Assembly: GCA_016872915.1 (NCBI GenBank)
Contig: VGYQ01000005.1
Coordinates: forward strand, 171-64,170
DNA length: 64,000 bases
Origin: Planctomycetota bacterium
GTDB taxonomy: Bacteria; Planctomycetota; Phycisphaerae; Phycisphaerales; SM1A02
Reading direction: 5' to 3'
Of this stretch, positions 1 through 64,000 are shown one piece after another. Below the pieces are notes generated by a model, which saw only the letters and a program-made list of their open reading frames with translations, ran no database searches and was not told where the DNA came from. The number at the start of each line of letters is the position of its first letter. The stretch's first letter is position 1. A program made the position numbers and the translations under genes.

Positions 1-1
1 G

Positions 2-1204
2 CACGTAGATCCACAGACACCCATCGACGCAGCCGATGGAACAGCATCGGAGTCGATCCCACTGCGCCTGCCAAGTCAGCTCTCACGGTCTGCCCAGCCC
101 CCTTCCCCTGAGAGTCGATCAAAGATGCCCCACTCCGCGTCGCATCAGCGATCAGCATGGAAGCGCTTCAACGACTTTCTGGTCTGCAGCGGTAATCGTC
201 TGGCGTTTGATAGCGCCGTGCGGATGGCAGAACGCGCGGCAGATGCACCACAGATGCTCTTTCTGCATGGCGCATGCGGCGTGGGAAAAACGCATTTATG
301 CGAGGCACTGTGTCATCGCTTCAACGAGTGCACGCCCGGCGCACGCATCCGCTGCATCACTGGCGAGCAGTTCACCAATGAGTTCATTGCAGCCATCCGG
401 GACGGTTCTATCGACTCCATTCGGCGTCGTCAGCGCAAACATGATCTGCTGGTGATAGACGACATTCACTTCCTCGGCAACAAGAATGCGACGCAGTCGG
501 AGTGCCTGCACACACTTGATGCGATCGCAGCGAGCGGCGGTCGAGTCGTGCTTGCGTCTGATGCACACCCGAGGGCCATTGCACGGTGCAGTCCCGCTCT
601 TGTCAGCCGCTTCCTGGCGGGACTGGTTGTGCAGGTTGAACCCCTGGACCGAAACGGTCGCATCGCGCTTGCCAAGCTGCGGCTTGGCGCGCGAGGACTC
701 GATCTCATTCCCACCGCCCTCGAGGCACTGGTAGACCGATCTGGCACCAGCATCCGTGAACTGGAGGGAGCTGTGCTGACTGTGTGCGCCCATCAAGCGT
801 CACTCGGATGTACCGCGGAAAGTGGCCATGTGCTTGTGGCACGGGCACTTGGTCATGCGGAACCCTCGCGCGCCGGTCGGCCCGTGCGGTTGGCAGAGAT
901 CATTGCGGCGGTGTGCATGGAAACCGGTCTTGAGACAACCGAACTGCTTGGCGCAGGTCGCCATCGGCGCGTGGCCACCGCGCGCGGGCTCGCCGCACTT
1001 CTCGCGCGAGAACTGACCACCTGCTCATTTCCAGAAATCGCCGCCGCTCTGGGCCGCTCAAGCCACTCTGCGGTGCATGCGGCTGCCACTCGATACCGCG
1101 CTTGGGTGGAGCAGCGCGAACAGGTCGACGTTGTCGGACATCGAATCGGGGCAGACTCGCTCGTCGAGCGCACCCGCCGCAGCATTCTGACCGCGCGCAG
1201 CTAA
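2..1204 (+). CDS. dnaA: Chromosomal replication initiator DnaA (5'-partial; frame stays open to the window edge)
   Basis: No stop in this frame from nt 2. FNDFLVCSGNRLA marks entry to domain III. Walker A GACGVGKTHL, Walker B LLVIDDIHFL, box VII SIRELEGAV. Domain IV HTH RRVATARGLAALLARELTTCSFPEIAAALGRSSHSAVHAA. Confidence 0.85.
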   Translation, partial: HVDPQTPIDAADGTASESIPLRLPSQLSRSAQPPSPESRSKMPHSASHQRSAWKRFNDFLVCSGNRLAFDSAVRMAERAADAPQMLFLHGACGVGKTHLCEALCHRFNECTPGARIRCITGEQFTNEFIAAIRDGSIDSIRRRQRKHDLLVIDDIHFLGNKNATQSECLHTLDAIAASGGRVVLASDAHPRAIARCSPALVSRFLAGLVVQVEPLDRNGRIALAKLRLGARGLDLIPTALEALVDRSGTSIRELEGAVLTVCAHQASLGCTAESGHVLVARALGHAEPSRAGRPVRLAEIIAAVCMETGLETTELLGAGRHRRVATARGLAALLARELTTCSFPEIAAALGRSSHSAVHAAATRYRAWVEQREQVDVVGHRIGADSLVERTRRSILTARS

Positions 1205-1239
1205 CGCGAAGCCAAGGCACACCGTTACACTCGCCGCGC

Positions 1240-2763
1240 ATGGTGGCTGCGGTCTTTCAGTTTGGCACGGCACAACTCTTGGCCGGCGCCGTGGTGGCGA
1301 CGGCGCTCCTGTGGCCTCCAACATATGCATCGGCACAATATGGCCGCACCGATCACGTCGATGGCGCCATCTCAACCCTCAAGCGATGCTCGCTTCCCAC
1401 GCCGCAAGGAGATCATCACACGTTGATCGTTGCACTGCGAGCGTTGGAGGATCCCGCTCTTGCACCCTTCTATGAGGCGCTGCTGAAGTCGCCGGACTGG
1501 CGCTCGCAAATCGATGGCATCCTTGGCTTGGCTGAACTATCGAAGGACAGAGATCTCAACATCGATCTTGTGCGCGCTCTTCCGAACGCCGAGGACCGCT
1601 CGACCGCGATTCGCGCTGCAATCGGCTTCGAACTGCTGAAGCCAAAGACTCTGCGTGCACTGCTTGATGACCCAAACATGCCATCTGTGGATGCTCTGGT
1701 CATCTGCGGAGAACTCCACCGGCAGGGGCAACCCTTTCCTGCAAATGCCGTACGAGCGACGGCTGCGGATCCTGCGGATGACATTGCCGGCTTGGCATCA
1801 CTGCTCCTCATGGAGTCTGGCGATGAATCTGCGTGGAAGGCTTTTGTCGAGCGCTGGGCCACGCGAAGTGACGAGATTCGGAACGCAACACTTCAGGAAT
1901 TGGCGCGCGTTGCGCTCCTCTACCGACTGAAAAGCTCAGTCCGCGGTCTTGGGGAACTCGCGCGAAAGCCAGACATCCGTGCGGCAACACTCATGATGGT
2001 GAATGCCACCGCGCTTGGCCTCGAGCCGAATCTTGGCGCGCAAATGTGGAGCACCTTCGTGCAGCGGGAGCGTTCGCAGGCGCTGCTTTTGAGAGCAGGA
2101 TTACAGCTGCTCGCACATGAAGCCGCCTGTGAGGCCGGGTTTGGTGCGAAACTGAAAAACGGTGAGCCACTTGTCGATGCCATTGCCGATGCGATCGATG
2201 CGAGTGCCAGTGGCGATGCCGATGCGATGGCATCGGCGCTCGAAGTGGTTATCGATCGTGCAAACAAGACGAGCGCAGAGTGGGCAATTCGGCGGGCCGC
2301 GTCTCTACCAATGCCACAGGCGACTCGCGTCTGGAAGCATTTGATCGACACATTTCTTGGGGCACCGGCCAATGCGATGGCGCTCTCACCAGTTGTGCTT
2401 GATGCCGCAACACGTCTGGCAGAGAGCAACCCTGCGCTGCTTGAGCCAATGATCCGCCGCGCAGAGAATGAGCGACAGGCACAAGAGGTGCTCTTGTTGG
2501 CACTCTGCAACGCCAGTTCAGCCGAAAGCGCCGATGTTGCAGAAAAAGTACGTGGTCAGCTGAGTCGCCGAGGCGATGCATTGGCGCTTCTGGCGATTGC
2601 GCGCGGCCGCGGTGAGTTGACGCCACAGATCCGAAGCGACTTGGGCATCGTTGCCGCAGGTGGCGGTGATCTGGATCAGAGCCTGTTGGCTCAAGCGGCA
2701 TGGCTGTTTGTGAAGAGCAGCGGCAAGCAGGATGCTGCCCTTCAGCAGATGTGTTCACCATGA
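1240..2763 (+). CDS. Hypothetical secreted protein, Ala/Leu-rich helical (HEAT-like) repeats
   Basis: ATG at 1240 gives a signal-peptide-like N-terminus MVAAVFQFGTAQLLAGAVVATALLWPPTYASAQ. The ORF-track start at 1102 overlaps dnaA and was trimmed. The stop overlaps the next start (ATGA 2760-2763). No catalytic motif recognised. Confidence 0.6.
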   Translation: MVAAVFQFGTAQLLAGAVVATALLWPPTYASAQYGRTDHVDGAISTLKRCSLPTPQGDHHTLIVALRALEDPALAPFYEALLKSPDWRSQIDGILGLAELSKDRDLNIDLVRALPNAEDRSTAIRAAIGFELLKPKTLRALLDDPNMPSVDALVICGELHRQGQPFPANAVRATAADPADDIAGLASLLLMESGDESAWKAFVERWATRSDEIRNATLQELARVALLYRLKSSVRGLGELARKPDIRAATLMMVNATALGLEPNLGAQMWSTFVQRERSQALLLRAGLQLLAHEAACEAGFGAKLKNGEPLVDAIADAIDASASGDADAMASALEVVIDRANKTSAEWAIRRAASLPMPQATRVWKHLIDTFLGAPANAMALSPVVLDAATRLAESNPALLEPMIRRAENERQAQEVLLLALCNASSAESADVAEKVRGQLSRRGDALALLAIARGRGELTPQIRSDLGIVAAGGGDLDQSLLAQAAWLFVKSSGKQDAALQQMCSP

Positions 2764-3929
2764 AGCAAGACATCCCGCTCAGCAAACCAGATCTGACCGA
2801 CGAGGATCGGCAGGCTGTCCTGACGACGCTTGCTGGCTCGCGGCTGACGATGGGGCGAGCACTGCTCGAGTTCGAGGCGGTGCTCGGCGAGGTCACGCGG
2901 CGCACATTCGCCATCGGTGTTTCGAGTGCATCGAGCGGACTCGAAATCTCCCTGCGTGCGCTTGGAGTCGGTCGTGGGGATGAGGTGCTCGTACCGGCAC
3001 TCTCCTATCCATCGAATGTCAATGCTGTGATTGCTCTTGGTGCGGTACCCGTCTTTGTCGATTGTGATCCGCGCACGCTTTGCATGAATGTGCAATGCGC
3101 AGAGCGCGCAGTGACATCGGCAACCAAGGCAGTGATCGGCATTCCGGTGCTGGGAAATCCTTGCGGGCTGCCTGAACTGATTGCGCTCTGCTCGCGGATG
3201 GAGTTGCCGATGCTTGAGCATGGTTCCGAGGGGCTCGGATCGACAATCGGCACGGACAATGTCGGTCGATTTGGGCGCCTCAGCGTGTTTGGCTTCGGGC
3301 CGAACCGCACGATTTGCGCGGGCGAAGGGGGTGCCATTGTGACGCACGATGATCGCTTGGCTGCTGCGTGCAGATCCCTCCGCAACCAAGGGCGCGATGA
3401 TCGGCGCAGCTTCCCGGATCAATCGCCTGACCTTGGCATGATCATGAGTTTTACTGGCATCGGCTCCGATGCCCGGCTTGCCGAACCGCTTGCTGCGCTC
3501 GCAGCGAGTCAGCTGCGCAGACTGGAGAGCACCCGCGCCCTGCGAGCAGAGATCGCAGCGCTCTACACGCGTGCACTTGGTGGCCATCCAGACTTGATCC
3601 TGCCGACCGTTGGTGAGGATGCGAGCGTGTGTTGGCCACTCTTCTGGGTTCGGCTCTCGGATCGCTTCGGACGTGAGGATCGAGATGCAGTCATCGGTGG
3701 CCTCCATCGGCATGACATCGGAGCTGCCAATCACTATCCGCCCGCGCATCTGCTGCCGCATGTTCGCCAGCACTTTGGCACGAACGTCGGCGACTGCCCG
3801 GCGGCAGAGTCCATCGGTGATCGCATGATCACCCTCCCGATGTTCACATCCATGAAGGAACGCGAAGTTCGGCAGGTTTGTCAAGCACTTGAAACGTTGC
3901 TCTCGCGCTCAGGCATTGATCGTGCTTGA
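2760..3929 (+). CDS. DegT/DnrJ/EryC1/StrS-family sugar aminotransferase homologue, apparently lacking the PLP lysine and aspartate
   Basis: IPLSKPDLTDED, GDEVLVPALSYPSNVNAV, PVFVDCD and GEGGAIVTHD match the family. The Schiff-base Lys column reads Arg (FGFGPNRTICAGEGG). The conserved EDAAxA Asp reads His (LEHGSEG). Confidence 0.75.
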   Translation: MKQDIPLSKPDLTDEDRQAVLTTLAGSRLTMGRALLEFEAVLGEVTRRTFAIGVSSASSGLEISLRALGVGRGDEVLVPALSYPSNVNAVIALGAVPVFVDCDPRTLCMNVQCAERAVTSATKAVIGIPVLGNPCGLPELIALCSRMELPMLEHGSEGLGSTIGTDNVGRFGRLSVFGFGPNRTICAGEGGAIVTHDDRLAAACRSLRNQGRDDRRSFPDQSPDLGMIMSFTGIGSDARLAEPLAALAASQLRRLESTRALRAEIAALYTRALGGHPDLILPTVGEDASVCWPLFWVRLSDRFGREDRDAVIGGLHRHDIGAANHYPPAHLLPHVRQHFGTNVGDCPAAESIGDRMITLPMFTSMKEREVRQVCQALETLLSRSGIDRA

Positions 3930-3954
3930 CCGCGTTGCGTCGCGCCTCCGGTGA

Positions 3955-4026
3955 AAGCCACCCATGGGATTCGAACCCACGACCTATGCTTTACGAAAGC
4001 ATTGCTCTACCACTGAGCTAGGGTGG
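3955..4026 (-). tRNA. tRNA-Thr (anticodon CGU)
   Basis: The reverse complement folds as a cloverleaf: acceptor GCCACCC/GGGTGGC, D-arm GCTC-AGTGGTA-GAGC, anticodon arm ATGCT-TTCGTAA-AGCAT, T-arm GTGGG-TTCGAAT-CCCAT. CCA is not encoded. Confidence 0.9.
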
Positions 4027-4094
4027 CGATAGAAGATCGAGAGTGTAGCGCGGCAGGCAGAGGGGAGTGTCGTTGCCGACAATTCGAGAGCCGC

Positions 4095-6476
4095 TCACCC
4101 GCGCGGCTCAACGATCAATTGCACGACATCCGAAGGAGGAAGCCCAAGCGCACCGAATGCGTGCGCAGCAGCAGCTGCCACTGCCGAGTCATCGGAACGA
4201 AGCAGTGCCTTCAACGCAGCGATCTGGCTTTGCGAGAGTTGATTGCCCAATTTTCTTGCACTTGCCGCCAACGCGTCGAGCACTCTTGGCTGCATCTCTC
4301 CCGTGATGGAGAGCGAACTGGAGGCGAGTGCGCGCTGAGCAGAATCGGTCGGAATCATCGCGAGTACAGCCGCGATGCCAGCGACCTCGCTGCTTGACTC
4401 GCCCCGACCAAGTTCCCGGACGAGTGCACTCTCGGCATCACGGATATCGAAAACCGGCGATGAGGATTCCGCAATCAGACGGAGTGCAGCGAGTGCTTGC
4501 CCGCTGTACTGCTGCGTTTCCTCGACAGACAGCGCCAACCCCCCTGCAGCCCCAGCTGCCGCTTCGATGGCGCGGTTGAGCTGTTCATTGGTTGCCGATG
4601 CAAGGAATACGGCGACCCGAGGATCTCTTTCATACTGCATGGAAAGCGCAGTCGCATCCTGTCCATTGGCAATGACGACGACCGGCGCAGTGGCTGTGGG
4701 TCGAGCCAAGCGAGCTGACCGCACGACATCTTGGACGGCAGCAGTTGCACCTTGCACGACAAGCAGATCAACCGACTGACCCTGTGAGAGGCGCGTCTCC
4801 AATTCACCGATCGATCCTCCCGTCACAGCATTCGACATGCCGATCTCACCAAGGCGAGCGGCGAGCGACTGACGGTCTTCTTCGGTCGTTGCGATCACGG
4901 CACCCGTCATCGCAGCGGAGCGGAGCATTGATGTCAGCGTTGGAACAACAGAACTGTCTTGCGGGAATTGCACCTGAGGCAGCGAGCGCGCGAGCACAAG
5001 CGCCGCATCGAAACGCACACGCCGATCGGCAAACGCGAGACATTCCACCACGGGGGAACGACCCTTGGTAGGGCTGACGAGCGAGGAAGCGCCGCTGTTG
5101 AATGAGAGCACATCCAGACACGCGCGAATAAGAAGCACATCGCTCGCATCGAGCGCCATGCCGAGAGCCATTTGGGCGGCAATCGATCCGGCTGCAGTGG
5201 CAAGCAGTTCTGGAGCGAACCGAGGCTGCAGCAATTCCGCCCGCCGCACATCCTCGTCACCACTTGCATCCATGTTCATCAGGCGCATCAGCGCTGATCG
5301 CCGGAGGTCTGCTGCGATGAAGACCGCCAACGCCATCTGCGAATTGGGGTCGATCCGGAGGGCATTTCGCGACAGCAGCACCGCCATGGTCTCGCAGTAC
5401 ACCGGCGTTGGGACACTTGTGCCGACAAGTCCGCCCGAGGGATCGTGGGACCAAATCACATTGCCCGAGTCTGACGGATAGGGGATAAGCGTTGGAACCT
5501 GATCAAAGAATCGCCGCGCAAGCGCGGTGTATTGACTCGCCGCATCTTGACTCGTCCCACCAAGACGCGCGTACGCACGGAGCGCAGCGCCTCGCACATC
5601 AGCTGCCGTGTCGGCCTTGCTCGCGAGATCGAGCAGGAAGGGCTGAGCGCTTGGATAACCGATCTCTCCCAGAATCTCGCAGATCTTGCGCTGCGTCGAC
5701 GGGTCAACGGCCGGCAGCGCGGCACACAATGGGTCGACTGCAAGCCGTTTCAGATCCACCAGCACCGCCCGAGCGGCGTTCGAAGTCTTGGCATCGCCTC
5801 CGTTGGCGAGCGCCTTCAAGAGCGCCGGAACGGCAAATGGCCCCGCAGCAACAAGCCGCGAGCGGGCCATCATCTGTTGTCGCATCGATCCGTTGAGTGC
5901 AGCGACCGATTCCTCGATCCGAAGGGCGTTTCGGCTCGTCGCGCGCGCGCCGTTTCGTAGGCGCGTCTCAAACTCCACCACCAACGGACCCACCCCTTCC
6001 ATCGCCCGACCGCGCGTCATGGATCGTTCTACCTTTTCGGTCATCCCCCGCTCGTCGACAAGGCGGCTGATCTGCTCGTCGGTGATGCCCGATTCAAAGA
6101 GCTCTTGGAACGCCCCCGTAGCCATCGTCGCGTTTCCGATGAGGAGATAGTGCAGTGCCATGTCGAGCGCATGTGCCTGCTGCGCAGTGGCCCCTTCGGC
6201 AGGATCAGAAAGCGCCGGGGCCTCACCGCTGGCGCTTTGCAAAGAGGCATCATCGCCATCGGCTCCACTTGGGCTGTTGGCCTCACCCGACGCTGCCTCC
6301 CCACCACTGCTCTCCTCTGCCATCGGCTCTTCCGCAGGAACATCCGTTGGCTCCGCAGGCTCGCCGGCGGGATCAGGCGGCGTTGGATCATCCGCCCATG
6401 AGGGTGACACCAGACCGACATGAAGCAGGGCGAGGAGAGAGGCGGTCAGGAGGGAACTGCGGGTGAGGTCGTGCAC
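4095..6476 (-). CDS. Large secreted protein with HEAT/armadillo-like helical repeats
   Basis: GTG start. Signal peptide MHDLTRSSLLTASLLALLHVGLVSPSWA, then an acidic Pro/Glu/Ser-rich linker, then repeats of the type LLKALANGGDAKTSNAARAVLVDL and ICEILGEIGYPSAQPFLLDLA. Confidence 0.65.
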   Translation of the reverse strand: MHDLTRSSLLTASLLALLHVGLVSPSWADDPTPPDPAGEPAEPTDVPAEEPMAEESSGGEAASGEANSPSGADGDDASLQSASGEAPALSDPAEGATAQQAHALDMALHYLLIGNATMATGAFQELFESGITDEQISRLVDERGMTEKVERSMTRGRAMEGVGPLVVEFETRLRNGARATSRNALRIEESVAALNGSMRQQMMARSRLVAAGPFAVPALLKALANGGDAKTSNAARAVLVDLKRLAVDPLCAALPAVDPSTQRKICEILGEIGYPSAQPFLLDLASKADTAADVRGAALRAYARLGGTSQDAASQYTALARRFFDQVPTLIPYPSDSGNVIWSHDPSGGLVGTSVPTPVYCETMAVLLSRNALRIDPNSQMALAVFIAADLRRSALMRLMNMDASGDEDVRRAELLQPRFAPELLATAAGSIAAQMALGMALDASDVLLIRACLDVLSFNSGASSLVSPTKGRSPVVECLAFADRRVRFDAALVLARSLPQVQFPQDSSVVPTLTSMLRSAAMTGAVIATTEEDRQSLAARLGEIGMSNAVTGGSIGELETRLSQGQSVDLLVVQGATAAVQDVVRSARLARPTATAPVVVIANGQDATALSMQYERDPRVAVFLASATNEQLNRAIEAAAGAAGGLALSVEETQQYSGQALAALRLIAESSSPVFDIRDAESALVRELGRGESSSEVAGIAAVLAMIPTDSAQRALASSSLSITGEMQPRVLDALAASARKLGNQLSQSQIAALKALLRSDDSAVAAAAAHAFGALGLPPSDVVQLIVEPRG

Positions 6477-6688
6477 GATCGAAAAGTCCTTGAGGGGGCA
6501 GTTCGTTGGGTCTCGTGATGAAACGGTTCAAACGAGCGAGTGGCCCAAGAACGACCCGCGTTGGGGAAGCCATGAAAATAGCCGAAAGAGCGGGTTCCCG
6601 CAACGAACAACGGCGGCGACCAATGCGAGTACTCTCTCCCGCGTGCTTGACCCTCGGCACTCGTGAGCCGAGGCGTGCGCTTGCGTCG

Positions 6689-6860
6689 GCTGGCCCGATT
6701 CATGCGCGCGAGGGAAGGCGGTGAGATTCCGCCGCGGACGCGCCGCCGTGACGGGTGAGACCGATGAGGTCTGATGCCCGAGCCAGAGAAGCCACTGGGA
6801 CCGCATGTGCGGAATCCGGGAAGGCAGGCTCGGGTGCCCGAAGTCGGAAGACCTGCCTGC
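6689..6860 (+). promoter_or_regulatory. Cobalamin (B12) riboswitch
   Basis: Conserved cores appear in canonical order. AGGGAAGGCGGTGAGATTCCGCCGCGGACGCGCCGCCGTGACGGG at 6711-6755. AGAAGCCACTGGGA with B12 box GCCACTG at 6791-6797. GGGAAGGC at 6818-6825. AGTCGGAAGACCTGCC at 6842-6857. The element ends 69 nt upstream of the ATG at 6929. Boundaries are approximate. Confidence 0.8.
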
Positions 6861-6928
6861 AGTGTTGTGCCGCCCCCTCGCGATTTGTTCAGGGGTCACG
6901 GCGCGAGGCCAGTTGTTTTATTCACCCC

Positions 6929-7861
6929 ATGCCGACTTTTGCGCAGGACCGCGCAGTGATCGCGTGCTTCCGAGCAGTGGCTCTCATCTGTGCATTCGTA
7001 GATGTTTCTCCCGCTCGATCAAGCGACTTCGCTTCATCCGTCATTTCCTATGTTCCTGGAACGAATCCAGCGAATGGTTTCACCAATCCGTATGCGGCCC
7101 TTGGCGCTCCAGAGCGTTTCACTGGCGAGAACATTTCGCCGGGAGCTGTCACGCCATTTGTTCCTGCGTTTGGGACATCCGAGATTGTGTCGATTGGTGC
7201 GGGTGGAAGTCTCACGCTGGCATTCCATCCACCCATCCTCGATGATGCGAACAACCCCTTTGGCATCGATCTCATTGTCTTTGGAAACTCATTCTTCACT
7301 GACGGCGCATGGCCGACTGGTTCGTGTGCAGGACTGGCAGCAGATGGTGGAAGCATTCAAGTCAGTTCGGATGGCATGCAGTGGATCACGGTGTCGGGTG
7401 TTGTTGCAGATGGTCTCTTCCCCACGATGGGGTTCACCGATGTCGGTCCGTACTCACCAACCGCCGGCAGCGTTGTGACAAATCCCCACCTCCCCATCGA
7501 TCCATCGCTCACGCTGGCGGATCTGCAGGGCAGCTCCTACGAACAGATTTTGGATGCCTACGCGGGCAGTGCAGGCGGCGCAGGCATTGATCTTGCGAGC
7601 GTCGGGATCACGAGCGCAGTGGCCGTACGCATTGTGGTACCGAGCGGCTTTCACCCCAATGTCGAGATTGATGCTGTCGCGCGCGTTCTCCCCCGCGCGC
7701 GGTCCGCCGACATCGACTCCGACGGGGTCGTGGGTGGCAGCGATTTGTCGATCCTGCTCTCCGCATTTGGCAGCGGTTCGTCATCTGCAGATCTCAATGG
7801 CGATGGCACCGTCGGTGGAAGCGACTTGTCTCTTCTGCTGGCCGCATGGGGTTCCGTATGA
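6929..7861 (+). CDS. Secreted protein of unknown function with C-terminal double dockerin-like (EF-hand-type) repeat
   Basis: ATG at 6929 gives the signal peptide MPTFAQDRAVIACFRAVALICAFVDVSPA; the ORF-track start at 6755 lies inside the riboswitch. C-terminus DIDSDGVVGGSDLSILLSAFG...DLNGDGTVGGSDLSLLLAAWG. First gene after the B12 riboswitch. Confidence 0.7.
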   Translation: MPTFAQDRAVIACFRAVALICAFVDVSPARSSDFASSVISYVPGTNPANGFTNPYAALGAPERFTGENISPGAVTPFVPAFGTSEIVSIGAGGSLTLAFHPPILDDANNPFGIDLIVFGNSFFTDGAWPTGSCAGLAADGGSIQVSSDGMQWITVSGVVADGLFPTMGFTDVGPYSPTAGSVVTNPHLPIDPSLTLADLQGSSYEQILDAYAGSAGGAGIDLASVGITSAVAVRIVVPSGFHPNVEIDAVARVLPRARSADIDSDGVVGGSDLSILLSAFGSGSSSADLNGDGTVGGSDLSLLLAAWGSV

Positions 7862-8652
7862 GCCGGCGCGCATTCACGCTCGTGGAGTCGCTTGTCACGA
7901 TCGCCACGCTGGCTTTGCTCGCTTCACTGCTCCTCCCAGTGGTCGGCAGCGTTCGTGAACGTGGGCGAGGCGTGGAGTGCACAGTTCGCATGCGTCAGTA
8001 TGCGGTGGCCGCGATTGCCTACTCCGGTATCTACCGTGGCACATTCCCTGCTGCCATCCTCCACGAGCAAACGGCATCTGGTGTGCGCACCGTAGCGTGG
8101 GACTACGCACACGGTGCAGGTGCGCTGCAACCCGGACCGCTCAGCTTGTTCACCGATAGCCCCTTTGCCATGCGGCAGTGCCCATGCTGCAGACCCCCGA
8201 CTGCCACGGAAGACGCTCCATGTACCGGCTTCAATTACAACACGTCATTCATCGGAGCCGAAGGCGCGTATCCATCGGTCGGGGCGGATGGAGTGTTCCG
8301 CAGCGGCTGGGGGAGCGCACGCCTTGGTGTGCCCTCGAGCGCACATGTTCGGCCATCGCAGACCGCTCTCTTCGGTGACGGAGGCTGGAGCGGTGGAACG
8401 AACAAGTTCATGCGCGCGCCCGAGGCGCTTGTGGAGATGGATCTCGGAGTGGTCTATGCGGGCGCGCAAGCGTTTCGCCATCAGAGCTGCACCAATGTGG
8501 CCTGGCTCGATGGACACACCTCAGCCGTGTGTTCGCCATGTGAGGGCGAGCACATGTTGACCGCATCGGGTGCACCGCTGCTCGTGCAGCCGCTCGGTTG
8601 GCCGCGCAATGGTTTTCTGAGCCAGAACAACGCTGCCTACGATCCGCGGTGA
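7858..8652 (+). CDS. Prepilin-type N-terminal cleavage/methylation domain protein, HX9DG (DUF1559) family
   Basis: N-terminal pseudopilin motif MSRRAFTLVESLVTIATLALLASLLLP. C-terminal H-X9-DG motif HQSCTNVAWLDG. ATGA start/stop overlap with the upstream gene (7858-7861). Confidence 0.85.
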   Translation: MSRRAFTLVESLVTIATLALLASLLLPVVGSVRERGRGVECTVRMRQYAVAAIAYSGIYRGTFPAAILHEQTASGVRTVAWDYAHGAGALQPGPLSLFTDSPFAMRQCPCCRPPTATEDAPCTGFNYNTSFIGAEGAYPSVGADGVFRSGWGSARLGVPSSAHVRPSQTALFGDGGWSGGTNKFMRAPEALVEMDLGVVYAGAQAFRHQSCTNVAWLDGHTSAVCSPCEGEHMLTASGAPLLVQPLGWPRNGFLSQNNAAYDPR

Positions 8653-8656
8653 AACG

Positions 8657-8911
8657 ATGGGTGACTCCCTCGACTCTTGCACTTCTCACTCGATACGCAT
8701 CGATCGCTGTGTCTGTGTCGATGTGACCTTTGAACGCATGCGTGTGTTCGCCGACAAGGAGGGTGTGGCTGATGTCGAGCCATTGCGCCGCGCTTTCGGC
8801 TGTGCCGAGAGCTGCGGTCTCTGCGAGCCATACATCGAGCAGATGCTCGAGACTCGAACGGTGATCTTTTCTTCGCCGCTTCCGCCACGCATACCGCAGC
8901 GCGGCAGCTGA
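8657..8911 (+). CDS. BFD-like [2Fe-2S]-binding domain protein
   Basis: Cys pattern RCVCVDVTF...FGCAESCGLCEPYIEQML (C-x-C...C-x2-C) is typical of bacterioferritin-associated-ferredoxin-like domains. Starts 4 nt after the previous stop. Confidence 0.7.
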   Translation: MGDSLDSCTSHSIRIDRCVCVDVTFERMRVFADKEGVADVEPLRRAFGCAESCGLCEPYIEQMLETRTVIFSSPLPPRIPQRGS

Positions 8912-8960
8912 CTGCCTCAGCGGTCCCGCCGCTCGATTCACTCTGTCGGAACAACGGCAC

Positions 8961-10769
8961 TCAGCGACGGCCGAATCGACGCTCAATATCCGCGAGCGGA
9001 ATGTGTACAGAGGTTGGTCGACCATGAGGACAGTGCGTCCCACGATCCGTGATCGCGCCATCCGCGATCAACCGCGCTGCCTCCTCGCGGCTCAGTCGAT
9101 CACCCGCCTTGACCGCAGCCTTGCAGGCCATCATGTCGAGTACATCTGCAAGCGCCGCTTCCTGGGCATGACCGATCTGCCCAGACTCCACTCCGCGGGC
9201 GAGCGATTCGTCCGCGAGAATCTGGGCCATGAAGACGGCCGCATCCACGTGGCGCTCCAGCAGAAACACAGGGAAGGCGTGAACGGCGATCGACCGCGGT
9301 CCGGCAGGGTTCGCCTCTATGCCGAGCCGCTGAAGGAGCGGCGTGAGTGATTCAAGTGTGGCGAGCGCCTCAGGCGGAACTGCAACTGGGACAGGAACCA
9401 GGAAGCGCTGCTGCATGAGATGGCCTGCGGCGATCCGCCGTCGAAGGTCGGCGAACATCACACGCTCATGCAGCGCATGCTGATCGGTGATGATGATGCC
9501 ATCCTCGCTGGCGTGCACAATCCAGGTTTCGTCCACGAGCAGCACATCCACGCACCGTGTTGGTGCCTGCAACAGTTGCTCAAAAGGTGGCGAATCCGCC
9601 GCTCTCGAAGCGCTTCGAGGAGACCACGCCTTCTCGCGACTGGCAGTGCTGGCAGTGAACATCGGTTTGCCAACGGCAGACGGAGCAGTTGGTCTGTCGA
9701 TGGGTTGAGTCGGCTCGGAGACCACATGAGCTCTGGACTTTTCGAGCAGAGTGCCGCCGTGGGTCGTGCCGACATGAGCCTCCAGCGCATCTGCAACGGC
9801 GTGGTGAACCATTCGGTGCAACTGCCCGGCATTTCGCCAGCGCACTTCCGTCTTTTGCGGATGGACATTGACATCCACGCCGTGTGGATCGATTTCAATG
9901 AACAGCACGAATGTGGGCTGCAGGTTCGGCGCAGCGCGTCCGCGGTATGCCTCACGGACGGCATGCTGGAGCGAGCGGTCGGTGATCGGACGGCCATTCA
10001 CAAAGATGCGCTGTGTGCGGCTGACCGACCGCAGCTTTTCAGGACGGCATGCAAGTCCGACCACTCGGGCGTTGATGCCATCGAACACAGCCTCCCCCGC
10101 GATGGGCATCGGATTTGACCCGAGCACATCTGGGAAGACGGCAAGCGCTCGCGCGAAGAGATCGGCCATCGGTTCGAGAGAAAACACCTCACGCCCCGCA
10201 CTTTCGAGGGTGAAGCCAACGGAGGGATGCGCGAGCGCCGCATTTGTCACCACTTCCGTGACACGTGCTGCCTCTGCAGGATCACTCTTGAGAAACTTTC
10301 GGCGGGCTGGGACATTTCCGAATAGTCCAAGCACTTCGATCGCCGTACCTGCGGCGCCCGCCGCTGGACGCACAGGTTCAAGATGGCCAAAGCGGCTCTC
10401 AAGCACCGCAGCATCGGCAGCTTCGCGCCGCCTCGATCGAATGCGGACATGTGAGACTCCGGCAATGGCTGCAAGGGCTTCTCCTCGGAACCCAAACGTT
10501 CGAAGCGCGTCCAAGTCACGCGTGGCAGCGATCTTGCTTGTGGCGTGGGCTGCGACGGCAAGTGGCAGTTCGGACGGGTCCATACCGCACCCATCGTCGA
10601 CCACCTCGATCGATTCCCGCCCTCCCCCTCGAACTCGAACCGTCAGATGAGTGGCCCCTGCATCGAGGGCGTTCTCGATCAGCTCCTTCACGACACTTGC
10701 CGGTCGTTCCACCACCTCCCCGGCAGCAATTTGCTGAACAATCTCTGCGGGAAGTATGCGAATGGGCAT
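8961..10769 (-). CDS. mutL: DNA mismatch repair protein MutL
   Basis: N-terminal GHKL ATPase signature MPIRILPAEIVQQIAAGEVVERPASVVKELIENALDAGA, DDGCGM, FGFRGEALAAI. C-terminal dimerisation region. Confidence 0.92.
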   Translation of the reverse strand: MPIRILPAEIVQQIAAGEVVERPASVVKELIENALDAGATHLTVRVRGGGRESIEVVDDGCGMDPSELPLAVAAHATSKIAATRDLDALRTFGFRGEALAAIAGVSHVRIRSRRREAADAAVLESRFGHLEPVRPAAGAAGTAIEVLGLFGNVPARRKFLKSDPAEAARVTEVVTNAALAHPSVGFTLESAGREVFSLEPMADLFARALAVFPDVLGSNPMPIAGEAVFDGINARVVGLACRPEKLRSVSRTQRIFVNGRPITDRSLQHAVREAYRGRAAPNLQPTFVLFIEIDPHGVDVNVHPQKTEVRWRNAGQLHRMVHHAVADALEAHVGTTHGGTLLEKSRAHVVSEPTQPIDRPTAPSAVGKPMFTASTASREKAWSPRSASRAADSPPFEQLLQAPTRCVDVLLVDETWIVHASEDGIIITDQHALHERVMFADLRRRIAAGHLMQQRFLVPVPVAVPPEALATLESLTPLLQRLGIEANPAGPRSIAVHAFPVFLLERHVDAAVFMAQILADESLARGVESGQIGHAQEAALADVLDMMACKAAVKAGDRLSREEAARLIADGAITDRGTHCPHGRPTSVHIPLADIERRFGRR

Positions 10770-10789
10770 GCCGTGGGTATGGTAGAGCC

Positions 10790-11569
10790 ATGCGCGACAC
10801 GGTTGTCGTGGGAGATGTGCATGGATGCGGAGCGGAGTTGCGAGCGATGTTTCGTCGACTCGCTCGCCGCCATGAGACGCCTCGTGTCGTCTTGCTCGGC
10901 GACCTGCTCACCAAAGGACCTCGACCGGATTTGGTGGTGGAAGAGATCATTGCGCGGCGGCGCGCAGGTTGGCGCGTCGACCTCGTGTGCGGCAATCATG
11001 AGCCGCGCGCACTCGCTGCGATCCGACGGGCGGGGCCCACGGGCGATACGCGCGACTTGCCGCCGCGACTGGGTGAGATGGTCGATGTGCTTGCCGATGC
11101 GGATCTGCTCGAGGAGTCGCAAACGCTTCTGCGCGAGGCGATGCGGAACAATTTCGTGCGGGGGCGATCGCCCTATCCATGGACAGCGGTGCACGCTGGA
11201 ATCAATCCAACGCGAGGTTTCAATCGCACGTCACCGCGCGTTCGCATGACGATCAAATCTGCCGATGGAGAATCCGACTGGTGGTGGCAGTACGACGGGA
11301 CGGATGGGTTGCTGATCGTGGGTCATCGACCATTGACACGCCCCCTGATGCTGACGCGCCCCACCGGGCGCCCGGTAGTGGTGGCGATCGATACGGGCTG
11401 TGTCTACGGTGGAGCGCTCACTGCATACTGCATCCGAACCGCCACATTCATCGAGATACCGAGCGAACAGCCGCGCCTATTCAGTTTCCGACACCGAGTG
11501 AGCGAACGTCTGGCGTCGAGCGCATGGCGAGCGGCATCCGCCGGCCGGGGCCGAACGCTCGCGCGCTGA
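10790..11569 (+). CDS. Metallophosphoesterase (PPP-family, ApaH/PrpE-like phosphatase)
   Basis: VVGDVHGC, LLGDLLTKGP and CGNHE motifs. ATG at 10790; the ORF-track start at 10451 is antisense to mutL. The 3' end overlaps convergent nadE by 89 nt. Confidence 0.75.
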   Translation: MRDTVVVGDVHGCGAELRAMFRRLARRHETPRVVLLGDLLTKGPRPDLVVEEIIARRRAGWRVDLVCGNHEPRALAAIRRAGPTGDTRDLPPRLGEMVDVLADADLLEESQTLLREAMRNNFVRGRSPYPWTAVHAGINPTRGFNRTSPRVRMTIKSADGESDWWWQYDGTDGLLIVGHRPLTRPLMLTRPTGRPVVVAIDTGCVYGGALTAYCIRTATFIEIPSEQPRLFSFRHRVSERLASSAWRAASAGRGRTLAR

Positions 11570-13166
11570 CCTTCAAGATCAGAGGTGCTTGGAAGCGCTT
11601 GTACTGCGCGGCATCGATGGCGCGCGTCCACCTTTGAACGACCGAGAGATCGAAGGCATTCCGCGTGGCGATCTCCTCAACGGTTCGCTCCTCGTCGACC
11701 CAACCCTCCACAATCGCATCGAGCATGTCGTAAGGCGGCAGAGAATCCTGATCGACCTGCCCGGGACGGAGTTCAGCGGACGGGGCCTTGTCGATACTTG
11801 CAGCCGGGATTGGTGCTTTCGCCAGACCGATGATCTGGGGGCATGCATTGAGCCGACGAGCGATGGCGTACACCTGCTGCTTCGTCAGATCACCAAGCGG
11901 GGCGAGGCCGCCCACCATGTCGCCATACAGCGTCGAATAGCCGACCGCCAACTCACTTTTGTTCCCGGTCGACAGCACCAGCGCACCCGTCGCATTCGAC
12001 AGCGTCATGAGCGTGAGGCCACGCAGTCGACTCTGCAGATTCTCGTCGGTCAAACCTGCCAGATCACAACTCGCGCCAAAATGTCTTCGCGCGAGAGCAT
12101 GCAGATCATGAATCGGCAGAAGGTCGGGCGAACGCATGCCAAGGCGCTTCGCCGTGTCCTTGGCATCGCTCAGCGATCCCTCCGAGGAGTACTGACTCGG
12201 CATCGAAACGCCACGCACCGCATCCGCCCCAAGCGCGGCCACCGCGAGTGCCGCAAGCAGTGCGCTGTCGATCCCGCCCGAGAGCCCAAGCAGTGCACTG
12301 CGATGTCCAGTCTTGCGCACATAACCGCGGATCCCCTCCACCACTGCCTGCGCAATTTCATCCGCTTCTACAGCGGCATCCGGTACCCGATCATGAACAT
12401 CCAGCGCTGTCACCAACTCCACATCACCGAAGGGTCGCGTGAACGCACCGCTGCCGTCGGGATGCATCAGGCATGATCCTCCATCAAAGACGAAGTCGTC
12501 GTTCGCGCCCGATGCATTCACCATCGCAATGGAGCGCCCCGCGCGCTGTGCAGCCGAGTGAAGCACGCGCAGCCGCTGCAGGTGCTTGCCCGCACAAAAC
12601 GGCGAGGCACTCATCGCCACAAGCAATTGCGCACCTTCACCAACACTGTCCGCGACAGGGTCCCCGAGGTATGTGCCCTCACCGACGTCTTCGCCTCGCC
12701 ACAAATCCTCGCATAAGAGCAGCCCCACGCGTTGACCGCCCACATGAATACACAGCGGCTGATGCCCTGCCTTGAAGTAGCGCGCCTCGTCAAAGACGTC
12801 GTACTGCGGCAGCAGTCGCTTGCGGTACACGCACTCGACCGCCCCGCCACGCAAGACCAGACACGCGTTGCTGATCCCCGCACCCGATTCACAAGGCCAC
12901 GGAGTGCCCACAAGGACCGCACTTTCGCCAGCGCCCCCCCGCGCCAAATCCGCTGCCAGCTCGTGCGCAGTCTGCATACAGCGTTCGACCAATCCCGCGC
13001 GGAGGAGAAGATCGCGTGGTGGATAGCCCAAGAGGGAAAGCTCAGGTGTGACAATCAGTGGAACGCCTGTCCGCGCCAACGGCTCGGCTGCCGAACGAAT
13101 CCTCGCCGAATTCCCGGCGAGGTCTCCGACTGTCGAATCGAGAGACAGGAGCGCGAGGCGCATCAC
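11481..13166 (-). CDS. nadE: Glutamine-dependent NAD+ synthetase
   Basis: N-terminal C-N hydrolase domain (LIVTPELSLLGYPPRDLL, LLCEDLW) and C-terminal synthetase domain (LGLSGGIDSAL P-loop). GTG at 13166 or ATG at 13163, overlapping the ilvA stop. Confidence 0.9.
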   Translation of the reverse strand: MMRLALLSLDSTVGDLAGNSARIRSAAEPLARTGVPLIVTPELSLLGYPPRDLLLRAGLVERCMQTAHELAADLARGGAGESAVLVGTPWPCESGAGISNACLVLRGGAVECVYRKRLLPQYDVFDEARYFKAGHQPLCIHVGGQRVGLLLCEDLWRGEDVGEGTYLGDPVADSVGEGAQLLVAMSASPFCAGKHLQRLRVLHSAAQRAGRSIAMVNASGANDDFVFDGGSCLMHPDGSGAFTRPFGDVELVTALDVHDRVPDAAVEADEIAQAVVEGIRGYVRKTGHRSALLGLSGGIDSALLAALAVAALGADAVRGVSMPSQYSSEGSLSDAKDTAKRLGMRSPDLLPIHDLHALARRHFGASCDLAGLTDENLQSRLRGLTLMTLSNATGALVLSTGNKSELAVGYSTLYGDMVGGLAPLGDLTKQQVYAIARRLNACPQIIGLAKAPIPAASIDKAPSAELRPGQVDQDSLPPYDMLDAIVEGWVDEERTVEEIATRNAFDLSVVQRWTRAIDAAQYKRFQAPLILKVSARAFGPGRRMPLAMRSTPDVRSLGVGN

Positions 13167-14434
13167 TTGAGATTCGCAATCTGACGGAGGCTGCCCCGAG
13201 CCAAGACATCGATGCCCCGCCCCCGCAGCGCGGCGAACACCTCTTCCGTGTGGTCAGGCCCGCGTACCTCAATCTGACAGAGCACCTGCACACGCGAAAT
13301 ATCATCCTCGCCGAAGGCCCTTTCGTGCGAGACTTGCTTCACGCTCGCCCCCGTGGATGCGATGGCCGATGCGAGTTCCGCGAGCCCGCCTGGTCGATCG
13401 CGGATGACCGCCAAAAACTGGATCATGCGCCCATCGAGAGCGAGTCCATGCTCAATGACACGGGCAAGCACGGTGGGGTCAATATTGCCGCCGCACAGCA
13501 TGAAGCACACGCGACGACCGCGCAGACTGTCGAGTTGGCCCTCGAGCATCGCCGCGACCGGCGTTGCCGCAGCACCCTCGGCGACGACTCGTTCAATCTC
13601 CAAGAGCCGAAGAATCGCACGCGTGATGGAATCCTCGTCCACCGTGCACACGGACTCGAGCCTTCCTCGAACGACCTCCAATGCCGCCGCACCAACTTCG
13701 GGGACGCCCAGACCATCCGCGAGCGACGGCTCGGCGGAGACTTTGACTGGCTTCCCTTCCCGAAGTGCGGCGGTCATGCTTGCGCAGCGGGCGGCCTCCA
13801 CACCGATGATGCGCAGCGTTGGTCGCACAGCCGCGGCAGCGAGGACGATGCCCGCGACAAGTCCCCCGCCACCGACTGGAGTCACAATCGCATCGAGATC
13901 GCCGACCTGCTCCATGGCCTCCAGCGCGCATGTTCCGGCGCCAGCGATGATTGCCCGATCATTGAACCCATTGATGTATGCCAGCCCGTCAGCAGCAGCG
14001 ATCGCATCGGCATGCTCACGTGCATCGGCAATGTTGTCGCCATGCAGAAGGACTCGCGCTCCATACTGCCTGCAGCGCACCTGCTTCACCAGCGGTGCAA
14101 ATCGTGGCATGACGACTGTGACTGGGACACCGAGTCCCTTGCCATGGAAGGCGAGCGCAAGCGCATGATTTCCAGCGCTTGCGGAGATCACCCCACGCTC
14201 TCGCTGCGCCGAACCCAGCGACAAGAGCGCGTGCCGCGCACCACGTTCCTTGAAGGAACCCGTCGCCTGCATCAGATCGAGCTTGCACCACACCTCTGCG
14301 CCGAGCACCTGCGACAATGCACCGCTGTACAGACAAGGTGTGCGCACCACGCCTCCCGAAAGGCTGCGCGCCGCATCAAGCACATCCTGGGCGGTCGGCA
14401 GCGGCATAGCGGCGACTGCCATGGCAGCGTTCAC
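13163..14434 (-). CDS. ilvA: Threonine ammonia-lyase (threonine dehydratase) with C-terminal ACT-like domain
   Basis: PLP-dependent fold-type II motifs (GSFKERGA; GGGGL loop VTPVGGGGLVAG). Regulatory C-terminal domain. The GTG start at 14434 overlaps the pckA stop; alternative ATG at 14422. Confidence 0.85.
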   Translation of the reverse strand: MNAAMAVAAMPLPTAQDVLDAARSLSGGVVRTPCLYSGALSQVLGAEVWCKLDLMQATGSFKERGARHALLSLGSAQRERGVISASAGNHALALAFHGKGLGVPVTVVMPRFAPLVKQVRCRQYGARVLLHGDNIADAREHADAIAAADGLAYINGFNDRAIIAGAGTCALEAMEQVGDLDAIVTPVGGGGLVAGIVLAAAAVRPTLRIIGVEAARCASMTAALREGKPVKVSAEPSLADGLGVPEVGAAALEVVRGRLESVCTVDEDSITRAILRLLEIERVVAEGAAATPVAAMLEGQLDSLRGRRVCFMLCGGNIDPTVLARVIEHGLALDGRMIQFLAVIRDRPGGLAELASAIASTGASVKQVSHERAFGEDDISRVQVLCQIEVRGPDHTEEVFAALRGRGIDVLARGSLRQIANLK

Positions 14435-16026
14435 GAGACCATCGGACCCGCGGCGCGAACTTCAGGCGTCACCGAAAACTTCGCATCATTCGCACGGAAG
14501 CGCGTGGCGAGATCACGCGCCTTCGCGTCGTAGGCGGTCTTGTCGGCCCACGTGTTCCGGGGATCGAGCACTTCGGCGGGCACACCGTCCACCTGTGATG
14601 GAACAGCCAACCCGAAGATCGGATCCTTGCGGAAGGATGCACGACTCAAAGAGCCATTGAGAATGGCGTTCACAAAGGCCCGGGTGTATGCCAACTTGAA
14701 GCGCGAACCAACGCCGTACGGACCTCCCGTCCAACCCGTATTCAGCAGCCAGACGTCGGACCCGTGCTTCGCGATTCGATCGCGCAGCATCTCCGCGTAA
14801 CGCATGGGTGGTCGCGGCATGAATGGGCCACCGAAGCATGCGGAGAAGTTCGGCTGTGGTTCTGTCACGCCCGCCTCCGTACCCGCCAGTTTCGACGTGT
14901 AGCCGTTGAGGAAGTAGTACATCGCCTGCTCTGCCGTGAGCTTGGAAACAGGAGGCAACACACCAAACGCATCCGCAGTCAGGAAGATGACATTCTTCGG
15001 ATGACCTGCAACGCTCGGAATGCGTGCGTTGCGGATATACGACACGGGGTAGGTGACTCGCGTGTTCTCGGTACGCGCCGAACTGTCGTAGTCCGGAATA
15101 CGCGTCACGGGATCGATGGTGGTGTTTTCGAGCACGCTTCCAAAGCGGATCGCATCCCAGATTTCTGGTTCCCCCTCGCGAGAAAGCTTGATGCACTTCG
15201 CGTAGCAGCCGCCTTCCATGTTGAAGACGCCCTTGTCGCTCCATCCATGCTCATCATCGCCCACCAAGTCACGGTTCGGATCGGCTGAAAGCGTTGTCTT
15301 GCCAGTTCCCGAGAGCCCGAAGAAAAGTGCCACATTTGCAGGATCCTTCCGGTCCACATTGCAGGAGCAGTGCATCGGAAAAACCTTCATCGCCGGAAGA
15401 TCGAAATTCATCGCATAAAAGATCGACTTCTTCATCTCACCGGCGTACCGAGTTCCCACGATGAGCACTGTCCGCTTCTCAAGACTCTGCGCAATGCAGA
15501 CCGGCCCCTTCGCCCCATACTTTGCGGGATCGTCCAGTCGCAGGCTTCCCGCATTGATGATCGTCCAGTCCTGATGCCAGTTCTTGAGATCGGCGCTCTC
15601 CGCGTTGATGAACAGGGTCTTGGCGAACAAGCTGTGCCAAGCCTCTTCCGTAAAAACCGAAACCTTGAGGCGAAACGCCGGATCGGCGCCCGCGTAGCCA
15701 TCAAAGCGGTACAGCTGCTCGCGTCGACTGAGGGTCGACAACACAAGCCTCTCCAGCGCATCGAAGTGCTCAGGGCTCATCGGCTGATTCACCTTGCCCC
15801 AGTCGATGTCTCCATGAATTCGAGCCGAATCCTCCAAGAACTTGTCATTGGGGCTACGTCCGGTGCGGTCGCCCGTGTCGCACGCGAGCGCACCGTTTGC
15901 CGCCAAACGGCCCTCACCGCGCGCAAGCGCATGCTCAATGAGCTCCGCAGTCGGAACATTGGAGAGGATCTTTGCAGGGCCAAAGGAATGGCGCATCATC
16001 GACGATTGGGCGGTCATGGTGGTCAT
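14431..16026 (-). CDS. pckA: Phosphoenolpyruvate carboxykinase (ATP)
   Basis: Kinase-1a P-loop FFGLSGTGKTTLS, GDDEHGW, CYAKCI and overall length are typical of ATP-dependent PckA. Confidence 0.93.
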   Translation of the reverse strand: MTTMTAQSSMMRHSFGPAKILSNVPTAELIEHALARGEGRLAANGALACDTGDRTGRSPNDKFLEDSARIHGDIDWGKVNQPMSPEHFDALERLVLSTLSRREQLYRFDGYAGADPAFRLKVSVFTEEAWHSLFAKTLFINAESADLKNWHQDWTIINAGSLRLDDPAKYGAKGPVCIAQSLEKRTVLIVGTRYAGEMKKSIFYAMNFDLPAMKVFPMHCSCNVDRKDPANVALFFGLSGTGKTTLSADPNRDLVGDDEHGWSDKGVFNMEGGCYAKCIKLSREGEPEIWDAIRFGSVLENTTIDPVTRIPDYDSSARTENTRVTYPVSYIRNARIPSVAGHPKNVIFLTADAFGVLPPVSKLTAEQAMYYFLNGYTSKLAGTEAGVTEPQPNFSACFGGPFMPRPPMRYAEMLRDRIAKHGSDVWLLNTGWTGGPYGVGSRFKLAYTRAFVNAILNGSLSRASFRKDPIFGLAVPSQVDGVPAEVLDPRNTWADKTAYDAKARDLATRFRANDAKFSVTPEVRAAGPMVS

Positions 16027-16030
16027 AAAG

Positions 16031-16057
16031 GACTTCCCGAAGGAGGGTCGGGAAGTC
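16031..16057. repeat. Perfect 9-bp inverted repeat GACTTCCCG-N9-CGGGAAGTC, 5 nt upstream of the pckA start codon
   Basis: Read directly: 16031-16039 GACTTCCCG, loop AAGGAGGGT, 16049-16057 CGGGAAGTC. Function unknown (operator or 5'-UTR hairpin). Confidence 0.9.
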
Positions 16058-16126
16058 TATCACGACCGACGGTCCGATTCCCTTTGCAGGGTGCACTCTA
16101 ACTTCCTACCATCCTGCCCTTTCCAT

Positions 16127-16200
16127 GGCGGCCGTAGCTCAGTCGGTAGAGCGCCGGGTTGTGATCCTGGATGTCGCGGGTTCAAGTCCCGTCGGTCGCC
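16127..16200 (+). tRNA. tRNA-His (anticodon GUG) with encoded G-1
   Basis: G-1 at 16127 pairs with C73. Acceptor GCGGCCG/CGGTCGC, D-arm GCTC-AGTCGGTA-GAGC, anticodon arm CCGGG-TTGTGAT-CCTGG, T-arm GCGGG-TTCAAGT-CCCGT. Confidence 0.9.
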
Positions 16201-16214
16201 CTCCCCGATAAACG

Positions 16215-16985
16215 ATGCGTTTTCACGCGCTGCAGACCAATCCCAAGTGGGAACGCATCTCCGAGAATCGCTCGGCAATACGTTCGGCCCTCGACACGCA
16301 GCGCCCCGCGCCGGGTGATCTTGTGGTCCTGCCGGAACTCTGCGAGACGGGCTTCACGATGCGTGCCGAGCTCGCGGCGGCGCCGGATTCCACTGAGTGG
16401 ATGGGTCAACTGGCAAAGGACCATGGAATTTTCCTCCAAGCAGGCATCGCACGGAGGGTCGAGGGTGGAACAGCGAATACGGCGACCGTCTTCGCGCCAA
16501 CAGGCGAAGAAATCGGTTGCTACAGGAAGGTGTTTCTCTTTACGCCTGGTGGAGAACACCGTGCATATTCGCCTGGAAATGGCCCGGTCGTCATCGACTG
16601 CGCCGGGGTACGCATTGCACCGATGATCTGCTACGACCTCCGATTTCCTGAGCTCTTCCGGCATGCGCTGATGTCCGGCGCGGAAGTGTTCACCTTCTCT
16701 GCGTGCTGGCCGTCTGCTCGACTCCACCAGAAGCGCGCCATGCTGATCGCGCGAGCACTCGAAAATCAGGCAGCGATCGTGGCATCCAACCGCACCGGCA
16801 GCGAGCCAACCATCGTCTACAGCGGTGGTTCCGTCATTCTTGATCATGTCGGGAACGAACTGGCATCGGTCAAAGCGGAGTCAGACACGATGACCTCGGC
16901 TGACATCGACATTGCCGGGCTTCGTGCTTTCCGCGCATCCTTCCCCGTGGCTTCCGATATTCGTCGATCCCTTCTCGGACTGTGA
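16215..16985 (+). CDS. Carbon-nitrogen hydrolase family protein (nitrilase/omega-amidase-like)
   Basis: Catalytic-triad contexts VVLPELCETGF (Glu) and APMICYDLRFPELF (Cys). About 256 aa, typical of the family. Confidence 0.8.
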   Translation: MRFHALQTNPKWERISENRSAIRSALDTQRPAPGDLVVLPELCETGFTMRAELAAAPDSTEWMGQLAKDHGIFLQAGIARRVEGGTANTATVFAPTGEEIGCYRKVFLFTPGGEHRAYSPGNGPVVIDCAGVRIAPMICYDLRFPELFRHALMSGAEVFTFSACWPSARLHQKRAMLIARALENQAAIVASNRTGSEPTIVYSGGSVILDHVGNELASVKAESDTMTSADIDIAGLRAFRASFPVASDIRRSLLGL

Positions 16986-17076
16986 ACAACTCCAACACGC
17001 GTTGACGCGTGTGCTGAGATTCGTAGACTCTCGCAAACGGAGCGCTGGTTTCCTCTGCGACCCGTGCAGGAGCAAG

Positions 17077-17826
17077 ATGCCACACCACACTGATGCTGGT
17101 CGGTTTTCTTCGTTGATCAAGCCAAAGTCTGAGGCAAGTCAGGAGCCGCGTCCATCCAAGCGCTTGATGGCGCAGCGGGCCGCGCGAGATCCTTCTGTTC
17201 GTGCGGCTCAAGTGCGCCGGGCCTATTTTGCGAGCGGTTCTAGCCAGCTACTGTGGAACATAGATCTTGAGGCGATTCTCACTCGCGTCTCTTCGGAGTG
17301 TGCGTGGAGTGAAAGAGTCGACCTTTGGATTGGGGACGTTGCGCTCGCCTGTGCATGCATCCGAGGAGATCAGTCCGCGTGGAGCGAATTGATCACGCGT
17401 CACATGCGCAGCCTCTGCGAAGGTGCCGAACTTCGGCTCTCACCCCAGCAGTCTCGCCTTCTCGTGGAGCGATTCATCCGGGAACTGCGCGCTGCAACGC
17501 TCGCTGTCGCTCAGCGAGGGAACACCGAACTGCCCCGCGACAGCACGAATGAACCGTCGCTCCACGACTATCACGGCGGTCAAACGATCGCCCGTTGGCT
17601 GTTGGCCCACATTCTTGCACGCGTCGAGAGGATGCCGCTGGGGCTCCCGCTGTCACTTCCTGGTGGTTACGGTGAGCAGCCAGTTGCTCGCAGTTTCAAG
17701 CGCAAGGCTCCACCCATGCTCGGCGTGGAGTCAGAAGCAGTCGCATCGATTCTTGACAGCGCTCTTGCTCCGCGTACCCTCGCGTCTGACGCCCCTGCTT
17801 CCGAGCGGGTGCCGCAGGCAACATAG
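17077..17826 (+). CDS. Hypothetical protein with an ECF-sigma region-2-like segment and no recognisable region 4
   Basis: AGGAG at 17068-17072 precedes the ATG at 17077. IRGDQSAWSELITRH and HDYHGGQTIARWLLAHILARV resemble sigma-70 regions 2.1-2.4. The C-terminus is Pro/Ala/Ser-rich. Stop TAG 17824-17826 lies inside tRNA-Phe. Start and coding status are uncertain. Confidence 0.35.
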   Translation: MPHHTDAGRFSSLIKPKSEASQEPRPSKRLMAQRAARDPSVRAAQVRRAYFASGSSQLLWNIDLEAILTRVSSECAWSERVDLWIGDVALACACIRGDQSAWSELITRHMRSLCEGAELRLSPQQSRLLVERFIRELRAATLAVAQRGNTELPRDSTNEPSLHDYHGGQTIARWLLAHILARVERMPLGLPLSLPGGYGEQPVARSFKRKAPPMLGVESEAVASILDSALAPRTLASDAPASERVPQAT

Positions 17827-17889
17827 CTCAGTTGGTAGAGCATCGCACTGAAAATGCGAGTGTCCCCGGTTCAAGTCCGGGTGTTGCCA
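17817..17889 (+). tRNA. tRNA-Phe (anticodon GAA)
   Basis: Acceptor GGCAACA/TGTTGCC, D-arm GCTC-AGTTGGTA-GAGC, anticodon arm TCGCA-CTGAAAA-TGCGA, T-arm CCCGG-TTCAAGT-CCGGG, discriminator A. Confidence 0.92.
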
Positions 17890-18437
17890 TTCACACCGTG
17901 CAGCGACTGCACCGTCCGCACATCCAGTCCATCCATCGGATAGTGCGTTTCGAGTGCGCTGCTGAGTTCGTGGGAGTCCACCACAACAAAGATGGCGGGC
18001 AATCCAAGCACACTACTGGCGAATCTGCACGCGCGAGTCAGGTGCGCAGGTGTCGTTGCGGCGACGATCGCGCCATGCTCGAAGCGCAGTGGAAAGAACC
18101 GAAACTGCCACGCCTGACGTGCCGTCACGAGCGCCGCGGCATTTGCATCCACGCGTGCAAAGTCCGCATCGAATGTGTGGGCAAGCGCTCGGTACTGATC
18201 GGTCCACGCGCCTTCAATGATGGTCGGATCGATCCCGAACATTTCTTCGCAGAGCACACCGAAAGGACGATCCTGCATCTGCTGCCTCTCCAAGACCGCA
18301 TCCACCTCACTTTGTCGCAGGATTCCCTGCGCAACGAGCAATTCGCCGATTCGTGGGACGCGCATCTGCGGACGCACTGCAGAGCGTTCAGAGGTTGTTG
18401 TCGTGGCACTTCGCACGACAGGTGGATCGGCGACCAC
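17871..18437 (-). CDS. Stand-alone GspE/MshE N-terminal-like (T2SSE_N / MshEN) domain protein
   Basis: RIGELLVAQGILRQSEVDAVLERQ fits the 24-residue MshEN motif. A degenerate second copy follows after a 5-residue spacer. No ATPase domain. GTG at 18437; ATG at 18365 (MRVPRIGELL) is the more likely start. The 3' end overlaps tRNA-Phe by 19 nt on the opposite strand. Confidence 0.6.
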   Translation of the reverse strand: MVADPPVVRSATTTTSERSAVRPQMRVPRIGELLVAQGILRQSEVDAVLERQQMQDRPFGVLCEEMFGIDPTIIEGAWTDQYRALAHTFDADFARVDANAAALVTARQAWQFRFFPLRFEHGAIVAATTPAHLTRACRFASSVLGLPAIFVVVDSHELSSALETHYPMDGLDVRTVQSLHGVNGNTRT

Positions 18438-18514
18438 ACATCGTCACTTTGGGCAACCATCGAATTTCTTTGCAAGTTTCACACCGCCACTCCGTTGCCC
18501 ATGGCTCGATAACC

Positions 18515-19438
18515 ATGCCCCCCCCTCCTCCTGATCATGCAACACGAGCCCTTCGTTGGCTCTCCACGCGGAAAGCTCGCTCACTCCGACCCATGGCGCG
18601 ACGGATTGAGCGGGCCGCGGGGAATCCGCGCTTGCAGGCAGCCCTCGCCTCAGAGGCTCGACTCGCACGGACACTCGTCAACGCCGGCTTCGATGTGGGC
18701 AGCGAAGTACCGACGCCGACAGGACGCGCATGCGATCTTGTGGCTCGCAAGAACGATGTGCTGCTTCACTTCCATGTCAAGAGCATCGAAGACGAACATC
18801 TCTCAGTTGCACGCTCCATGCGAATGCCACGTGTGATTCACGCGCTCGAGCGCATCGAGCGGAGGCTGGAGGTGGAAATCGTCTGGCGCAGCAGACTTTC
18901 GGCATCGTCACTCAAGGCGCTGTCGGCAAACTTCGCCAACTTTCTGACGCGCGCAAGCATCGGTGATGAGCACTCAGTCTGCGGGCAGGATGGACGGATG
19001 CAAGGTCGCTGCCGCGTGCGCTGTGCGCATGAGGGACCATGCATACGCCTCCATGTCGGCATTGCCGATGACCGCGCTGCGATCATCGAACGAATGGACC
19101 GGCTGATGCGAAAGGCTCGCGCGCAGTTCCTCGCAGGAGGTGAAAACATCATCGTGCTGATGGGTGAGGAGCGACTCCAGTGGCTCTTCGCGCAGGCGCT
19201 GCTGGGAACCCCGATTGAGCGCTGGGATCGTCTCCCCCGTCGCGGTGAGCGCATCGCCATCGGACGCGCATCGGATGGATTCTGGAAACCGGGGCGCGAC
19301 CTGACCAGTCGAATCGCCGCATGGCAGTCGATTGACTCGACTCGCGCATCATCCGTCGCGTGGTTCCGAGCATGCGGCACGAGCCGTGTACGGGGCGAGT
19401 GCCGCGCGCTCTTCGACCGCTGCAATGAAGTGGAGTGA
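18515..19438 (+). CDS. Hypothetical protein, no recognisable domain
   Basis: ATG at 18515 (MPPPPPDHATRAL...). The ORF-track start at 18353 overlaps the divergent gene. Coding-like codon usage, Arg/Ala-rich. Confidence 0.45.
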   Translation: MPPPPPDHATRALRWLSTRKARSLRPMARRIERAAGNPRLQAALASEARLARTLVNAGFDVGSEVPTPTGRACDLVARKNDVLLHFHVKSIEDEHLSVARSMRMPRVIHALERIERRLEVEIVWRSRLSASSLKALSANFANFLTRASIGDEHSVCGQDGRMQGRCRVRCAHEGPCIRLHVGIADDRAAIIERMDRLMRKARAQFLAGGENIIVLMGEERLQWLFAQALLGTPIERWDRLPRRGERIAIGRASDGFWKPGRDLTSRIAAWQSIDSTRASSVAWFRACGTSRVRGECRALFDRCNEVE

Positions 19439-19446
19439 GTCCGGTT

Positions 19447-20859
19447 TTATTCACCGACACCGAACAGTCGCTCATGCGGCGGGACCCGTTCGCCTGCCCG
19501 GTCGTTGGCGGGGGGCCAAAGACGAGCAAGTGCGGTGTGCGGCGGTTCGCCATCCACGGTGAAGGGAACGCCTCCAGCGAGCAGATACTCGATGTGTCGC
19601 TGTGCCACACATGTTCGGAGAATGCAGTGCGCCTCATCCCATTCGCGCGAGAGCACTTTGGTGCGTGACTCCAGGAAGTCGACGGCTCTGCCCTCACGAA
19701 GCGGAAGGCGAATCGTGACTTCATGGAGGTTCCCAAGCAGCGTTTGTCGTACTCGGTCGGTCAAACGCTCCAATCCAAATCCCGTACGCGCCGACACGGC
19801 GATCGCGGAGGCTTCCGCAGTTGTCCACGCAGGCAGCGTGCCGGCGCTGGGGACTTTGGACAATCGATCAACCTGGTTGAGCACCACGATCCGCGGCTGC
19901 TGGGTCGCGCCAATCTCGCTGAGCACCATCCGTACCGTCTCCAACTGCTGCGGGGCGCGTGGGTCCGCTGCGTCCACGACGACCAGAAGCAGATGTGCGT
20001 GAACGGTCTCCTCGAGTGTCGCACGGAAACTGGCGACCAGATGGTGTGGAAGTCGTTGAATAAATCCGACCGTGTCCGACAACAGCGCGGTGTTGCCACC
20101 CCCGAGATTCCATGCCTCCGTCCGCGTTTGCAGCGTGGCAAAGAGTTGATCATTGGCAAATGCCCCGCCAGCAGTCAGTGCATTGAAGAGTGTGCTCTTC
20201 CCTGCGTTCGTGTAGCCCACCAGGCCAACGGTGAAGTGCTCGGCTCGGCGCGCCTGAACCTCGCGCGTCTTGCGCGCCTGTACTTCCGCGAGTTCCCGCT
20301 TCAACGCGACAATCCGTCGCGATACAAGACGGCGATCAATCTCCAGTTGCTGCTCGCCAGGACCGCGCGTTCCAACGCCCACGGGTGACCCACCCGTCAC
20401 CTGACCAAGGTGCGACCACATGGCTCGGAGTCGAGGCGCGGTGTATTCGAGCTGTGCGATCTCAACTTGCAGTTGTGCTGCACGGGACGTTGCCCGATTG
20501 GCGAAGATGTCCAAAATCAGCTCGCTCCGGTCGATCACCTTCTGACACACGGCTTCTTCGATGTTTCGGAGTTGACTCGGGCTCAGTTCATGATCGAAGA
20601 TCACGACCCCCGCGCCAAGTTCGTCCACCATCGCCTTCAACTCAGCGATCTTCCCCTTGCCGAGGCATGTCCGCGGATCCATGTCCGCACGGTTTTGAAT
20701 GAGTTGCCCCACCGTCTCGACAGCCGCTGTCTGCGCAAGGGCACGAAGTTCCGCAAGCGGATCATCGTTGGCTGCACGTGTATCGGAGCCGCCAAGCACC
20801 ACCGCAGCGAGCACTGCCCGCTCGGCTTGGATCGATCCGCCACGAAGTCCTGTTTCCAT
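19447..20859 (-). CDS. hflX: GTPase HflX
   Basis: HflX N-terminal domain plus G-domain motifs GYTNAGKSTLFNALT (G1), DTVGF (G3) and NQVD (G4). Confidence 0.9.
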   Translation of the reverse strand: METGLRGGSIQAERAVLAAVVLGGSDTRAANDDPLAELRALAQTAAVETVGQLIQNRADMDPRTCLGKGKIAELKAMVDELGAGVVIFDHELSPSQLRNIEEAVCQKVIDRSELILDIFANRATSRAAQLQVEIAQLEYTAPRLRAMWSHLGQVTGGSPVGVGTRGPGEQQLEIDRRLVSRRIVALKRELAEVQARKTREVQARRAEHFTVGLVGYTNAGKSTLFNALTAGGAFANDQLFATLQTRTEAWNLGGGNTALLSDTVGFIQRLPHHLVASFRATLEETVHAHLLLVVVDAADPRAPQQLETVRMVLSEIGATQQPRIVVLNQVDRLSKVPSAGTLPAWTTAEASAIAVSARTGFGLERLTDRVRQTLLGNLHEVTIRLPLREGRAVDFLESRTKVLSREWDEAHCILRTCVAQRHIEYLLAGGVPFTVDGEPPHTALARLWPPANDRAGERVPPHERLFGVGE

Positions 20860-20898
20860 TCCCCGCAGTCTAGGCAGCGAGGGCTACGCTCTCCTTCC

Positions 20899-21924
20899 AT
20901 GAAGGTCCTGGGCATCGAGAGCAGTTGCGACGAAACATCGGCTTCGGTCGTCGAGATCGGAAGCGATGCCCTTCGAGTCTGCTCCTGCGCGACCGCAAGC
21001 CAAGACGCACTGCATGAGGAGTACCGCGGCGTCGTCCCTGAGATTGCCAGCCGCGCGCATCTGGAGTGCATCGTGCCCGTCGTTCGCGCTGCGCTCCGCG
21101 AAGCGGGCGTGACGCTTGGCTCCATCTCGGGTGTCGCCAGTGGAACGCGACCAGGATTGATCGGGTCGCTCCTCGTCGGCACGAGTGCTGCAAAGGCCAT
21201 CGCGTGGGCCAGCGGGCGCCCATTTGTCGGCGTGGATCATGTTGCCGCTCATCTCGTGGCCTGCCTGCTCGATCGCCCACCGATTGCATGGCCCGCCCTT
21301 GGACTCGTGGTTTCCGGTGGACATACGAGCCTCTTCTCGATGCAGAGCCCGCTCGAACCCGTGCTGCTCGGTGCGACCATCGACGACGCTGCGGGCGAGG
21401 CATTTGACAAGGCGGCTGCAATCCTCGGCGTGGGCTACCCAGGTGGCGCTCGCCTTGATCTGGCTGCGGAGCGGGGCGATGCCGGGCTCATTCCCCTGCC
21501 GCGCACCCGCCTCCGCGGGCATGACTTCTCCTTCAGTGGCCTCAAAACCGCACTCGCCCTTGCGCAACAGCGTGCACCGAAGGAAACAGACGCGCTGGCC
21601 GCGTCATTTCGACTGGCAGTCGTTGACCAGCTGCTCGACCGCACGTGGAGAGCAAGCGAGGAAGTTGCCGCACGCACGCTGCTCGTTGGCGGCGGTGTCG
21701 CTGCGAATGCGCTGCTGCGGCGCGAACTGACGCGCGGATGCGAAATACGAGGCATCGATCTGCGGCTGAGCGAGCCTCGCTACTGCACGGACAACGCCGC
21801 GATGATCGCGGCAACTGGAGCGCTGCGGCTCCAGCGGGGCGAACGCGACGGTTGGGAGACGGTCGCGGAACCGCTCTCCTCACTCGCGCGCGGTCGCCGC
21901 GGTGAGCGTCGACGCATAGGGTGA
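20899..21924 (+). CDS. tsaD: tRNA N6-adenosine threonylcarbamoyltransferase TsaD
   Basis: MKVLGIESSCDETSASVV, GVDHVAAHL, SGGHTSL and VGGGVAAN are Kae1/TsaD signatures. The ORF-track start at 20410 is antisense to hflX. Confidence 0.9.
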   Translation: MKVLGIESSCDETSASVVEIGSDALRVCSCATASQDALHEEYRGVVPEIASRAHLECIVPVVRAALREAGVTLGSISGVASGTRPGLIGSLLVGTSAAKAIAWASGRPFVGVDHVAAHLVACLLDRPPIAWPALGLVVSGGHTSLFSMQSPLEPVLLGATIDDAAGEAFDKAAAILGVGYPGGARLDLAAERGDAGLIPLPRTRLRGHDFSFSGLKTALALAQQRAPKETDALAASFRLAVVDQLLDRTWRASEEVAARTLLVGGGVAANALLRRELTRGCEIRGIDLRLSEPRYCTDNAAMIAATGALRLQRGERDGWETVAEPLSSLARGRRGERRRIG

Positions 21925-21930
21925 AGTGCC

Positions 21931-22470
21931 GTGGAACCACCGCGTGGCATCGATCATCCCGCATGCATGCCCACTGTGGATTTGCTGGCACTCTGCGAGA
22001 CGCGGACAGGCAGAGTTGGCGGGCCGGGCGGTCAACACAGGAACAAAGTGGAGACCGCGTGCTTCCTGACCCACACACCAACTGGGGTTCGCGCCCAGGC
22101 GAGCGAGCGTCGGAGCCTCGCCGAAAATCGCTCGGTCGCAGTGCATCGACTGCGTATCGCTCTGGCAGTCCAGATTCGATCCGCCTCTTCGCAGCAGCCG
22201 CACGCGGTGTCTCGTGGCGCGAGTGCGTTGTGGCTTTCGCGGTGTGCTGGTGGGCGCATTCGCTGTGCGACAGAGCACGCCGACTTTCCATCGATGCTCG
22301 CCGAGGCACTCGACGCATGGAACATTGCCCTCGGCGATGGGAAGCGAGCCGCAGCCATCTTGCAGGTGACGGCCACGCAACTGGCGCGCTTCACCGCACG
22401 CGAGCCGGGCGCTTGGGCGGCGGTACAGGCACTTCGGAAGCAGCACGATCGGGCGCCGCTTCGTATCTGA
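21931..22470 (+). CDS. RF-1-domain (GGQ motif) peptidyl-tRNA hydrolase-like protein with an atypical C-terminal domain
   Basis: GGPGGQHRNKVETA motif. GTG at 21931 or ATG at 21967. The roughly 100-aa C-terminal region is not the short basic tail of ArfB. Confidence 0.6.
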   Translation: MEPPRGIDHPACMPTVDLLALCETRTGRVGGPGGQHRNKVETACFLTHTPTGVRAQASERRSLAENRSVAVHRLRIALAVQIRSASSQQPHAVSRGASALWLSRCAGGRIRCATEHADFPSMLAEALDAWNIALGDGKRAAAILQVTATQLARFTAREPGAWAAVQALRKQHDRAPLRI

Positions 22471-22582
22471 ATCGAGCACGAGAACCCGTGCGGTGCCATT
22501 GGAGCCCCACAATCTTCTTCTATCTGCGGAAACTCCTTGCTTTTGCTTTGACTGCGGCATCATCTCGGTGTCTACTCCGAGG

Positions 22583-24889
22583 ATGCGACCCGCTCACCCG
22601 GCTCGTTTCCTGGCAGCAGCAACGGTCGTTCTTCTGGCCGGTCCGGTTCTCGCACAACAGCCGAACCGCATCCCGCAGCCACCCATCCGTTCTTTCGTGC
22701 GTCTGGAGTCGCCTCTTCGTGAGGTCCCTGCGCAAGAGCTTGGCGCACGTGGCGTAGTGCCCGGACATTTGCAAGGCATCGTTGCGCTGCTTGAAGTGGA
22801 CGAGAAGAACTGGCAGACACTCTCTGCGGCGGAGGATGCGCTGTTGACTGGTCTTCCGATTGCGCCCGGACAGACTGTGGATGCCCTGGTGCACCGCCGA
22901 AGTCCGTTCGAAGGCACGCAGGTGGTTTCGGCATCGCTCAATGCCAAGGGGGAGATCGTGGATGTTCCGCTCGCGTTGCCAGCGCTCACCTGTTTCGGTG
23001 GTTCGCTCGTCGGCGATCCATCCTCGTGGGTCATGATCGCCAGACATGAGAGCTTTCTGATTGGATTCGTGATCACTGCGGAAGGACGCTGGATCATCTC
23101 AAGCGGCGCGGCCGACCAGAATGGACCGATCGTCGCATTTCGCCACAGCGCGCTTCCGCCAGGAACGCTGCGAACTCGAGACTGGAGCTGCGAGACCCTG
23201 CTGCCCCCCGACGATCGCGGCAACGCAGGTGGTGCAGGGCGTGGGGATGGTGGCGGCGATGAGGGCAGCATCGCAGGATCTGGCACGTGTCGGCAATCGC
23301 GGATCGCCGTTGAAACCGACCATGAGTTCCTTCTGCTCTTCGGTGGCAATCAGGGCGCAGCAGCGGCTTACGTCGCGACGCTGTTCAGCGCACTGACTGA
23401 CATCTATTCGCGCGATGTTGGACTGCGCCCAACCCCCTGCCTGATTCGACTTTGGCCAACGGCAAACGACCCGTGGGATGGAGCATCCACCAATGCGCAG
23501 CTCTCCCAGTTCCGATCTGTTTGGGAAGCGACGCCTCCAGCCGTGCAGCGCAACTCCGCCACCTTCCTCTCGGGTCGTGGACTCGGTGGCGGCGTCGCAT
23601 GGCTCAATGCAGGCTGTGGCAGTTTCGCGTACTCCTTGTCCGCAAATCTCGGCGGTTGGTTCCCCTATCCGCTGGTCGACAACAGCTGGGACAACTGGGA
23701 CATCATGGTTGTGGCCCACGAACTCGGTCACAACTACGGCGCGCCGCACACGCACAGCTACACCCCCCCCGCGGACGGCTGCGGATCGGATCCCCAGGAC
23801 TGCACCGCTGCAAACAACGATGAGGGCACCATCATGAGCTACTGCCACATCTGCGATGGGGGCATGTCGAATGTGGACATGCGTTTCCATCCGATGAGCA
23901 TCGGCTCGATCACTTCGTATATCGGCGGAGGCGCATGCAACTTCTCGTCGTCCGTGCAGCCACCCGCAGCGCTTCCGGACTACGCCACGTGCTTGACAGG
24001 AGCGGTCATCGACATCGATGTGCTCGCAAACGACCTCGCACTCAACTGCGATCCGATCACTTCCATATCGGTCGCGCAGCCCGGCGGCGGCGCATCCGCA
24101 GTCGTCGTACCAGGCGCAGGACCCAATGGACGCAGCATCGTGCGGTTCACTGCTCCAGGCGGCACCACCACCTCACTCACCTTCGCATACACCGTCGTGG
24201 AAGCAAGCGGACTGAGCAACTCCGCCAATATCACGGTCGACGTGGCCGCCTTACGCTACCCAGAGAACCCCGGCAACTCCGCACCGGGGGTGATCGTCAG
24301 CTACTACCAACTCGTGGCACCACAAGTCCTTCCTGATTTCACCACACTCACACAGTATGCAGGTGGCATCCTGAACGACATCAACTTTGCCAGCACGGGG
24401 GGAGCGTTTGCGACAAGTGGACGCGCCCAAGAGGTGGGCGCCGTCTTCCAAGGTTGGATCAACATTCCGACATCCGGGTTCTGGACTCTCTTCACGAACT
24501 CGGACGATGGTTCCCGACTCCTGATTGGAGACACGGTCGTCGTGAACAACGACGGCCTGCATGCGATGCTCGAGCGTTCCGGCACGATCGCACTTGCTGC
24601 CGGGAAACACGCCATTCGAGTCGAGTTCTTCGAGTACAGCGGTGGTGCAGGCCTCATCGCATCATGGCAGGGTCCGAGTGTGGCGAAGGCGGTGGTCCCA
24701 GCGTCCGCATGGTCGCGTGGCGGCACCTACAACTGGGCGGATATTGATCGCAGCGGAACGGTCAACGGCACCGACCTCTCGCTGCTGCTCGCCGCATGGG
24801 GCACGTTCAACATCCCCGCGGACATCAATCAAGACGGCCTCGTGTCGGGCGCGGATCTCTCGGCGCTCCTGGCGGCTTGGACCAACTGA
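22583..24889 (+). CDS. Secreted multidomain zinc metalloprotease (reprolysin/metzincin-like) with PA14-like domain and dockerin-like tail
   Basis: Signal peptide MRPAHPARFLAAATVVLLAGPVLAQQ. Zinc site VVAHELGHNYGAPH (HExxHxxGxxH). PA14-like GWINIPTSGFWTLFTNSDDGSRLLIGD...FFEYSGGAGL. C-terminus DIDRSGTVNGTDLSLLLAAWG...DINQDGLVSGADLSALLAAW. Confidence 0.8.
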   Translation: MRPAHPARFLAAATVVLLAGPVLAQQPNRIPQPPIRSFVRLESPLREVPAQELGARGVVPGHLQGIVALLEVDEKNWQTLSAAEDALLTGLPIAPGQTVDALVHRRSPFEGTQVVSASLNAKGEIVDVPLALPALTCFGGSLVGDPSSWVMIARHESFLIGFVITAEGRWIISSGAADQNGPIVAFRHSALPPGTLRTRDWSCETLLPPDDRGNAGGAGRGDGGGDEGSIAGSGTCRQSRIAVETDHEFLLLFGGNQGAAAAYVATLFSALTDIYSRDVGLRPTPCLIRLWPTANDPWDGASTNAQLSQFRSVWEATPPAVQRNSATFLSGRGLGGGVAWLNAGCGSFAYSLSANLGGWFPYPLVDNSWDNWDIMVVAHELGHNYGAPHTHSYTPPADGCGSDPQDCTAANNDEGTIMSYCHICDGGMSNVDMRFHPMSIGSITSYIGGGACNFSSSVQPPAALPDYATCLTGAVIDIDVLANDLALNCDPITSISVAQPGGGASAVVVPGAGPNGRSIVRFTAPGGTTTSLTFAYTVVEASGLSNSANITVDVAALRYPENPGNSAPGVIVSYYQLVAPQVLPDFTTLTQYAGGILNDINFASTGGAFATSGRAQEVGAVFQGWINIPTSGFWTLFTNSDDGSRLLIGDTVVVNNDGLHAMLERSGTIALAAGKHAIRVEFFEYSGGAGLIASWQGPSVAKAVVPASAWSRGGTYNWADIDRSGTVNGTDLSLLLAAWGTFNIPADINQDGLVSGADLSALLAAWTN

Positions 24890-24932
24890 ACGAACGCCGC
24901 GCGAACGGCGATGGAGTTCCGCATGCGGCCGC

Positions 24933-26015
24933 TCAGCGTGCGAGTGCTGCGGTCTTGCCCTCAATTGCGCCGATCAGTTCCTTCCAACTCTTGTCAAACG
25001 CGTCGCGCCCCTCGATCTGCAACTCCGCCGAGCAGCGATCGAGATCGATGCCCGCCTTGGTGACCGCATCGAGCGTCGCCTGCCAGGAGCGATCAGTCGG
25101 CGCAAGCACTGTTGGCAAATCCATGCCGCGGCTTACCGCAAGCAGTGTCTCCTCTGGCATTGTGTTCACCGTGCGCGGAGCAGCGAGCGCCTGTACATAC
25201 AGCGTTGGCGAAAGACTTGGATCCTTGGTGCTCGTGCTGGCAAAAAGCAGCCGCTGCGTACGCGCACCCGCCGCCTCGAGGGCGAGCCACCGATCGCTGG
25301 AGTACAGCGCGCAGTACTCGCTGTAGCACTTGCGGCACACAGCCACGCCAACCGTGTTCTTCAGATTCGCGGGCAGTTTCGGTGCGGTCTTGCGATCCCA
25401 CCGAGAGACGAACAGACTTGCCACGCCACTCACAACGCCGAGCGGCAGTTTCGCGGCGAGGCGCCGCTCAAGACCTCGCATGTATGCCTCCGCCGCGGCG
25501 CGGCAGTGCTCCGGCGAGAACAGCAGCGTGACATTGACGGAGATCCCCGCGAAAGTCAGTTCCTCGATGGCGGGAATGCCCTCGGGCGTTCCTGGAACCT
25601 TGATGTACAGATTTGGACGCCCCGCCTTCGCATGAAGTTCGCGTGCTTGCGCAAGAGTCGCCTTCGTGTCATTCGCAAGAAGTGGCGACACCTCGAGCGA
25701 CACCCAACCGTCCAGACCGCCCGTGCGTTCATGAACGCCGCGAAACAGGTCGCATGCTCGCGTGAGATCAGTGATGGCGCACTCAAAGAACACCTGCTCA
25801 GCAGGGAGTCCCTTCGCCGCAAGCGCCGAGACCTGCGTGTCATAATCACTCGACCCCGTCACCGCCTTCTCGAAGATCGATGGGTTCGAAGTGAGACCAA
25901 CGACCGAGAGATCGCGGATCCACTGCGCAAGTTGTCCTGAATCGAGCAGCTTGCGGGTGATGTTGTCGAGCCAAATCGACTGGCCAGTCATGCTGAGGAG
26001 CGCGGTGGATTTCAT
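24933..26015 (-). CDS. tal: Transaldolase
   Basis: [32 protein letters not shown] (Schiff-base Lys context). ATG at 26015; the upstream extension in the ORF track was trimmed. Confidence 0.85.
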
Positions 26016-26111
26016 GATCAAGAGAATAGCAAGGAGAACACCGCTTCCTTCGCGCTGCAAAGTTGCAGTTTCGTGAAGGTCTCCAACCAAGGCTGTCCTT
26101 ATATTGCCCCT

Positions 26112-27773
26112 ATGAGCACCCTTCAACAGCCCACGTCGCAGAACGCACTCCGATTGGACGCACGACCCGAGTGGAAGTCCCTGCAGCAACTCGCAAAGAC
26201 CGATGGAGCGATCCACCTGCGCGATCTGTTTCAGGGAGATGCCGGTCGTGCGGCGCGGTTCAGTGTGGAGGGTCCGCGCGGGATCTTCATGGATTACTCC
26301 AAGCAGCGCATGACTCCCGCCGTGTTCGATGCGCTGCTCGCGCTCGCGCGAGCATGCGGTGTTTCAGAGCGCACGAAGGCCATGTTCAGCGGTGAAAAGA
26401 TCAATATCACGGAGCAGCGCGCTGTGTTGCACACTGCACTTCGTGCCCCACGCGGCGCCACAGTTCTTGTCGACGGACGCAATGTGGTACCTGATGTGCA
26501 TGCGGTCATCGATCGAATGGCCGCATTCAGCACAGCCGTGCGCACGGGCGAGTGGCGTGGGCACACAGGCAAGCCCATACGCGCCATCGTCAACATCGGC
26601 ATCGGCGGCAGCGACCTCGGCCCAGCGATGGCGTACGACGCGCTGCTGCCCTACACGCAGCGAAATCTCTCTGTGCGATTCGTGTCCAACGTGGATGCGA
26701 CGGATTTCGCAGAGAAGACTCGCGACTGCGATCCTGCGCAGACGCTGTTCATCGTCTCGTCCAAGACATTTACCACGCTCGAGACCATGGCAAACGCCAA
26801 CACCGCACGCGAGTGGTTGCTCCGTGGACTCGGCGGAGATGCGGCTGCAGTCGCTCGCCACTTCGTTGCAGTTTCCACCAATGCAGAGAAAGTCCGAGCG
26901 TTCGGCATCGACACCGCAAACATGTTCGGGTTCTGGGACTGGGTGGGCGGTCGCTACTCGATGGACTCTGCGATCGGACTCTCCACCATGCTCGCCATCG
27001 GACCAGATGGGTTTCGCGACATGCTTCGTGGCTTCCATGAAATGGATGAGCATTTCCGTACGACACCGCTCGAGAGGAATCTCCCCGTGCTCATGGCGCT
27101 TGTGGGAATCTGGAATGTGAACTTCCTCGGCTCGCAAACGCTCGCTGTACTGCCTTATGACCAGTATCTCGATCGCTTCAGTTCCTATTTGCAGCAACTC
27201 GAAATGGAATCGAATGGCAAGCATGTGACCCTCGATGGGGCGCCCGTATCGTGGTCCACCTGCCCTGCAGTGTGGGGACAGCCTGGCACGAACGGCCAAC
27301 ATGCGTTCTATCAAATGATTCACCAGGGAACACCGCTCGTGCCCTGCGACTTCATCGCATTCTGCCACTCGCACAATCCAATCGGCAATCATCAGGATCT
27401 GCTCGTGGCGAACGTTCTGGCACAGGCGGAAGCGCTCGCATTCGGCAAGACACTGGCGGAAGTCGAGAAGGAGGGCAGTCCCGCATGGCTTGCGCCTCAC
27501 CGACAGTTCGCGGGGAACAGACCGACGACCACGATTCTGTGTCCGAAACTTGATCCCGCGATGCTCGGCAGTCTCATTGCACTCTACGAGCACAAAGTCT
27601 TCACACAGGGAACGATCTGGAACATCAACTCCTTCGATCAGTGGGGAGTCGAACTTGGCAAGGTGCTTGCGCAGCGAATCATCCCCGAACTGAGTGGACC
27701 GTCGCCCCGGCCGACGCACGATGGCAGCACGCAGCAACTCATCAGCCGCTACCGCGCGGCTCGAGGCGTGTAA
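26112..27773 (+). CDS. pgi: Glucose-6-phosphate isomerase
   Basis: [35 protein letters not shown] and [12 protein letters not shown] signatures. About 553 aa from the ATG at 26112. Confidence 0.93.
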
Positions 27774-27782
27774 TCGAACGCG

Positions 27783-28961
27783 TCAGGGCATTGCGCGGGC
27801 GACGGACTGAACCGCCTGCACAACGCGTGCCGCCGCATCATCCATCTCACGCTGCGTTGTCAGCCTCGACATCGAGAAGCGCACAGCGCCATGCGCGACG
27901 TGGCGGTCGATCCCCATCGCCAACAGCACAGGCGACGGATCGAGTGAGCCGGACGAACACGCGGCCCCTGCCGACGCCGCAACATCCAGTCGCCCCAGTT
28001 CCACCAACAGCGCCTCCGACTGCAGCCGCGGGAAAGCGAGCAGACTTGTGTTCCAAAGGCGTGGAACCCGCTGACCGATCACCACGGCATCGCGGACTGC
28101 AGCCAACACCGCCGATTCGAAGGCATCTCTCCACTGCGAGAGTTGCTTTGGAAGCATGTCGCCGCGCTCGAGCCACTGCGATGCCTCCAGACACGCTGCA
28201 CCGAATCCGCAGATGCCAGCAACATTCTCCGTTCCGCCGCGGCGACCGCGCTCTTGAGGACCTCCGATGACCTGTCCCACGAGTGAAACGCCGCGCCGGC
28301 AATACAGTGCACCCACCCCCTTTGGCCCGTGCGCTTTGTGTGCAGACACGCTCAACAGATCACATCCGATTCGTGAGACATCGATCGCCACCCGACCAAG
28401 GCACTGCGTCGCATCGGTATGAAATCGGACCCCATGCTCGCGGCAGATGGTCGCAATCTGCTCGACGGGCTGAATCACACCTGTCTCATTGTTGGCCCAC
28501 ATCAGTGAAACGATCGCCACCTCGCGAGCTCGATTGCCAAGCAGCCGAGCCAACTGCGCAAGATCGACGCGGCCCTCCGAATCGAGTTCGACCCAAGCCA
28601 CCTCGCCTCGGTCCGACCCCGCACGCCACTCACCACTCTCGACGGCGTTCGCACACTCCCGGACGGCCGCATGCTCCGTCTGTGCCGTGACCACGACATG
28701 ACGGCCTGGTTCGTGTCCGAGTGAACCACACAGTGCAAGATTGCAAGACTCAGTCCCTCCAGAGGTAAACACCACCTCGCGAGTCGAGGCGCCAATGGCG
28801 CGCGCCACCTCAGTCCGCGCCCGATCAATCTGCTCGCGTGCCTGACCACCGAAGGAATGCACGCTCGACGGATTGCCCCAACTCTCATGGAGTGCGCAGT
28901 GGACGGCCTCCACCACTGCAACCGAGGGAGCCGTTGTGGCGTTATTGTCGAGGTAAATCAT
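27783..28961 (-). CDS. Cysteine desulfurase (NifS/IscS class V aminotransferase)
   Basis: MIYLDNNATT start is typical of the family. PLP-lysine context SVSAHKAHGPKGVGALY. Active-site loop SAGAACSSG. A TTG at 28982 is possible but less likely. Confidence 0.85.
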   Translation of the reverse strand: MIYLDNNATTAPSVAVVEAVHCALHESWGNPSSVHSFGGQAREQIDRARTEVARAIGASTREVVFTSGGTESCNLALCGSLGHEPGRHVVVTAQTEHAAVRECANAVESGEWRAGSDRGEVAWVELDSEGRVDLAQLARLLGNRAREVAIVSLMWANNETGVIQPVEQIATICREHGVRFHTDATQCLGRVAIDVSRIGCDLLSVSAHKAHGPKGVGALYCRRGVSLVGQVIGGPQERGRRGGTENVAGICGFGAACLEASQWLERGDMLPKQLSQWRDAFESAVLAAVRDAVVIGQRVPRLWNTSLLAFPRLQSEALLVELGRLDVAASAGAACSSGSLDPSPVLLAMGIDRHVAHGAVRFSMSRLTTQREMDDAAARVVQAVQSVARAMP

Positions 28962-28980
28962 GGACGGGAGACCAGTGTCC

Positions 28981-29011
28981 AAATGAAACGCGCCGCCTTC
29001 CGGCGGCGCGT
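28981..29011 (-). terminator. Intrinsic terminator downstream of tRNA-Leu
   Basis: Perfect 10-bp GC-rich stem ACGCGCCGCC/GGCGGCGCGT with loop TTCC (28988-29011). On the minus strand it is followed by TTCATTT. Confidence 0.6.
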
Positions 29012-29025
29012 CCTTGCGTCAAGAG

Positions 29026-29112
<87 letters not shown>

Positions 29113-29321
29113 GGATCGAAAGTCTAGCAGGGAGACGCATGGAGTGCATCCTGATGCATTCGATGGACCACTCGGCGACTGGCCCCTTCCGCCGAGTGAT
29201 CCACGATGGGCACCCACCTGCAACGGCCTGCAGCTCAGTGAGCGCCCACATGCATGGAGGACGCACCCGCCCCAGTGCTCCATGAGCAGGGCGCACCGCC
29301 TCCAACGGCCTTGTTGTTCCG

Positions 29322-30623
29322 TCAATCGTCGTTAGCCCCGGCGCCGCGCTTTGCAGCTGCCGGTGCCGTTGGATCTTTCGCCAGTTTCGCGACTACCGCA
29401 GATCGAATCTCTGCCGCCAGGTCTGGATTCTCTCGGATGAAGGCCTTTGATACTTCGCGCCCTTGTCCAAGGCGAACCTGCCCGAAACTGAACCATGCTC
29501 CTGACTTCTCGCACACGCCGTGTAGGACCGCAAGGTCGAGCAGATCGCCCGAAGTGCTGATGCCCTCGGTGAACATGATGTCGAACTCTGCCTCTCGGAA
29601 TGGCGGGGCAATCTTGTTCTTCACGATCTTCGCACGAACACGATTCCCAACGTTCTGCTCACCGTCCTTGATGGCGCCAATGCGGCGGATATCCACACGG
29701 ACCGACGAGTAAAACTTGAGCGCACGACCACCCGTTGTCGTCTCTGGGCTACCGAACATGACCCCAATCTTTTCGCGCAGCTGATTGATAAAGATCACAA
29801 TGACATCACTCTTGGCGATGGCTCCAGTCAGCTTGCGCATCGCCTGACTCATCAGGCGCGCCTGCAAGCCCACATGACTGTCGCCCATTTCCCCCTCAAT
29901 TTCAGCGCGAGGAATCAGCGCCGCAACGGAGTCGACCACGATGACATCCACTGCGTTCGATCGAACAAGGAGTTCGCAGATTTCGAGCGCCTGTTCACCG
30001 GTGTCAGGCTGTGAAATAAGCATGTCCTCGAGTTTGACGCCAAGCCGCTTTGCCCACGAGGGATCAAGCGCGTGCTCCGCATCGATGAACGCCGCATTGC
30101 CTCCACCCTTCTGCGCGTTCGCGATGACCGTCAACGCGAGCGTTGTTTTGCCCGATGACTCTGGGCCGAAGATCTCGACGATGCGCCCCTTCGGCAGACC
30201 CTTGCCGCCGAGAGCAATGTCGAGGCTCAGAGCGCCAGTGCTGATCCCTTGGATATCTGGCAGATTGTCGCCCACAAATCGCATGATCGAGCCCTTCCCA
30301 AAGGTCTTCTCGATATGACCGACCGCAGTTTCGAGGGCGCGCACCTTCGCAGCGTTTGCCGGTCCGGCCGCAGCTGCTGGCTCCTTCGCGCTGGATTTTC
30401 CACTCGATGAACCAACAGATGACGGCGAGGCTGCGGATGATTGTGTGGCGGATGGCATTGCTGCAGTTGTATCCAGACTGCCGCGCGAAGGCGCGCCGAG
30501 ACCAGCCCGTGGCGTTGCCGATTTGTTTGCCGCCCCCGCGGCACCCCCTGTTGTGGCCCCCGCCACCGTGTTCCCCGCCTGCGACTTGTTTCCCTGAACT
30601 CCGTTTGGTGCTGCTGCGATCAT
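29322..30623 (-). CDS. recA: Recombinase RecA with an N-terminal low-complexity extension of about 85 aa
   Basis: Canonical core from [23 protein letters not shown]-loop [12 protein letters not shown], and L1/L2 regions. The ATG at 30623 is preceded by AAGGAG. The ORF-track start at 30734 lies in AT-rich, non-coding-looking sequence. Alternative ATG at 30458. Confidence 0.9.
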
Positions 30624-30887
30624 GTTGTCCACTGACTCCTTCTTTTCCGCCCAAGGCTTGGAATCCACGCGATTCTGCGACCTGGAGCATCCTTGCTTCG
30701 TTTGGTTTCTGTACGGTATCTGTTCTATCGGCATCCGTCAACAATCTGTTCGGATTTTTTTAGGGTCATTTTTCAGCCCTGTTCCTCTGTTGGCACACTA
30801 TCCGCCTGCAACGGTGTCGCCATCAAAGACGGCCGTTTTTCTTGCGCCAGATCGACTTCAGATCATCGCAGTTACCCTGCGCCGCCG

Positions 30888-31130
30888 ATGCCTCTCCCAC
30901 CAAGCATCCCCCGCGCCTGCCCCAGTTGCGGCAGCACCGAGCGGTATGTGACCAAGGTGAGCTCAGGTGGCGGTTACGCGCCGAACTACCTTCCTCAACT
31001 CTCCACAAAGTGGTGGACGACCCCAAAACTTGATGTTGTTTGTTGTGCAAAGTGCGGCCTCATGCAGCTCTTCGCGCCAGAAGCAAGCCGAGCCAAGTTG
31101 CCCGCTTCAAGCGCTTGGACCAGGCTCTAA
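30888..31130 (+). CDS. Small zinc-ribbon protein (80 aa), unknown function
   Basis: CPSCG...CCAKCG two-knuckle pattern. ATG at 30888; the upstream part of the ORF-track entry is AT-rich leader. Confidence 0.5.
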   Translation: MPLPPSIPRACPSCGSTERYVTKVSSGGGYAPNYLPQLSTKWWTTPKLDVVCCAKCGLMQLFAPEASRAKLPASSAWTRL

Positions 31131-31186
31131 AGGAACAGGCCACCACCTGCGCCACGGCCGGTCAACCGCACCAAAGCACAGACCGC

Positions 31187-32158
31187 TCAATAGTTCGGCG
31201 TGGGGGCGCGGAACTGCGTCATATCGACGCTCTTGAACCACTCCACTGTCCGGGGCAGCCCCTCGGCGAGTTTCACGCGCGGCTCCCACCCGAGCACCCG
31301 CCTTGCCAAAGTGATGTCTGGGCAGCGCTGCGCCGGATCATCTTGGGGAAGCGGACGAGCCTGTTCAATCCGCGCCGAGCCCCCGACAGCTTTCACAACC
31401 CGCTCCGCCAATTCACGGATGGTGAACTCCTCCGGATTGCCGAGATTCACGGGTCCAGTGAAATCATCCTCGGTTGCCATCGCCCGCATCAGGCCTTCCA
31501 CCAAATCGTCCACATAACAAAACGACCGCGTCTGCATGCCATCGCCATACAGCGTGAGCGGTTCACCACGAATCGCCTGACGAATGAAGTTGCTGACCAC
31601 TCGACCATCGAAGGGATGCATGCGCGGCCCGTATGTGTTGAAGATGCGCACAACCTTGATGCGGACTTTATTGACGCGCCAGTAATCGAACATCAATGTC
31701 TCGGCCGCGCGCTTTCCCTCGTCGTAACACGAGCGCGGCCCAATGGGATTCACGTTCCCTCGGTAGTCCTCGGGCTGCGGATGGACATCCGGATCGCCGT
31801 AGACCTCACTCGTCGATGCCTGCAGCACTTTCGCGCGCAAACGCTTGGCCAACCCGAGCGCGTGCATGGTGCCCATCACACTCGTCTTCAGCGTCTTGAT
31901 CGGGTTGTGCTGGTAATGCCCTGGCGCCGCGGGGCACGCGAGGTTGTAAATCTCATCGACCTCGAACTTGAAACTCTCCGTGACATCGTGGCGCACGAAC
32001 TCGAAGTTCGGCTGCCCGAGCAGGTGCTCGATGTTCAACTTCTGACCGGTGAAGAGGTTGTCGATGCAGACCACATCGTGCCCCTCCGCGAGCAGTCGTT
32101 CACACAGGTGGGAACCGAGAAAACCCGCCCCACCCGTGATCAAGATTCTCTTGCTCAT
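31187..32158 (-). CDS. UDP-glucuronate decarboxylase (UDP-xylose synthase), SDR family
   Basis: [18 protein letters not shown] Rossmann motif, SDR catalytic YDEGKR, and strong end-to-end resemblance to UXS enzymes. Confidence 0.88.
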
Positions 32159-32193
32159 TGGCGCAGGAGTCTAGCAACTGCGATACTGCACGG

Positions 32194-33399
32194 ATGCCGC
32201 CACGCGGTCCGCGACTCATCTTTGGTGCGATGACAGGCACAAGCATCGATGCTGTCGATGCCGCGGCAGTGCACGTCGTTGGACGCGGGCTCCGCGCACG
32301 CGCAGTCCTGCTCGGCACGGCCACGGCCTCCCTCGGCGCGCTGAGCGGGCGCCTGCGCGCGGCGCAGCGACAGGAGCCCACCACCGCGGCAGACTTTGCA
32401 AACCTCGCGCGTGAACTCGCGCTCGCACACCTCCCCGCCATGCGCGAACTCGAGGCCAAACATGGTTCGCCCACGTTGATCGTCGTGCACGGGCAGACCC
32501 TCTTCCACGCACCACCCACGAGTCTGCAGTGGATCAATCCGACTCCGCTCCTGACCGAGCTCGGCTGTGATGTGCTCTTCGACTTGCGCGCACGCGATCT
32601 CGCACTGGGCGGTCAAGGCGCACCTATCACGCCGCTCGCAGATTGGATGCTCTTCCGATCACCGCGCTGCGCGCGCATGATCGTGAACTTGGGTGGTTTT
32701 GTGAACGCCACCCGTCTGCCACCGGCGCCGCCGGGAAGCGGTAGCGCTCGCGAGACAGCGTGGATCGAGGGTGTGCGCGGTTTCGATGTCTGCCTCTGCA
32801 ACCAACTGCTCGATCATCTTGCGCGAACGCGAATCGGCGAGGCCTTCGATCGGAACGGCGAACGTGCCTCGCGCGGGACCACTTCGGTCGCTGTGCAGCG
32901 CGAGCTTGAAGCAGTGCTCACCGCGCAAGCGCGGTCGGGACGCTCGCTCGGAACCGCCGACGAAGTTGTCGCGAAGGCGGCTCTCATCCTTCGCGAGCTT
33001 CCAAGCGAAGATGCACTGGCCACTGCGGCTTCGGCCATCGGAACCGCGCTCGGTCGGACGATCAACGGCGACTCGCCCCCGCGCGCTCAAGAGCGGACGG
33101 AGGTCTTTGCGGCCGGAGGGGGCGTTCACCACAAACCGCTGATGGAGGCCATCGAGCGGGCAATCGGCCGACCCATACGAACCACGCAGATGCTCGGCAT
33201 TGGCCCGGAAGCGCGAGAGTCGACCGCCATGGCGGTCCTCGGTGCACTGGCAATGGATGGCGTTCCAATCACCCTGCCGGCCGTCACCGGGAGGCGCCAC
33301 GGACCAGGGCAGGACGGAATCCTGCTGCGCGGCACGTCTCAAGCATTCACTCAATCTTCACATGGCGTTGCCAAGATGCGCCAACAACAGTCGCGATAA
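32194..33399 (+). CDS. anmK: Anhydro-N-acetylmuramic acid kinase
   Basis: GAMTGTSIDAVDAA, HGQTLFH, DLALGGQGAPI and AAGGGVHH match AnmK. ATG at 32194; the TTG at 32158 in the ORF track is less likely. Confidence 0.85.
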   Translation: MPPRGPRLIFGAMTGTSIDAVDAAAVHVVGRGLRARAVLLGTATASLGALSGRLRAAQRQEPTTAADFANLARELALAHLPAMRELEAKHGSPTLIVVHGQTLFHAPPTSLQWINPTPLLTELGCDVLFDLRARDLALGGQGAPITPLADWMLFRSPRCARMIVNLGGFVNATRLPPAPPGSGSARETAWIEGVRGFDVCLCNQLLDHLARTRIGEAFDRNGERASRGTTSVAVQRELEAVLTAQARSGRSLGTADEVVAKAALILRELPSEDALATAASAIGTALGRTINGDSPPRAQERTEVFAAGGGVHHKPLMEAIERAIGRPIRTTQMLGIGPEARESTAMAVLGALAMDGVPITLPAVTGRRHGPGQDGILLRGTSQAFTQSSHGVAKMRQQQSR

Positions 33400-33412
33400 T
33401 GCCAGGGTTCCC

Positions 33413-34135
33413 ATGACGTCGAAGAAGACAGCACTAATCGTCGAGGATGAGCAGGAAATCGCGGAACTGGTCCGCTTTCATTTGCAGCGTGAGGGGTTCG
33501 AATGTGCCGTCACACGATCGGGCCGTCGCGCACTCGAATTGGCGCGCCAAGCTACTCCACACCTGATGATCCTCGACCTGATGCTTCCCGACCTCGACGG
33601 ACTCGAAGTCTGCAAGCGCATGAAGGAGAGCGAACAGACGCGGGGCGTTCTGATCGTGATGCTCTCTGCGCGGGGCAGCGAAAGCGACATCGTCACCGGC
33701 ATCGAACTCGGTGCAGACGACTACGTCACGAAGCCGTTCAGTCCCCGCGTACTGATGGCGCGCATCCACAATGTCCTGCGGCGTGTGTCCACGCCGATAC
33801 GCGACGAACTCGCAGAATCCGCAATCGTTCGCTGTGGTGGCAACCTGATCATCGACAAGGAACGCCATCAAGTCTCGGTGAATGGCAAGCAGGTTCCACT
33901 CACCACCACCGAGTTCGCGATGCTTGCCATGCTTGCACGCAAGCCCGGCTTCGTGCGCACTCGGGATCAGATCATTGCGACGGTTCATGGACCGAAGACG
34001 GTTCTCTCGCAGCGCACGATCGATGTTCATATCACCGCGATACGTCGCAAGATCGGCGAGTTCGGTGAGGCGATCGAGACCGTGCGTGGTATTGGCTATC
34101 GGTTCGCCGACGGCGAAACAGTCGACGCCGAATGA
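33413..34135 (+). CDS. phoB: OmpR/PhoB-family response regulator
   Basis: Receiver domain (ALIVEDEQEI, LMILDLMLPDLDG, phospho-acceptor Asp). Winged-helix output (LTTTEFAMLAMLARKPG, VRGIGYRF). Directly upstream of phoR-pstSCAB-phoU. Confidence 0.8.
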   Translation: MTSKKTALIVEDEQEIAELVRFHLQREGFECAVTRSGRRALELARQATPHLMILDLMLPDLDGLEVCKRMKESEQTRGVLIVMLSARGSESDIVTGIELGADDYVTKPFSPRVLMARIHNVLRRVSTPIRDELAESAIVRCGGNLIIDKERHQVSVNGKQVPLTTTEFAMLAMLARKPGFVRTRDQIIATVHGPKTVLSQRTIDVHITAIRRKIGEFGEAIETVRGIGYRFADGETVDAE

Positions 34136-34163
34136 TCCTGCGCCAAGCGGGTACAGTCCGTTC

Positions 34164-35543
34164 ATGCGACGCCTTGCTGACGGAACGCATTGGCGCCCCT
34201 ACCGGATTGCTGCAGGGTCGGCATTCGTGGTGCTGACCATCTGCCTGCTTGCGGGGGTCGGCCCTGTACCGCTCGTGGGCGTCGGCATGGCCGCAGCGGC
34301 TGGCGCGGTGGCATGGATCACGAGTCGTATGGAGCGTGAGCGCGTCATGACTCTGTATGCGCTGCTCGCTCGCATCGGTGATGGAGAACTCGGTGCCTCG
34401 CTGCCCGACTCGCTGCACGAGGGAACCCTGCGACTGCAGCGCGGCATCGCCCGAGCGCAGCGGGGCTACGCGGAGGCATTCGCGCGCGCTGAGATGGAGC
34501 GTGACGATCTGCAGACGCTGCTGAGTGCGATCCAGACGGGGCTGGTGGCACTCGATGGTCAACTTCGTGTCCGCAGCGCCAATGAGATCGCAGAGCGCAT
34601 GCTCGGACTGCAGACCACCGACTACCGCGGACGACTTCTGGCCGAAGTGATCCGCCAACCGGAACTGCTGGCATTCGCCGAGCGCGCGGCCGTCTCGCCC
34701 GAACCCATCATCGCGGAGATTCGCCTCACGGGCACCGGCACCGAGTCACTGATGGTGGCGGGCGAACCTCTGCGTGGACCGAGCAGTGGCGGTGTTTTGC
34801 TCGCGCTCGATGACGTCACGCGCCTGCGGCGACTGGAGAATGTCCGCGCAGACTTCGCCGCGAATGTGTCACACGAACTGCGCACTCCGATCACCAGCAT
34901 CAAGGGCTATGTGGAAACGCTGCTCGATGTCGGTGCCACCGATCCCGAGCAGGTCCGTCACTTCCTCGGTGTGATTCACCGCAGCACGATACGGCTTTCG
35001 ACACTGATCGAAGACATCCTGCTGCTTGCCTTTCTCGATCAGCCGCGTGTCGCAACCCACATCGACTTCGCCCAGATGCCGCTGCGGAGCGTGGTCGAGG
35101 ACGCCTGCTCACAAGTGGCGCTGATGGCGCAGGCGCGCAGCATGACCGTCCACAACAGCGTGCCGGAAGACCTGCACGCCACCGTCAACGCAAGCCTGCT
35201 TTCCCAAGCCGTGCTGAATCTGCTCTCGAACGCGCTGAAGTATTCACCCGAGGGAACCACCGTTGCCATCAGCGGCGATCTGGTGAACGGCTGCGCGGAG
35301 ATCCAAGTACGCGATGAGGGTCCCGGTGTGGCGGACGAGCACCTGCCGCGCTTGTTTGAGAGGTTTTACCGAGTGGATGCCGCACGCAGCCGCGAGGCGG
35401 GCGGCACTGGGCTTGGCCTCGCCATCGTGAAGCACATCGCCATGGTGCACGGCGGCTCCGTATCGGTCGACTGTCCGAGAAATGGCGGCACCGTTTTCAC
35501 CATGCGAATCCCGCGTGGATTCCGCCAATTGAACGGGATCTGA
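34164..35543 (+). CDS. phoR: Phosphate-regulon sensor histidine kinase
   Basis: Two N-terminal TM segments, a PAS-like region, H-box SHELRTPITSIKGY, and N/G boxes (LLSNALKYSP, DEGPGV, GGTGLGLAIVKH). Confidence 0.8.
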   Translation: MRRLADGTHWRPYRIAAGSAFVVLTICLLAGVGPVPLVGVGMAAAAGAVAWITSRMERERVMTLYALLARIGDGELGASLPDSLHEGTLRLQRGIARAQRGYAEAFARAEMERDDLQTLLSAIQTGLVALDGQLRVRSANEIAERMLGLQTTDYRGRLLAEVIRQPELLAFAERAAVSPEPIIAEIRLTGTGTESLMVAGEPLRGPSSGGVLLALDDVTRLRRLENVRADFAANVSHELRTPITSIKGYVETLLDVGATDPEQVRHFLGVIHRSTIRLSTLIEDILLLAFLDQPRVATHIDFAQMPLRSVVEDACSQVALMAQARSMTVHNSVPEDLHATVNASLLSQAVLNLLSNALKYSPEGTTVAISGDLVNGCAEIQVRDEGPGVADEHLPRLFERFYRVDAARSREAGGTGLGLAIVKHIAMVHGGSVSVDCPRNGGTVFTMRIPRGFRQLNGI

Positions 35544-35578
35544 ACAATCTGCAAGCCCCAGTGAGAGAGCATGAACCC

Positions 35579-36583
35579 ATGAGATCGCCCCGATCATTCG
35601 TCCGAGCAGCCGTGGCGGTGGCAACAACCGCCCTCCTTGTCGCTGCGACTGGCATGTCGCAGTCACCGCCTGACCCGAAGGCCCTTCGGGGGTCCATACG
35701 AATCGATGGTTCATCCACGACGTTCCCTCTCACGGAAGCCGTCACGGAGGAGTTCGCCAAGATCGCGCCAAGGGTGAATGTCACGGTCGGTGTTTCAGGC
35801 ACGGGCGGCGGGTTCAAGCGCTTTTGTCATGGTGAGACGACGATCTCCAACGCATCACGCCCGATCGCACCAAGTGAAGTGGCCATGGCAGCGGAGGCAA
35901 AGATCGATTTCATGGAGATACCCGTGGCGATCGACACCCTGTGTTTCGTGGTGCATCCGAAGAACGACTGGATGAAGTCCATCTCGATCGAGCAAGCCCG
36001 CCGCATCTTTTCGGAGGGCGGACCACGCACGTGGAAGGAGGTCGATCCATCCTGGCCAGACCGTGCGATCAAGCGGTACTCCCCCGGTACAGATTCGGGG
36101 ACGTTCGACTACTTCAAGGACGCTGTCATGGGCAAGGACGCCAAGGTGCGTACGGACATCAGCGTCAGCGAGGATGACAACGTGCTCGTGCTCGGTGTCG
36201 CAGGGGACATCGATGCCATCGGTTTTTTCGGCATCGCCTTCTACACGGAGAATCAGAGCCGACTGCGATCGGTGCCGGTGCTTGGTGCCGCCGGAACGCC
36301 CGTGGTGCCTTCTGCCGCCACCGTACTCGACGAGACCTACCCGCTTGCCCGCCCACTCTTTCTCTACGTGAACGCCAAGGACGCTGCGCGCCCGGAAGTC
36401 GCCGCGTATGTCGACTTCTACCTTTCCAATATTTCGGACCTGGCTACGGAAGTCGGCTATCTGCCGCTGACAAAGGATCAACTGACCAAGTCATCGGCGA
36501 ACTGGGCTGCACGGCGCACGGGCACGCAGTTCGTGAAGGACGGCAAGCGAGTCGAGGGCACGTTCCAGAAGATCTACAAGTGA
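35579..36583 (+). CDS. pstS: Phosphate ABC transporter substrate-binding protein PstS
   Basis: Signal peptide MRSPRSFVRAAVAVATTALLVAATG. GSSTTFPL and SGTGGGFKRF phosphate-binding motifs. The GTG at 35561 is an alternative start. Confidence 0.88.
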   Translation: MRSPRSFVRAAVAVATTALLVAATGMSQSPPDPKALRGSIRIDGSSTTFPLTEAVTEEFAKIAPRVNVTVGVSGTGGGFKRFCHGETTISNASRPIAPSEVAMAAEAKIDFMEIPVAIDTLCFVVHPKNDWMKSISIEQARRIFSEGGPRTWKEVDPSWPDRAIKRYSPGTDSGTFDYFKDAVMGKDAKVRTDISVSEDDNVLVLGVAGDIDAIGFFGIAFYTENQSRLRSVPVLGAAGTPVVPSAATVLDETYPLARPLFLYVNAKDAARPEVAAYVDFYLSNISDLATEVGYLPLTKDQLTKSSANWAARRTGTQFVKDGKRVEGTFQKIYK

Positions 36584-36653
36584 CAGCATTGCCAAGCGAT
36601 CACACCACGCGCCGATCCGAGTAATTCCGCACTGCCCATCGACTGAGCCTTCA

Positions 36654-37628
36654 ATGACATCGCTGCCTGCATCAACGCCGTTCATCAGTCCACGGGCGCG
36701 TCCCGTGCGCGTGCGTTTGCGCGCCGTCTTTGAGTGGCTGATGGAAAGTGCACTCTTCCTCGTCACCGGACTCAGCGTGATCACCACGCTCGCCATCATC
36801 GTGATCCTTGTCCACGAGACATGGAAGTTCTTCACCATGCGCGGTGCTGATGGACAACTCCTTGTCCCTGTCAAGGACTTTCTCACGGACTCGATGTGGA
36901 GTCCGCTGCTCAGCAACCCGCCGCGATTCGGCGTGGCATCGCTGGTTTCTGGAACTCTGCTCGTCACGGCGATTGCCGCCGCGTTCGCGTTGCCGCTCGG
37001 GCTGCTGACTGCGGTCTATCTCAGTGAGTACGCACCGCGGCGTGTACGGAGCCTGCTCAAGTCGTTGCTTGAGATTTTGGCCGGCATCCCGACCGTTGTG
37101 TACGGTTTCTTCGCTCTGACATTCATCACACCGAATCTGTTGCAGCCGATTTCGGGCTCGTTCGGAACGCACAGCGCCATGAGTGCAGGCATCGCCGTCG
37201 GGATCATGATCTTGCCGATCGTCAGTTCGCTCGCGGAGGACGCGCTCCGTGCCGTTCCACAGTCGCTGCGTGACGGCTCGCTCGCGCTTGGGTCGACAAA
37301 GGCAGAGACGATTCTTCGGGTGGTGATCCCGGCGGCCCTGTCAGGCATCGTGGCGTCGTTCCTGTTGGCAATCACGCGCGCGATCGGCGAAACGATGATC
37401 GTGGCGCTCGCGGCGGGCGGCGGTGTGGCACAACTCACGGTCGATCCCGCAGCGCAGGTGCAGACGATGACCGCCTACATGGTGCAGGTGTTCCTCGGCG
37501 ACGCGCCCGCGGGGGGCGTGGAGTACCAGTCGAGTTACGCCGTGGCGTTCACGCTCTTTGCCTTCACCTTTGTCATGACGTGGATCGGTGCGCTGATCCT
37601 CCGCAGATACCGCGAGGTGTACGAATGA
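36654..37628 (+). CDS. pstC: Phosphate ABC transporter permease PstC
   Basis: Six-TM permease with the EAA-loop region LREGSLALGSTKAETILRVVIPAA. The stop overlaps the pstA start (ATGA). Confidence 0.88.
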   Translation: MTSLPASTPFISPRARPVRVRLRAVFEWLMESALFLVTGLSVITTLAIIVILVHETWKFFTMRGADGQLLVPVKDFLTDSMWSPLLSNPPRFGVASLVSGTLLVTAIAAAFALPLGLLTAVYLSEYAPRRVRSLLKSLLEILAGIPTVVYGFFALTFITPNLLQPISGSFGTHSAMSAGIAVGIMILPIVSSLAEDALRAVPQSLRDGSLALGSTKAETILRVVIPAALSGIVASFLLAITRAIGETMIVALAAGGGVAQLTVDPAAQVQTMTAYMVQVFLGDAPAGGVEYQSSYAVAFTLFAFTFVMTWIGALILRRYREVYE

Positions 37629-38596
37629 CGCGCCCCGAAGCGCCACTCACTTCGCGCACACGCATGAGCCAGGTCGTGCTGATCGCGTGCGCACTGGCAG
37701 CGTTCATCGCCGTGACTGCGCTGGCGTCACTGCTGCTGTCCATCGCGGTGGAAGGAACAGGATCGCTCTCATGGAAGTTCCTGACATCCTTCGCCTCGCG
37801 GAAGGCGGCCAGTGCCGGGATTCTGGCACCGCTTGCGGGATCCGTCTGGGTCTGTGCGATCTGCGCGTTCGTCGCCATCCCCATGGGGATCGGGACGGCG
37901 CTCTACCTCGAGGAGTACGCGAAGAAGTCGAGGTTGCAAGGCATCATCCAACTCAACATCTCCAACCTGGCCGGCGTGCCAAGCATCGTCTACGGATTGC
38001 TTGCGCTTGCCGTCTTTGTGCGCTGCTTCGGATTTCGTTCTGGTGAAACACCGCTGTCGTTCTCCGTCGACTGGAGTGCGATGCGCATTCTCTCGCCGGG
38101 CGACCCGGACAGCCTGTGGTTCATTCAGATTCCCTTCGGATCCGGGGTGTTGGCGGGCGGTCTCACGCTGGCGCTCGTGGTGCTTCCGATCATGATCACC
38201 GCCAGCCAAGAGGCGCTGCGGGCCGTGCCGAAGTCGCTGCGGCAGGCTGCGGAGGCGCTCGGTTCAACGCGCTGGCAGGTGGCGTGGCGCGTCACATTGC
38301 CTGCTGCACTTCCAACCATGATGACGGGTGCGATACTCTCCATCAGTCGTGCCCTCGGCGAGGCAGCCCCGCTGCTTGTGATCGGCGGATTCCTGATGGT
38401 GATGCAGACGCCAACGAACCTCATGAGTGACTTCACCGTTCTCCCGATGCAGATCTACAACTGGTCGGGGCGTCCTCAGGAGGAGTTCCACCGAATCGCG
38501 GCCGCGGCGATCATCGTTCAACTTGCCGTGCTGCTCACCTTCAACGCCCTCGCCATCTTCGTACGACAGTCATTCCAGAAGCCACTTCAGTCTTGA
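37625..38596 (+). CDS. pstA: Phosphate ABC transporter permease PstA
   Basis: Permease with EAA-loop [27 protein letters not shown] at 37625 overlaps the pstC stop. Confidence 0.88.
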
Positions 38597-39483
38597 AGCC
38601 CGTGCCACTCGAAAACACCACCATGACGCAGCCTGCCGAGTCCGCACCGCCCGAGCGCCGTGACAGCAGCGCGGTCTTGCCCGTTGCTGCTTCCGCCATG
38701 CCACCGGTGGGCGCCGCCGCGCCAACTCCCCCTGCCGCCGTTGCAATGCGGCGCTTCAGCGCGTGGTACGGCAGGCATCAAGTGCTGCAAGCGATCGATC
38801 TTGACATCCCCGAGCGGCAAGTGTGTGCCTTCATTGGCCCCTCAGGCTGCGGCAAGAGCACGCTGCTGCGCTGGGTGAACCGCATGAATGATTCGATCGT
38901 GGGCGCGCGCGCGGACGGAACGCTCACGCTGCACGGCAGCGATCTGCTCGGGCGCACCGTGGATGTTGTCGCGCTGCGACGGCGCGTGGGCATGGTGTTC
39001 CAGAAGCCCAACCCCTTTCCAAAGTCGATCAAAGAGAACGTGGTCTTCGGCGCAAAGCTTCATTATCGCCTCGCGCGCGCGGACCTCGATGAAATCGTCG
39101 AGAAGGCGCTGCGGGCCGCCGCACTGTGGGACGAGGTGAAGGATCGGCTTGGGAGCCCTGCACTGGGACTCTCGGGCGGGCAACAGCAGCGACTCTGCAT
39201 CGCGCGGGCGCTCGCCGTGGATCCCGAAGTCTTGCTGATGGACGAACCATGTTCAGCGCTTGATCCGCGTTCCACGGCTTCGATCGAAGCACTCATCCGA
39301 CAGTTGCGCACCAACTACACGATCGTAATCGTGACGCACAACATGCAGCAGGCATCGCGTATCTCCGATACGACGGCATTCTTTTTCGAGGGCAGGCTCG
39401 TCGAAAATAGCGCGACCGACCTGCTCTTCACATCACCGACACAGAAGCAGACCGAGGACTATGTCTCTGGCCGATTCGGCTGA
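38593..39483 (+). CDS. pstB: Phosphate ABC transporter ATP-binding protein PstB
   Basis: Walker [13 protein letters not shown], signature LSGGQQQRL, Walker [13 protein letters not shown]-loop VTHNM. Start ambiguous: TTG 38593, ATG 38623 or ATG 38698. Confidence 0.9.
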
Positions 39484-39500
39484 GCACCAGGGAGGGCACG

Positions 39501-40157
39501 ATGGCAGTCAACCTTCAGAATGAGATCGTGGAGTTGCGCCGCTCGCTGCTGAGCATGGGCGTACTCGTGGAACAGCGCGTGAACACTGTCGTGGACTCGT
39601 TGGTCGACTCCGACCTCGACTCTGCACAGTCGGTCCGTCAGGGTGATGACGAAATCGACCGCATGGAGGTTGCCATTGAAGCGCAGTGCATGCGACTGTT
39701 GGCGTTGGCTCATCCCGTGGCGACGGACTTGCGTTTTGTGCTGGCCGTGATCCGCATCAGCGGCGAACTCGAACGCATCGGCGACCTTGCCCGTGGCATC
39801 GCCAAGCGCATCATCAAGTTGAGTCAGATGGAGGCCGTTGAACTACCACCCGTGCTGGTCGATCTCTCCTTCGGTTCGCGCACGATGCTGGGTGATGTGC
39901 TCTCGGCGCTCGGGAATGAGGATGCGGAACTCTGTCGCCAAGTGCGACGCTCCGATCAGCGGATCGATGAACTGCACAAGACGGTGCTCGCATGGGCTCG
40001 TGATCAGATGGCCAAGAATCCAGGCTCAGCCGGACTCGCCATCGAGTTTCTCAGCATCGGACAGCGCTTTGAACGCATCGCGGATCTTGCTGCGCATGTC
40101 GCTGATGATGTGATCTTCCTGATCGAGGGTCGCGTGGTTCGCCATCAGCCCGCCTGA
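39501..40157 (+). CDS. phoU: Phosphate signalling complex protein PhoU
   Basis: Duplicated PhoU repeats with the D-xxx-D / E-R-x-x-D motifs (GDDEIDRMEV, ELERIGDLA, FERIADLA). GGGAGGG RBS upstream. Confidence 0.9.
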   Translation: MAVNLQNEIVELRRSLLSMGVLVEQRVNTVVDSLVDSDLDSAQSVRQGDDEIDRMEVAIEAQCMRLLALAHPVATDLRFVLAVIRISGELERIGDLARGIAKRIIKLSQMEAVELPPVLVDLSFGSRTMLGDVLSALGNEDAELCRQVRRSDQRIDELHKTVLAWARDQMAKNPGSAGLAIEFLSIGQRFERIADLAAHVADDVIFLIEGRVVRHQPA

Positions 40158-40204
40158 GGCCATCGCTTGCCGCGGACGGATCATCCGCTATCATCTTCGC
40201 CCCC

Positions 40205-40339
40205 ATGCATTACCCACACAAGACCAGCCGCCGAAAGAAGGTCCGCTCCGTGGGCTTCCGTGCCCGCATGAAGACCCGCGCAGGTCGCAAGATCGTGAAC
40301 CGCAAGCGCCGCGTCGGCCGTCGCATCAATCCGCGCTGA
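40205..40339 (+). CDS. rpmH: 50S ribosomal protein L34
   Basis: Not in the ORF track (44 aa). Translated by eye: MHYPHKTSRRKKVRSVGFRARMKTRAGRKIVNRKRRVGRRINPR, containing the L34 core GFRARMxTxxGRxxxxRxRxxGR. Confidence 0.88.
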   Translation: MHYPHKTSRRKKVRSVGFRARMKTRAGRKIVNRKRRVGRRINPR

Positions 40340-40342
40340 ACA

Positions 40343-40891
40343 ATGACACCTCCGCTTCGGGGGATTGTTCTCATTGGCATGCGGGGGGCGGGCAAGACGA
40401 CCGTTGGCTCCATGCTCGCCAAGGCATTGGGGTGGACCTTTGATGATCTCGACGACCATGCGCTGAGTCGGTCCGGGCTGCAATCTGTTCGCACTGTCTT
40501 TGCACAGCGAGGGGAACCTGCCTGGCGCACACTTGAGGCAGAGGCAATGCACGATCTCTTTGCCGGACTTGAGGCACGAGCCAGTGAGCGCGCGGTGGTG
40601 GCCATCGGAGGTGGAGCACCGATCGATCCCCGCTGCAGCGCCGAACTTCAGCGTGCGCGAATGGCGGGTTGGCGAGTGGCATGGATCCGAACCTCCCTGC
40701 CGAGACTGATGGAACGCCTCAGTGCCGACACGGGCGATCGACCTCGGCTCAGCACCGCTCCTCTCGAGCAGGAACTGGCGTCGCTCCATGCTGCTCGGAG
40801 TCCCCGCTACGAATCGCTCGCTGATTTGACCGTCGATGGGGATGCGCTGCCCGCCGATGTGTGCGCAGTGCTCGCGTCGGCGCTGTCCTGA
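40343..40891 (+). CDS. aroK: Shikimate kinase
   Basis: P-loop LIGMRGAGKTTVGSMLA followed by DLD, and the GGG motif (VAIGGGAP). Starts 3 nt after the rpmH stop. Confidence 0.85.
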   Translation: MTPPLRGIVLIGMRGAGKTTVGSMLAKALGWTFDDLDDHALSRSGLQSVRTVFAQRGEPAWRTLEAEAMHDLFAGLEARASERAVVAIGGGAPIDPRCSAELQRARMAGWRVAWIRTSLPRLMERLSADTGDRPRLSTAPLEQELASLHAARSPRYESLADLTVDGDALPADVCAVLASALS

Positions 40892-41628
40892 GTCGGGGTG
40901 GCAAGGCGCTCAAAGCAGATACGAATTTCGGGTTCTTCACCCTCGACGAGTCCGAGTTCTCGCAGCGCGGCAAGCGCAGCCGCCTGTTCGGCACTTTTCT
41001 TTGTGAGCCCCCACTGGAGCCCAAATGCGCGTCCGCCAATTTCTGCACGAACGGCGAAGTTTTTCGAGTGATCAGGCCCCTGCTGATCGACGACGCAGTA
41101 CACCGGAACACTCGCGCTCATCGCCTGCGCCACCTGCTGGAGCACGCTCTTGAAGTTCATTTGATGACCCGTGCGATACGCCGCATCGACATGCGGTTCG
41201 ACCGTTCGGAGAACAAACCTCCGTGCGGCATCGATCCCTGCATCAAGGTAGAGCGCAGCGATCAGAGCTTCGAAGCAACTTCCAGCGATCGAAACAGGGA
41301 GGGCGCTTCCCGCGAATCCCTTTCCAACAACGATGAGCGACGAGAGCCCGAGGTGTGCCGAGTACTCCGCACACTTGGCTCTGCTCACGAGATACGACTT
41401 GATCTTGGTGAGCGTTCCTTCATCCGCCTCGGGGTATCGCACGAACAGATGCTCACAGACAACGAACCCCAAAATGCTGTCGCCGAGGAATTCGAGACGT
41501 TCGTTGCTGTCAATGCGCACCGCGGCAAAGGATGAGTGCGTCAGCGCACGCGCGATCAGCGTTGGGTCGGAAAAACGGTGCCCCAGGATGGCCTCGATCT
41601 GCGACTGCGCTTCCGAACCGATCGGCAT
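40807..41628 (-). CDS. rnc: Ribonuclease III
   Basis: RNase III signature ERLEFLGDSILGFVV and a C-terminal dsRBD (GPDHSKNFAVRAEIGG...KKSAEQAAA). A tail of about 45 aa overlaps convergent aroK by 85 nt. Confidence 0.9.
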   Translation of the reverse strand: MPIGSEAQSQIEAILGHRFSDPTLIARALTHSSFAAVRIDSNERLEFLGDSILGFVVCEHLFVRYPEADEGTLTKIKSYLVSRAKCAEYSAHLGLSSLIVVGKGFAGSALPVSIAGSCFEALIAALYLDAGIDAARRFVLRTVEPHVDAAYRTGHQMNFKSVLQQVAQAMSASVPVYCVVDQQGPDHSKNFAVRAEIGGRAFGLQWGLTKKSAEQAAALAALRELGLVEGEEPEIRICFERLATPTQDSADASTAHTSAGSASPSTVKSASDS

Positions 41629-41664
41629 CAGACTCTCCGCGCGACCAAAGGACCGCGCCGCGCG

Positions 41665-42054
41665 TCAGCGTTCTGGCCCGAAGTATCCGCTCGCCAGATG
41701 CTTCGTCAGGCGCGATGCGTCAAGCGGTGAGGAGAAGGATCGGAACGTCAGTGCCATCCGCTGCGGACCCGCATCATCGAGGTCATCGAGCACGCGCACC
41801 ACGCGCCCAGTCGACCGAATCGACTGGAGCATGCCAGGCAAGTGAAGTTCCACCTCGATTGGGGTGCCCTCTTCGAGTGGCTCATCAAGCTCAAACCGAA
41901 GTCCATTGACGGACACGTCGTAGGCATGCCCCTCGAATTCACTTTGCACTCGATTGGGCTTCTCCACAGAAACGACCACGCGGCTATAGCCCACTTGTGG
42001 CGAGAAGCGATCGGCTGCGCGTCGATCGGCTGCACTTTGGGGGGCCATGACCAT
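41665..42054 (-). CDS. PilZ domain protein (c-di-GMP receptor type)
   Basis: RxxxR motif in DRRAADRF and D-x-S-x-x-G motif DVSVNG. ATG at 42054 or 42048; the ORF-track start at 42132 lies in the AT-rich spacer. Confidence 0.7.
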   Translation of the reverse strand: MVMAPQSAADRRAADRFSPQVGYSRVVVSVEKPNRVQSEFEGHAYDVSVNGLRFELDEPLEEGTPIEVELHLPGMLQSIRSTGRVVRVLDDLDDAGPQRMALTFRSFSSPLDASRLTKHLASGYFGPER

Positions 42055-42176
42055 GGTTATCGTCCAATTAGGAAACAGAGGCTTAACAAATGTGGCACAA
42101 ATGGAACGCCACACCTGCAATGTGCATTTCAATTACGAAGATGCAAGTCAGATTGTTCTTTTGTTAGCCTCATATC

Positions 42177-43199
42177 GTGAATGAATGTCAAGTTTTGAGC
42201 GAAAGCAAAGTTTTTGCCGCACGGCAAGCCTTTGTGGGAAAGACAGTTGCGGTCATTGGTTATGGCAACCAAGGGCGCGCTCATGCTCTGAATCTGCGAG
42301 ATTCTGGGGTTTCTGTGCGGGTGGGCTCCTCCCCAGAGTCTCGTGGCTTCGCGCGTGCCGAGAATGATGGCTTTTGCCCGGAGATTGCGACAACCGCGTC
42401 TGCCGAGGCGGACCTGGTGATAGCCGCCCTGCCAGACACCCTCCACCAGAAGCTTGTCCCTCCACTTTTCGAGTCGATGCGACCAGATGCGGTCATCGGT
42501 TTCCTCCACGGATTTTCAATGCATTTCAATCTGGTGTCGCTGCCCAAGCACCGAGATGCCGTGCTGGTTGCTCCCAAGGGCCCAGGCACAGCCCTTCGTC
42601 AGCGCTACGTCGAAGGCATGGGCATTCCAGCCCTCATTGCAGTCGCAGGATCGAAGGACGCAGCCGCCGCTGAACTGCTTGCGCTGGGCTGGGCGGACGG
42701 GATCGGCTGCACGCGAGCTGGCGTCGTCCAAACAACTTTTGCAGCCGAAGCGGAGACCGATCTCTTCGGTGAGCAAGCGGTGCTGTGTGGCGGTCTGATG
42801 GGATTGATTCGTGCGGCATACGAGACGCTTGTGGAGGCCGGCTACCCCCCGCTTGTGGCGTACATGGAGTGCGCGCACGAAGTGAAGCAAATCGCAGATC
42901 TTGTGTGTGATCGCGGACTGGATGGCATGCTCGGCGCCATTTCGCCCACTGCTCGTTTCGGGGCCGTGGATGCAGGACCACGCATCGTTGATGATGCGCT
43001 TCGTGCACGGCTGAAGGCGTTGCTCGGATCGGTGCAAGACGGCTCGTTTGCGAAGCGCCTTGCAAGTGAAACGGAGGCGGGATGGCCGAAGACTTCTGAA
43101 GTGCGCCGCGAACTGCATGCAAGCGGCATCGAGTCTGCGGGACGCGATGTGCGTGCCCTGCTGCCGTGGCTGCGAAATCCACAGGGGAGTTCACACTGA
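42177..43199 (+). CDS. ilvC: Ketol-acid reductoisomerase (class I)
   Basis: GKTVAVIGYGNQGRAHALNLRDSG Rossmann motif, plus FGEQAVLCGG and AYMECAHEVKQI motifs. GTG at 42177 or TTG at 42195. Confidence 0.9.
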   Translation: MNECQVLSESKVFAARQAFVGKTVAVIGYGNQGRAHALNLRDSGVSVRVGSSPESRGFARAENDGFCPEIATTASAEADLVIAALPDTLHQKLVPPLFESMRPDAVIGFLHGFSMHFNLVSLPKHRDAVLVAPKGPGTALRQRYVEGMGIPALIAVAGSKDAAAAELLALGWADGIGCTRAGVVQTTFAAEAETDLFGEQAVLCGGLMGLIRAAYETLVEAGYPPLVAYMECAHEVKQIADLVCDRGLDGMLGAISPTARFGAVDAGPRIVDDALRARLKALLGSVQDGSFAKRLASETEAGWPKTSEVRRELHASGIESAGRDVRALLPWLRNPQGSSH

Positions 43200-44092
43200 C
43201 ACTGCTGCAAGCGATACTGCTCGGCCTTGTCGAAGGCATCACTGAGTATCTGCCCGTCAGTTCCACAGGGCATCTCATTCTGCTTTCGCGCGCGCTCGGA
43301 TTGGCCGAAACGGAAGCGAGCCGGAGCGCCATCGATCAATTCAACATCGTGGTGCAGGGCGCAGCGGTCCTGGCGGTCCTGGGCCTCTACAGAAATGATG
43401 TGCTGCGAATGCTGCGCGCCATCTTCGGTTGGATCGGTGGAGTTGATCGGCTGCCACTGATATCGATGGAGGCGGATCTTCGCCTGGCACGCAACCTTTT
43501 GCTCTCGTTTGTGCCTGCAGCGGTGATCGGCAAGCTCTTCGATGAGCGGATCGAACAGCTGCTCTTTGGAAGTGTGCCGGTGATGTCTGCGCTTGCAGCG
43601 GGCGGTGTGGCGATGCTGCTCATTGCGCCCGTGGTGCGCCGACGCGCTGCCGAGTCAGCGGCCATTGCAGAAACGCGGCCGACAGGTGCCTCCATCTCAG
43701 CGCTCGCGGCGGTGGCGATCGGCTTCGTGCAGTGCATCGCCATGGTGCCAGGCACCTCGCGGTCCATGGTCACCATCGTTGCGGCGCTCGCCTGCGGCAT
43801 GCATCCGCGGGAGGCAGCGAGGTATTCGTTCCTGCTGGCACTGCCGACGCTCGGCGGGGCATGCGCATACAAGGGTTCGAAGATGCTGAGTGAGGGTGGA
43901 TCGGTGGAAATGCTCGGTGGATGGGTGCCGATCGGGGTTGGGCTTGTTGCCGCATTCATCAGTGCCGCGCTGAGCATTCGCTGGCTCGTGGGCTTCCTTG
44001 GGCGCGGCGGGTTCGCATTGTTTGGCTGGTGGCGGATCGCGCTTGCCGCTCTGGTCGGCATGGCGCTGCTGCAGGGGTGGATTCCAAGGTGA
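43166..44092 (+). CDS. uppP: Undecaprenyl-diphosphate phosphatase
   Basis: LGLVEGITEYLPVSSTGHLIL and PGTSRS motifs of BacA/UppP. Multi-TM. The GTG start overlaps the ilvC end; the start is uncertain. Confidence 0.85.
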   Translation: MAAKSTGEFTLTLLQAILLGLVEGITEYLPVSSTGHLILLSRALGLAETEASRSAIDQFNIVVQGAAVLAVLGLYRNDVLRMLRAIFGWIGGVDRLPLISMEADLRLARNLLLSFVPAAVIGKLFDERIEQLLFGSVPVMSALAAGGVAMLLIAPVVRRRAAESAAIAETRPTGASISALAAVAIGFVQCIAMVPGTSRSMVTIVAALACGMHPREAARYSFLLALPTLGGACAYKGSKMLSEGGSVEMLGGWVPIGVGLVAAFISAALSIRWLVGFLGRGGFALFGWWRIALAALVGMALLQGWIPR

Positions 44093-44135
44093 TGCGCCTT
44101 GGCGAGTCAGGTCTCGCGCAAGCCGTTCATCGGAA

Positions 44136-44693
44136 TTGCGTAGCATCCCCTCGCGAGTGGCAGCCTTTCTGCAACTTCTTCTCGGTCTTCGCAGCCTCGC
44201 GATCCGCATCGTGATCTTTGTGGTGCTTGCGGGCGTTTTCGCGTGGATGATCGGGGGGTCAATCTTCCCCGGCTCTCAAGTCGTCAACCTCCCGAGTTTT
44301 CAGTGGCGACAGCAGGCGTGGAATCTGCAGGTCACAGGCAACGGCAATCGTGCGGCTCCCGTGCGTTGGCGGCTCCTGTGCGTCGATGCGCGTGGTGATG
44401 TCGTGGAGCAGACGCTCGGCATCGAAGGCATCTGGCGCGAGGTGCACGGACCGGTGGTGCACGCGGGTGGCATGTTGATCGCCGCGCACGCCGAGGGGGA
44501 TGGCACAAGCGGTTGGTGGATCGGTTCCATGAGCAACGACGGTACGGTCGGCGCGCGCGCGGCAGCGAGCGAGCAAGAGGCACGCATGGTGCTGCGCGGC
44601 GCCGATGGAGCGAACCAACCGGCTGCGGAACTCCCGCAGGGCCTCCCGGCGGGTGCGCCGGCGGCCGCACCGGCTTCAGCGTCTGGCCTGTGA
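44136..44693 (+). CDS. Hypothetical membrane-anchored protein
   Basis: A single TM (IRIVIFVVLAGVFAWMIGGSIF), then a soluble region with an Ala/Pro-rich tail. Only TTG 44136 or GTG 44157 starts are available after the uppP stop. Confidence 0.4.
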   Translation: MRSIPSRVAAFLQLLLGLRSLAIRIVIFVVLAGVFAWMIGGSIFPGSQVVNLPSFQWRQQAWNLQVTGNGNRAAPVRWRLLCVDARGDVVEQTLGIEGIWREVHGPVVHAGGMLIAAHAEGDGTSGWWIGSMSNDGTVGARAAASEQEARMVLRGADGANQPAAELPQGLPAGAPAAAPASASGL

Positions 44694-44747
44694 GCAAAGC
44701 CGAGCCCGATTGTTCGCGCCGCACACGATGCGGACGGACGCGATGAC

Positions 44748-47431
<2,684 letters not shown>

Positions 47432-47480
47432 GGGTCCTTCGATCCAGTTTCCGAGTCCCAAATCATAGCATCGGCATTCC

Positions 47481-48362
47481 ATGCAGCCTCACCCAAGAAT
47501 CGCAGTATGTTCCTGGAGTTTGCGCCCAGAATCGCCCCACGCGCTGGCGGAGCGCCTGCAGGCGCTTGGGGTCAGGCGCATTCAGCTGTCGCTGGTGCCC
47601 TGCGCCACCGACCCACTGTGGCGAGGTGGCATTGAGGTGCTTCGTCATGCGGGCATAGAGGTCGTGAGCGGCATGCTTGCGATGGCCGGCGAGGACTACA
47701 CGACCCTCGAGTCGATCGCCGCAACTGGCGGTGTCCGCAGCGATGCGCATTGGTGTGCGAATCTGGATCGCGCCCTGCAAGTGGCCGCGCTCGCGCAGCA
47801 GCACGGGATTTCACTCGTGACATTTCACGGCGGCTTCCTGCCACACGACGCAGGAGATCCCCTGCGGCGCACGATGCTGGATCGCATTGGACGGATCGCG
47901 GATGCGTTCGCACGGCATGGAGTCGCGTGCGCCTTGGAGACAGGACAGGAAAGCGCCTCGACGCTGATCGCAGCGCTCGAAGCGCTCGCACCACATGATG
48001 TGGGCGTCAACTTCGACCCCGCGAACATGGTGCTCTATGGCATGGGTGATCCGCTGGAGTCTGCGAAGGCGCTCGCTCCATGGATTCGCCAAGTGCATAT
48101 CAAAGACGCGCAGCCCACCGCGCAGGCCGGCACGTGGGGGCGCGATGTCCCGGTCGGTGAGGGCGTGGTTCCGTGGGCAGACTTCCTTCGTGTGATCGGA
48201 CCGCTGCGCTGGCGTGGGCGGCCCGTGCACTTGGCGATCGAGCGCGAGTCGGGACGCTGCCGCGACGCGGATATTGCGAAGGCGCTCTCCATGCTCGACG
48301 CTGCTCGTTCTACACTCGAGGTATCCGATGCCGACCTACCTCTACTGCGTCGTGAATCCTGA
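47481..48362 (+). CDS. Sugar phosphate isomerase/epimerase (xylose-isomerase-like TIM barrel)
   Basis: IAVCSWSL, ETGQES, VNFDPANMVLYG and HIKD metal-ligand contexts are typical of AP-endonuclease-2 / xylose-isomerase-like TIM barrels. Confidence 0.7.
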   Translation: MQPHPRIAVCSWSLRPESPHALAERLQALGVRRIQLSLVPCATDPLWRGGIEVLRHAGIEVVSGMLAMAGEDYTTLESIAATGGVRSDAHWCANLDRALQVAALAQQHGISLVTFHGGFLPHDAGDPLRRTMLDRIGRIADAFARHGVACALETGQESASTLIAALEALAPHDVGVNFDPANMVLYGMGDPLESAKALAPWIRQVHIKDAQPTAQAGTWGRDVPVGEGVVPWADFLRVIGPLRWRGRPVHLAIERESGRCRDADIAKALSMLDAARSTLEVSDADLPLLRRES

Positions 48363-48612
48363 CGGAAGCGACGGCGAGGCGTTTGAAGTCTTTCAGCCGA
48401 TGTCCGAGGCGGCGTTGACGCAACACCCGGAGGATGGTCGACCCGTTCGCCGCGTCCCTGTCGCAAGCCAGATGCAGTTCGGCAGCGATGCGTCGCGACT
48501 GTCCAACAAGAATCTCGACCGTCTTGGCTTCACGAAGTATGAGCGGGCGGGTGACGGTGTGTGGGAAAAGAAGGCTGGCAAGGGCCCTCCGAGTATTCAC
48601 CGCGATGAGTGA
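48328..48612 (+). CDS. FmdB-family-like small protein with degenerate (largely Cys-less) zinc ribbon
   Basis: MPTYLYC...FEVFQPMSEAALTQHPEDGRPVRRV parallels the FmdB pattern MPxYxYxCxxCG..FE....m....l..CPxCGg.v.R, but three of the four Cys are replaced. GAGG lies 7 nt upstream of the ATG. Confidence 0.55.
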   Translation: MPTYLYCVVNPDGSDGEAFEVFQPMSEAALTQHPEDGRPVRRVPVASQMQFGSDASRLSNKNLDRLGFTKYERAGDGVWEKKAGKGPPSIHRDE

Positions 48613-49699
48613 GCGATCCACACTCTCCGCCTCCATCGGCTGGGGGCTCTTTTGTTCCGCCAGTTGGACTTGGTGCATCGGGATGTTTCTCCCCTTTGTG
48701 ATGCTGGAGCGATATGGGTGGCCCGGCTTCTGGATCTTCTTCGTGCCGAATGTTGTCGGCTGTGCAGGATTCGGATTGCTGCAGTCGACGGAGCGCGTGC
48801 GTGCGCTTCGGGAACGACTGCTGCCGCTGTGCGGTTGGTTCTCACTGGTGACGATCACGTATCAGGCGTTCTTTGCCGGCTGGATGCTGCCGCCGGTCGG
48901 TGGGTTCGCCGTTGTCCTTGCTGGGCTGTTGTGTGCACGACTCCTTCGTGAACAGGCGTGGCTGTGGATCTCCGCGGTGGTTGCGATCGCAACGGCATGT
49001 GCAGTCGCGGCGCATCTGCGCGGCGGTGCGCTGCCGCCGTTGGATGCAAGCGGTTCGCTGCCTACCGGTGATGTGATCGCGCTCGCGCCCGCCGTTGCCC
49101 TTGGCTTCATCGCATGCCCATTTCTCGATCTCACGTTCCACCGCGCGCGTCTGCGCAGTGGTTCTCGCGTGTCTTTCGCGGTTTTTGGCGTGGCGTTCGC
49201 CCTCACACTGCTCGGCATCGCGCTGTGGTGGTCGGATGCGCTGCGCGGACCAGTGCGTGATGGCGCACTCTTGGCACTGTGGTCCGTTCAATTGACGTTC
49301 ACCATTGGCGCCCATGCACGCGAAGGAAGCGCGCCCACCGTCGATGGACTGTCCCGTCCCGCTTCGTTGACGGCTCACTCCGCAGGCTGGGCGGCGCTCA
49401 GCGGTCTCGCCCTGGGGTGGGCGGTTCGGCTTGCACCCGAAGGCATCCCAAACGCAGGGGATTGGACCTACCTGACACTGCTCGGGTTCTACGGACTTGT
49501 CTTTCCCTTCGCCCTGCTGCTGCGCGGGCGCATCCCGGCGGTGGTATTGGCCGCGTTCATCATGGTCGCTGCCCCCTTCTATGCACAGGCGTTCATCGGC
49601 GGCCGTACGGGGTTCCTTTGGGGGCCGATTGTTGCACTTGCTGTCCTGTGGATGGCAACGAGGGACAAGTATGGGACGAAAGGTCTTCCAGCGACATGA
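48605..49699 (+). CDS. Polytopic integral membrane protein (about 10 TM), unknown family
   Basis: Successive hydrophobic helices, Trp-rich (IGWGLFCSASWTWCIGMFLPFVML...). The start overlaps the previous stop by 8 nt. The stop overlaps the next start (ATGA). Confidence 0.6.
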   Translation: MSERSTLSASIGWGLFCSASWTWCIGMFLPFVMLERYGWPGFWIFFVPNVVGCAGFGLLQSTERVRALRERLLPLCGWFSLVTITYQAFFAGWMLPPVGGFAVVLAGLLCARLLREQAWLWISAVVAIATACAVAAHLRGGALPPLDASGSLPTGDVIALAPAVALGFIACPFLDLTFHRARLRSGSRVSFAVFGVAFALTLLGIALWWSDALRGPVRDGALLALWSVQLTFTIGAHAREGSAPTVDGLSRPASLTAHSAGWAALSGLALGWAVRLAPEGIPNAGDWTYLTLLGFYGLVFPFALLLRGRIPAVVLAAFIMVAAPFYAQAFIGGRTGFLWGPIVALAVLWMATRDKYGTKGLPAT

Positions 49700-51180
49700 C
49701 CGACTTCAGCCTCGAACCGATTCGCACCTCCGATTGGAACGCGGCCGCGGCGCGCCATTTGCTGCGGCGTGCAGGCTTCGGCGGTCCACCCGAGCAGGTC
49801 CAGGCGCTTGCAGCCATGAAGCCGGCCAGTGCGGTGGAACTGTTGCTCGACTACGAGCGCACGCCGACTGTGGAGATTCCCGACTCGACCTTTGACAAGG
49901 ACATCCGTCGTCCGCCGACTGCCGAGGAGCGGGAAGTGAGCCAACGCGCACGCCGCATGAAGGATGAGGCCCTTCAACAGCAGTTGCAGCAGATGCGAAA
50001 CGAGAGGGACCGCGAGGACCGTGAACAACTTCGCGAGATCCAACAGTGGTGGCTGCAGCGCATGATCGAGACCGGACGCCCGATGCAGGAGCGCATGACG
50101 CTCTTCTGGCATGGACATTTCGCCACGGGATATCGCGGCGTCGAGAACAGTTACCACATGTTCCTGCAGAACCAGATGCTGCGGCAGCATGCGACAGGCA
50201 ACTTCGCGGACTTGGTGATGCGCATCTTGCGTGATCCTGCGATGCTCAAGTACCTCGACAATGATGAGAGCCGCAAGGGGCGGCCGAACGAGAATCTCGC
50301 ACGCGAACTGATGGAACTGTTCGTACTCGGCGAGGGCAATGGCTACACCGAGGATGACATCAAAGAAGGCGCGCGCGCGCTGACTGGCTACACCTTCGAT
50401 GACGACACCTTCGCGTTTGAGACGAACCGTCACGATGATGGACCGAAGACGATTTTCGGCAGCACTGGAAACTGGAATGGCGATGACTTCGCGCGCATCA
50501 TTCTCTCGCGCAAGGAGCCATCGCTCTACATCTGCGCCAAGCTGTACCGCGCGCTGGTGAACGATGCGCCGGGCATACCAGGCCGCAACGAAATGCGCGT
50601 GGTGGATGCGCTGGCGAAGAAGATGCGCGAGGGACAGTACGACCTCAAGCCGGTCCTGCGGACATTGCTGCTGAGCAGGCATTTCTACGACCCTGCCAAT
50701 CGCGCGAGCATGATCAAGTCGCCCGTGCAACTGGTTGTTGGTGCCACCCGCGAACTGGGCGTACCTGTGCGCAACATGAGCACCGTGAACGCTGCCACAG
50801 ACCTCATGGGGCAGAGCCTGTTCATGCCGCCGAGCGTGAAGGGCTGGGACGGCGGTCAACTCTGGATCAACACCTCCACGCTCTTTGTTCGGCAGAACCT
50901 GCTCGTGTATCTGATCACGGGCGCGGGTCCGGAGGGTGGCGCTGATCTTGGATCGTGGGATCCCGCACCGATCCGCGCCGCGCTCGATTCCGCGACGGCG
51001 GGCGACGCATCACGCGACGCGGACGCGCTGCTCGATCTGGTGCTCGCCTGCGACGCGACACCCGAACGCCGAAAACAGTTCCGCAGCGCCATGGAGGCGC
51101 TCGGTGGTCCGCTCGAGGGGCGTCGCCTCGTGCGCGCACTCTGTCTTGTCACCGCACTGCCCGAGTATCAGCTCTGTTGA
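49696..51180 (+). CDS. DUF1800 family protein
   Basis: ARHLLRRAGFGGPPEQV and MTLFWHGHFAT are hallmark DUF1800 motifs. ATGA overlap with the upstream gene. Confidence 0.8.
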   Translation: MTDFSLEPIRTSDWNAAAARHLLRRAGFGGPPEQVQALAAMKPASAVELLLDYERTPTVEIPDSTFDKDIRRPPTAEEREVSQRARRMKDEALQQQLQQMRNERDREDREQLREIQQWWLQRMIETGRPMQERMTLFWHGHFATGYRGVENSYHMFLQNQMLRQHATGNFADLVMRILRDPAMLKYLDNDESRKGRPNENLARELMELFVLGEGNGYTEDDIKEGARALTGYTFDDDTFAFETNRHDDGPKTIFGSTGNWNGDDFARIILSRKEPSLYICAKLYRALVNDAPGIPGRNEMRVVDALAKKMREGQYDLKPVLRTLLLSRHFYDPANRASMIKSPVQLVVGATRELGVPVRNMSTVNAATDLMGQSLFMPPSVKGWDGGQLWINTSTLFVRQNLLVYLITGAGPEGGADLGSWDPAPIRAALDSATAGDASRDADALLDLVLACDATPERRKQFRSAMEALGGPLEGRRLVRALCLVTALPEYQLC

Positions 51181-51215
51181 GTTCACGCAGAAGCCGCACT
51201 ATCAGGAGTCGCCGT

Positions 51216-52505
51216 ATGGAACACACCCCCTTCTCGCGCCGCATCTTCCTGCAGCAGGGCGTCACGCTCGCCTCGCTCACATCGACGCTGCCGTGGTTCA
51301 TCCAGCAGTCCGCGATGGCAATGCTCTCGCCAGATCCGCGCCTGTCCAGCCGTCCGGGTGAGCCTGAGGATCGCATACTGGTTGTCGTGCAACTCAGCGG
51401 CGGGAACGATGGACTGAACACTGTGGTGCCGTATGGCTCGGATGCGTACCACCGCGCTCGCCCCTCGCTGGCGATCGGCACACCGACCACGAAGGACGGG
51501 GCACTGCAGTTGGACGACACGCAAGGCATTGGTCTGCATCCGCGACTTGAGGGCTTCCGCGATCTGCTCGACAGCGGCTGCCTTGCCGTGGTGCAAGGCG
51601 TTGGCTACCCCAACCCGAACCGGTCGCACTTCGCCTCCATGGATATCTGGCACACGGGCAAGCCAGGCGGACGCGACCACGGTTGGATCGGCCGCTACAT
51701 CGACTGCTCATGCAGCGGGTCACCCGCCGCCGACGCCGAAGTGGCGATCGGTCGCAGTGCGCCGCTTGCAATGATGGGCGCGAAGGCCAATCCCGTGTCA
51801 TTCGAGAATGCTCGCCTCTATCAGTGGAGCGGCAAGGAACTGCCCGGAGGCTTGACGGCCAGCTACGACGCCGCAAACCGAGCCGGCGCGCTCGATGGCA
51901 TCGACCCAGGTTCGCAGGCTGCATTCCTGATGCGCACCGCTCTGGATGCGCAACTGTCGAGCGACCGTGTGCGCGCAGCGATCGCCAAGTCGCCGCTGGT
52001 GAACTACCCAGGGACAAAGCTGGCCGGGCAGATGCAGTCGATCGGCGCGATGATCCGAGACGGTATGAAGACCCGCGTGTACTACGCGTCGATCAACGGC
52101 TTCGATACGCATGGCGGGCAGGCCGGCACGCACGGCAACCTGATGCGCGAAGTGGGCGAGGCAATGCGCGCGTTCCAGAATGACATGAAAGCCCAGGGCA
52201 ATCAGGATCGTGTGATGACAATGGTCTTCAGCGAGTTCGGCAGAAGGGTTGCCCAGAATGCATCCGGCGGAACGGATCATGGCACGGCGGCACCGATGTT
52301 CCTCATCGGCACGCAGGTGCAGGCGGGCGTTCATGGAACACATCCGTCGCTGACCAACCTCGATGACGGCGACCTCCGATTCACCACGGACTTCCGCAGC
52401 GTGTACGCGACACTGATGGACCGCTGGCTGAGTGCGCCCGGAAAGGGCTGTGCCGCCAAGGTGCTTGGTGGTCGCTATGACACGCTGAAGATTCTGCGCA
52501 CCTGA
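51216..52505 (+). CDS. DUF1501 family protein (sulfatase/alkaline-phosphatase-like), Tat signal
   Basis: Twin-arginine motif FSRRIFLQQG. VVQLSGGNDGLNTVVPY, GYPNPNRSHF and GGTDHGTAAPMFLIG are typical of DUF1501. AGGAG RBS at 51204-51208. Confidence 0.82.
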   Translation: MEHTPFSRRIFLQQGVTLASLTSTLPWFIQQSAMAMLSPDPRLSSRPGEPEDRILVVVQLSGGNDGLNTVVPYGSDAYHRARPSLAIGTPTTKDGALQLDDTQGIGLHPRLEGFRDLLDSGCLAVVQGVGYPNPNRSHFASMDIWHTGKPGGRDHGWIGRYIDCSCSGSPAADAEVAIGRSAPLAMMGAKANPVSFENARLYQWSGKELPGGLTASYDAANRAGALDGIDPGSQAAFLMRTALDAQLSSDRVRAAIAKSPLVNYPGTKLAGQMQSIGAMIRDGMKTRVYYASINGFDTHGGQAGTHGNLMREVGEAMRAFQNDMKAQGNQDRVMTMVFSEFGRRVAQNASGGTDHGTAAPMFLIGTQVQAGVHGTHPSLTNLDDGDLRFTTDFRSVYATLMDRWLSAPGKGCAAKVLGGRYDTLKILRT

Positions 52506-52551
52506 TCGCCGTCCGCGGTGCGCCGCGCGTCGTGCAGGATCAACGGCAGAT

Positions 52552-54591
52552 TCAACCCTCGTTTTCAGAGTCGTGTTGCAACTCGTCAGGGTCGAAGGGA
52601 ATCTCCTCGCCATCCGCACCCATGATGCGGATATCGATGCCGCTCGGCAGCGCCTGAATGAACTGGGATCCATAGGACTTGCGCACGATGCGCGGATCGA
52701 GCACAACCACCCGTCCCGTATCGGTTGCGGAACGGATGAGCCGACCGAACCCCTGCCGAAATCGCAGAATCGCGCGGGGGAGCGAGTCTTCGGCGAACGC
52801 GTTTCCGCCGCGTGCGCGGATCGCCTCGCACCGCGCCTGCACGAGCGGCGCATCGGGAACCTCGAAGGGCAGCCGTGTGATGATGACATTCCGAAGTGCA
52901 TCGCCCCGCACATCGATCCCCTGCCAGAAACTGGCGACGCCAAACAGCACGCTGCGGTTGCTCTCCCGGAAGCGTTTCAGCAGCAGTGCGTTCGGTACGC
53001 CTGCGCCCTGTGCGTGCACGGGAAAGTTGTGCATCGACATCCACGGCTCCGTGCGTTGAACCAGTTCCTGCAGCGCGCGGAAGCTGGTGCACAAGATGAA
53101 CGCACCGCCACCTGTCTCGGCGACATGCCATTCAATGCGTGCCGCGAGAGCCGCAAGATGTGACTCCTCGCGGGGATCGGGCAACTCCGATTCGATGTAC
53201 AGGCGTACTTGCCGCGCGTAGTCGAAGGGGCTCCCGAGCGTGAGTACTTCAGGGTCCTGCATCCCAAGCGCGCGGGCCGATGCGCTGCAATCGCCGCGAA
53301 CCGTGGCAAGCGTGCCTGAAGTCAGCACTACGGAAACGTCCTGCCCGAAGAGGTGCTCCCCCAGCACAGGAGCGACATCCACGACCGCCGCAGTGAGCGT
53401 GATATCGGGGCGTGCAGCTGAGCGTCCGCGGCGCTTTGCCGCCGTCGACATCCAATAGACGCAGCCGCGAAGCGACTGCGACACCAACGCGTTACATGCA
53501 GCGGCCATGGATGCAGCGCGCTGAGCAAGCCCACTGATCTCCTGCGCTGCGGAATCGTCGCCTGCGCGCTCGCGTACCAATTGCAGAGTTGCAGCGAGTT
53601 CCTGCAAAGGCACCGTGAGCCGATCCTCGATGGCATGCGGCGCTCGGATACGACACTCACCTTCGCCCGGTTGGCTGCCCCGCCATTGCCACCATGCACC
53701 GAAGAACGCCTGGGCTGCGGTCCGCGCCACTTCGACATGACGCGCGGCGGATCGCAGCAATTCGTCACCGCCATCGCGCAGCGTGATCTGCCCAAGAACT
53801 CCGCGTGCAACGACAGGATTCCACAACGTTCGAAGCAGTGCTGCCACTGCCGTCTCCGAGAGCGATCCACCAAAGTGATCGGCGGCAATCTCCTCGATCG
53901 CGTGCGCCTCATCGAGAATGACATGCTGGTAAGGCGGCAAGAATCCGCGCCCGCTGCCCGCGCGGAGTGCGAGATCACTGAAGAAGAGCGCATGATTGCA
54001 GACCAGCAGATCACCCCCCTCCATGCGGCGGCGTGCACGCTGATAGAAGCACTCCTCATAGGTCGGACAGCGACGCCCCATGCAATTCCCCGCGTCGGAC
54101 TGCACCTGTTCCCAGACGCCGTGGGGCGGAAGGACCGGGAGTGACGCCGTGCTGCCATCCACAGTGTCTTGCGCCCACGACTCCACCGCCGCGAGTGCAT
54201 GACGATCATCCTCCACTGGCAGAAGACGCTCCTGACGCTGGACCGCCATGCGAAGCCGCCGCAGCGACACATAATTGCTCCGCCCCTTCACAAGCACCGT
54301 CGAAAACTCCTCGGGCAGCACCGCCTGCAGCAGCGGAATGTCCTTGTCCACGAGTTGCTCCTGAAGCGCGATGGTGTTCGTGCAGATGAGAACACGCTCG
54401 CGCTGCTGCACAACGCGCGCAATGGCCGGAACGAGATAGGCGAAGCTCTTTCCGACTCCCGTTCCTGCCTCGACCATCAGACGCCCTTTGCGCTCGAGGC
54501 AGCGCTCGATTGCAGCCGCCATCTCGATCTGCTGCGGTCGCTGCTCAAAACCTCCAAGGCGCCGTGCGAGCGGGCCCGTGTCGGAGAGCAT
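52552..54591 (-). CDS. dinG: ATP-dependent DNA helicase, DinG/XPD-like (Fe-S cluster type)
   Basis: Walker A EAGTGVGKSFAYLVPA, DEAH box ILDEAHAIE, Cys cluster NCMGRRCPTYEECFY, C-terminal helicase motifs (FGVASFWQGIDV). Alternative upstream start at 54663. Confidence 0.8.
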   Translation of the reverse strand: MLSDTGPLARRLGGFEQRPQQIEMAAAIERCLERKGRLMVEAGTGVGKSFAYLVPAIARVVQQRERVLICTNTIALQEQLVDKDIPLLQAVLPEEFSTVLVKGRSNYVSLRRLRMAVQRQERLLPVEDDRHALAAVESWAQDTVDGSTASLPVLPPHGVWEQVQSDAGNCMGRRCPTYEECFYQRARRRMEGGDLLVCNHALFFSDLALRAGSGRGFLPPYQHVILDEAHAIEEIAADHFGGSLSETAVAALLRTLWNPVVARGVLGQITLRDGGDELLRSAARHVEVARTAAQAFFGAWWQWRGSQPGEGECRIRAPHAIEDRLTVPLQELAATLQLVRERAGDDSAAQEISGLAQRAASMAAACNALVSQSLRGCVYWMSTAAKRRGRSAARPDITLTAAVVDVAPVLGEHLFGQDVSVVLTSGTLATVRGDCSASARALGMQDPEVLTLGSPFDYARQVRLYIESELPDPREESHLAALAARIEWHVAETGGGAFILCTSFRALQELVQRTEPWMSMHNFPVHAQGAGVPNALLLKRFRESNRSVLFGVASFWQGIDVRGDALRNVIITRLPFEVPDAPLVQARCEAIRARGGNAFAEDSLPRAILRFRQGFGRLIRSATDTGRVVVLDPRIVRKSYGSQFIQALPSGIDIRIMGADGEEIPFDPDELQHDSENEG

Positions 54592-54646
54592 CAGTGCTGT
54601 CTGCGGATTCAGTCCCACGAAGTCTCCCACCCCTGCGCTTGCTCCA

Positions 54647-56893
54647 TCAGCCCCACGACGCAAGCAACAGCGTCAAATCCGGGCCGCCAACCGTTCCATC
54701 TGAATTGATATCCGCGTTGCCGCTCGATCCCCACTGCGACAGCAGCACCGCAAGATCGATGCCATCCACTGACCCACTGTTGTCAAAGTCCGCGGGCGCG
54801 AAGAGGCAGCCCAGGCGAACAAGTTGCACGTCGTCGACAGCCGCCTCGACAAGCGATCCCGCACCGAGATCCTGCGCCAGGAATCGCACGGCGACCGGCG
54901 ATCCGATCGGCACGACCCCATTCAGCGGGAGTCGCATTTCACGCCACGCCGTTTGGCTCGATGAAATTGTTGCGATGGTCGTCCACACGCCGCCACTCCC
55001 CTGAACTTGCACGGGCATCTCATCCTGATTCGGACTCGCGCCGAGATTGTTTGAGTACCAGTACCAGAAGCGAAGTTCCATCGCCGCAGTCATCGTTCCA
55101 AGCGAAGGAGACTGCAGCGTGGTGGTACCACCGTCCACATCGGCTGCGCCTGCTCCGCCACCCACGACACCTTGCCCCGTGAAGGCACACTGCGTGCCGG
55201 GCGCAGGTGAGTGATCATCTTCGGCCTGCGCGCTGGTGGCGATCGGATCACCCTGCGTCCACACGCCACCTGTCGCGGTATCGCCTGAAATACCAAATGA
55301 CCAGCCGGGCGCCGATTCGAAATCCACACTGGTCAGGACGACTTCGGAAGCCGCCACCGACTGAAAAGGCTGCTCGACTCCATTCGATGGCCACACCGCA
55401 TCGACTGGGATGCCCACTGCAAGAAGATGCCACGACACGCTCGTTCCACACGGGAAAGCAGGGAGCGAGGCTGCAAACAGATTGTTGCCGAGCGATGACA
55501 TCACGACATTGTTCCACGCGCCAGAGCCAACGCGCCAGCGAAGGACCCGTGCGGAGACGGATCCGGCAAGCGATGGGCGAATCTTGGCGGTGATAGTCGT
55601 GGGCGTTCCGGCAACGATGGTCGGTGGCGCAACCTGCGGCACGATGGCGGCAGCTCGTGTGGTGCGGTCAAGAAACACCAGTGTGGCAGCGAAGTTCTCT
55701 CGTGCGCACGGCAGGATTTCGCTCGGTGGCATCACGAAACCGTAGCCGCCCGTGTCCCGCACTTCGGTGGTCCATGCGAGTGCCGCGCGACTTCCATAGA
55801 CCCAGTCCACCGATCCACCACTGGCGAGATAGAGCGTGGTGCCAGCGGGACCGACGGTGTAGTTCAGACCACCGCTTTGGGTGATCGCGCTGCTCATATC
55901 GGATCCGATGGACTGAAAGACATCGGCGTCTGCCGAGAAATCCGTGGTGTACGCCCACGGCGAGAGCACCAACTGCGAATACGCGTGGATATCAATGTTG
56001 GAGACGATGTTGGGTCGGGCTTCGAAGAACGTGCGCATCGCCTGTGTCTCCGGCTCACTGAATGCGTCGGGGCCGCGGTAGGTTTCACTCGAGGGATTGC
56101 TGCTCGCACCCGCCCCACCCCACTGGTAGCCCCAGTTTCGGTTGGGGTCGACGCCGAAAGTGCCATCACCATTGTTGCGGCGATTCTTGCGCCACAATCG
56201 GTTGGCCGTGTCCGCCCAGGTGAACACATACCCGTCCACGTTCACAACGGGGATGACCAGCACTTCCGTGCGCGCGAGAATCTGCGCCACGACCGGATCG
56301 CTGTCCGCAGTCTCCACGAGCCGATCCGCCATGTACATGCATGTCATGGTCGCGCCCCATTCGCGTGCATGTTGAGTGCCGTTGAGAACCACCGCAGGAG
56401 CGACGGTGCCAACGGGAAGTGCACTGATGCGGATGCCGCGGATGACTCGCCCTTCGATGGAGGTTCCGACGGTGAACAGGGATGCTCGGTCAGGACGAAG
56501 CGCCACGAGCGCCTCCAGGCGCGCCTCGATGGCCGCCAAGTTCTTGAAGTCACTGAACCACGCATCGTCGGCGACGCCGCCCTCTTGAGGCGGGCGAGAA
56601 AGCCGATCATGCTCTGCCCGCACAAGCGACTCGACATCCTCGATAAAAACGCACCACTTCAGGTTCGTTCGTCCGAGCGCCTCGCGTTGTTCGGGAGTCA
56701 CCAGATACTCCGCGCATCCGCCATAAATCCCGTGGGACCACATGTCGTCGCTGAGCGACTCCATGGTGCGCACATCGCGGATCGAATCGAGCCACACCCG
56801 CACGACCGAGTCAGCACAAACAGCCGGGGTGCAGAGGAACCCACACAGCAGACCTGCGGCCATCTCGCGTGCGCGGCGTTTCGCCATGTGCAT
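54647..56893 (-). CDS. Secreted M14 zinc carboxypeptidase with C-terminal beta-rich domains and dockerin-like tail
   Basis: Signal peptide MAAGLLCGFLCTPAVCA. M14 motifs NGTQHAREWG, PVVNVDGY, DIHAYSQLVLSPW. C-terminus DFDNSGSVDGIDLAVLLSQWG...DINSDGTVGGPDLTLLLASWG. Confidence 0.82.
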   Translation of the reverse strand: MHMAKRRAREMAAGLLCGFLCTPAVCADSVVRVWLDSIRDVRTMESLSDDMWSHGIYGGCAEYLVTPEQREALGRTNLKWCVFIEDVESLVRAEHDRLSRPPQEGGVADDAWFSDFKNLAAIEARLEALVALRPDRASLFTVGTSIEGRVIRGIRISALPVGTVAPAVVLNGTQHAREWGATMTCMYMADRLVETADSDPVVAQILARTEVLVIPVVNVDGYVFTWADTANRLWRKNRRNNGDGTFGVDPNRNWGYQWGGAGASSNPSSETYRGPDAFSEPETQAMRTFFEARPNIVSNIDIHAYSQLVLSPWAYTTDFSADADVFQSIGSDMSSAITQSGGLNYTVGPAGTTLYLASGGSVDWVYGSRAALAWTTEVRDTGGYGFVMPPSEILPCARENFAATLVFLDRTTRAAAIVPQVAPPTIVAGTPTTITAKIRPSLAGSVSARVLRWRVGSGAWNNVVMSSLGNNLFAASLPAFPCGTSVSWHLLAVGIPVDAVWPSNGVEQPFQSVAASEVVLTSVDFESAPGWSFGISGDTATGGVWTQGDPIATSAQAEDDHSPAPGTQCAFTGQGVVGGGAGAADVDGGTTTLQSPSLGTMTAAMELRFWYWYSNNLGASPNQDEMPVQVQGSGGVWTTIATISSSQTAWREMRLPLNGVVPIGSPVAVRFLAQDLGAGSLVEAAVDDVQLVRLGCLFAPADFDNSGSVDGIDLAVLLSQWGSSGNADINSDGTVGGPDLTLLLASWG

Positions 56894-56905
56894 AGGCTAT
56901 GGCCG

Positions 56906-57931
56906 ATGCGGCGCAGTTCCACTCAGAGATCCGACTTTCTGGATCTGTTTTTGCGAGGCGCGGCATGGAGGGTTGGAATCCGCGGACGCTGGACGATCCT
57001 CGTGGTTGGTCTCGCTGCACTGATGGGCGGTTGCAAGGCGACCCCGACTCCGCGTGAGGCGTTCGATGCCGCCCGCGCACCGCAGGCCTGTCCCACTTTT
57101 GACGCAACTGGCTCACGGATCACATGGGATGAACTGCTGCTTCGTGTGCGCGCGGCGGATGCGGTCTTCGTGGGAGAGACGCATGATGATGCGGTCGCGC
57201 ACAAGGCGCAGCATGCGCTGGTCGCCGCCTTCCTGGGTGCGCATCCGGGCGGTGCGGTCGGACTGGAGATGCTCGAGCGCGACGATCAGGAGGAAGTCGA
57301 TGCCTATCTCGCGGGACGAATGGCCCTCGACGATTTCATCGACACCACGAAGTCGCGCGACTGGGCGGGCAAGGATTCATGGCTGCCTTGGTACCAACCT
57401 TCGATAGACGCTGCGCGGATGTGCGGCGGAACGGTCATTGCGGCAAACGCGCCACGAAAGTACGTATCACAGGCGTTCCGCGACGGCACCGATGGACTGC
57501 TGGCCCTGCCGCCCGAGGAGCGGGCACTCTTCGATGCGGACAGTGCCATCACGCGCGATGGAGACTGGGATCGCCTACGCGAACTGATGATCGAAATGCG
57601 GGCGGACGCTTCCACGGATGAAGATGCGCACGCCGAGCCACCGACGGATGCGGAGGTCGACGCCGTGCACCGATCGCAGCGTGTGTGGGACCTGACGATG
57701 GCAATGTCGCTTGCGCGCGCATGGAAATCGGGGACGCCCTTCATCCATCTCGTGGGCGCGTTCCACGTTCAGCGGCGGCTTGGTACGGCAGCCATTTTCA
57801 TGCAGCTCTGCCCAGACGCACGCGTCTTGGTGATCCAACTTGATCCCGGCGACACACTGCCTCCAGACTCGGACTGGAATGCAGGCGCCGATGCCACGGT
57901 CATGACACACGCGTCGGCGGTGGATCAGTAG
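56906..57931 (+). CDS. ChaN-family (DUF399, haem-binding-uptake/Tiki-like) lipoprotein
   Basis: Lipobox LAALMGGC. VFVGETHDDAVAHKAQHAL and GLEMLERDDQEEVDAYLAG match the ChaN/Cofac_haem_bdg pattern. The part of the ORF-track entry upstream of 56906 is antisense to the M14 gene. Confidence 0.7.
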   Translation: MRRSSTQRSDFLDLFLRGAAWRVGIRGRWTILVVGLAALMGGCKATPTPREAFDAARAPQACPTFDATGSRITWDELLLRVRAADAVFVGETHDDAVAHKAQHALVAAFLGAHPGGAVGLEMLERDDQEEVDAYLAGRMALDDFIDTTKSRDWAGKDSWLPWYQPSIDAARMCGGTVIAANAPRKYVSQAFRDGTDGLLALPPEERALFDADSAITRDGDWDRLRELMIEMRADASTDEDAHAEPPTDAEVDAVHRSQRVWDLTMAMSLARAWKSGTPFIHLVGAFHVQRRLGTAAIFMQLCPDARVLVIQLDPGDTLPPDSDWNAGADATVMTHASAVDQ

Positions 57932-58311
57932 CCGACGACTTTGTTGAGCGACTCGCGCGAATCAACAATCGTGAAAAGCTTGTCGATCTTCATCATCGTC
58001 AACAGAGTGCGCAGTTCCTTGTTTGCACCGTAGAGCACGGGCTTCGCACCAAGCGCCGCCGCACCGTTGCGGCAGTTGATGCAGGTACCGATACCCATGC
58101 TGCTCATGAACTGCACCGCGGAGAGATCAAGCACCATGAACTTCATCGCCTTGCCGGCACCCTTCATGATTGGATCGAGATCTTGCGCCACGAGGGGCGC
58201 CTCACGCTGACCGATGTTGGGACCAGCGGGTCGTGCAATGAGCACGCTGCCATCCCAGATGGTTTCCAGCAGCTGAGTCTTTTTCACGGTGGGTTCTTGA
58301 CGGGTGGTCAT
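57925..58311 (-). CDS. STAS-domain protein (anti-sigma-factor antagonist type)
   Basis: SpoIIAA-like layout: VLDLSAVQFMSSMGIGTCI and LRTLLTMMKIDKLFTI. GGAG lies 8 nt upstream of the ATG. Confidence 0.7.
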   Translation of the reverse strand: MTTRQEPTVKKTQLLETIWDGSVLIARPAGPNIGQREAPLVAQDLDPIMKGAGKAMKFMVLDLSAVQFMSSMGIGTCINCRNGAAALGAKPVLYGANKELRTLLTMMKIDKLFTIVDSRESLNKVVGY

Positions 58312-58371
58312 GGCGTATCTCCGTTCGGTGGGGAGGTGCAGAGTCTATCGGTTTCCGGCGCGGCGGCGAAT

Positions 58372-58893
58372 TCACTCACGGATGCCGATTGCCCGCGGAT
58401 CCACCAGCGCCAGCAGCGTGGCGCTGCCGTACAGCCCGGGAACATCCCCAGCACCACGCAGTGTCATGGCAACATCAAGTACGGCGACGGCGCCCTTTCG
58501 CATCACAACACTCGGCAGGTCCGTGCCAATGAGGTGGCTCACCAATTCACTGAGCGTCGGTTCATGTCCGACAACCGCAAGCGAATCACCTGCGTGCTCC
58601 AGAATCGCCTGTTCGACCGCCGCGATGCCGCCCGCATGGTCCGCTTCGAGCATCTCGCAGCGCTGGGCCTTCGGCCACTTCGCCTCGTCGCGCAAAATAC
58701 GGGCCGTCTGCCAAGCGCGTTCGAATCGACTGGCAAGGACGACCGCCGGTGCGTCCCACGCGCGCTCGAGACGCCGAGCAAGACGCGTGAACTCATCGAT
58801 CCCTTGCTTCGTCAGCGGTCGCTGCGAGTCATTCGGGAATTGCGCATCGGAACGCTCCTCGGCACGCGCATGACGAACAACAAAGAGTCGCAT
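58372..58893 (-). CDS. sixA: Phosphohistidine phosphatase SixA-like (histidine phosphatase superfamily)
   Basis: MRLFVVRHARAE (RHG/RHA motif) and VVGHEPTLSEL. The ORF-track N-terminal extension is antisense to hutI and was trimmed. Confidence 0.75.
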   Translation of the reverse strand: MRLFVVRHARAEERSDAQFPNDSQRPLTKQGIDEFTRLARRLERAWDAPAVVLASRFERAWQTARILRDEAKWPKAQRCEMLEADHAGGIAAVEQAILEHAGDSLAVVGHEPTLSELVSHLIGTDLPSVVMRKGAVAVLDVAMTLRGAGDVPGLYGSATLLALVDPRAIGIRE

Positions 58894-60160
58894 GCTGAGT
58901 ACGGTACCGTTTGCGCACATGCCAGCCACCGCCCTCGTGAACGCGCGACTTCTCACGATGCATTCGCCGGGCGGCGCACGATCGCTCATCCGGCGTCCAA
59001 CGCCATTGCATCTCGGCATCATGGAACGCGGGTACGTCGCGTGGGAGTCCGGCAGGATCACGGCACTTGCGGCAGGTGAACCATCCGCGCTGCCGAAAGA
59101 CTGCACAACGATCGATGCGGGCGGTTGCGTCGTCACACCAGGGTTTGTGGACTGCCACACGCATGCGTGCTGGGCGGGCGATCGCTCCGATGAATGGGCC
59201 ATGAAACTGGCGGGGCGTTCCTATCTGGACATTCTTGCCGCGGGAGGTGGAATCATGTCCACCGTGCGCGCCGTGCGCGCGACGGGACAGGAAGAACTGA
59301 CTGCGCTGCTCGTGCGCCGACTTTCGGAGATGGCGAACTACGGGACTACAACGGTGGAGGTGAAGTCTGGCTACGGACTGAATACCGAAAGCGAAATCAA
59401 GATGCTGCGTGCCATCGATGCGGCGCGCGCGCTCACGCCGCAGCGCATAGCGGCGACGTTTCTCGGAGCTCACGCCATCGATCCAGATCAAGCCGATTTT
59501 GTGGCGCGCACGATTGCGGAGACGCTGCCAGCTGCGGCACGTCTGATGCCGGGCATCGCGGCGGACGCGTACTGCGAACAAGGCGCGTGGAGTGCAACGG
59601 ACTGCGCCGCCTATTTCGAACGGGCGCGCACACTCGGCTGCCCCGTGCGTGTGCATACCAACCAGTTTCATTCGCTTGGCATGGTCGAACGCGCCGTGGA
59701 GATGGGTGCGGTCAGTCTCGACCATCTCGAAGCGTGCACGGACGGAGAGATTGCGGCGGTCGCCAACAGCGGCTCTGTCGCGGTGGGTCTGCCCGCCACA
59801 TCGTTCTGCCTCGGGACGCCCTACCTGCGCGCGCGCGAACTGATCGATGCCGGCGCTGCGCTCGCATTGGCCACCAATGCCAATCCGGGCAGTGCGCCTG
59901 TGCGAGGGATGCCGCTCGTAATCGCACTCGCCGTTCGGCAGCTCCGCCTGACGCCAAGCGAAGCACTCATCGCCACCATGTGGAACGCCGCCTGCGTGCT
60001 TGGTTTGCAGGGCGAGTGCGGTTCGCTTGCCGTCGGCAAGAGCGCCGATGTGGTGCTCTGGCCATTCCGGGACGAACGCACGCTCGCCTATGAGGTCAGC
60101 GGCGCACTGCCCGACGCTGTCTTTGCCCGCGGTGTGCGCGTGGGCACACGACTTCGCTAG
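58892..60160 (+). CDS. hutI: Imidazolonepropionase
   Basis: PGFVDCHTHACWAGDRSDEWAMKLAGRSYLDILAAGGGIMSTVRAVRA and the downstream His/Asp metal ligands match HutI. Alternative start ATG at 58919. Confidence 0.85.
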   Translation: MLSTVPFAHMPATALVNARLLTMHSPGGARSLIRRPTPLHLGIMERGYVAWESGRITALAAGEPSALPKDCTTIDAGGCVVTPGFVDCHTHACWAGDRSDEWAMKLAGRSYLDILAAGGGIMSTVRAVRATGQEELTALLVRRLSEMANYGTTTVEVKSGYGLNTESEIKMLRAIDAARALTPQRIAATFLGAHAIDPDQADFVARTIAETLPAAARLMPGIAADAYCEQGAWSATDCAAYFERARTLGCPVRVHTNQFHSLGMVERAVEMGAVSLDHLEACTDGEIAAVANSGSVAVGLPATSFCLGTPYLRARELIDAGAALALATNANPGSAPVRGMPLVIALAVRQLRLTPSEALIATMWNAACVLGLQGECGSLAVGKSADVVLWPFRDERTLAYEVSGALPDAVFARGVRVGTRLR

Positions 60161-60173
60161 CCTCCCCCGCTGC

Positions 60174-60983
60174 ATGCACCGCTCCGCGCGCGACATCGAA
60201 GACGCCACCGCAGCGGCCGCTTGCGTTTGCCGCACACATGAGGCACTCGCGGCATTCCTGCGCGAGGGGCAAACGCTTGCCGAGATCGACACGTTCGTCG
60301 GGCGAACCCTCGAGAAGCTGGACTGCCGATCCTGTTTCATCGGCTACCGGGCACGCGGGCATCCGCCCTTCCCAAGCCACTCCTGCCTCTCCGTGAACGC
60401 CTGCGTTGTGCACGGCACACACGACATGACCGATCGCCCGCTGCAGGCAGGCGATCTGTTGTCGGTGGACATCGGCGTGCGCCACCGCGGGTTCATCGGC
60501 GATGCGGCGTGGACATTCCTCGTGCGCGGGGGCGACAAACTCGCCCATGCGCTGATGGAATGCGGCAAGGAGAGTCTCCGTCGAGGCGTGAAAGCCATGG
60601 TGGCGGGTCGTCCGCTGATCGACTGGGCGCGCGCGGTACAAGGTCATGTCGAGGGCGAGTGCCGCTTCTGCCTTGTGCGCGGACTTGGTGGGCACGGCTA
60701 CGGACGCACGCTGCACGATGCGCCATTCGTTTCCAATGTTGTGCCGAGTTTCCCTGGCGAATGGAACGAAGCCTGGTCCACCTTCAAGACGGGCATGCTG
60801 ATCGCCGTGGAGCCGATGATCGCCGTCAGTTCGACGGAGACAAAGTCCGAGGGCAATGCATGGCCAATCTTTACTGCAGATGGATCGCTTAGCGTTCACT
60901 ATGAGGCCGATGTGCTGATCACCGACGAAGGCCCCGTCAATCTCACAGAGGATCTCTTTGGTTTGCCCGATGTCGTCGGGTGA
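60174..60983 (+). CDS. map: Methionine aminopeptidase, type I
   Basis: Metal ligands in context: DLLSVDIGV, GDAAWTF, GGHGYGRTLHDAP, IAVEPMI, VHYEADVLIT. Confidence 0.85.
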   Translation: MHRSARDIEDATAAAACVCRTHEALAAFLREGQTLAEIDTFVGRTLEKLDCRSCFIGYRARGHPPFPSHSCLSVNACVVHGTHDMTDRPLQAGDLLSVDIGVRHRGFIGDAAWTFLVRGGDKLAHALMECGKESLRRGVKAMVAGRPLIDWARAVQGHVEGECRFCLVRGLGGHGYGRTLHDAPFVSNVVPSFPGEWNEAWSTFKTGMLIAVEPMIAVSSTETKSEGNAWPIFTADGSLSVHYEADVLITDEGPVNLTEDLFGLPDVVG

Positions 60984-61022
60984 ATTGCGCCACGCTCAGA
61001 CGAGACCGCTACCCTTTGCGCC

Positions 61023-62243
61023 ATGCCGCTCGCGCTGCTTCTTGAGTCGATCCATCCAGCAGCCGACGCTGTTCTGACCGAATCGGGATTCGCAGTTGAA
61101 CGCGCTCCCGGCGCACTGGCGGGCAGCGCGCTGCACGCGGCGCTTGCGCGCGCTGATCTTGTGGGCATCCGATCGAAGACCGAGCTTCGGGCGGGAGACC
61201 TCGCTGCGGCGCCCAATCTGCTTGCAGTGGGCTGCTTCTGCATTGGAACGAATCAGGTGGACCTCACGGCGGCAGCCGCCGCCGGGACTGCTGTGTTCAA
61301 CTCACCCTTCAGCAATACGCGCAGCGTGGCGGAGATGACGGTCGCCGAAGCGGTCTGCCTCTTCCGCCGACTCTTCGAGAAGTCAGCGCTGCTGCATGCG
61401 GGCAACTGGGACAAGTCCGCTGCGAACAGCCATGAGGTACGCGGGCGAACGCTTGGCATCGTCGGCTACGGCCACATCGGCTCTCAGGTCAGCGTCCTCG
61501 CCGAGGCGCTTGGGATGCGAGTCATCTTTCATGACATTCTGCGCAAACTGCCGCTTGGCAACGCATCGCCCCGACCGTCCCTTGAGGCAGTCCTGCGTGA
61601 AGCAGACTGCGTGACGCTGCATGTGCCTGAAACGCCGCAAACAGCGGGTCTGATTGGAGCCGCACAACTCGCACTGATGAAGCGAGGCGCCTTTCTCATC
61701 AACAACGCGCGCGGCAGTGTGGTGGATACCGGTGCACTTGCTGCGGCGCTGCAGGATGGTCGTCTTGGTGGCGCAGCACTCGACGTCTTCCCCGACGAAC
61801 CGGCGAAGGCAGGCGACCGATTCGTGTCGCCGCTGCAGGCGTGCGGCACGGCGATCCTGACGCCGCATATCGGTGGCTCCACAGAGGAGGCCCAGGAACT
61901 GATCGCACTCGAAGTGGCGGAGAAGTTGGCCCGTTTCTGGGAACGCGGCTCCACGGAAACGAGCGTCAACATCCCGCAGGTCGACCTGCCCGTGCTCCGC
62001 GAGGGACAACTGCGCATTCTGCACGTTCACCGCAATGTGCCTGGCGTCCTTGGCACGATGCACACGCTGCTTGCGCGCGCGGGCATCAACATCAACGCGG
62101 AGTATCTGCAGTCGAATCCTTCCACGAGCTATGTGATCCTTGATGTCGAACCCATCAGCGATCCCACGCTGCTCGATGGCATCCGTGCCATGCCCGAGAC
62201 GATTCGAATGCGAACGGCTTCGGGCCCCCCAGGCCGCAAGTAG
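61023..62243 (+). CDS. serA: D-3-phosphoglycerate dehydrogenase with C-terminal ACT domain
   Basis: NAD-binding LGIVGYGHIGSQV, catalytic NNARG...D and TPHIGGST motifs, and an ACT-like tail (LRILHVHRNVPGVLG). Confidence 0.88.
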   Translation: MPLALLLESIHPAADAVLTESGFAVERAPGALAGSALHAALARADLVGIRSKTELRAGDLAAAPNLLAVGCFCIGTNQVDLTAAAAAGTAVFNSPFSNTRSVAEMTVAEAVCLFRRLFEKSALLHAGNWDKSAANSHEVRGRTLGIVGYGHIGSQVSVLAEALGMRVIFHDILRKLPLGNASPRPSLEAVLREADCVTLHVPETPQTAGLIGAAQLALMKRGAFLINNARGSVVDTGALAAALQDGRLGGAALDVFPDEPAKAGDRFVSPLQACGTAILTPHIGGSTEEAQELIALEVAEKLARFWERGSTETSVNIPQVDLPVLREGQLRILHVHRNVPGVLGTMHTLLARAGININAEYLQSNPSTSYVILDVEPISDPTLLDGIRAMPETIRMRTASGPPGRK

Positions 62244-62265
62244 AACCACACAGGAGATGATCCGG

Positions 62266-64000
62266 ATGATTTCGTACACGCCTGATTTCCGCGCAGCGCT
62301 CGCCCAGCACCCACTGCATCCGATGGTCCGCACGCTGCTCTTCATCTGCCTCTGCGCAACCGCGCTTGTCCTGTCCGCGGTCACCGCGAATGCGGTGCCA
62401 CCTTCGACACGCAGCGAGCCTGTCAGCGACATGATTCATGGACGCAAGGTGGACGATCCCTATCGGTGGCTCGAGCAACTCGAGAAGGATTCGCAGGAGG
62501 TCGCCGCATGGACAACGATCCAGAACGACCGCACCACCAACCTGCTGCGCTCGCTCCCCTGCCATGCGGAACTGACCTCGGAACTTCGACCACTCATGTC
62601 CATCGGTTCAATCGGAATGCCCGTCTGCGAAGGCGGCAGTGCGTTCTGGACGGAGCGCGAAGGTTCGCAGAATCAGCCTGTGCTGTATGTCGGGGCAGAT
62701 GTCGGCGCTCTGTCCCCCGCCGCGAGCGCACCTGCTGCCGCACCGAGCGGTCCCGATCGCGCAAAGCGAAGGACGCTCCTCGATGTCAACGCGCTCGACG
62801 CGCGCGGACTGACGAGCCTTGACTGGTGGGTTCCATCTCCCTGCGGCAAGCGAGTCGCGTTTGGTCTCTCGAAGTCCGGCAGTGAGATGAGCGTGCTGCA
62901 CGTGCTCGATGCGGAGAGCGGTCGTTGGATCAGCGATGAGATCACGGGGAAGGTTTCCTTTGGCGGTTGGACACCCACGAGCGATGCGTTCCTCTACTCG
63001 GCGCTCGCCGATGCGGCGGATCCGTACTCACGCGAGGTGCGCTGGCACACCATCGGCGAGCACCCGCGGCACGACAAACTGCTGGCGCGGCAGACCGATC
63101 CGAGCCGCATTCCAGGCGCATCGATCAGCCGCGATGGGCGCTGGATCTTTCTCTCGCTCTCGCGCGGCTGGCAAGCGAATGATCTGTCGGTACTCGAGAC
63201 CGAGGCGTGGCAGCGCGCGGGCATGCCCGCTGCAGCACCGCTTGCGAAGGTGGTGGCCGAAGGACTCGATGCGACATTCTGGCCGACCGCAAGCGTGGGT
63301 GACACGCTCTTCATGCGAACGACGCTCGACGCACCAACGGGCACGCTTGTCGCCGTGGCGCTTCGTTCCCCGCAGCGATCCTCGTGGAAAACGGTCGTCG
63401 CGCCGCGCAACGACATGGTGCTCGAAGGCGCCTCGCGCGCGGGCGACCTGCTCGTGCTCACATTCTCGAAGGATGTGACCACGCGACTCGAGCGGATCCG
63501 AACCACGGGCGAAGCCGTCGGCGCCATGGAACTGCCGGGGCTCGGGACGGCGGGCGTCGGCACGACCGATGAACGCACGAGTGGCTTCGTGTCCTTCACA
63601 AGTTTCAACGAACCGCGCTCCATCTACGCGGCGGACTTCGCGTCAGGAACGACGCGGCTGTGGGCGCGTCCCGAGATTCCCTTCGATCCATCGGCAATCG
63701 AAGTGAAGCAGGTGTTCGTACCGAGCAAGGATGGAACGCGCGTGCCGATGTTCATCGTGCAGCGCAAGGGCATGAAGCACGCGGGCAGCACGCCCACGCT
63801 GCTCTACGGCTACGGCGGGTTCAATGTCAGTCTCGATCCCGCGTTCTCTGCGACCCTGTGGCCGTGGCTGCAGCGTGGAGGTGTGTACGCGGTCGCGAAC
63901 CTGCGCGGCGGCAGCGAGTACGGCGAAGCGTGGCACCGCGCGGGCATGCTCGGCAAGAAGCAGAATGTCTTCGATGATTTCCATGCGTGCGCGCAGTGGC
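62266..64000 (+). CDS. Prolyl oligopeptidase (S9A family), 3'-partial at the window edge
   Basis: Not in the ORF track because the frame is open-ended. AGGAG lies 9 nt upstream of the ATG at 62266. Signal-like N-terminus, DPYRWLE motif, beta-propeller region, and the start of the catalytic domain (LLYGYGGFNVS, NLRGGSEYGEAWHRAG, KQNVFDDF). No stop through nt 63999. Confidence 0.88.
   Translation, partial: MISYTPDFRAALAQHPLHPMVRTLLFICLCATALVLSAVTANAVPPSTRSEPVSDMIHGRKVDDPYRWLEQLEKDSQEVAAWTTIQNDRTTNLLRSLPCHAELTSELRPLMSIGSIGMPVCEGGSAFWTEREGSQNQPVLYVGADVGALSPAASAPAAAPSGPDRAKRRTLLDVNALDARGLTSLDWWVPSPCGKRVAFGLSKSGSEMSVLHVLDAESGRWISDEITGKVSFGGWTPTSDAFLYSALADAADPYSREVRWHTIGEHPRHDKLLARQTDPSRIPGASISRDGRWIFLSLSRGWQANDLSVLETEAWQRAGMPAAAPLAKVVAEGLDATFWPTASVGDTLFMRTTLDAPTGTLVAVALRSPQRSSWKTVVAPRNDMVLEGASRAGDLLVLTFSKDVTTRLERIRTTGEAVGAMELPGLGTAGVGTTDERTSGFVSFTSFNEPRSIYAADFASGTTRLWARPEIPFDPSAIEVKQVFVPSKDGTRVPMFIVQRKGMKHAGSTPTLLYGYGGFNVSLDPAFSATLWPWLQRGGVYAVANLRGGSEYGEAWHRAGMLGKKQNVFDDFHACAQW

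Follow-up and report, generated by a model that had tools for sequence, protein, structure and literature searches.

A cobalamin riboswitch is conserved before a gene pair for a predicted exported protein and a pseudopilin-like protein in Planctomycetota

The riboswitch and its operon

Control of B12 acquisition by riboswitches is well known, and to our knowledge the only outer-envelope B12 components described so far are TonB-dependent BtuB channels plus, in Bacteroidota, the lipoproteins BtuG, BtuH and BtuJ. What, then, does a cobalamin riboswitch do in front of genes for a dockerin-tailed protein, a pseudopilin-like protein and a BFD-like protein? This question is raised by one operon in the window, the 64,000-nucleotide stretch of planctomycetal DNA analysed here, which carries the following features.

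6674-6874, + strand: cobalamin riboswitch aptamer (RF00174), supported by score and covariation, including the B12 box GCCACTG at 6791-6797
6865-6906, + strand: two-tier hairpin of the MFE fold, overlapping the 3′ end of the aptamer; probably part of the expression platform, function not shown
6913-6922, + strand: T-rich tract TTGTTTTATT, taken as a terminator tail in the earlier note; present in the window, not conserved
6929-7861, + strand: ORF1, 310 aa
ORF1 residues 1-29, + strand: signal-peptide-like N-terminus with a hydrophobic helix
7016-7696, + strand: ORF1 residues 30-256, uncharacterised beta-rich domain without a Pfam family
7706-7849, + strand: ORF1 residues 260-307, dockerin tail of two repeats, supported by Pfam, NCBIfam, Foldseek and PDB profile matches
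7858-8652, + strand: ORF2, 264 aa, prepilin-type pseudopilin-like HX9DG/DUF1559 protein, its start overlapping the ORF1 stop (ATGA)
7858-7938, + strand: ORF2 processing motif RRA/FTLVE for prepilin cleavage and methylation
8479-8514, + strand: ORF2 residues 208-219, H-x9-DG motif HQSCTNVAWLDG (H208, D218, G219)
8657-8911, + strand: ORF3, 84 aa, BFD-like [2Fe-2S] protein without a signal peptide (Cys18, Cys20, Cys53, Cys56)

The cobalamin riboswitch proposed in the earlier note was borne out by the Rfam search. The match covers the full model (1-189) and scores 55.3 bits, well above the gathering score of 31.5, with an E-value of 5.1e-11 when the whole window was searched and 2.9e-13 when only 6600-6960 was searched. 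The core motifs and the B12 box follow one another in canonical order, from AGGGAAGGC (starting at 6711) and GTGACGGG (6748-6755) through the box to GGGAAGGC (6818-6825) and AGTCGGAAGACCTGCC (6842-6857), and every motif position given earlier agreed with the sequence. GGGAA, GGUG and AGACCUGCC align to the RF00174 consensus, and the P2 region fits the model poorly, with low posterior probabilities. In an alignment of 16 operon-linked aptamers, 18 of the 29 consensus pairs showed compensatory changes on both sides. With its full-model match above the gathering score, its motif order and its covarying helices, the leader carries a bona fide aptamer of RF00174 (clan CL00101), for which there are no direct B12-binding data. 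Like btuB-type leaders, the 5′ leader that holds the aptamer precedes an operon whose products are extracytoplasmic. The aptamer differs from known cobalamin riboswitches in that no terminator or Shine-Dalgarno sequestering helix is recognisable in the expression platform of the window, and in that the downstream gene families are without any report of B12 regulation in the literature searched.

The earlier note had also proposed a possible expression platform, with a stem formed by CCTCGCG (6876-6882) and CGCGAGG (6902-6908) and followed by the T-rich tract, with GGGGT (6892-6896) as a possible partner of the ACCCC that abuts the ATG at 6929. As a conserved terminator, this did not hold. A terminator scan of 6400-9100 found no terminator-like site, and the T-rich tract is absent in the closest relatives (L001-L004) and in other clades; an intrinsic terminator was rejected as the conserved mechanism because neither the T-run nor the CGCGAGG arm is conserved there. 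The hairpin at 6865-6906 has an outer stem UUGUGCCG/CGGCGCGA, an inner stem CCCC/GGGG and CUCGCGA in the loop, and many orthologous leaders fold alike, the outer stems covarying and the loop keeping CGCGA. A pseudoknot between CGCGAG (6707-6712) and the CUCGCG of this loop was unsupported because covariation is lacking, the loop being kept in leaders, such as that of L057, whose 5′ partner is different. A terminator-type OFF platform was visible only in a low-GC relative (L092), where a promoter-like site and the aptamer are followed by a 14-bp terminator and T7. B12-dependent repression of the window operon is an inference.

The three ORFs lie exactly where the earlier note had placed them, and the ATG starts at 6929 and 7858 agree with the N-termini of homologues. 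The operon is isolated, with a divergent HEAT-repeat gene (4095-6476, - strand) on one side and a convergent mutL (8961-10769, - strand) on the other. No BtuFCD or other B12 genes were found within the window, where the neighbours are housekeeping genes; nor did the window hold a gene for an importer or an outer-membrane channel, and the sole tblastn match was a generic ABC ATPase (28% identity).

Linkage of the riboswitch to the ORF1-ORF2 pair

Among 80 close genome loci, ORF2 follows ORF1 in 79, and the aptamer was found upstream on the + strand in 75; at three of the other five, upstream sequence is missing, which leaves 75 of 77 testable loci. Rfam checks of close loci at the gathering score were positive for 12 of 13 and for 12 of 16. 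Two loci (L035 and L074) keep ORF1 and ORF2 and have no aptamer, and even with filters off no weak remnant of it was detected there. ORF3 is present at about 49 of the 80 close loci and at none of the distant ones, being confined to the freshwater clade of the window. Several relatives carry a ComF-like gene downstream of the cassette.

Conservation in the close clade extends to both neighbours, the HEAT-repeat gene and mutL, so much of the linkage there could be inherited synteny. Two close loci, L057 and L064, have a different chromosomal context (ClpB upstream; DksA, LspA and TruB downstream), and their aptamers score 82 and 80 bits. Moreover, in a distant subfamily of metagenome loci, only 30-38% identical in protein sequence, the pair of ORF1-like and DUF1559 genes is kept in 71 of 80 loci and the riboswitch precedes it in 48 of the 49 that could be tested; all 16 of these aptamers checked with Rfam were positive (54-129 bits). 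A further genomic context, with overlapping start and stop codons, was seen in L161-L164. Large ORFs downstream of distant loci, considered as TonB receptors or secretins, proved to be a sugar kinase/NTP-transferase, a GGDEF-HD regulator and unknowns. The adjacency could still be read as synteny without functional meaning, or the aptamer as a decaying relic, as the syntenic flanks of the close clade and the two losses might suggest; given that the linkage persists where protein identity is as low as 30% and where the genomic surroundings are unrelated (at least three contexts), and that the helices covary in aptamers scoring up to 129 bits, we strongly disfavour this reading and regard it as scarcely tenable. 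Taken together, these results show that the aptamer is kept before the ORF1-ORF2 pair across Planctomycetota in several genomic contexts, as a check set in advance had required. The three-gene operon, and the triad of dockerin protein, HX9DG protein and BFD protein expected behind RF00174 in relatives, stand in part: all three ORFs are present in the window, but the conserved core consists of ORF1 and ORF2 only, ORF3 being missing from the distant loci.

The encoded proteins

Pfam and NCBIfam recognised nothing in ORF1 other than the dockerin, at 21.6 bits (cut-off 22.9) and, with NF041540, at 29.0 (cut-off 29). The tail meets the criterion of type I/GC-type dockerins, two tandem Ca-binding repeats, and matched 2y3n_B both in a PDB profile search (E 1.1e-6) and by Foldseek (TMt 0.80, rmsd 1.1 Å). 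ORF1 has at least 893 homologues, and its N-terminal domain alone recovered 1604 representative clusters. In relatives, PEP-CTERM tails take the place of the dockerin, and ORF1-like domains also occur fused to PQQ_2-type beta-propellers. No Pfam or NCBIfam identity could be given to this domain, the only trace being a weak, recurring, sub-threshold match to LIC_13355 lipoprotein in distant relatives. Nor was sequence homology to solved structures established: profiles A1, A2, A4 and A5 matched only dockerins and EF-hands, no BtuG or BtuH chain appeared for A2, A4 and A5 against the PDB at E up to 10, and the DUF4465 model gave no match in ORF1 or its distant relatives at E up to 0.1-1. The AF2 model of ORF1 (pLDDT 78.7) matched BtuG1 (8blw_B) in Foldseek with an E-value of 1.2e-6 and probability 1.0, but with a TMq of only 0.32 and an rmsd of 13.7 Å, and with the aligned BtuG1 domain left unspecified in the output. 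Among the 50 matches listed, BtuG1 was the only one with E below 1e-3, BtuH2 (7BIZ) and DUF4465 structures were absent, and lower-ranked matches were CBM32/discoidin-type carbohydrate-binding jelly rolls (E 8e-3 to 0.1). At this low TM score and without binding data, the modelled fold offers no more than a hint that ORF1 may bind B12.

In Bacteroides, the surface B12-capture lipoproteins BtuG, BtuH and BtuJ (DUF4465) are encoded in riboswitch-controlled btuB-btuFCD loci (PMC6143338, PMC8941943, PMC10404256, bioRxiv 10.1101/2025.08.21.671476); BtuG1 includes a BtuH-type B12-binding domain (PMC10404256), and BtuH domains also occur fused to beta-propellers (PMC8941943), as ORF1-like domains do. 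The two groups share beta-rich accessory proteins behind B12 riboswitches, with surface exposure inferred for ORF1; an operon shared with btuFCD-like genes was seen for its relatives in L092 and L102 only, and the best PDB match of the ORF1 model is itself BtuG1. They differ in that ORF1 has no sequence similarity to these lipoproteins, no DUF4465 match and no lipobox, a dockerin or PEP-CTERM tail replacing the lipid anchor, and in that its partner is a pilin-like protein, with no TonB-dependent BtuB in the loci examined. The propellers differ as well, being PF16819 next to DUF4465 genes, according to the DUF4465 paper, and PQQ_2 in the fusions to ORF1-like domains.

ORF2 resembles the HX9DG/DUF1559 family (PF07596, TIGR04294), found in Planctomycetota and other PVC bacteria, in its cleavage and methylation motif, its long N-terminal helix and its H-x9-DG motif. 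It differs in scoring below the family cut-off and in its membership of a compact subfamily, of which about 900 members are detectable and whose genes are specifically paired with ORF1-like ones downstream of a B12 riboswitch. The scores were 18.8 bits for N_methyl (cut-off 21.2), 15.8 for TIGR02532, just under its cut-off, and 16.4 for DUF1559 (PF07596; cut-off 23.3). Precomputed PF07596 matches exist for many homologues, and the L092 orthologue reaches 26.3 bits. Homologues are annotated as H-X9-DG or DUF1559 and by some sources as 'type II secretion system protein'; weak N-terminal matches to ComGE and ComGF were also obtained. E10, the Glu at +5, is invariant in 31 homologues together with H208, D218 and G219. 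In the AF2 model (pLDDT 80.9), a 50-residue N-terminal helix was predicted, and the protein has a globular domain of roughly 200 aa that contains invariant Cys residues and the HX9DG motif. No Foldseek match in the PDB fell below E 1. DUF1559 is rarely mentioned in the literature searched, where no functional work on the wider family was found. ORF3 scored 22.3 bits for Fer2_BFD (PF04324; cut-off 26), and its CxC...CxxC pattern of four cysteines is kept in 48 of 49 orthologues. The domain calls of the earlier note for dockerin, N_methyl, DUF1559 and Fer2_BFD were right but weak, all lying near or below the cut-offs.

A possible role in corrinoid acquisition

In two relatives (L092 and L102), the riboswitch is followed on one strand by genes for X177, which is a PEP-CTERM protein, an ORF1-like protein, a DUF1559 protein, Peripla_BP_2, ABC_tran and FecCD. 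Judged by their domains, the last three make up a BtuFCD-type importer, and the continuation of the operon into them ties the cassette to corrinoid import. At a third locus (L119), a BtuFCD-like operon with its own aptamer lies adjacent and convergent. Such adjacency was seen at only 3 of about 160 loci; the window and most loci lack these genes, and the window operon encodes accessory proteins only. No btuB-like gene was found at any locus examined. A similarity of X177 to DUF4430, a transcobalamin-like domain, was not supported by Pfam or PDB profile searches. The suggestion that the operon stands outside the known B12 regulons needs qualifying: the window has no BtuFCD genes, but because relatives attach the cassette to BtuFCD, the family is not wholly outside uptake regulons.

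We consider it probable that the operon encodes envelope proteins under B12-riboswitch control that aid corrinoid acquisition when B12 is scarce, although no protein of the window has been shown to bind B12. With plentiful B12, the ligand-bound aptamer would turn the operon off, in L092 by way of the strong intrinsic terminator and in the window more likely through the conserved hairpin next to the aptamer, which may act on translation initiation or Rho-dependent termination. Under scarcity, ORF1 would be exported by Sec, displayed outside through its dockerin tail (in relatives, PEP-CTERM tails) and bind corrinoid. Prepilin peptidase would cleave ORF2, which could become a part or the tip of a structure like a type IV filament or pseudopilus spanning the periplasm, and could present ORF1 or hand captured corrinoid inward to an ABC importer whose genes lie at another place in the genome. 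ORF3 would be a clade-specific cytoplasmic [2Fe-2S] accessory, with reduction of imported cob(III)alamin as a possible role.

A bolder version has a dedicated type IV-filament device replace the TonB-dependent BtuB, ORF2 docking a B12-binding ORF1 (and X177 elsewhere) and reeling B12 to a BtuFCD-type importer; we hold this to be possible but unlikely. Like type IV filament uptake machines such as the ComG competence pseudopilus, the cassette encodes a pilin-like subunit together with a putative extracellular ligand binder, and both the weak ComGE and ComGF matches and the ComF-like gene recall that system. Unlike those machines, it has no assembly ATPase, platform protein or secretin, and its cargo would be a vitamin and not DNA or polysaccharide. 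On planctomycetal crateriform structures there are fibres that bind dextran and may serve in uptake (PMC5394234), but no experiment connects HX9DG proteins to them. Alternatively, ORF2 could serve B12 capture by way of secretion, as a type II pseudopilin or adaptor dedicated to carrying ORF1 (in relatives also X177) through the outer membrane; B12 itself would then enter along an unrelated path. Its pseudopilin hallmarks are complete, ORF1 and X177 require a surface route, the genes are translationally coupled, and the name given to homologues by some sources points the same way. Nevertheless, we find this doubtful: the GspG and GspH equivalog scores are far below the cut-offs (for GspG, TIGR01710, 13.3 bits against 88.85, over the N-terminal 35 residues only), the globular domain with its invariant Cys and HX9DG is unlike core T2SS pseudopilins, and the cassette holds no other T2SS genes.

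Two further readings appear quite improbable. One makes no filament of ORF2: its helix would be an inner-membrane anchor and its periplasmic domain would bind ligand as a tethered, BtuF-like shuttle, with ORF1 as a periplasmic or outer-membrane partner. The Pfam name of DUF1559, 'SBP_bac_10', and the ABC importer genes that come straight after the cassette in L092 and L102 are in keeping with this, but those two loci already have a canonical Peripla_BP_2 protein beside the ORF2-like one, Foldseek shows no similarity to solute-binding proteins, and the Glu at +5, a residue tied to filament assembly in pilins, is invariant. The other, which we rate just as low, lets the cassette answer B12 limitation without taking up B12, either as an adhesin or pilus towards B12-producing partners or by scavenging cobalt or corrinoid precursors. 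Jelly rolls of the CBM32/discoidin type among the lower ORF1 matches would suit it, tails of the dockerin and PEP-CTERM kinds typify adhesive surface proteins, and in other bacteria cobalt transporters are also under RF00174 control; the BtuFCD-type genes that share the operon in relatives, however, indicate corrinoid import, and the best structural match of ORF1 is a B12 binder and not a lectin.

Corrinoid capture has strong indirect support from the BtuFCD-type genes of L092 and L102 and from the ORF1-BtuG1 match, and the cassette is most likely a B12-repressed envelope module for it, with B12 binding and repression both inferred. Given that this riboswitch-gene arrangement is met again and again in Planctomycetota, in some cases in one operon with a B12 importer, it probably represents an undescribed route of B12 capture; we found no paper describing the cassette, and none in which DUF1559, prepilins, PEP-CTERM or dockerins are tied to cobalamin riboswitches. 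Three families whose function is unknown, namely the X177 PEP-CTERM protein, the ORF1 domain and a subfamily of DUF1559/HX9DG pseudopilins, are marked as B12-responsive throughout the phylum by a riboswitch whose ligand is known, and operon fusion joins all three to a BtuFCD-type importer. One member of the very large HX9DG family thereby gains a testable function, and a small ligand with a known regulator offers a tractable case for probing planctomycetal pilin-like proteins in uptake. The finding points, too, to a means by which the abundant Planctomycetota of freshwater and sediment compete for a vitamin in short supply. If import by a filament proved true, the HX9DG/DUF1559 family, hugely expanded as it is, would amount to a set of 'fishing' pilins, each specific for its own substrate, and HX9DG pilins would be the molecular basis of the substrate-binding fibres on crateriform structures.

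A cobalamin riboswitch and the operon behind it

We scanned the whole window with Rfam and obtained a single riboswitch match, to the cobalamin family RF00174 (E 5.1e-11), which spans the full model (1-189) and, at 55.3 bits, exceeds the gathering score of 31.5; a rescan of 6600-6960 gave the identical match (E 2.9e-13). This confirms the cobalamin riboswitch that the earlier note had called in this leader, and every motif it had named was found in the window sequence at its position. The riboswitch and its neighbours are as follows.

3956-4027, minus strand: tRNA adjoining the HEAT-repeat gene
4095-6476, minus strand: HEAT-repeat gene (793 aa), divergent from the cassette
6674-6874, plus strand: cobalamin riboswitch RF00174
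6929-7861, plus strand: ORF1, dockerin-tailed secreted protein
7858-8652, plus strand: ORF2, HX9DG/DUF1559 pseudopilin-like protein, its start overlapping the ORF1 stop (ATGA)
8657-8911, plus strand: ORF3, BFD-like [2Fe-2S] protein
8961-10769, minus strand: mutL, convergent with the cassette

Homologue alignments favoured starting ORF1 and ORF2 at the ATG codons of 6929 and 7858 over longer mechanical ORFs. Since the flanking HEAT-repeat gene is divergent and mutL is convergent, the riboswitch and ORF1-ORF2-ORF3 form a self-contained operon.

The same note had proposed a terminator, in which CCTCGCG pairs with CGCGAGG ahead of TTGTTTTATT. This did not hold as the conserved mechanism: a terminator scan found none, and both the T-run and the perfect pairing are lost in the closest relatives. 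The conserved leader element is a two-tier hairpin that begins inside the 3′ end of the aptamer, with a covarying outer stem (e.g. GCGCUGU/ACAGUGC versus GCGCCGU/ACGGUGC), an inner CCCC/GGGG stem, and CGCGA retained in the loop across distant lineages. A pseudoknot of this loop with CGCGAG just 5′ of GGGAA was rejected, because covariation gave it no support. An SD-like GGAG is preceded by CUCC in other clades, suggesting translational control there, while the leader of L092, a locus from a low-GC relative, carries a promoter-like site, the aptamer, a 14-bp terminator and then T7, a layout that fits an OFF switch. Between this terminator and the first gene, the long L092 leader also holds tandem units of ~16 nt (GTGGGAAAGTGAGAAG) at 3130-3205. 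The output mechanism in the window can only be inferred, and is probably translational or Rho-dependent.

Linkage of the aptamer to the gene pair in close and distant relatives

We collected 80 genome loci with relatives of ORF1 at 44-85% identity, all from Planctomycetota or Phycisphaerales MAGs and most of lake origin. ORF2 follows ORF1 in 79 of the 80, and ORF3 is present in about 49. An nhmmer model made from Rfam-confirmed aptamers placed a plus-strand aptamer upstream of the cassette in 75 loci, and three of the other five lack any DNA upstream; RF00174 reached its gathering score in 12/13 and 12/16 of the close loci scanned with Rfam. At L035 and L074, the remaining two, no aptamer could be detected in 4300-5010 of either locus, even with the nhmmer filters off. 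Both retain ORF1-ORF2 and the flanking synteny, and platform-like sequence persists immediately before the ATG in L035, which looks like a lineage-specific loss of B12 control. The HEAT-repeat gene, its tRNA and mutL are syntenic with the cassette in nearly all 80 loci, a neighbourhood unusually stable within the clade. Because the flanking genes are conserved too, linkage among close relatives could be mere inheritance, and independent contexts were therefore sought.

Two such loci (L057 and L064) carry the cassette between clpB and dksA/lspA/truB; RF00174 is kept there (82 and 80 bits), and an additional small PEP-CTERM gene stands between it and ORF1, ORF2 and ORF3. Moreover, a metagenome scan seeded by a subfamily 30-38% identical to ORF1, also from Planctomycetota by NCBI names, returned 80 distant loci. 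A DUF1559 gene, 29-38% identical to ORF2, adjoins the ORF1-like gene in 71 of them, with the gene order reversed in a few. Counting only loci with at least 1.5 kb upstream, the aptamer was found in 48 of 49, and Rfam identified RF00174 in all 16 checked (54-129 bits). In L161-L164, dnaG/rpoD and an FAA-hydrolase gene precede the cassette, and start and stop codons overlap. Among 16 operon-linked aptamers, compensatory changes occur at 18 of 29 consensus pairs. The recurrence in several contexts, together with this covariation, indicates that the linkage is under selection and not due to chance. The association with these genes in related genomes, on which the earlier hypothesis depended, is thus borne out in both sets, and demonstrates selective retention of a B12 aptamer before two translationally coupled genes, one for a secreted protein with a surface tag and the other for a pilin-like protein.

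The pair is also tied to B12 import. In L092 and L102 (riboswitch scores 123 and 129 bits), one strand carries the riboswitch, the extra PEP-CTERM gene (X177), the ORF1-like gene, DUF1559, Peripla_BP_2, ABC_tran and FecCD, with short or overlapping junctions. The last three encode a BtuF/BtuD/BtuC-type importer, so ORF1-ORF2 is occasionally co-operonic with BtuFCD. In L119, a BtuFCD-like operon with its own aptamer adjoins the cassette convergently, placing two B12 riboswitches inside about 6 kb.

L119 6813-6944, minus strand: second RF00174-like aptamer, in the leader of the BtuF/D/C-like operon

In several distant loci a ComF-like gene, combining a double zinc ribbon with a phosphoribosyltransferase, lies downstream, immediately after the cassette in some and a few genes further down in L161-L163. 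ComF proteins work alongside type IV-filament DNA-uptake machines; the neighbourhood could be relevant or a coincidence.

ComF-like genes: L124 6001-6777; L127 6005-6790; L143 6003-6986; L161 13088-13861; L164 9722-10453

Proteins of the cassette

ORF1 (310 aa) comprises an N-terminal hydrophobic helix, a beta-rich domain of ~225 aa without a match in Pfam or NCBIfam, and two dockerin repeats, which score 29.0 on NF041540 (cut-off 29), 21.6 in Pfam (cut-off 22.9) and E 1.1e-6 against 2y3n_B in a PDB profile search. The window contains two other large ORFs whose C-terminal dockerin tails share 60-63% identity with that of ORF1, so the tail is a general surface-anchoring tag in this organism.

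22493-24889, plus strand: ORF with dockerin tail at 24737-24880
54647-56893, minus strand: ORF with C-terminal dockerin tail at 54650-54793

The N-domain family contains 1604 representative clusters (E<=1e-3), and its partners outside the window are PEP-CTERM tails, dockerins and PQQ_2 beta-propellers. For the AF2 model of ORF1 (pLDDT 78.7), the one Foldseek match below 1e-3 among the matches listed was Bacteroides BtuG1 (8BLW chain B, E 1.2e-6, probability 1.0), a geometrically weak match (TMq 0.32, rmsd 13.7 A). BtuH2 was absent among the 50 matches listed, and three profile searches found no sequence-level similarity to BtuG1/BtuH. The resemblance, resting on a predicted model, is a hint and not family membership. 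BtuG1 joins a beta-propeller to a BtuH-type B12-binding domain (PMC10404256; PMC8941943). Five homologues (P0256, P0270, P0307, P0370 and P0376) combine an ORF1-like domain and a PQQ_2-type beta-propeller within one polypeptide, an arrangement that recalls BtuG1, but with a different propeller family. Another new B12-binder family, DUF4465 (BtuJ), includes a member from Phycisphaerae; DUF4465 was not detected in ORF1. One called protein of 771 aa (P0388) has an ORF1-like domain and a dockerin together with DUF1559 and an internal N_methyl motif; it is probably a gene call merged over the junction between ORF1 and ORF2, not a genuine fusion.

ORF2 (264 aa) carries the prepilin cleavage/methylation motif RRA|FTLVE. 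The Glu at +5 is invariant, as are cysteines and the H-x9-DG motif (H208...D218 G219). No HMM score reaches its threshold (DUF1559 16.4 versus 23.3), and close homologues are labelled H-X9-DG or DUF1559 in source annotations. The AF2 model of ORF2 (pLDDT 80.9) has an N-terminal helix of 50 residues and a globular head without a relative in the PDB. ORF3 (84 aa) is BFD-like below the cut-off (22.3 versus 26 bits), and CxC...CxxC is kept in 48 of 49 orthologues.

X177, a third conserved gene of the cassette that is absent from the window, separates the riboswitch from the ORF1-like gene in 51 of the distant loci and in both L057 and L064. Its product (about 165-300 aa) has a signal peptide, a PEP-CTERM tail and the motif GGGExWWHYW...DGWxYG, without a match in Pfam or PDB, and is a candidate second B12-binder.

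X177 (alignment A6): L092 3444-3977; L057 4223-4855; L107 2217-3116

A proposed role in corrinoid acquisition and its alternatives

We propose that ORF1 and ORF2 would be produced when B12 is scarce. ORF1, displayed via its dockerin (PEP-CTERM in relatives), may capture corrinoid, while ORF2, as a processed pilin-like protein, would act within a filament or pseudopilus, whose role would be to present ORF1 or to pass the ligand inward. ORF3 may be a clade-specific cytoplasmic Fe-S accessory. Planctomycetal fibres have been reported to bind substrate, and a role in uptake was proposed (PMC5394234), making a pilin-based B12 route plausible but untested.

It cannot be excluded that ORF2 serves export only, that ORF2 is a tethered periplasmic binding protein, or that the cassette is a response to B12 limitation other than uptake. 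All three are less likely, since the operon fusion with BtuFCD, the invariant Glu+5 of ORF2 and the BtuG1 match of ORF1 jointly count against them.

In the literature searched, DUF1559 appears in just four papers, and we found nothing linking a cobalamin riboswitch with DUF1559, prepilins, PEP-CTERM or dockerin proteins. The window riboswitch itself is an ordinary RF00174 member; the novelty lies in the cassette it regulates, a riboswitch-controlled system for corrinoid acquisition built from uncharacterised families, in which corrinoid capture is inferred.
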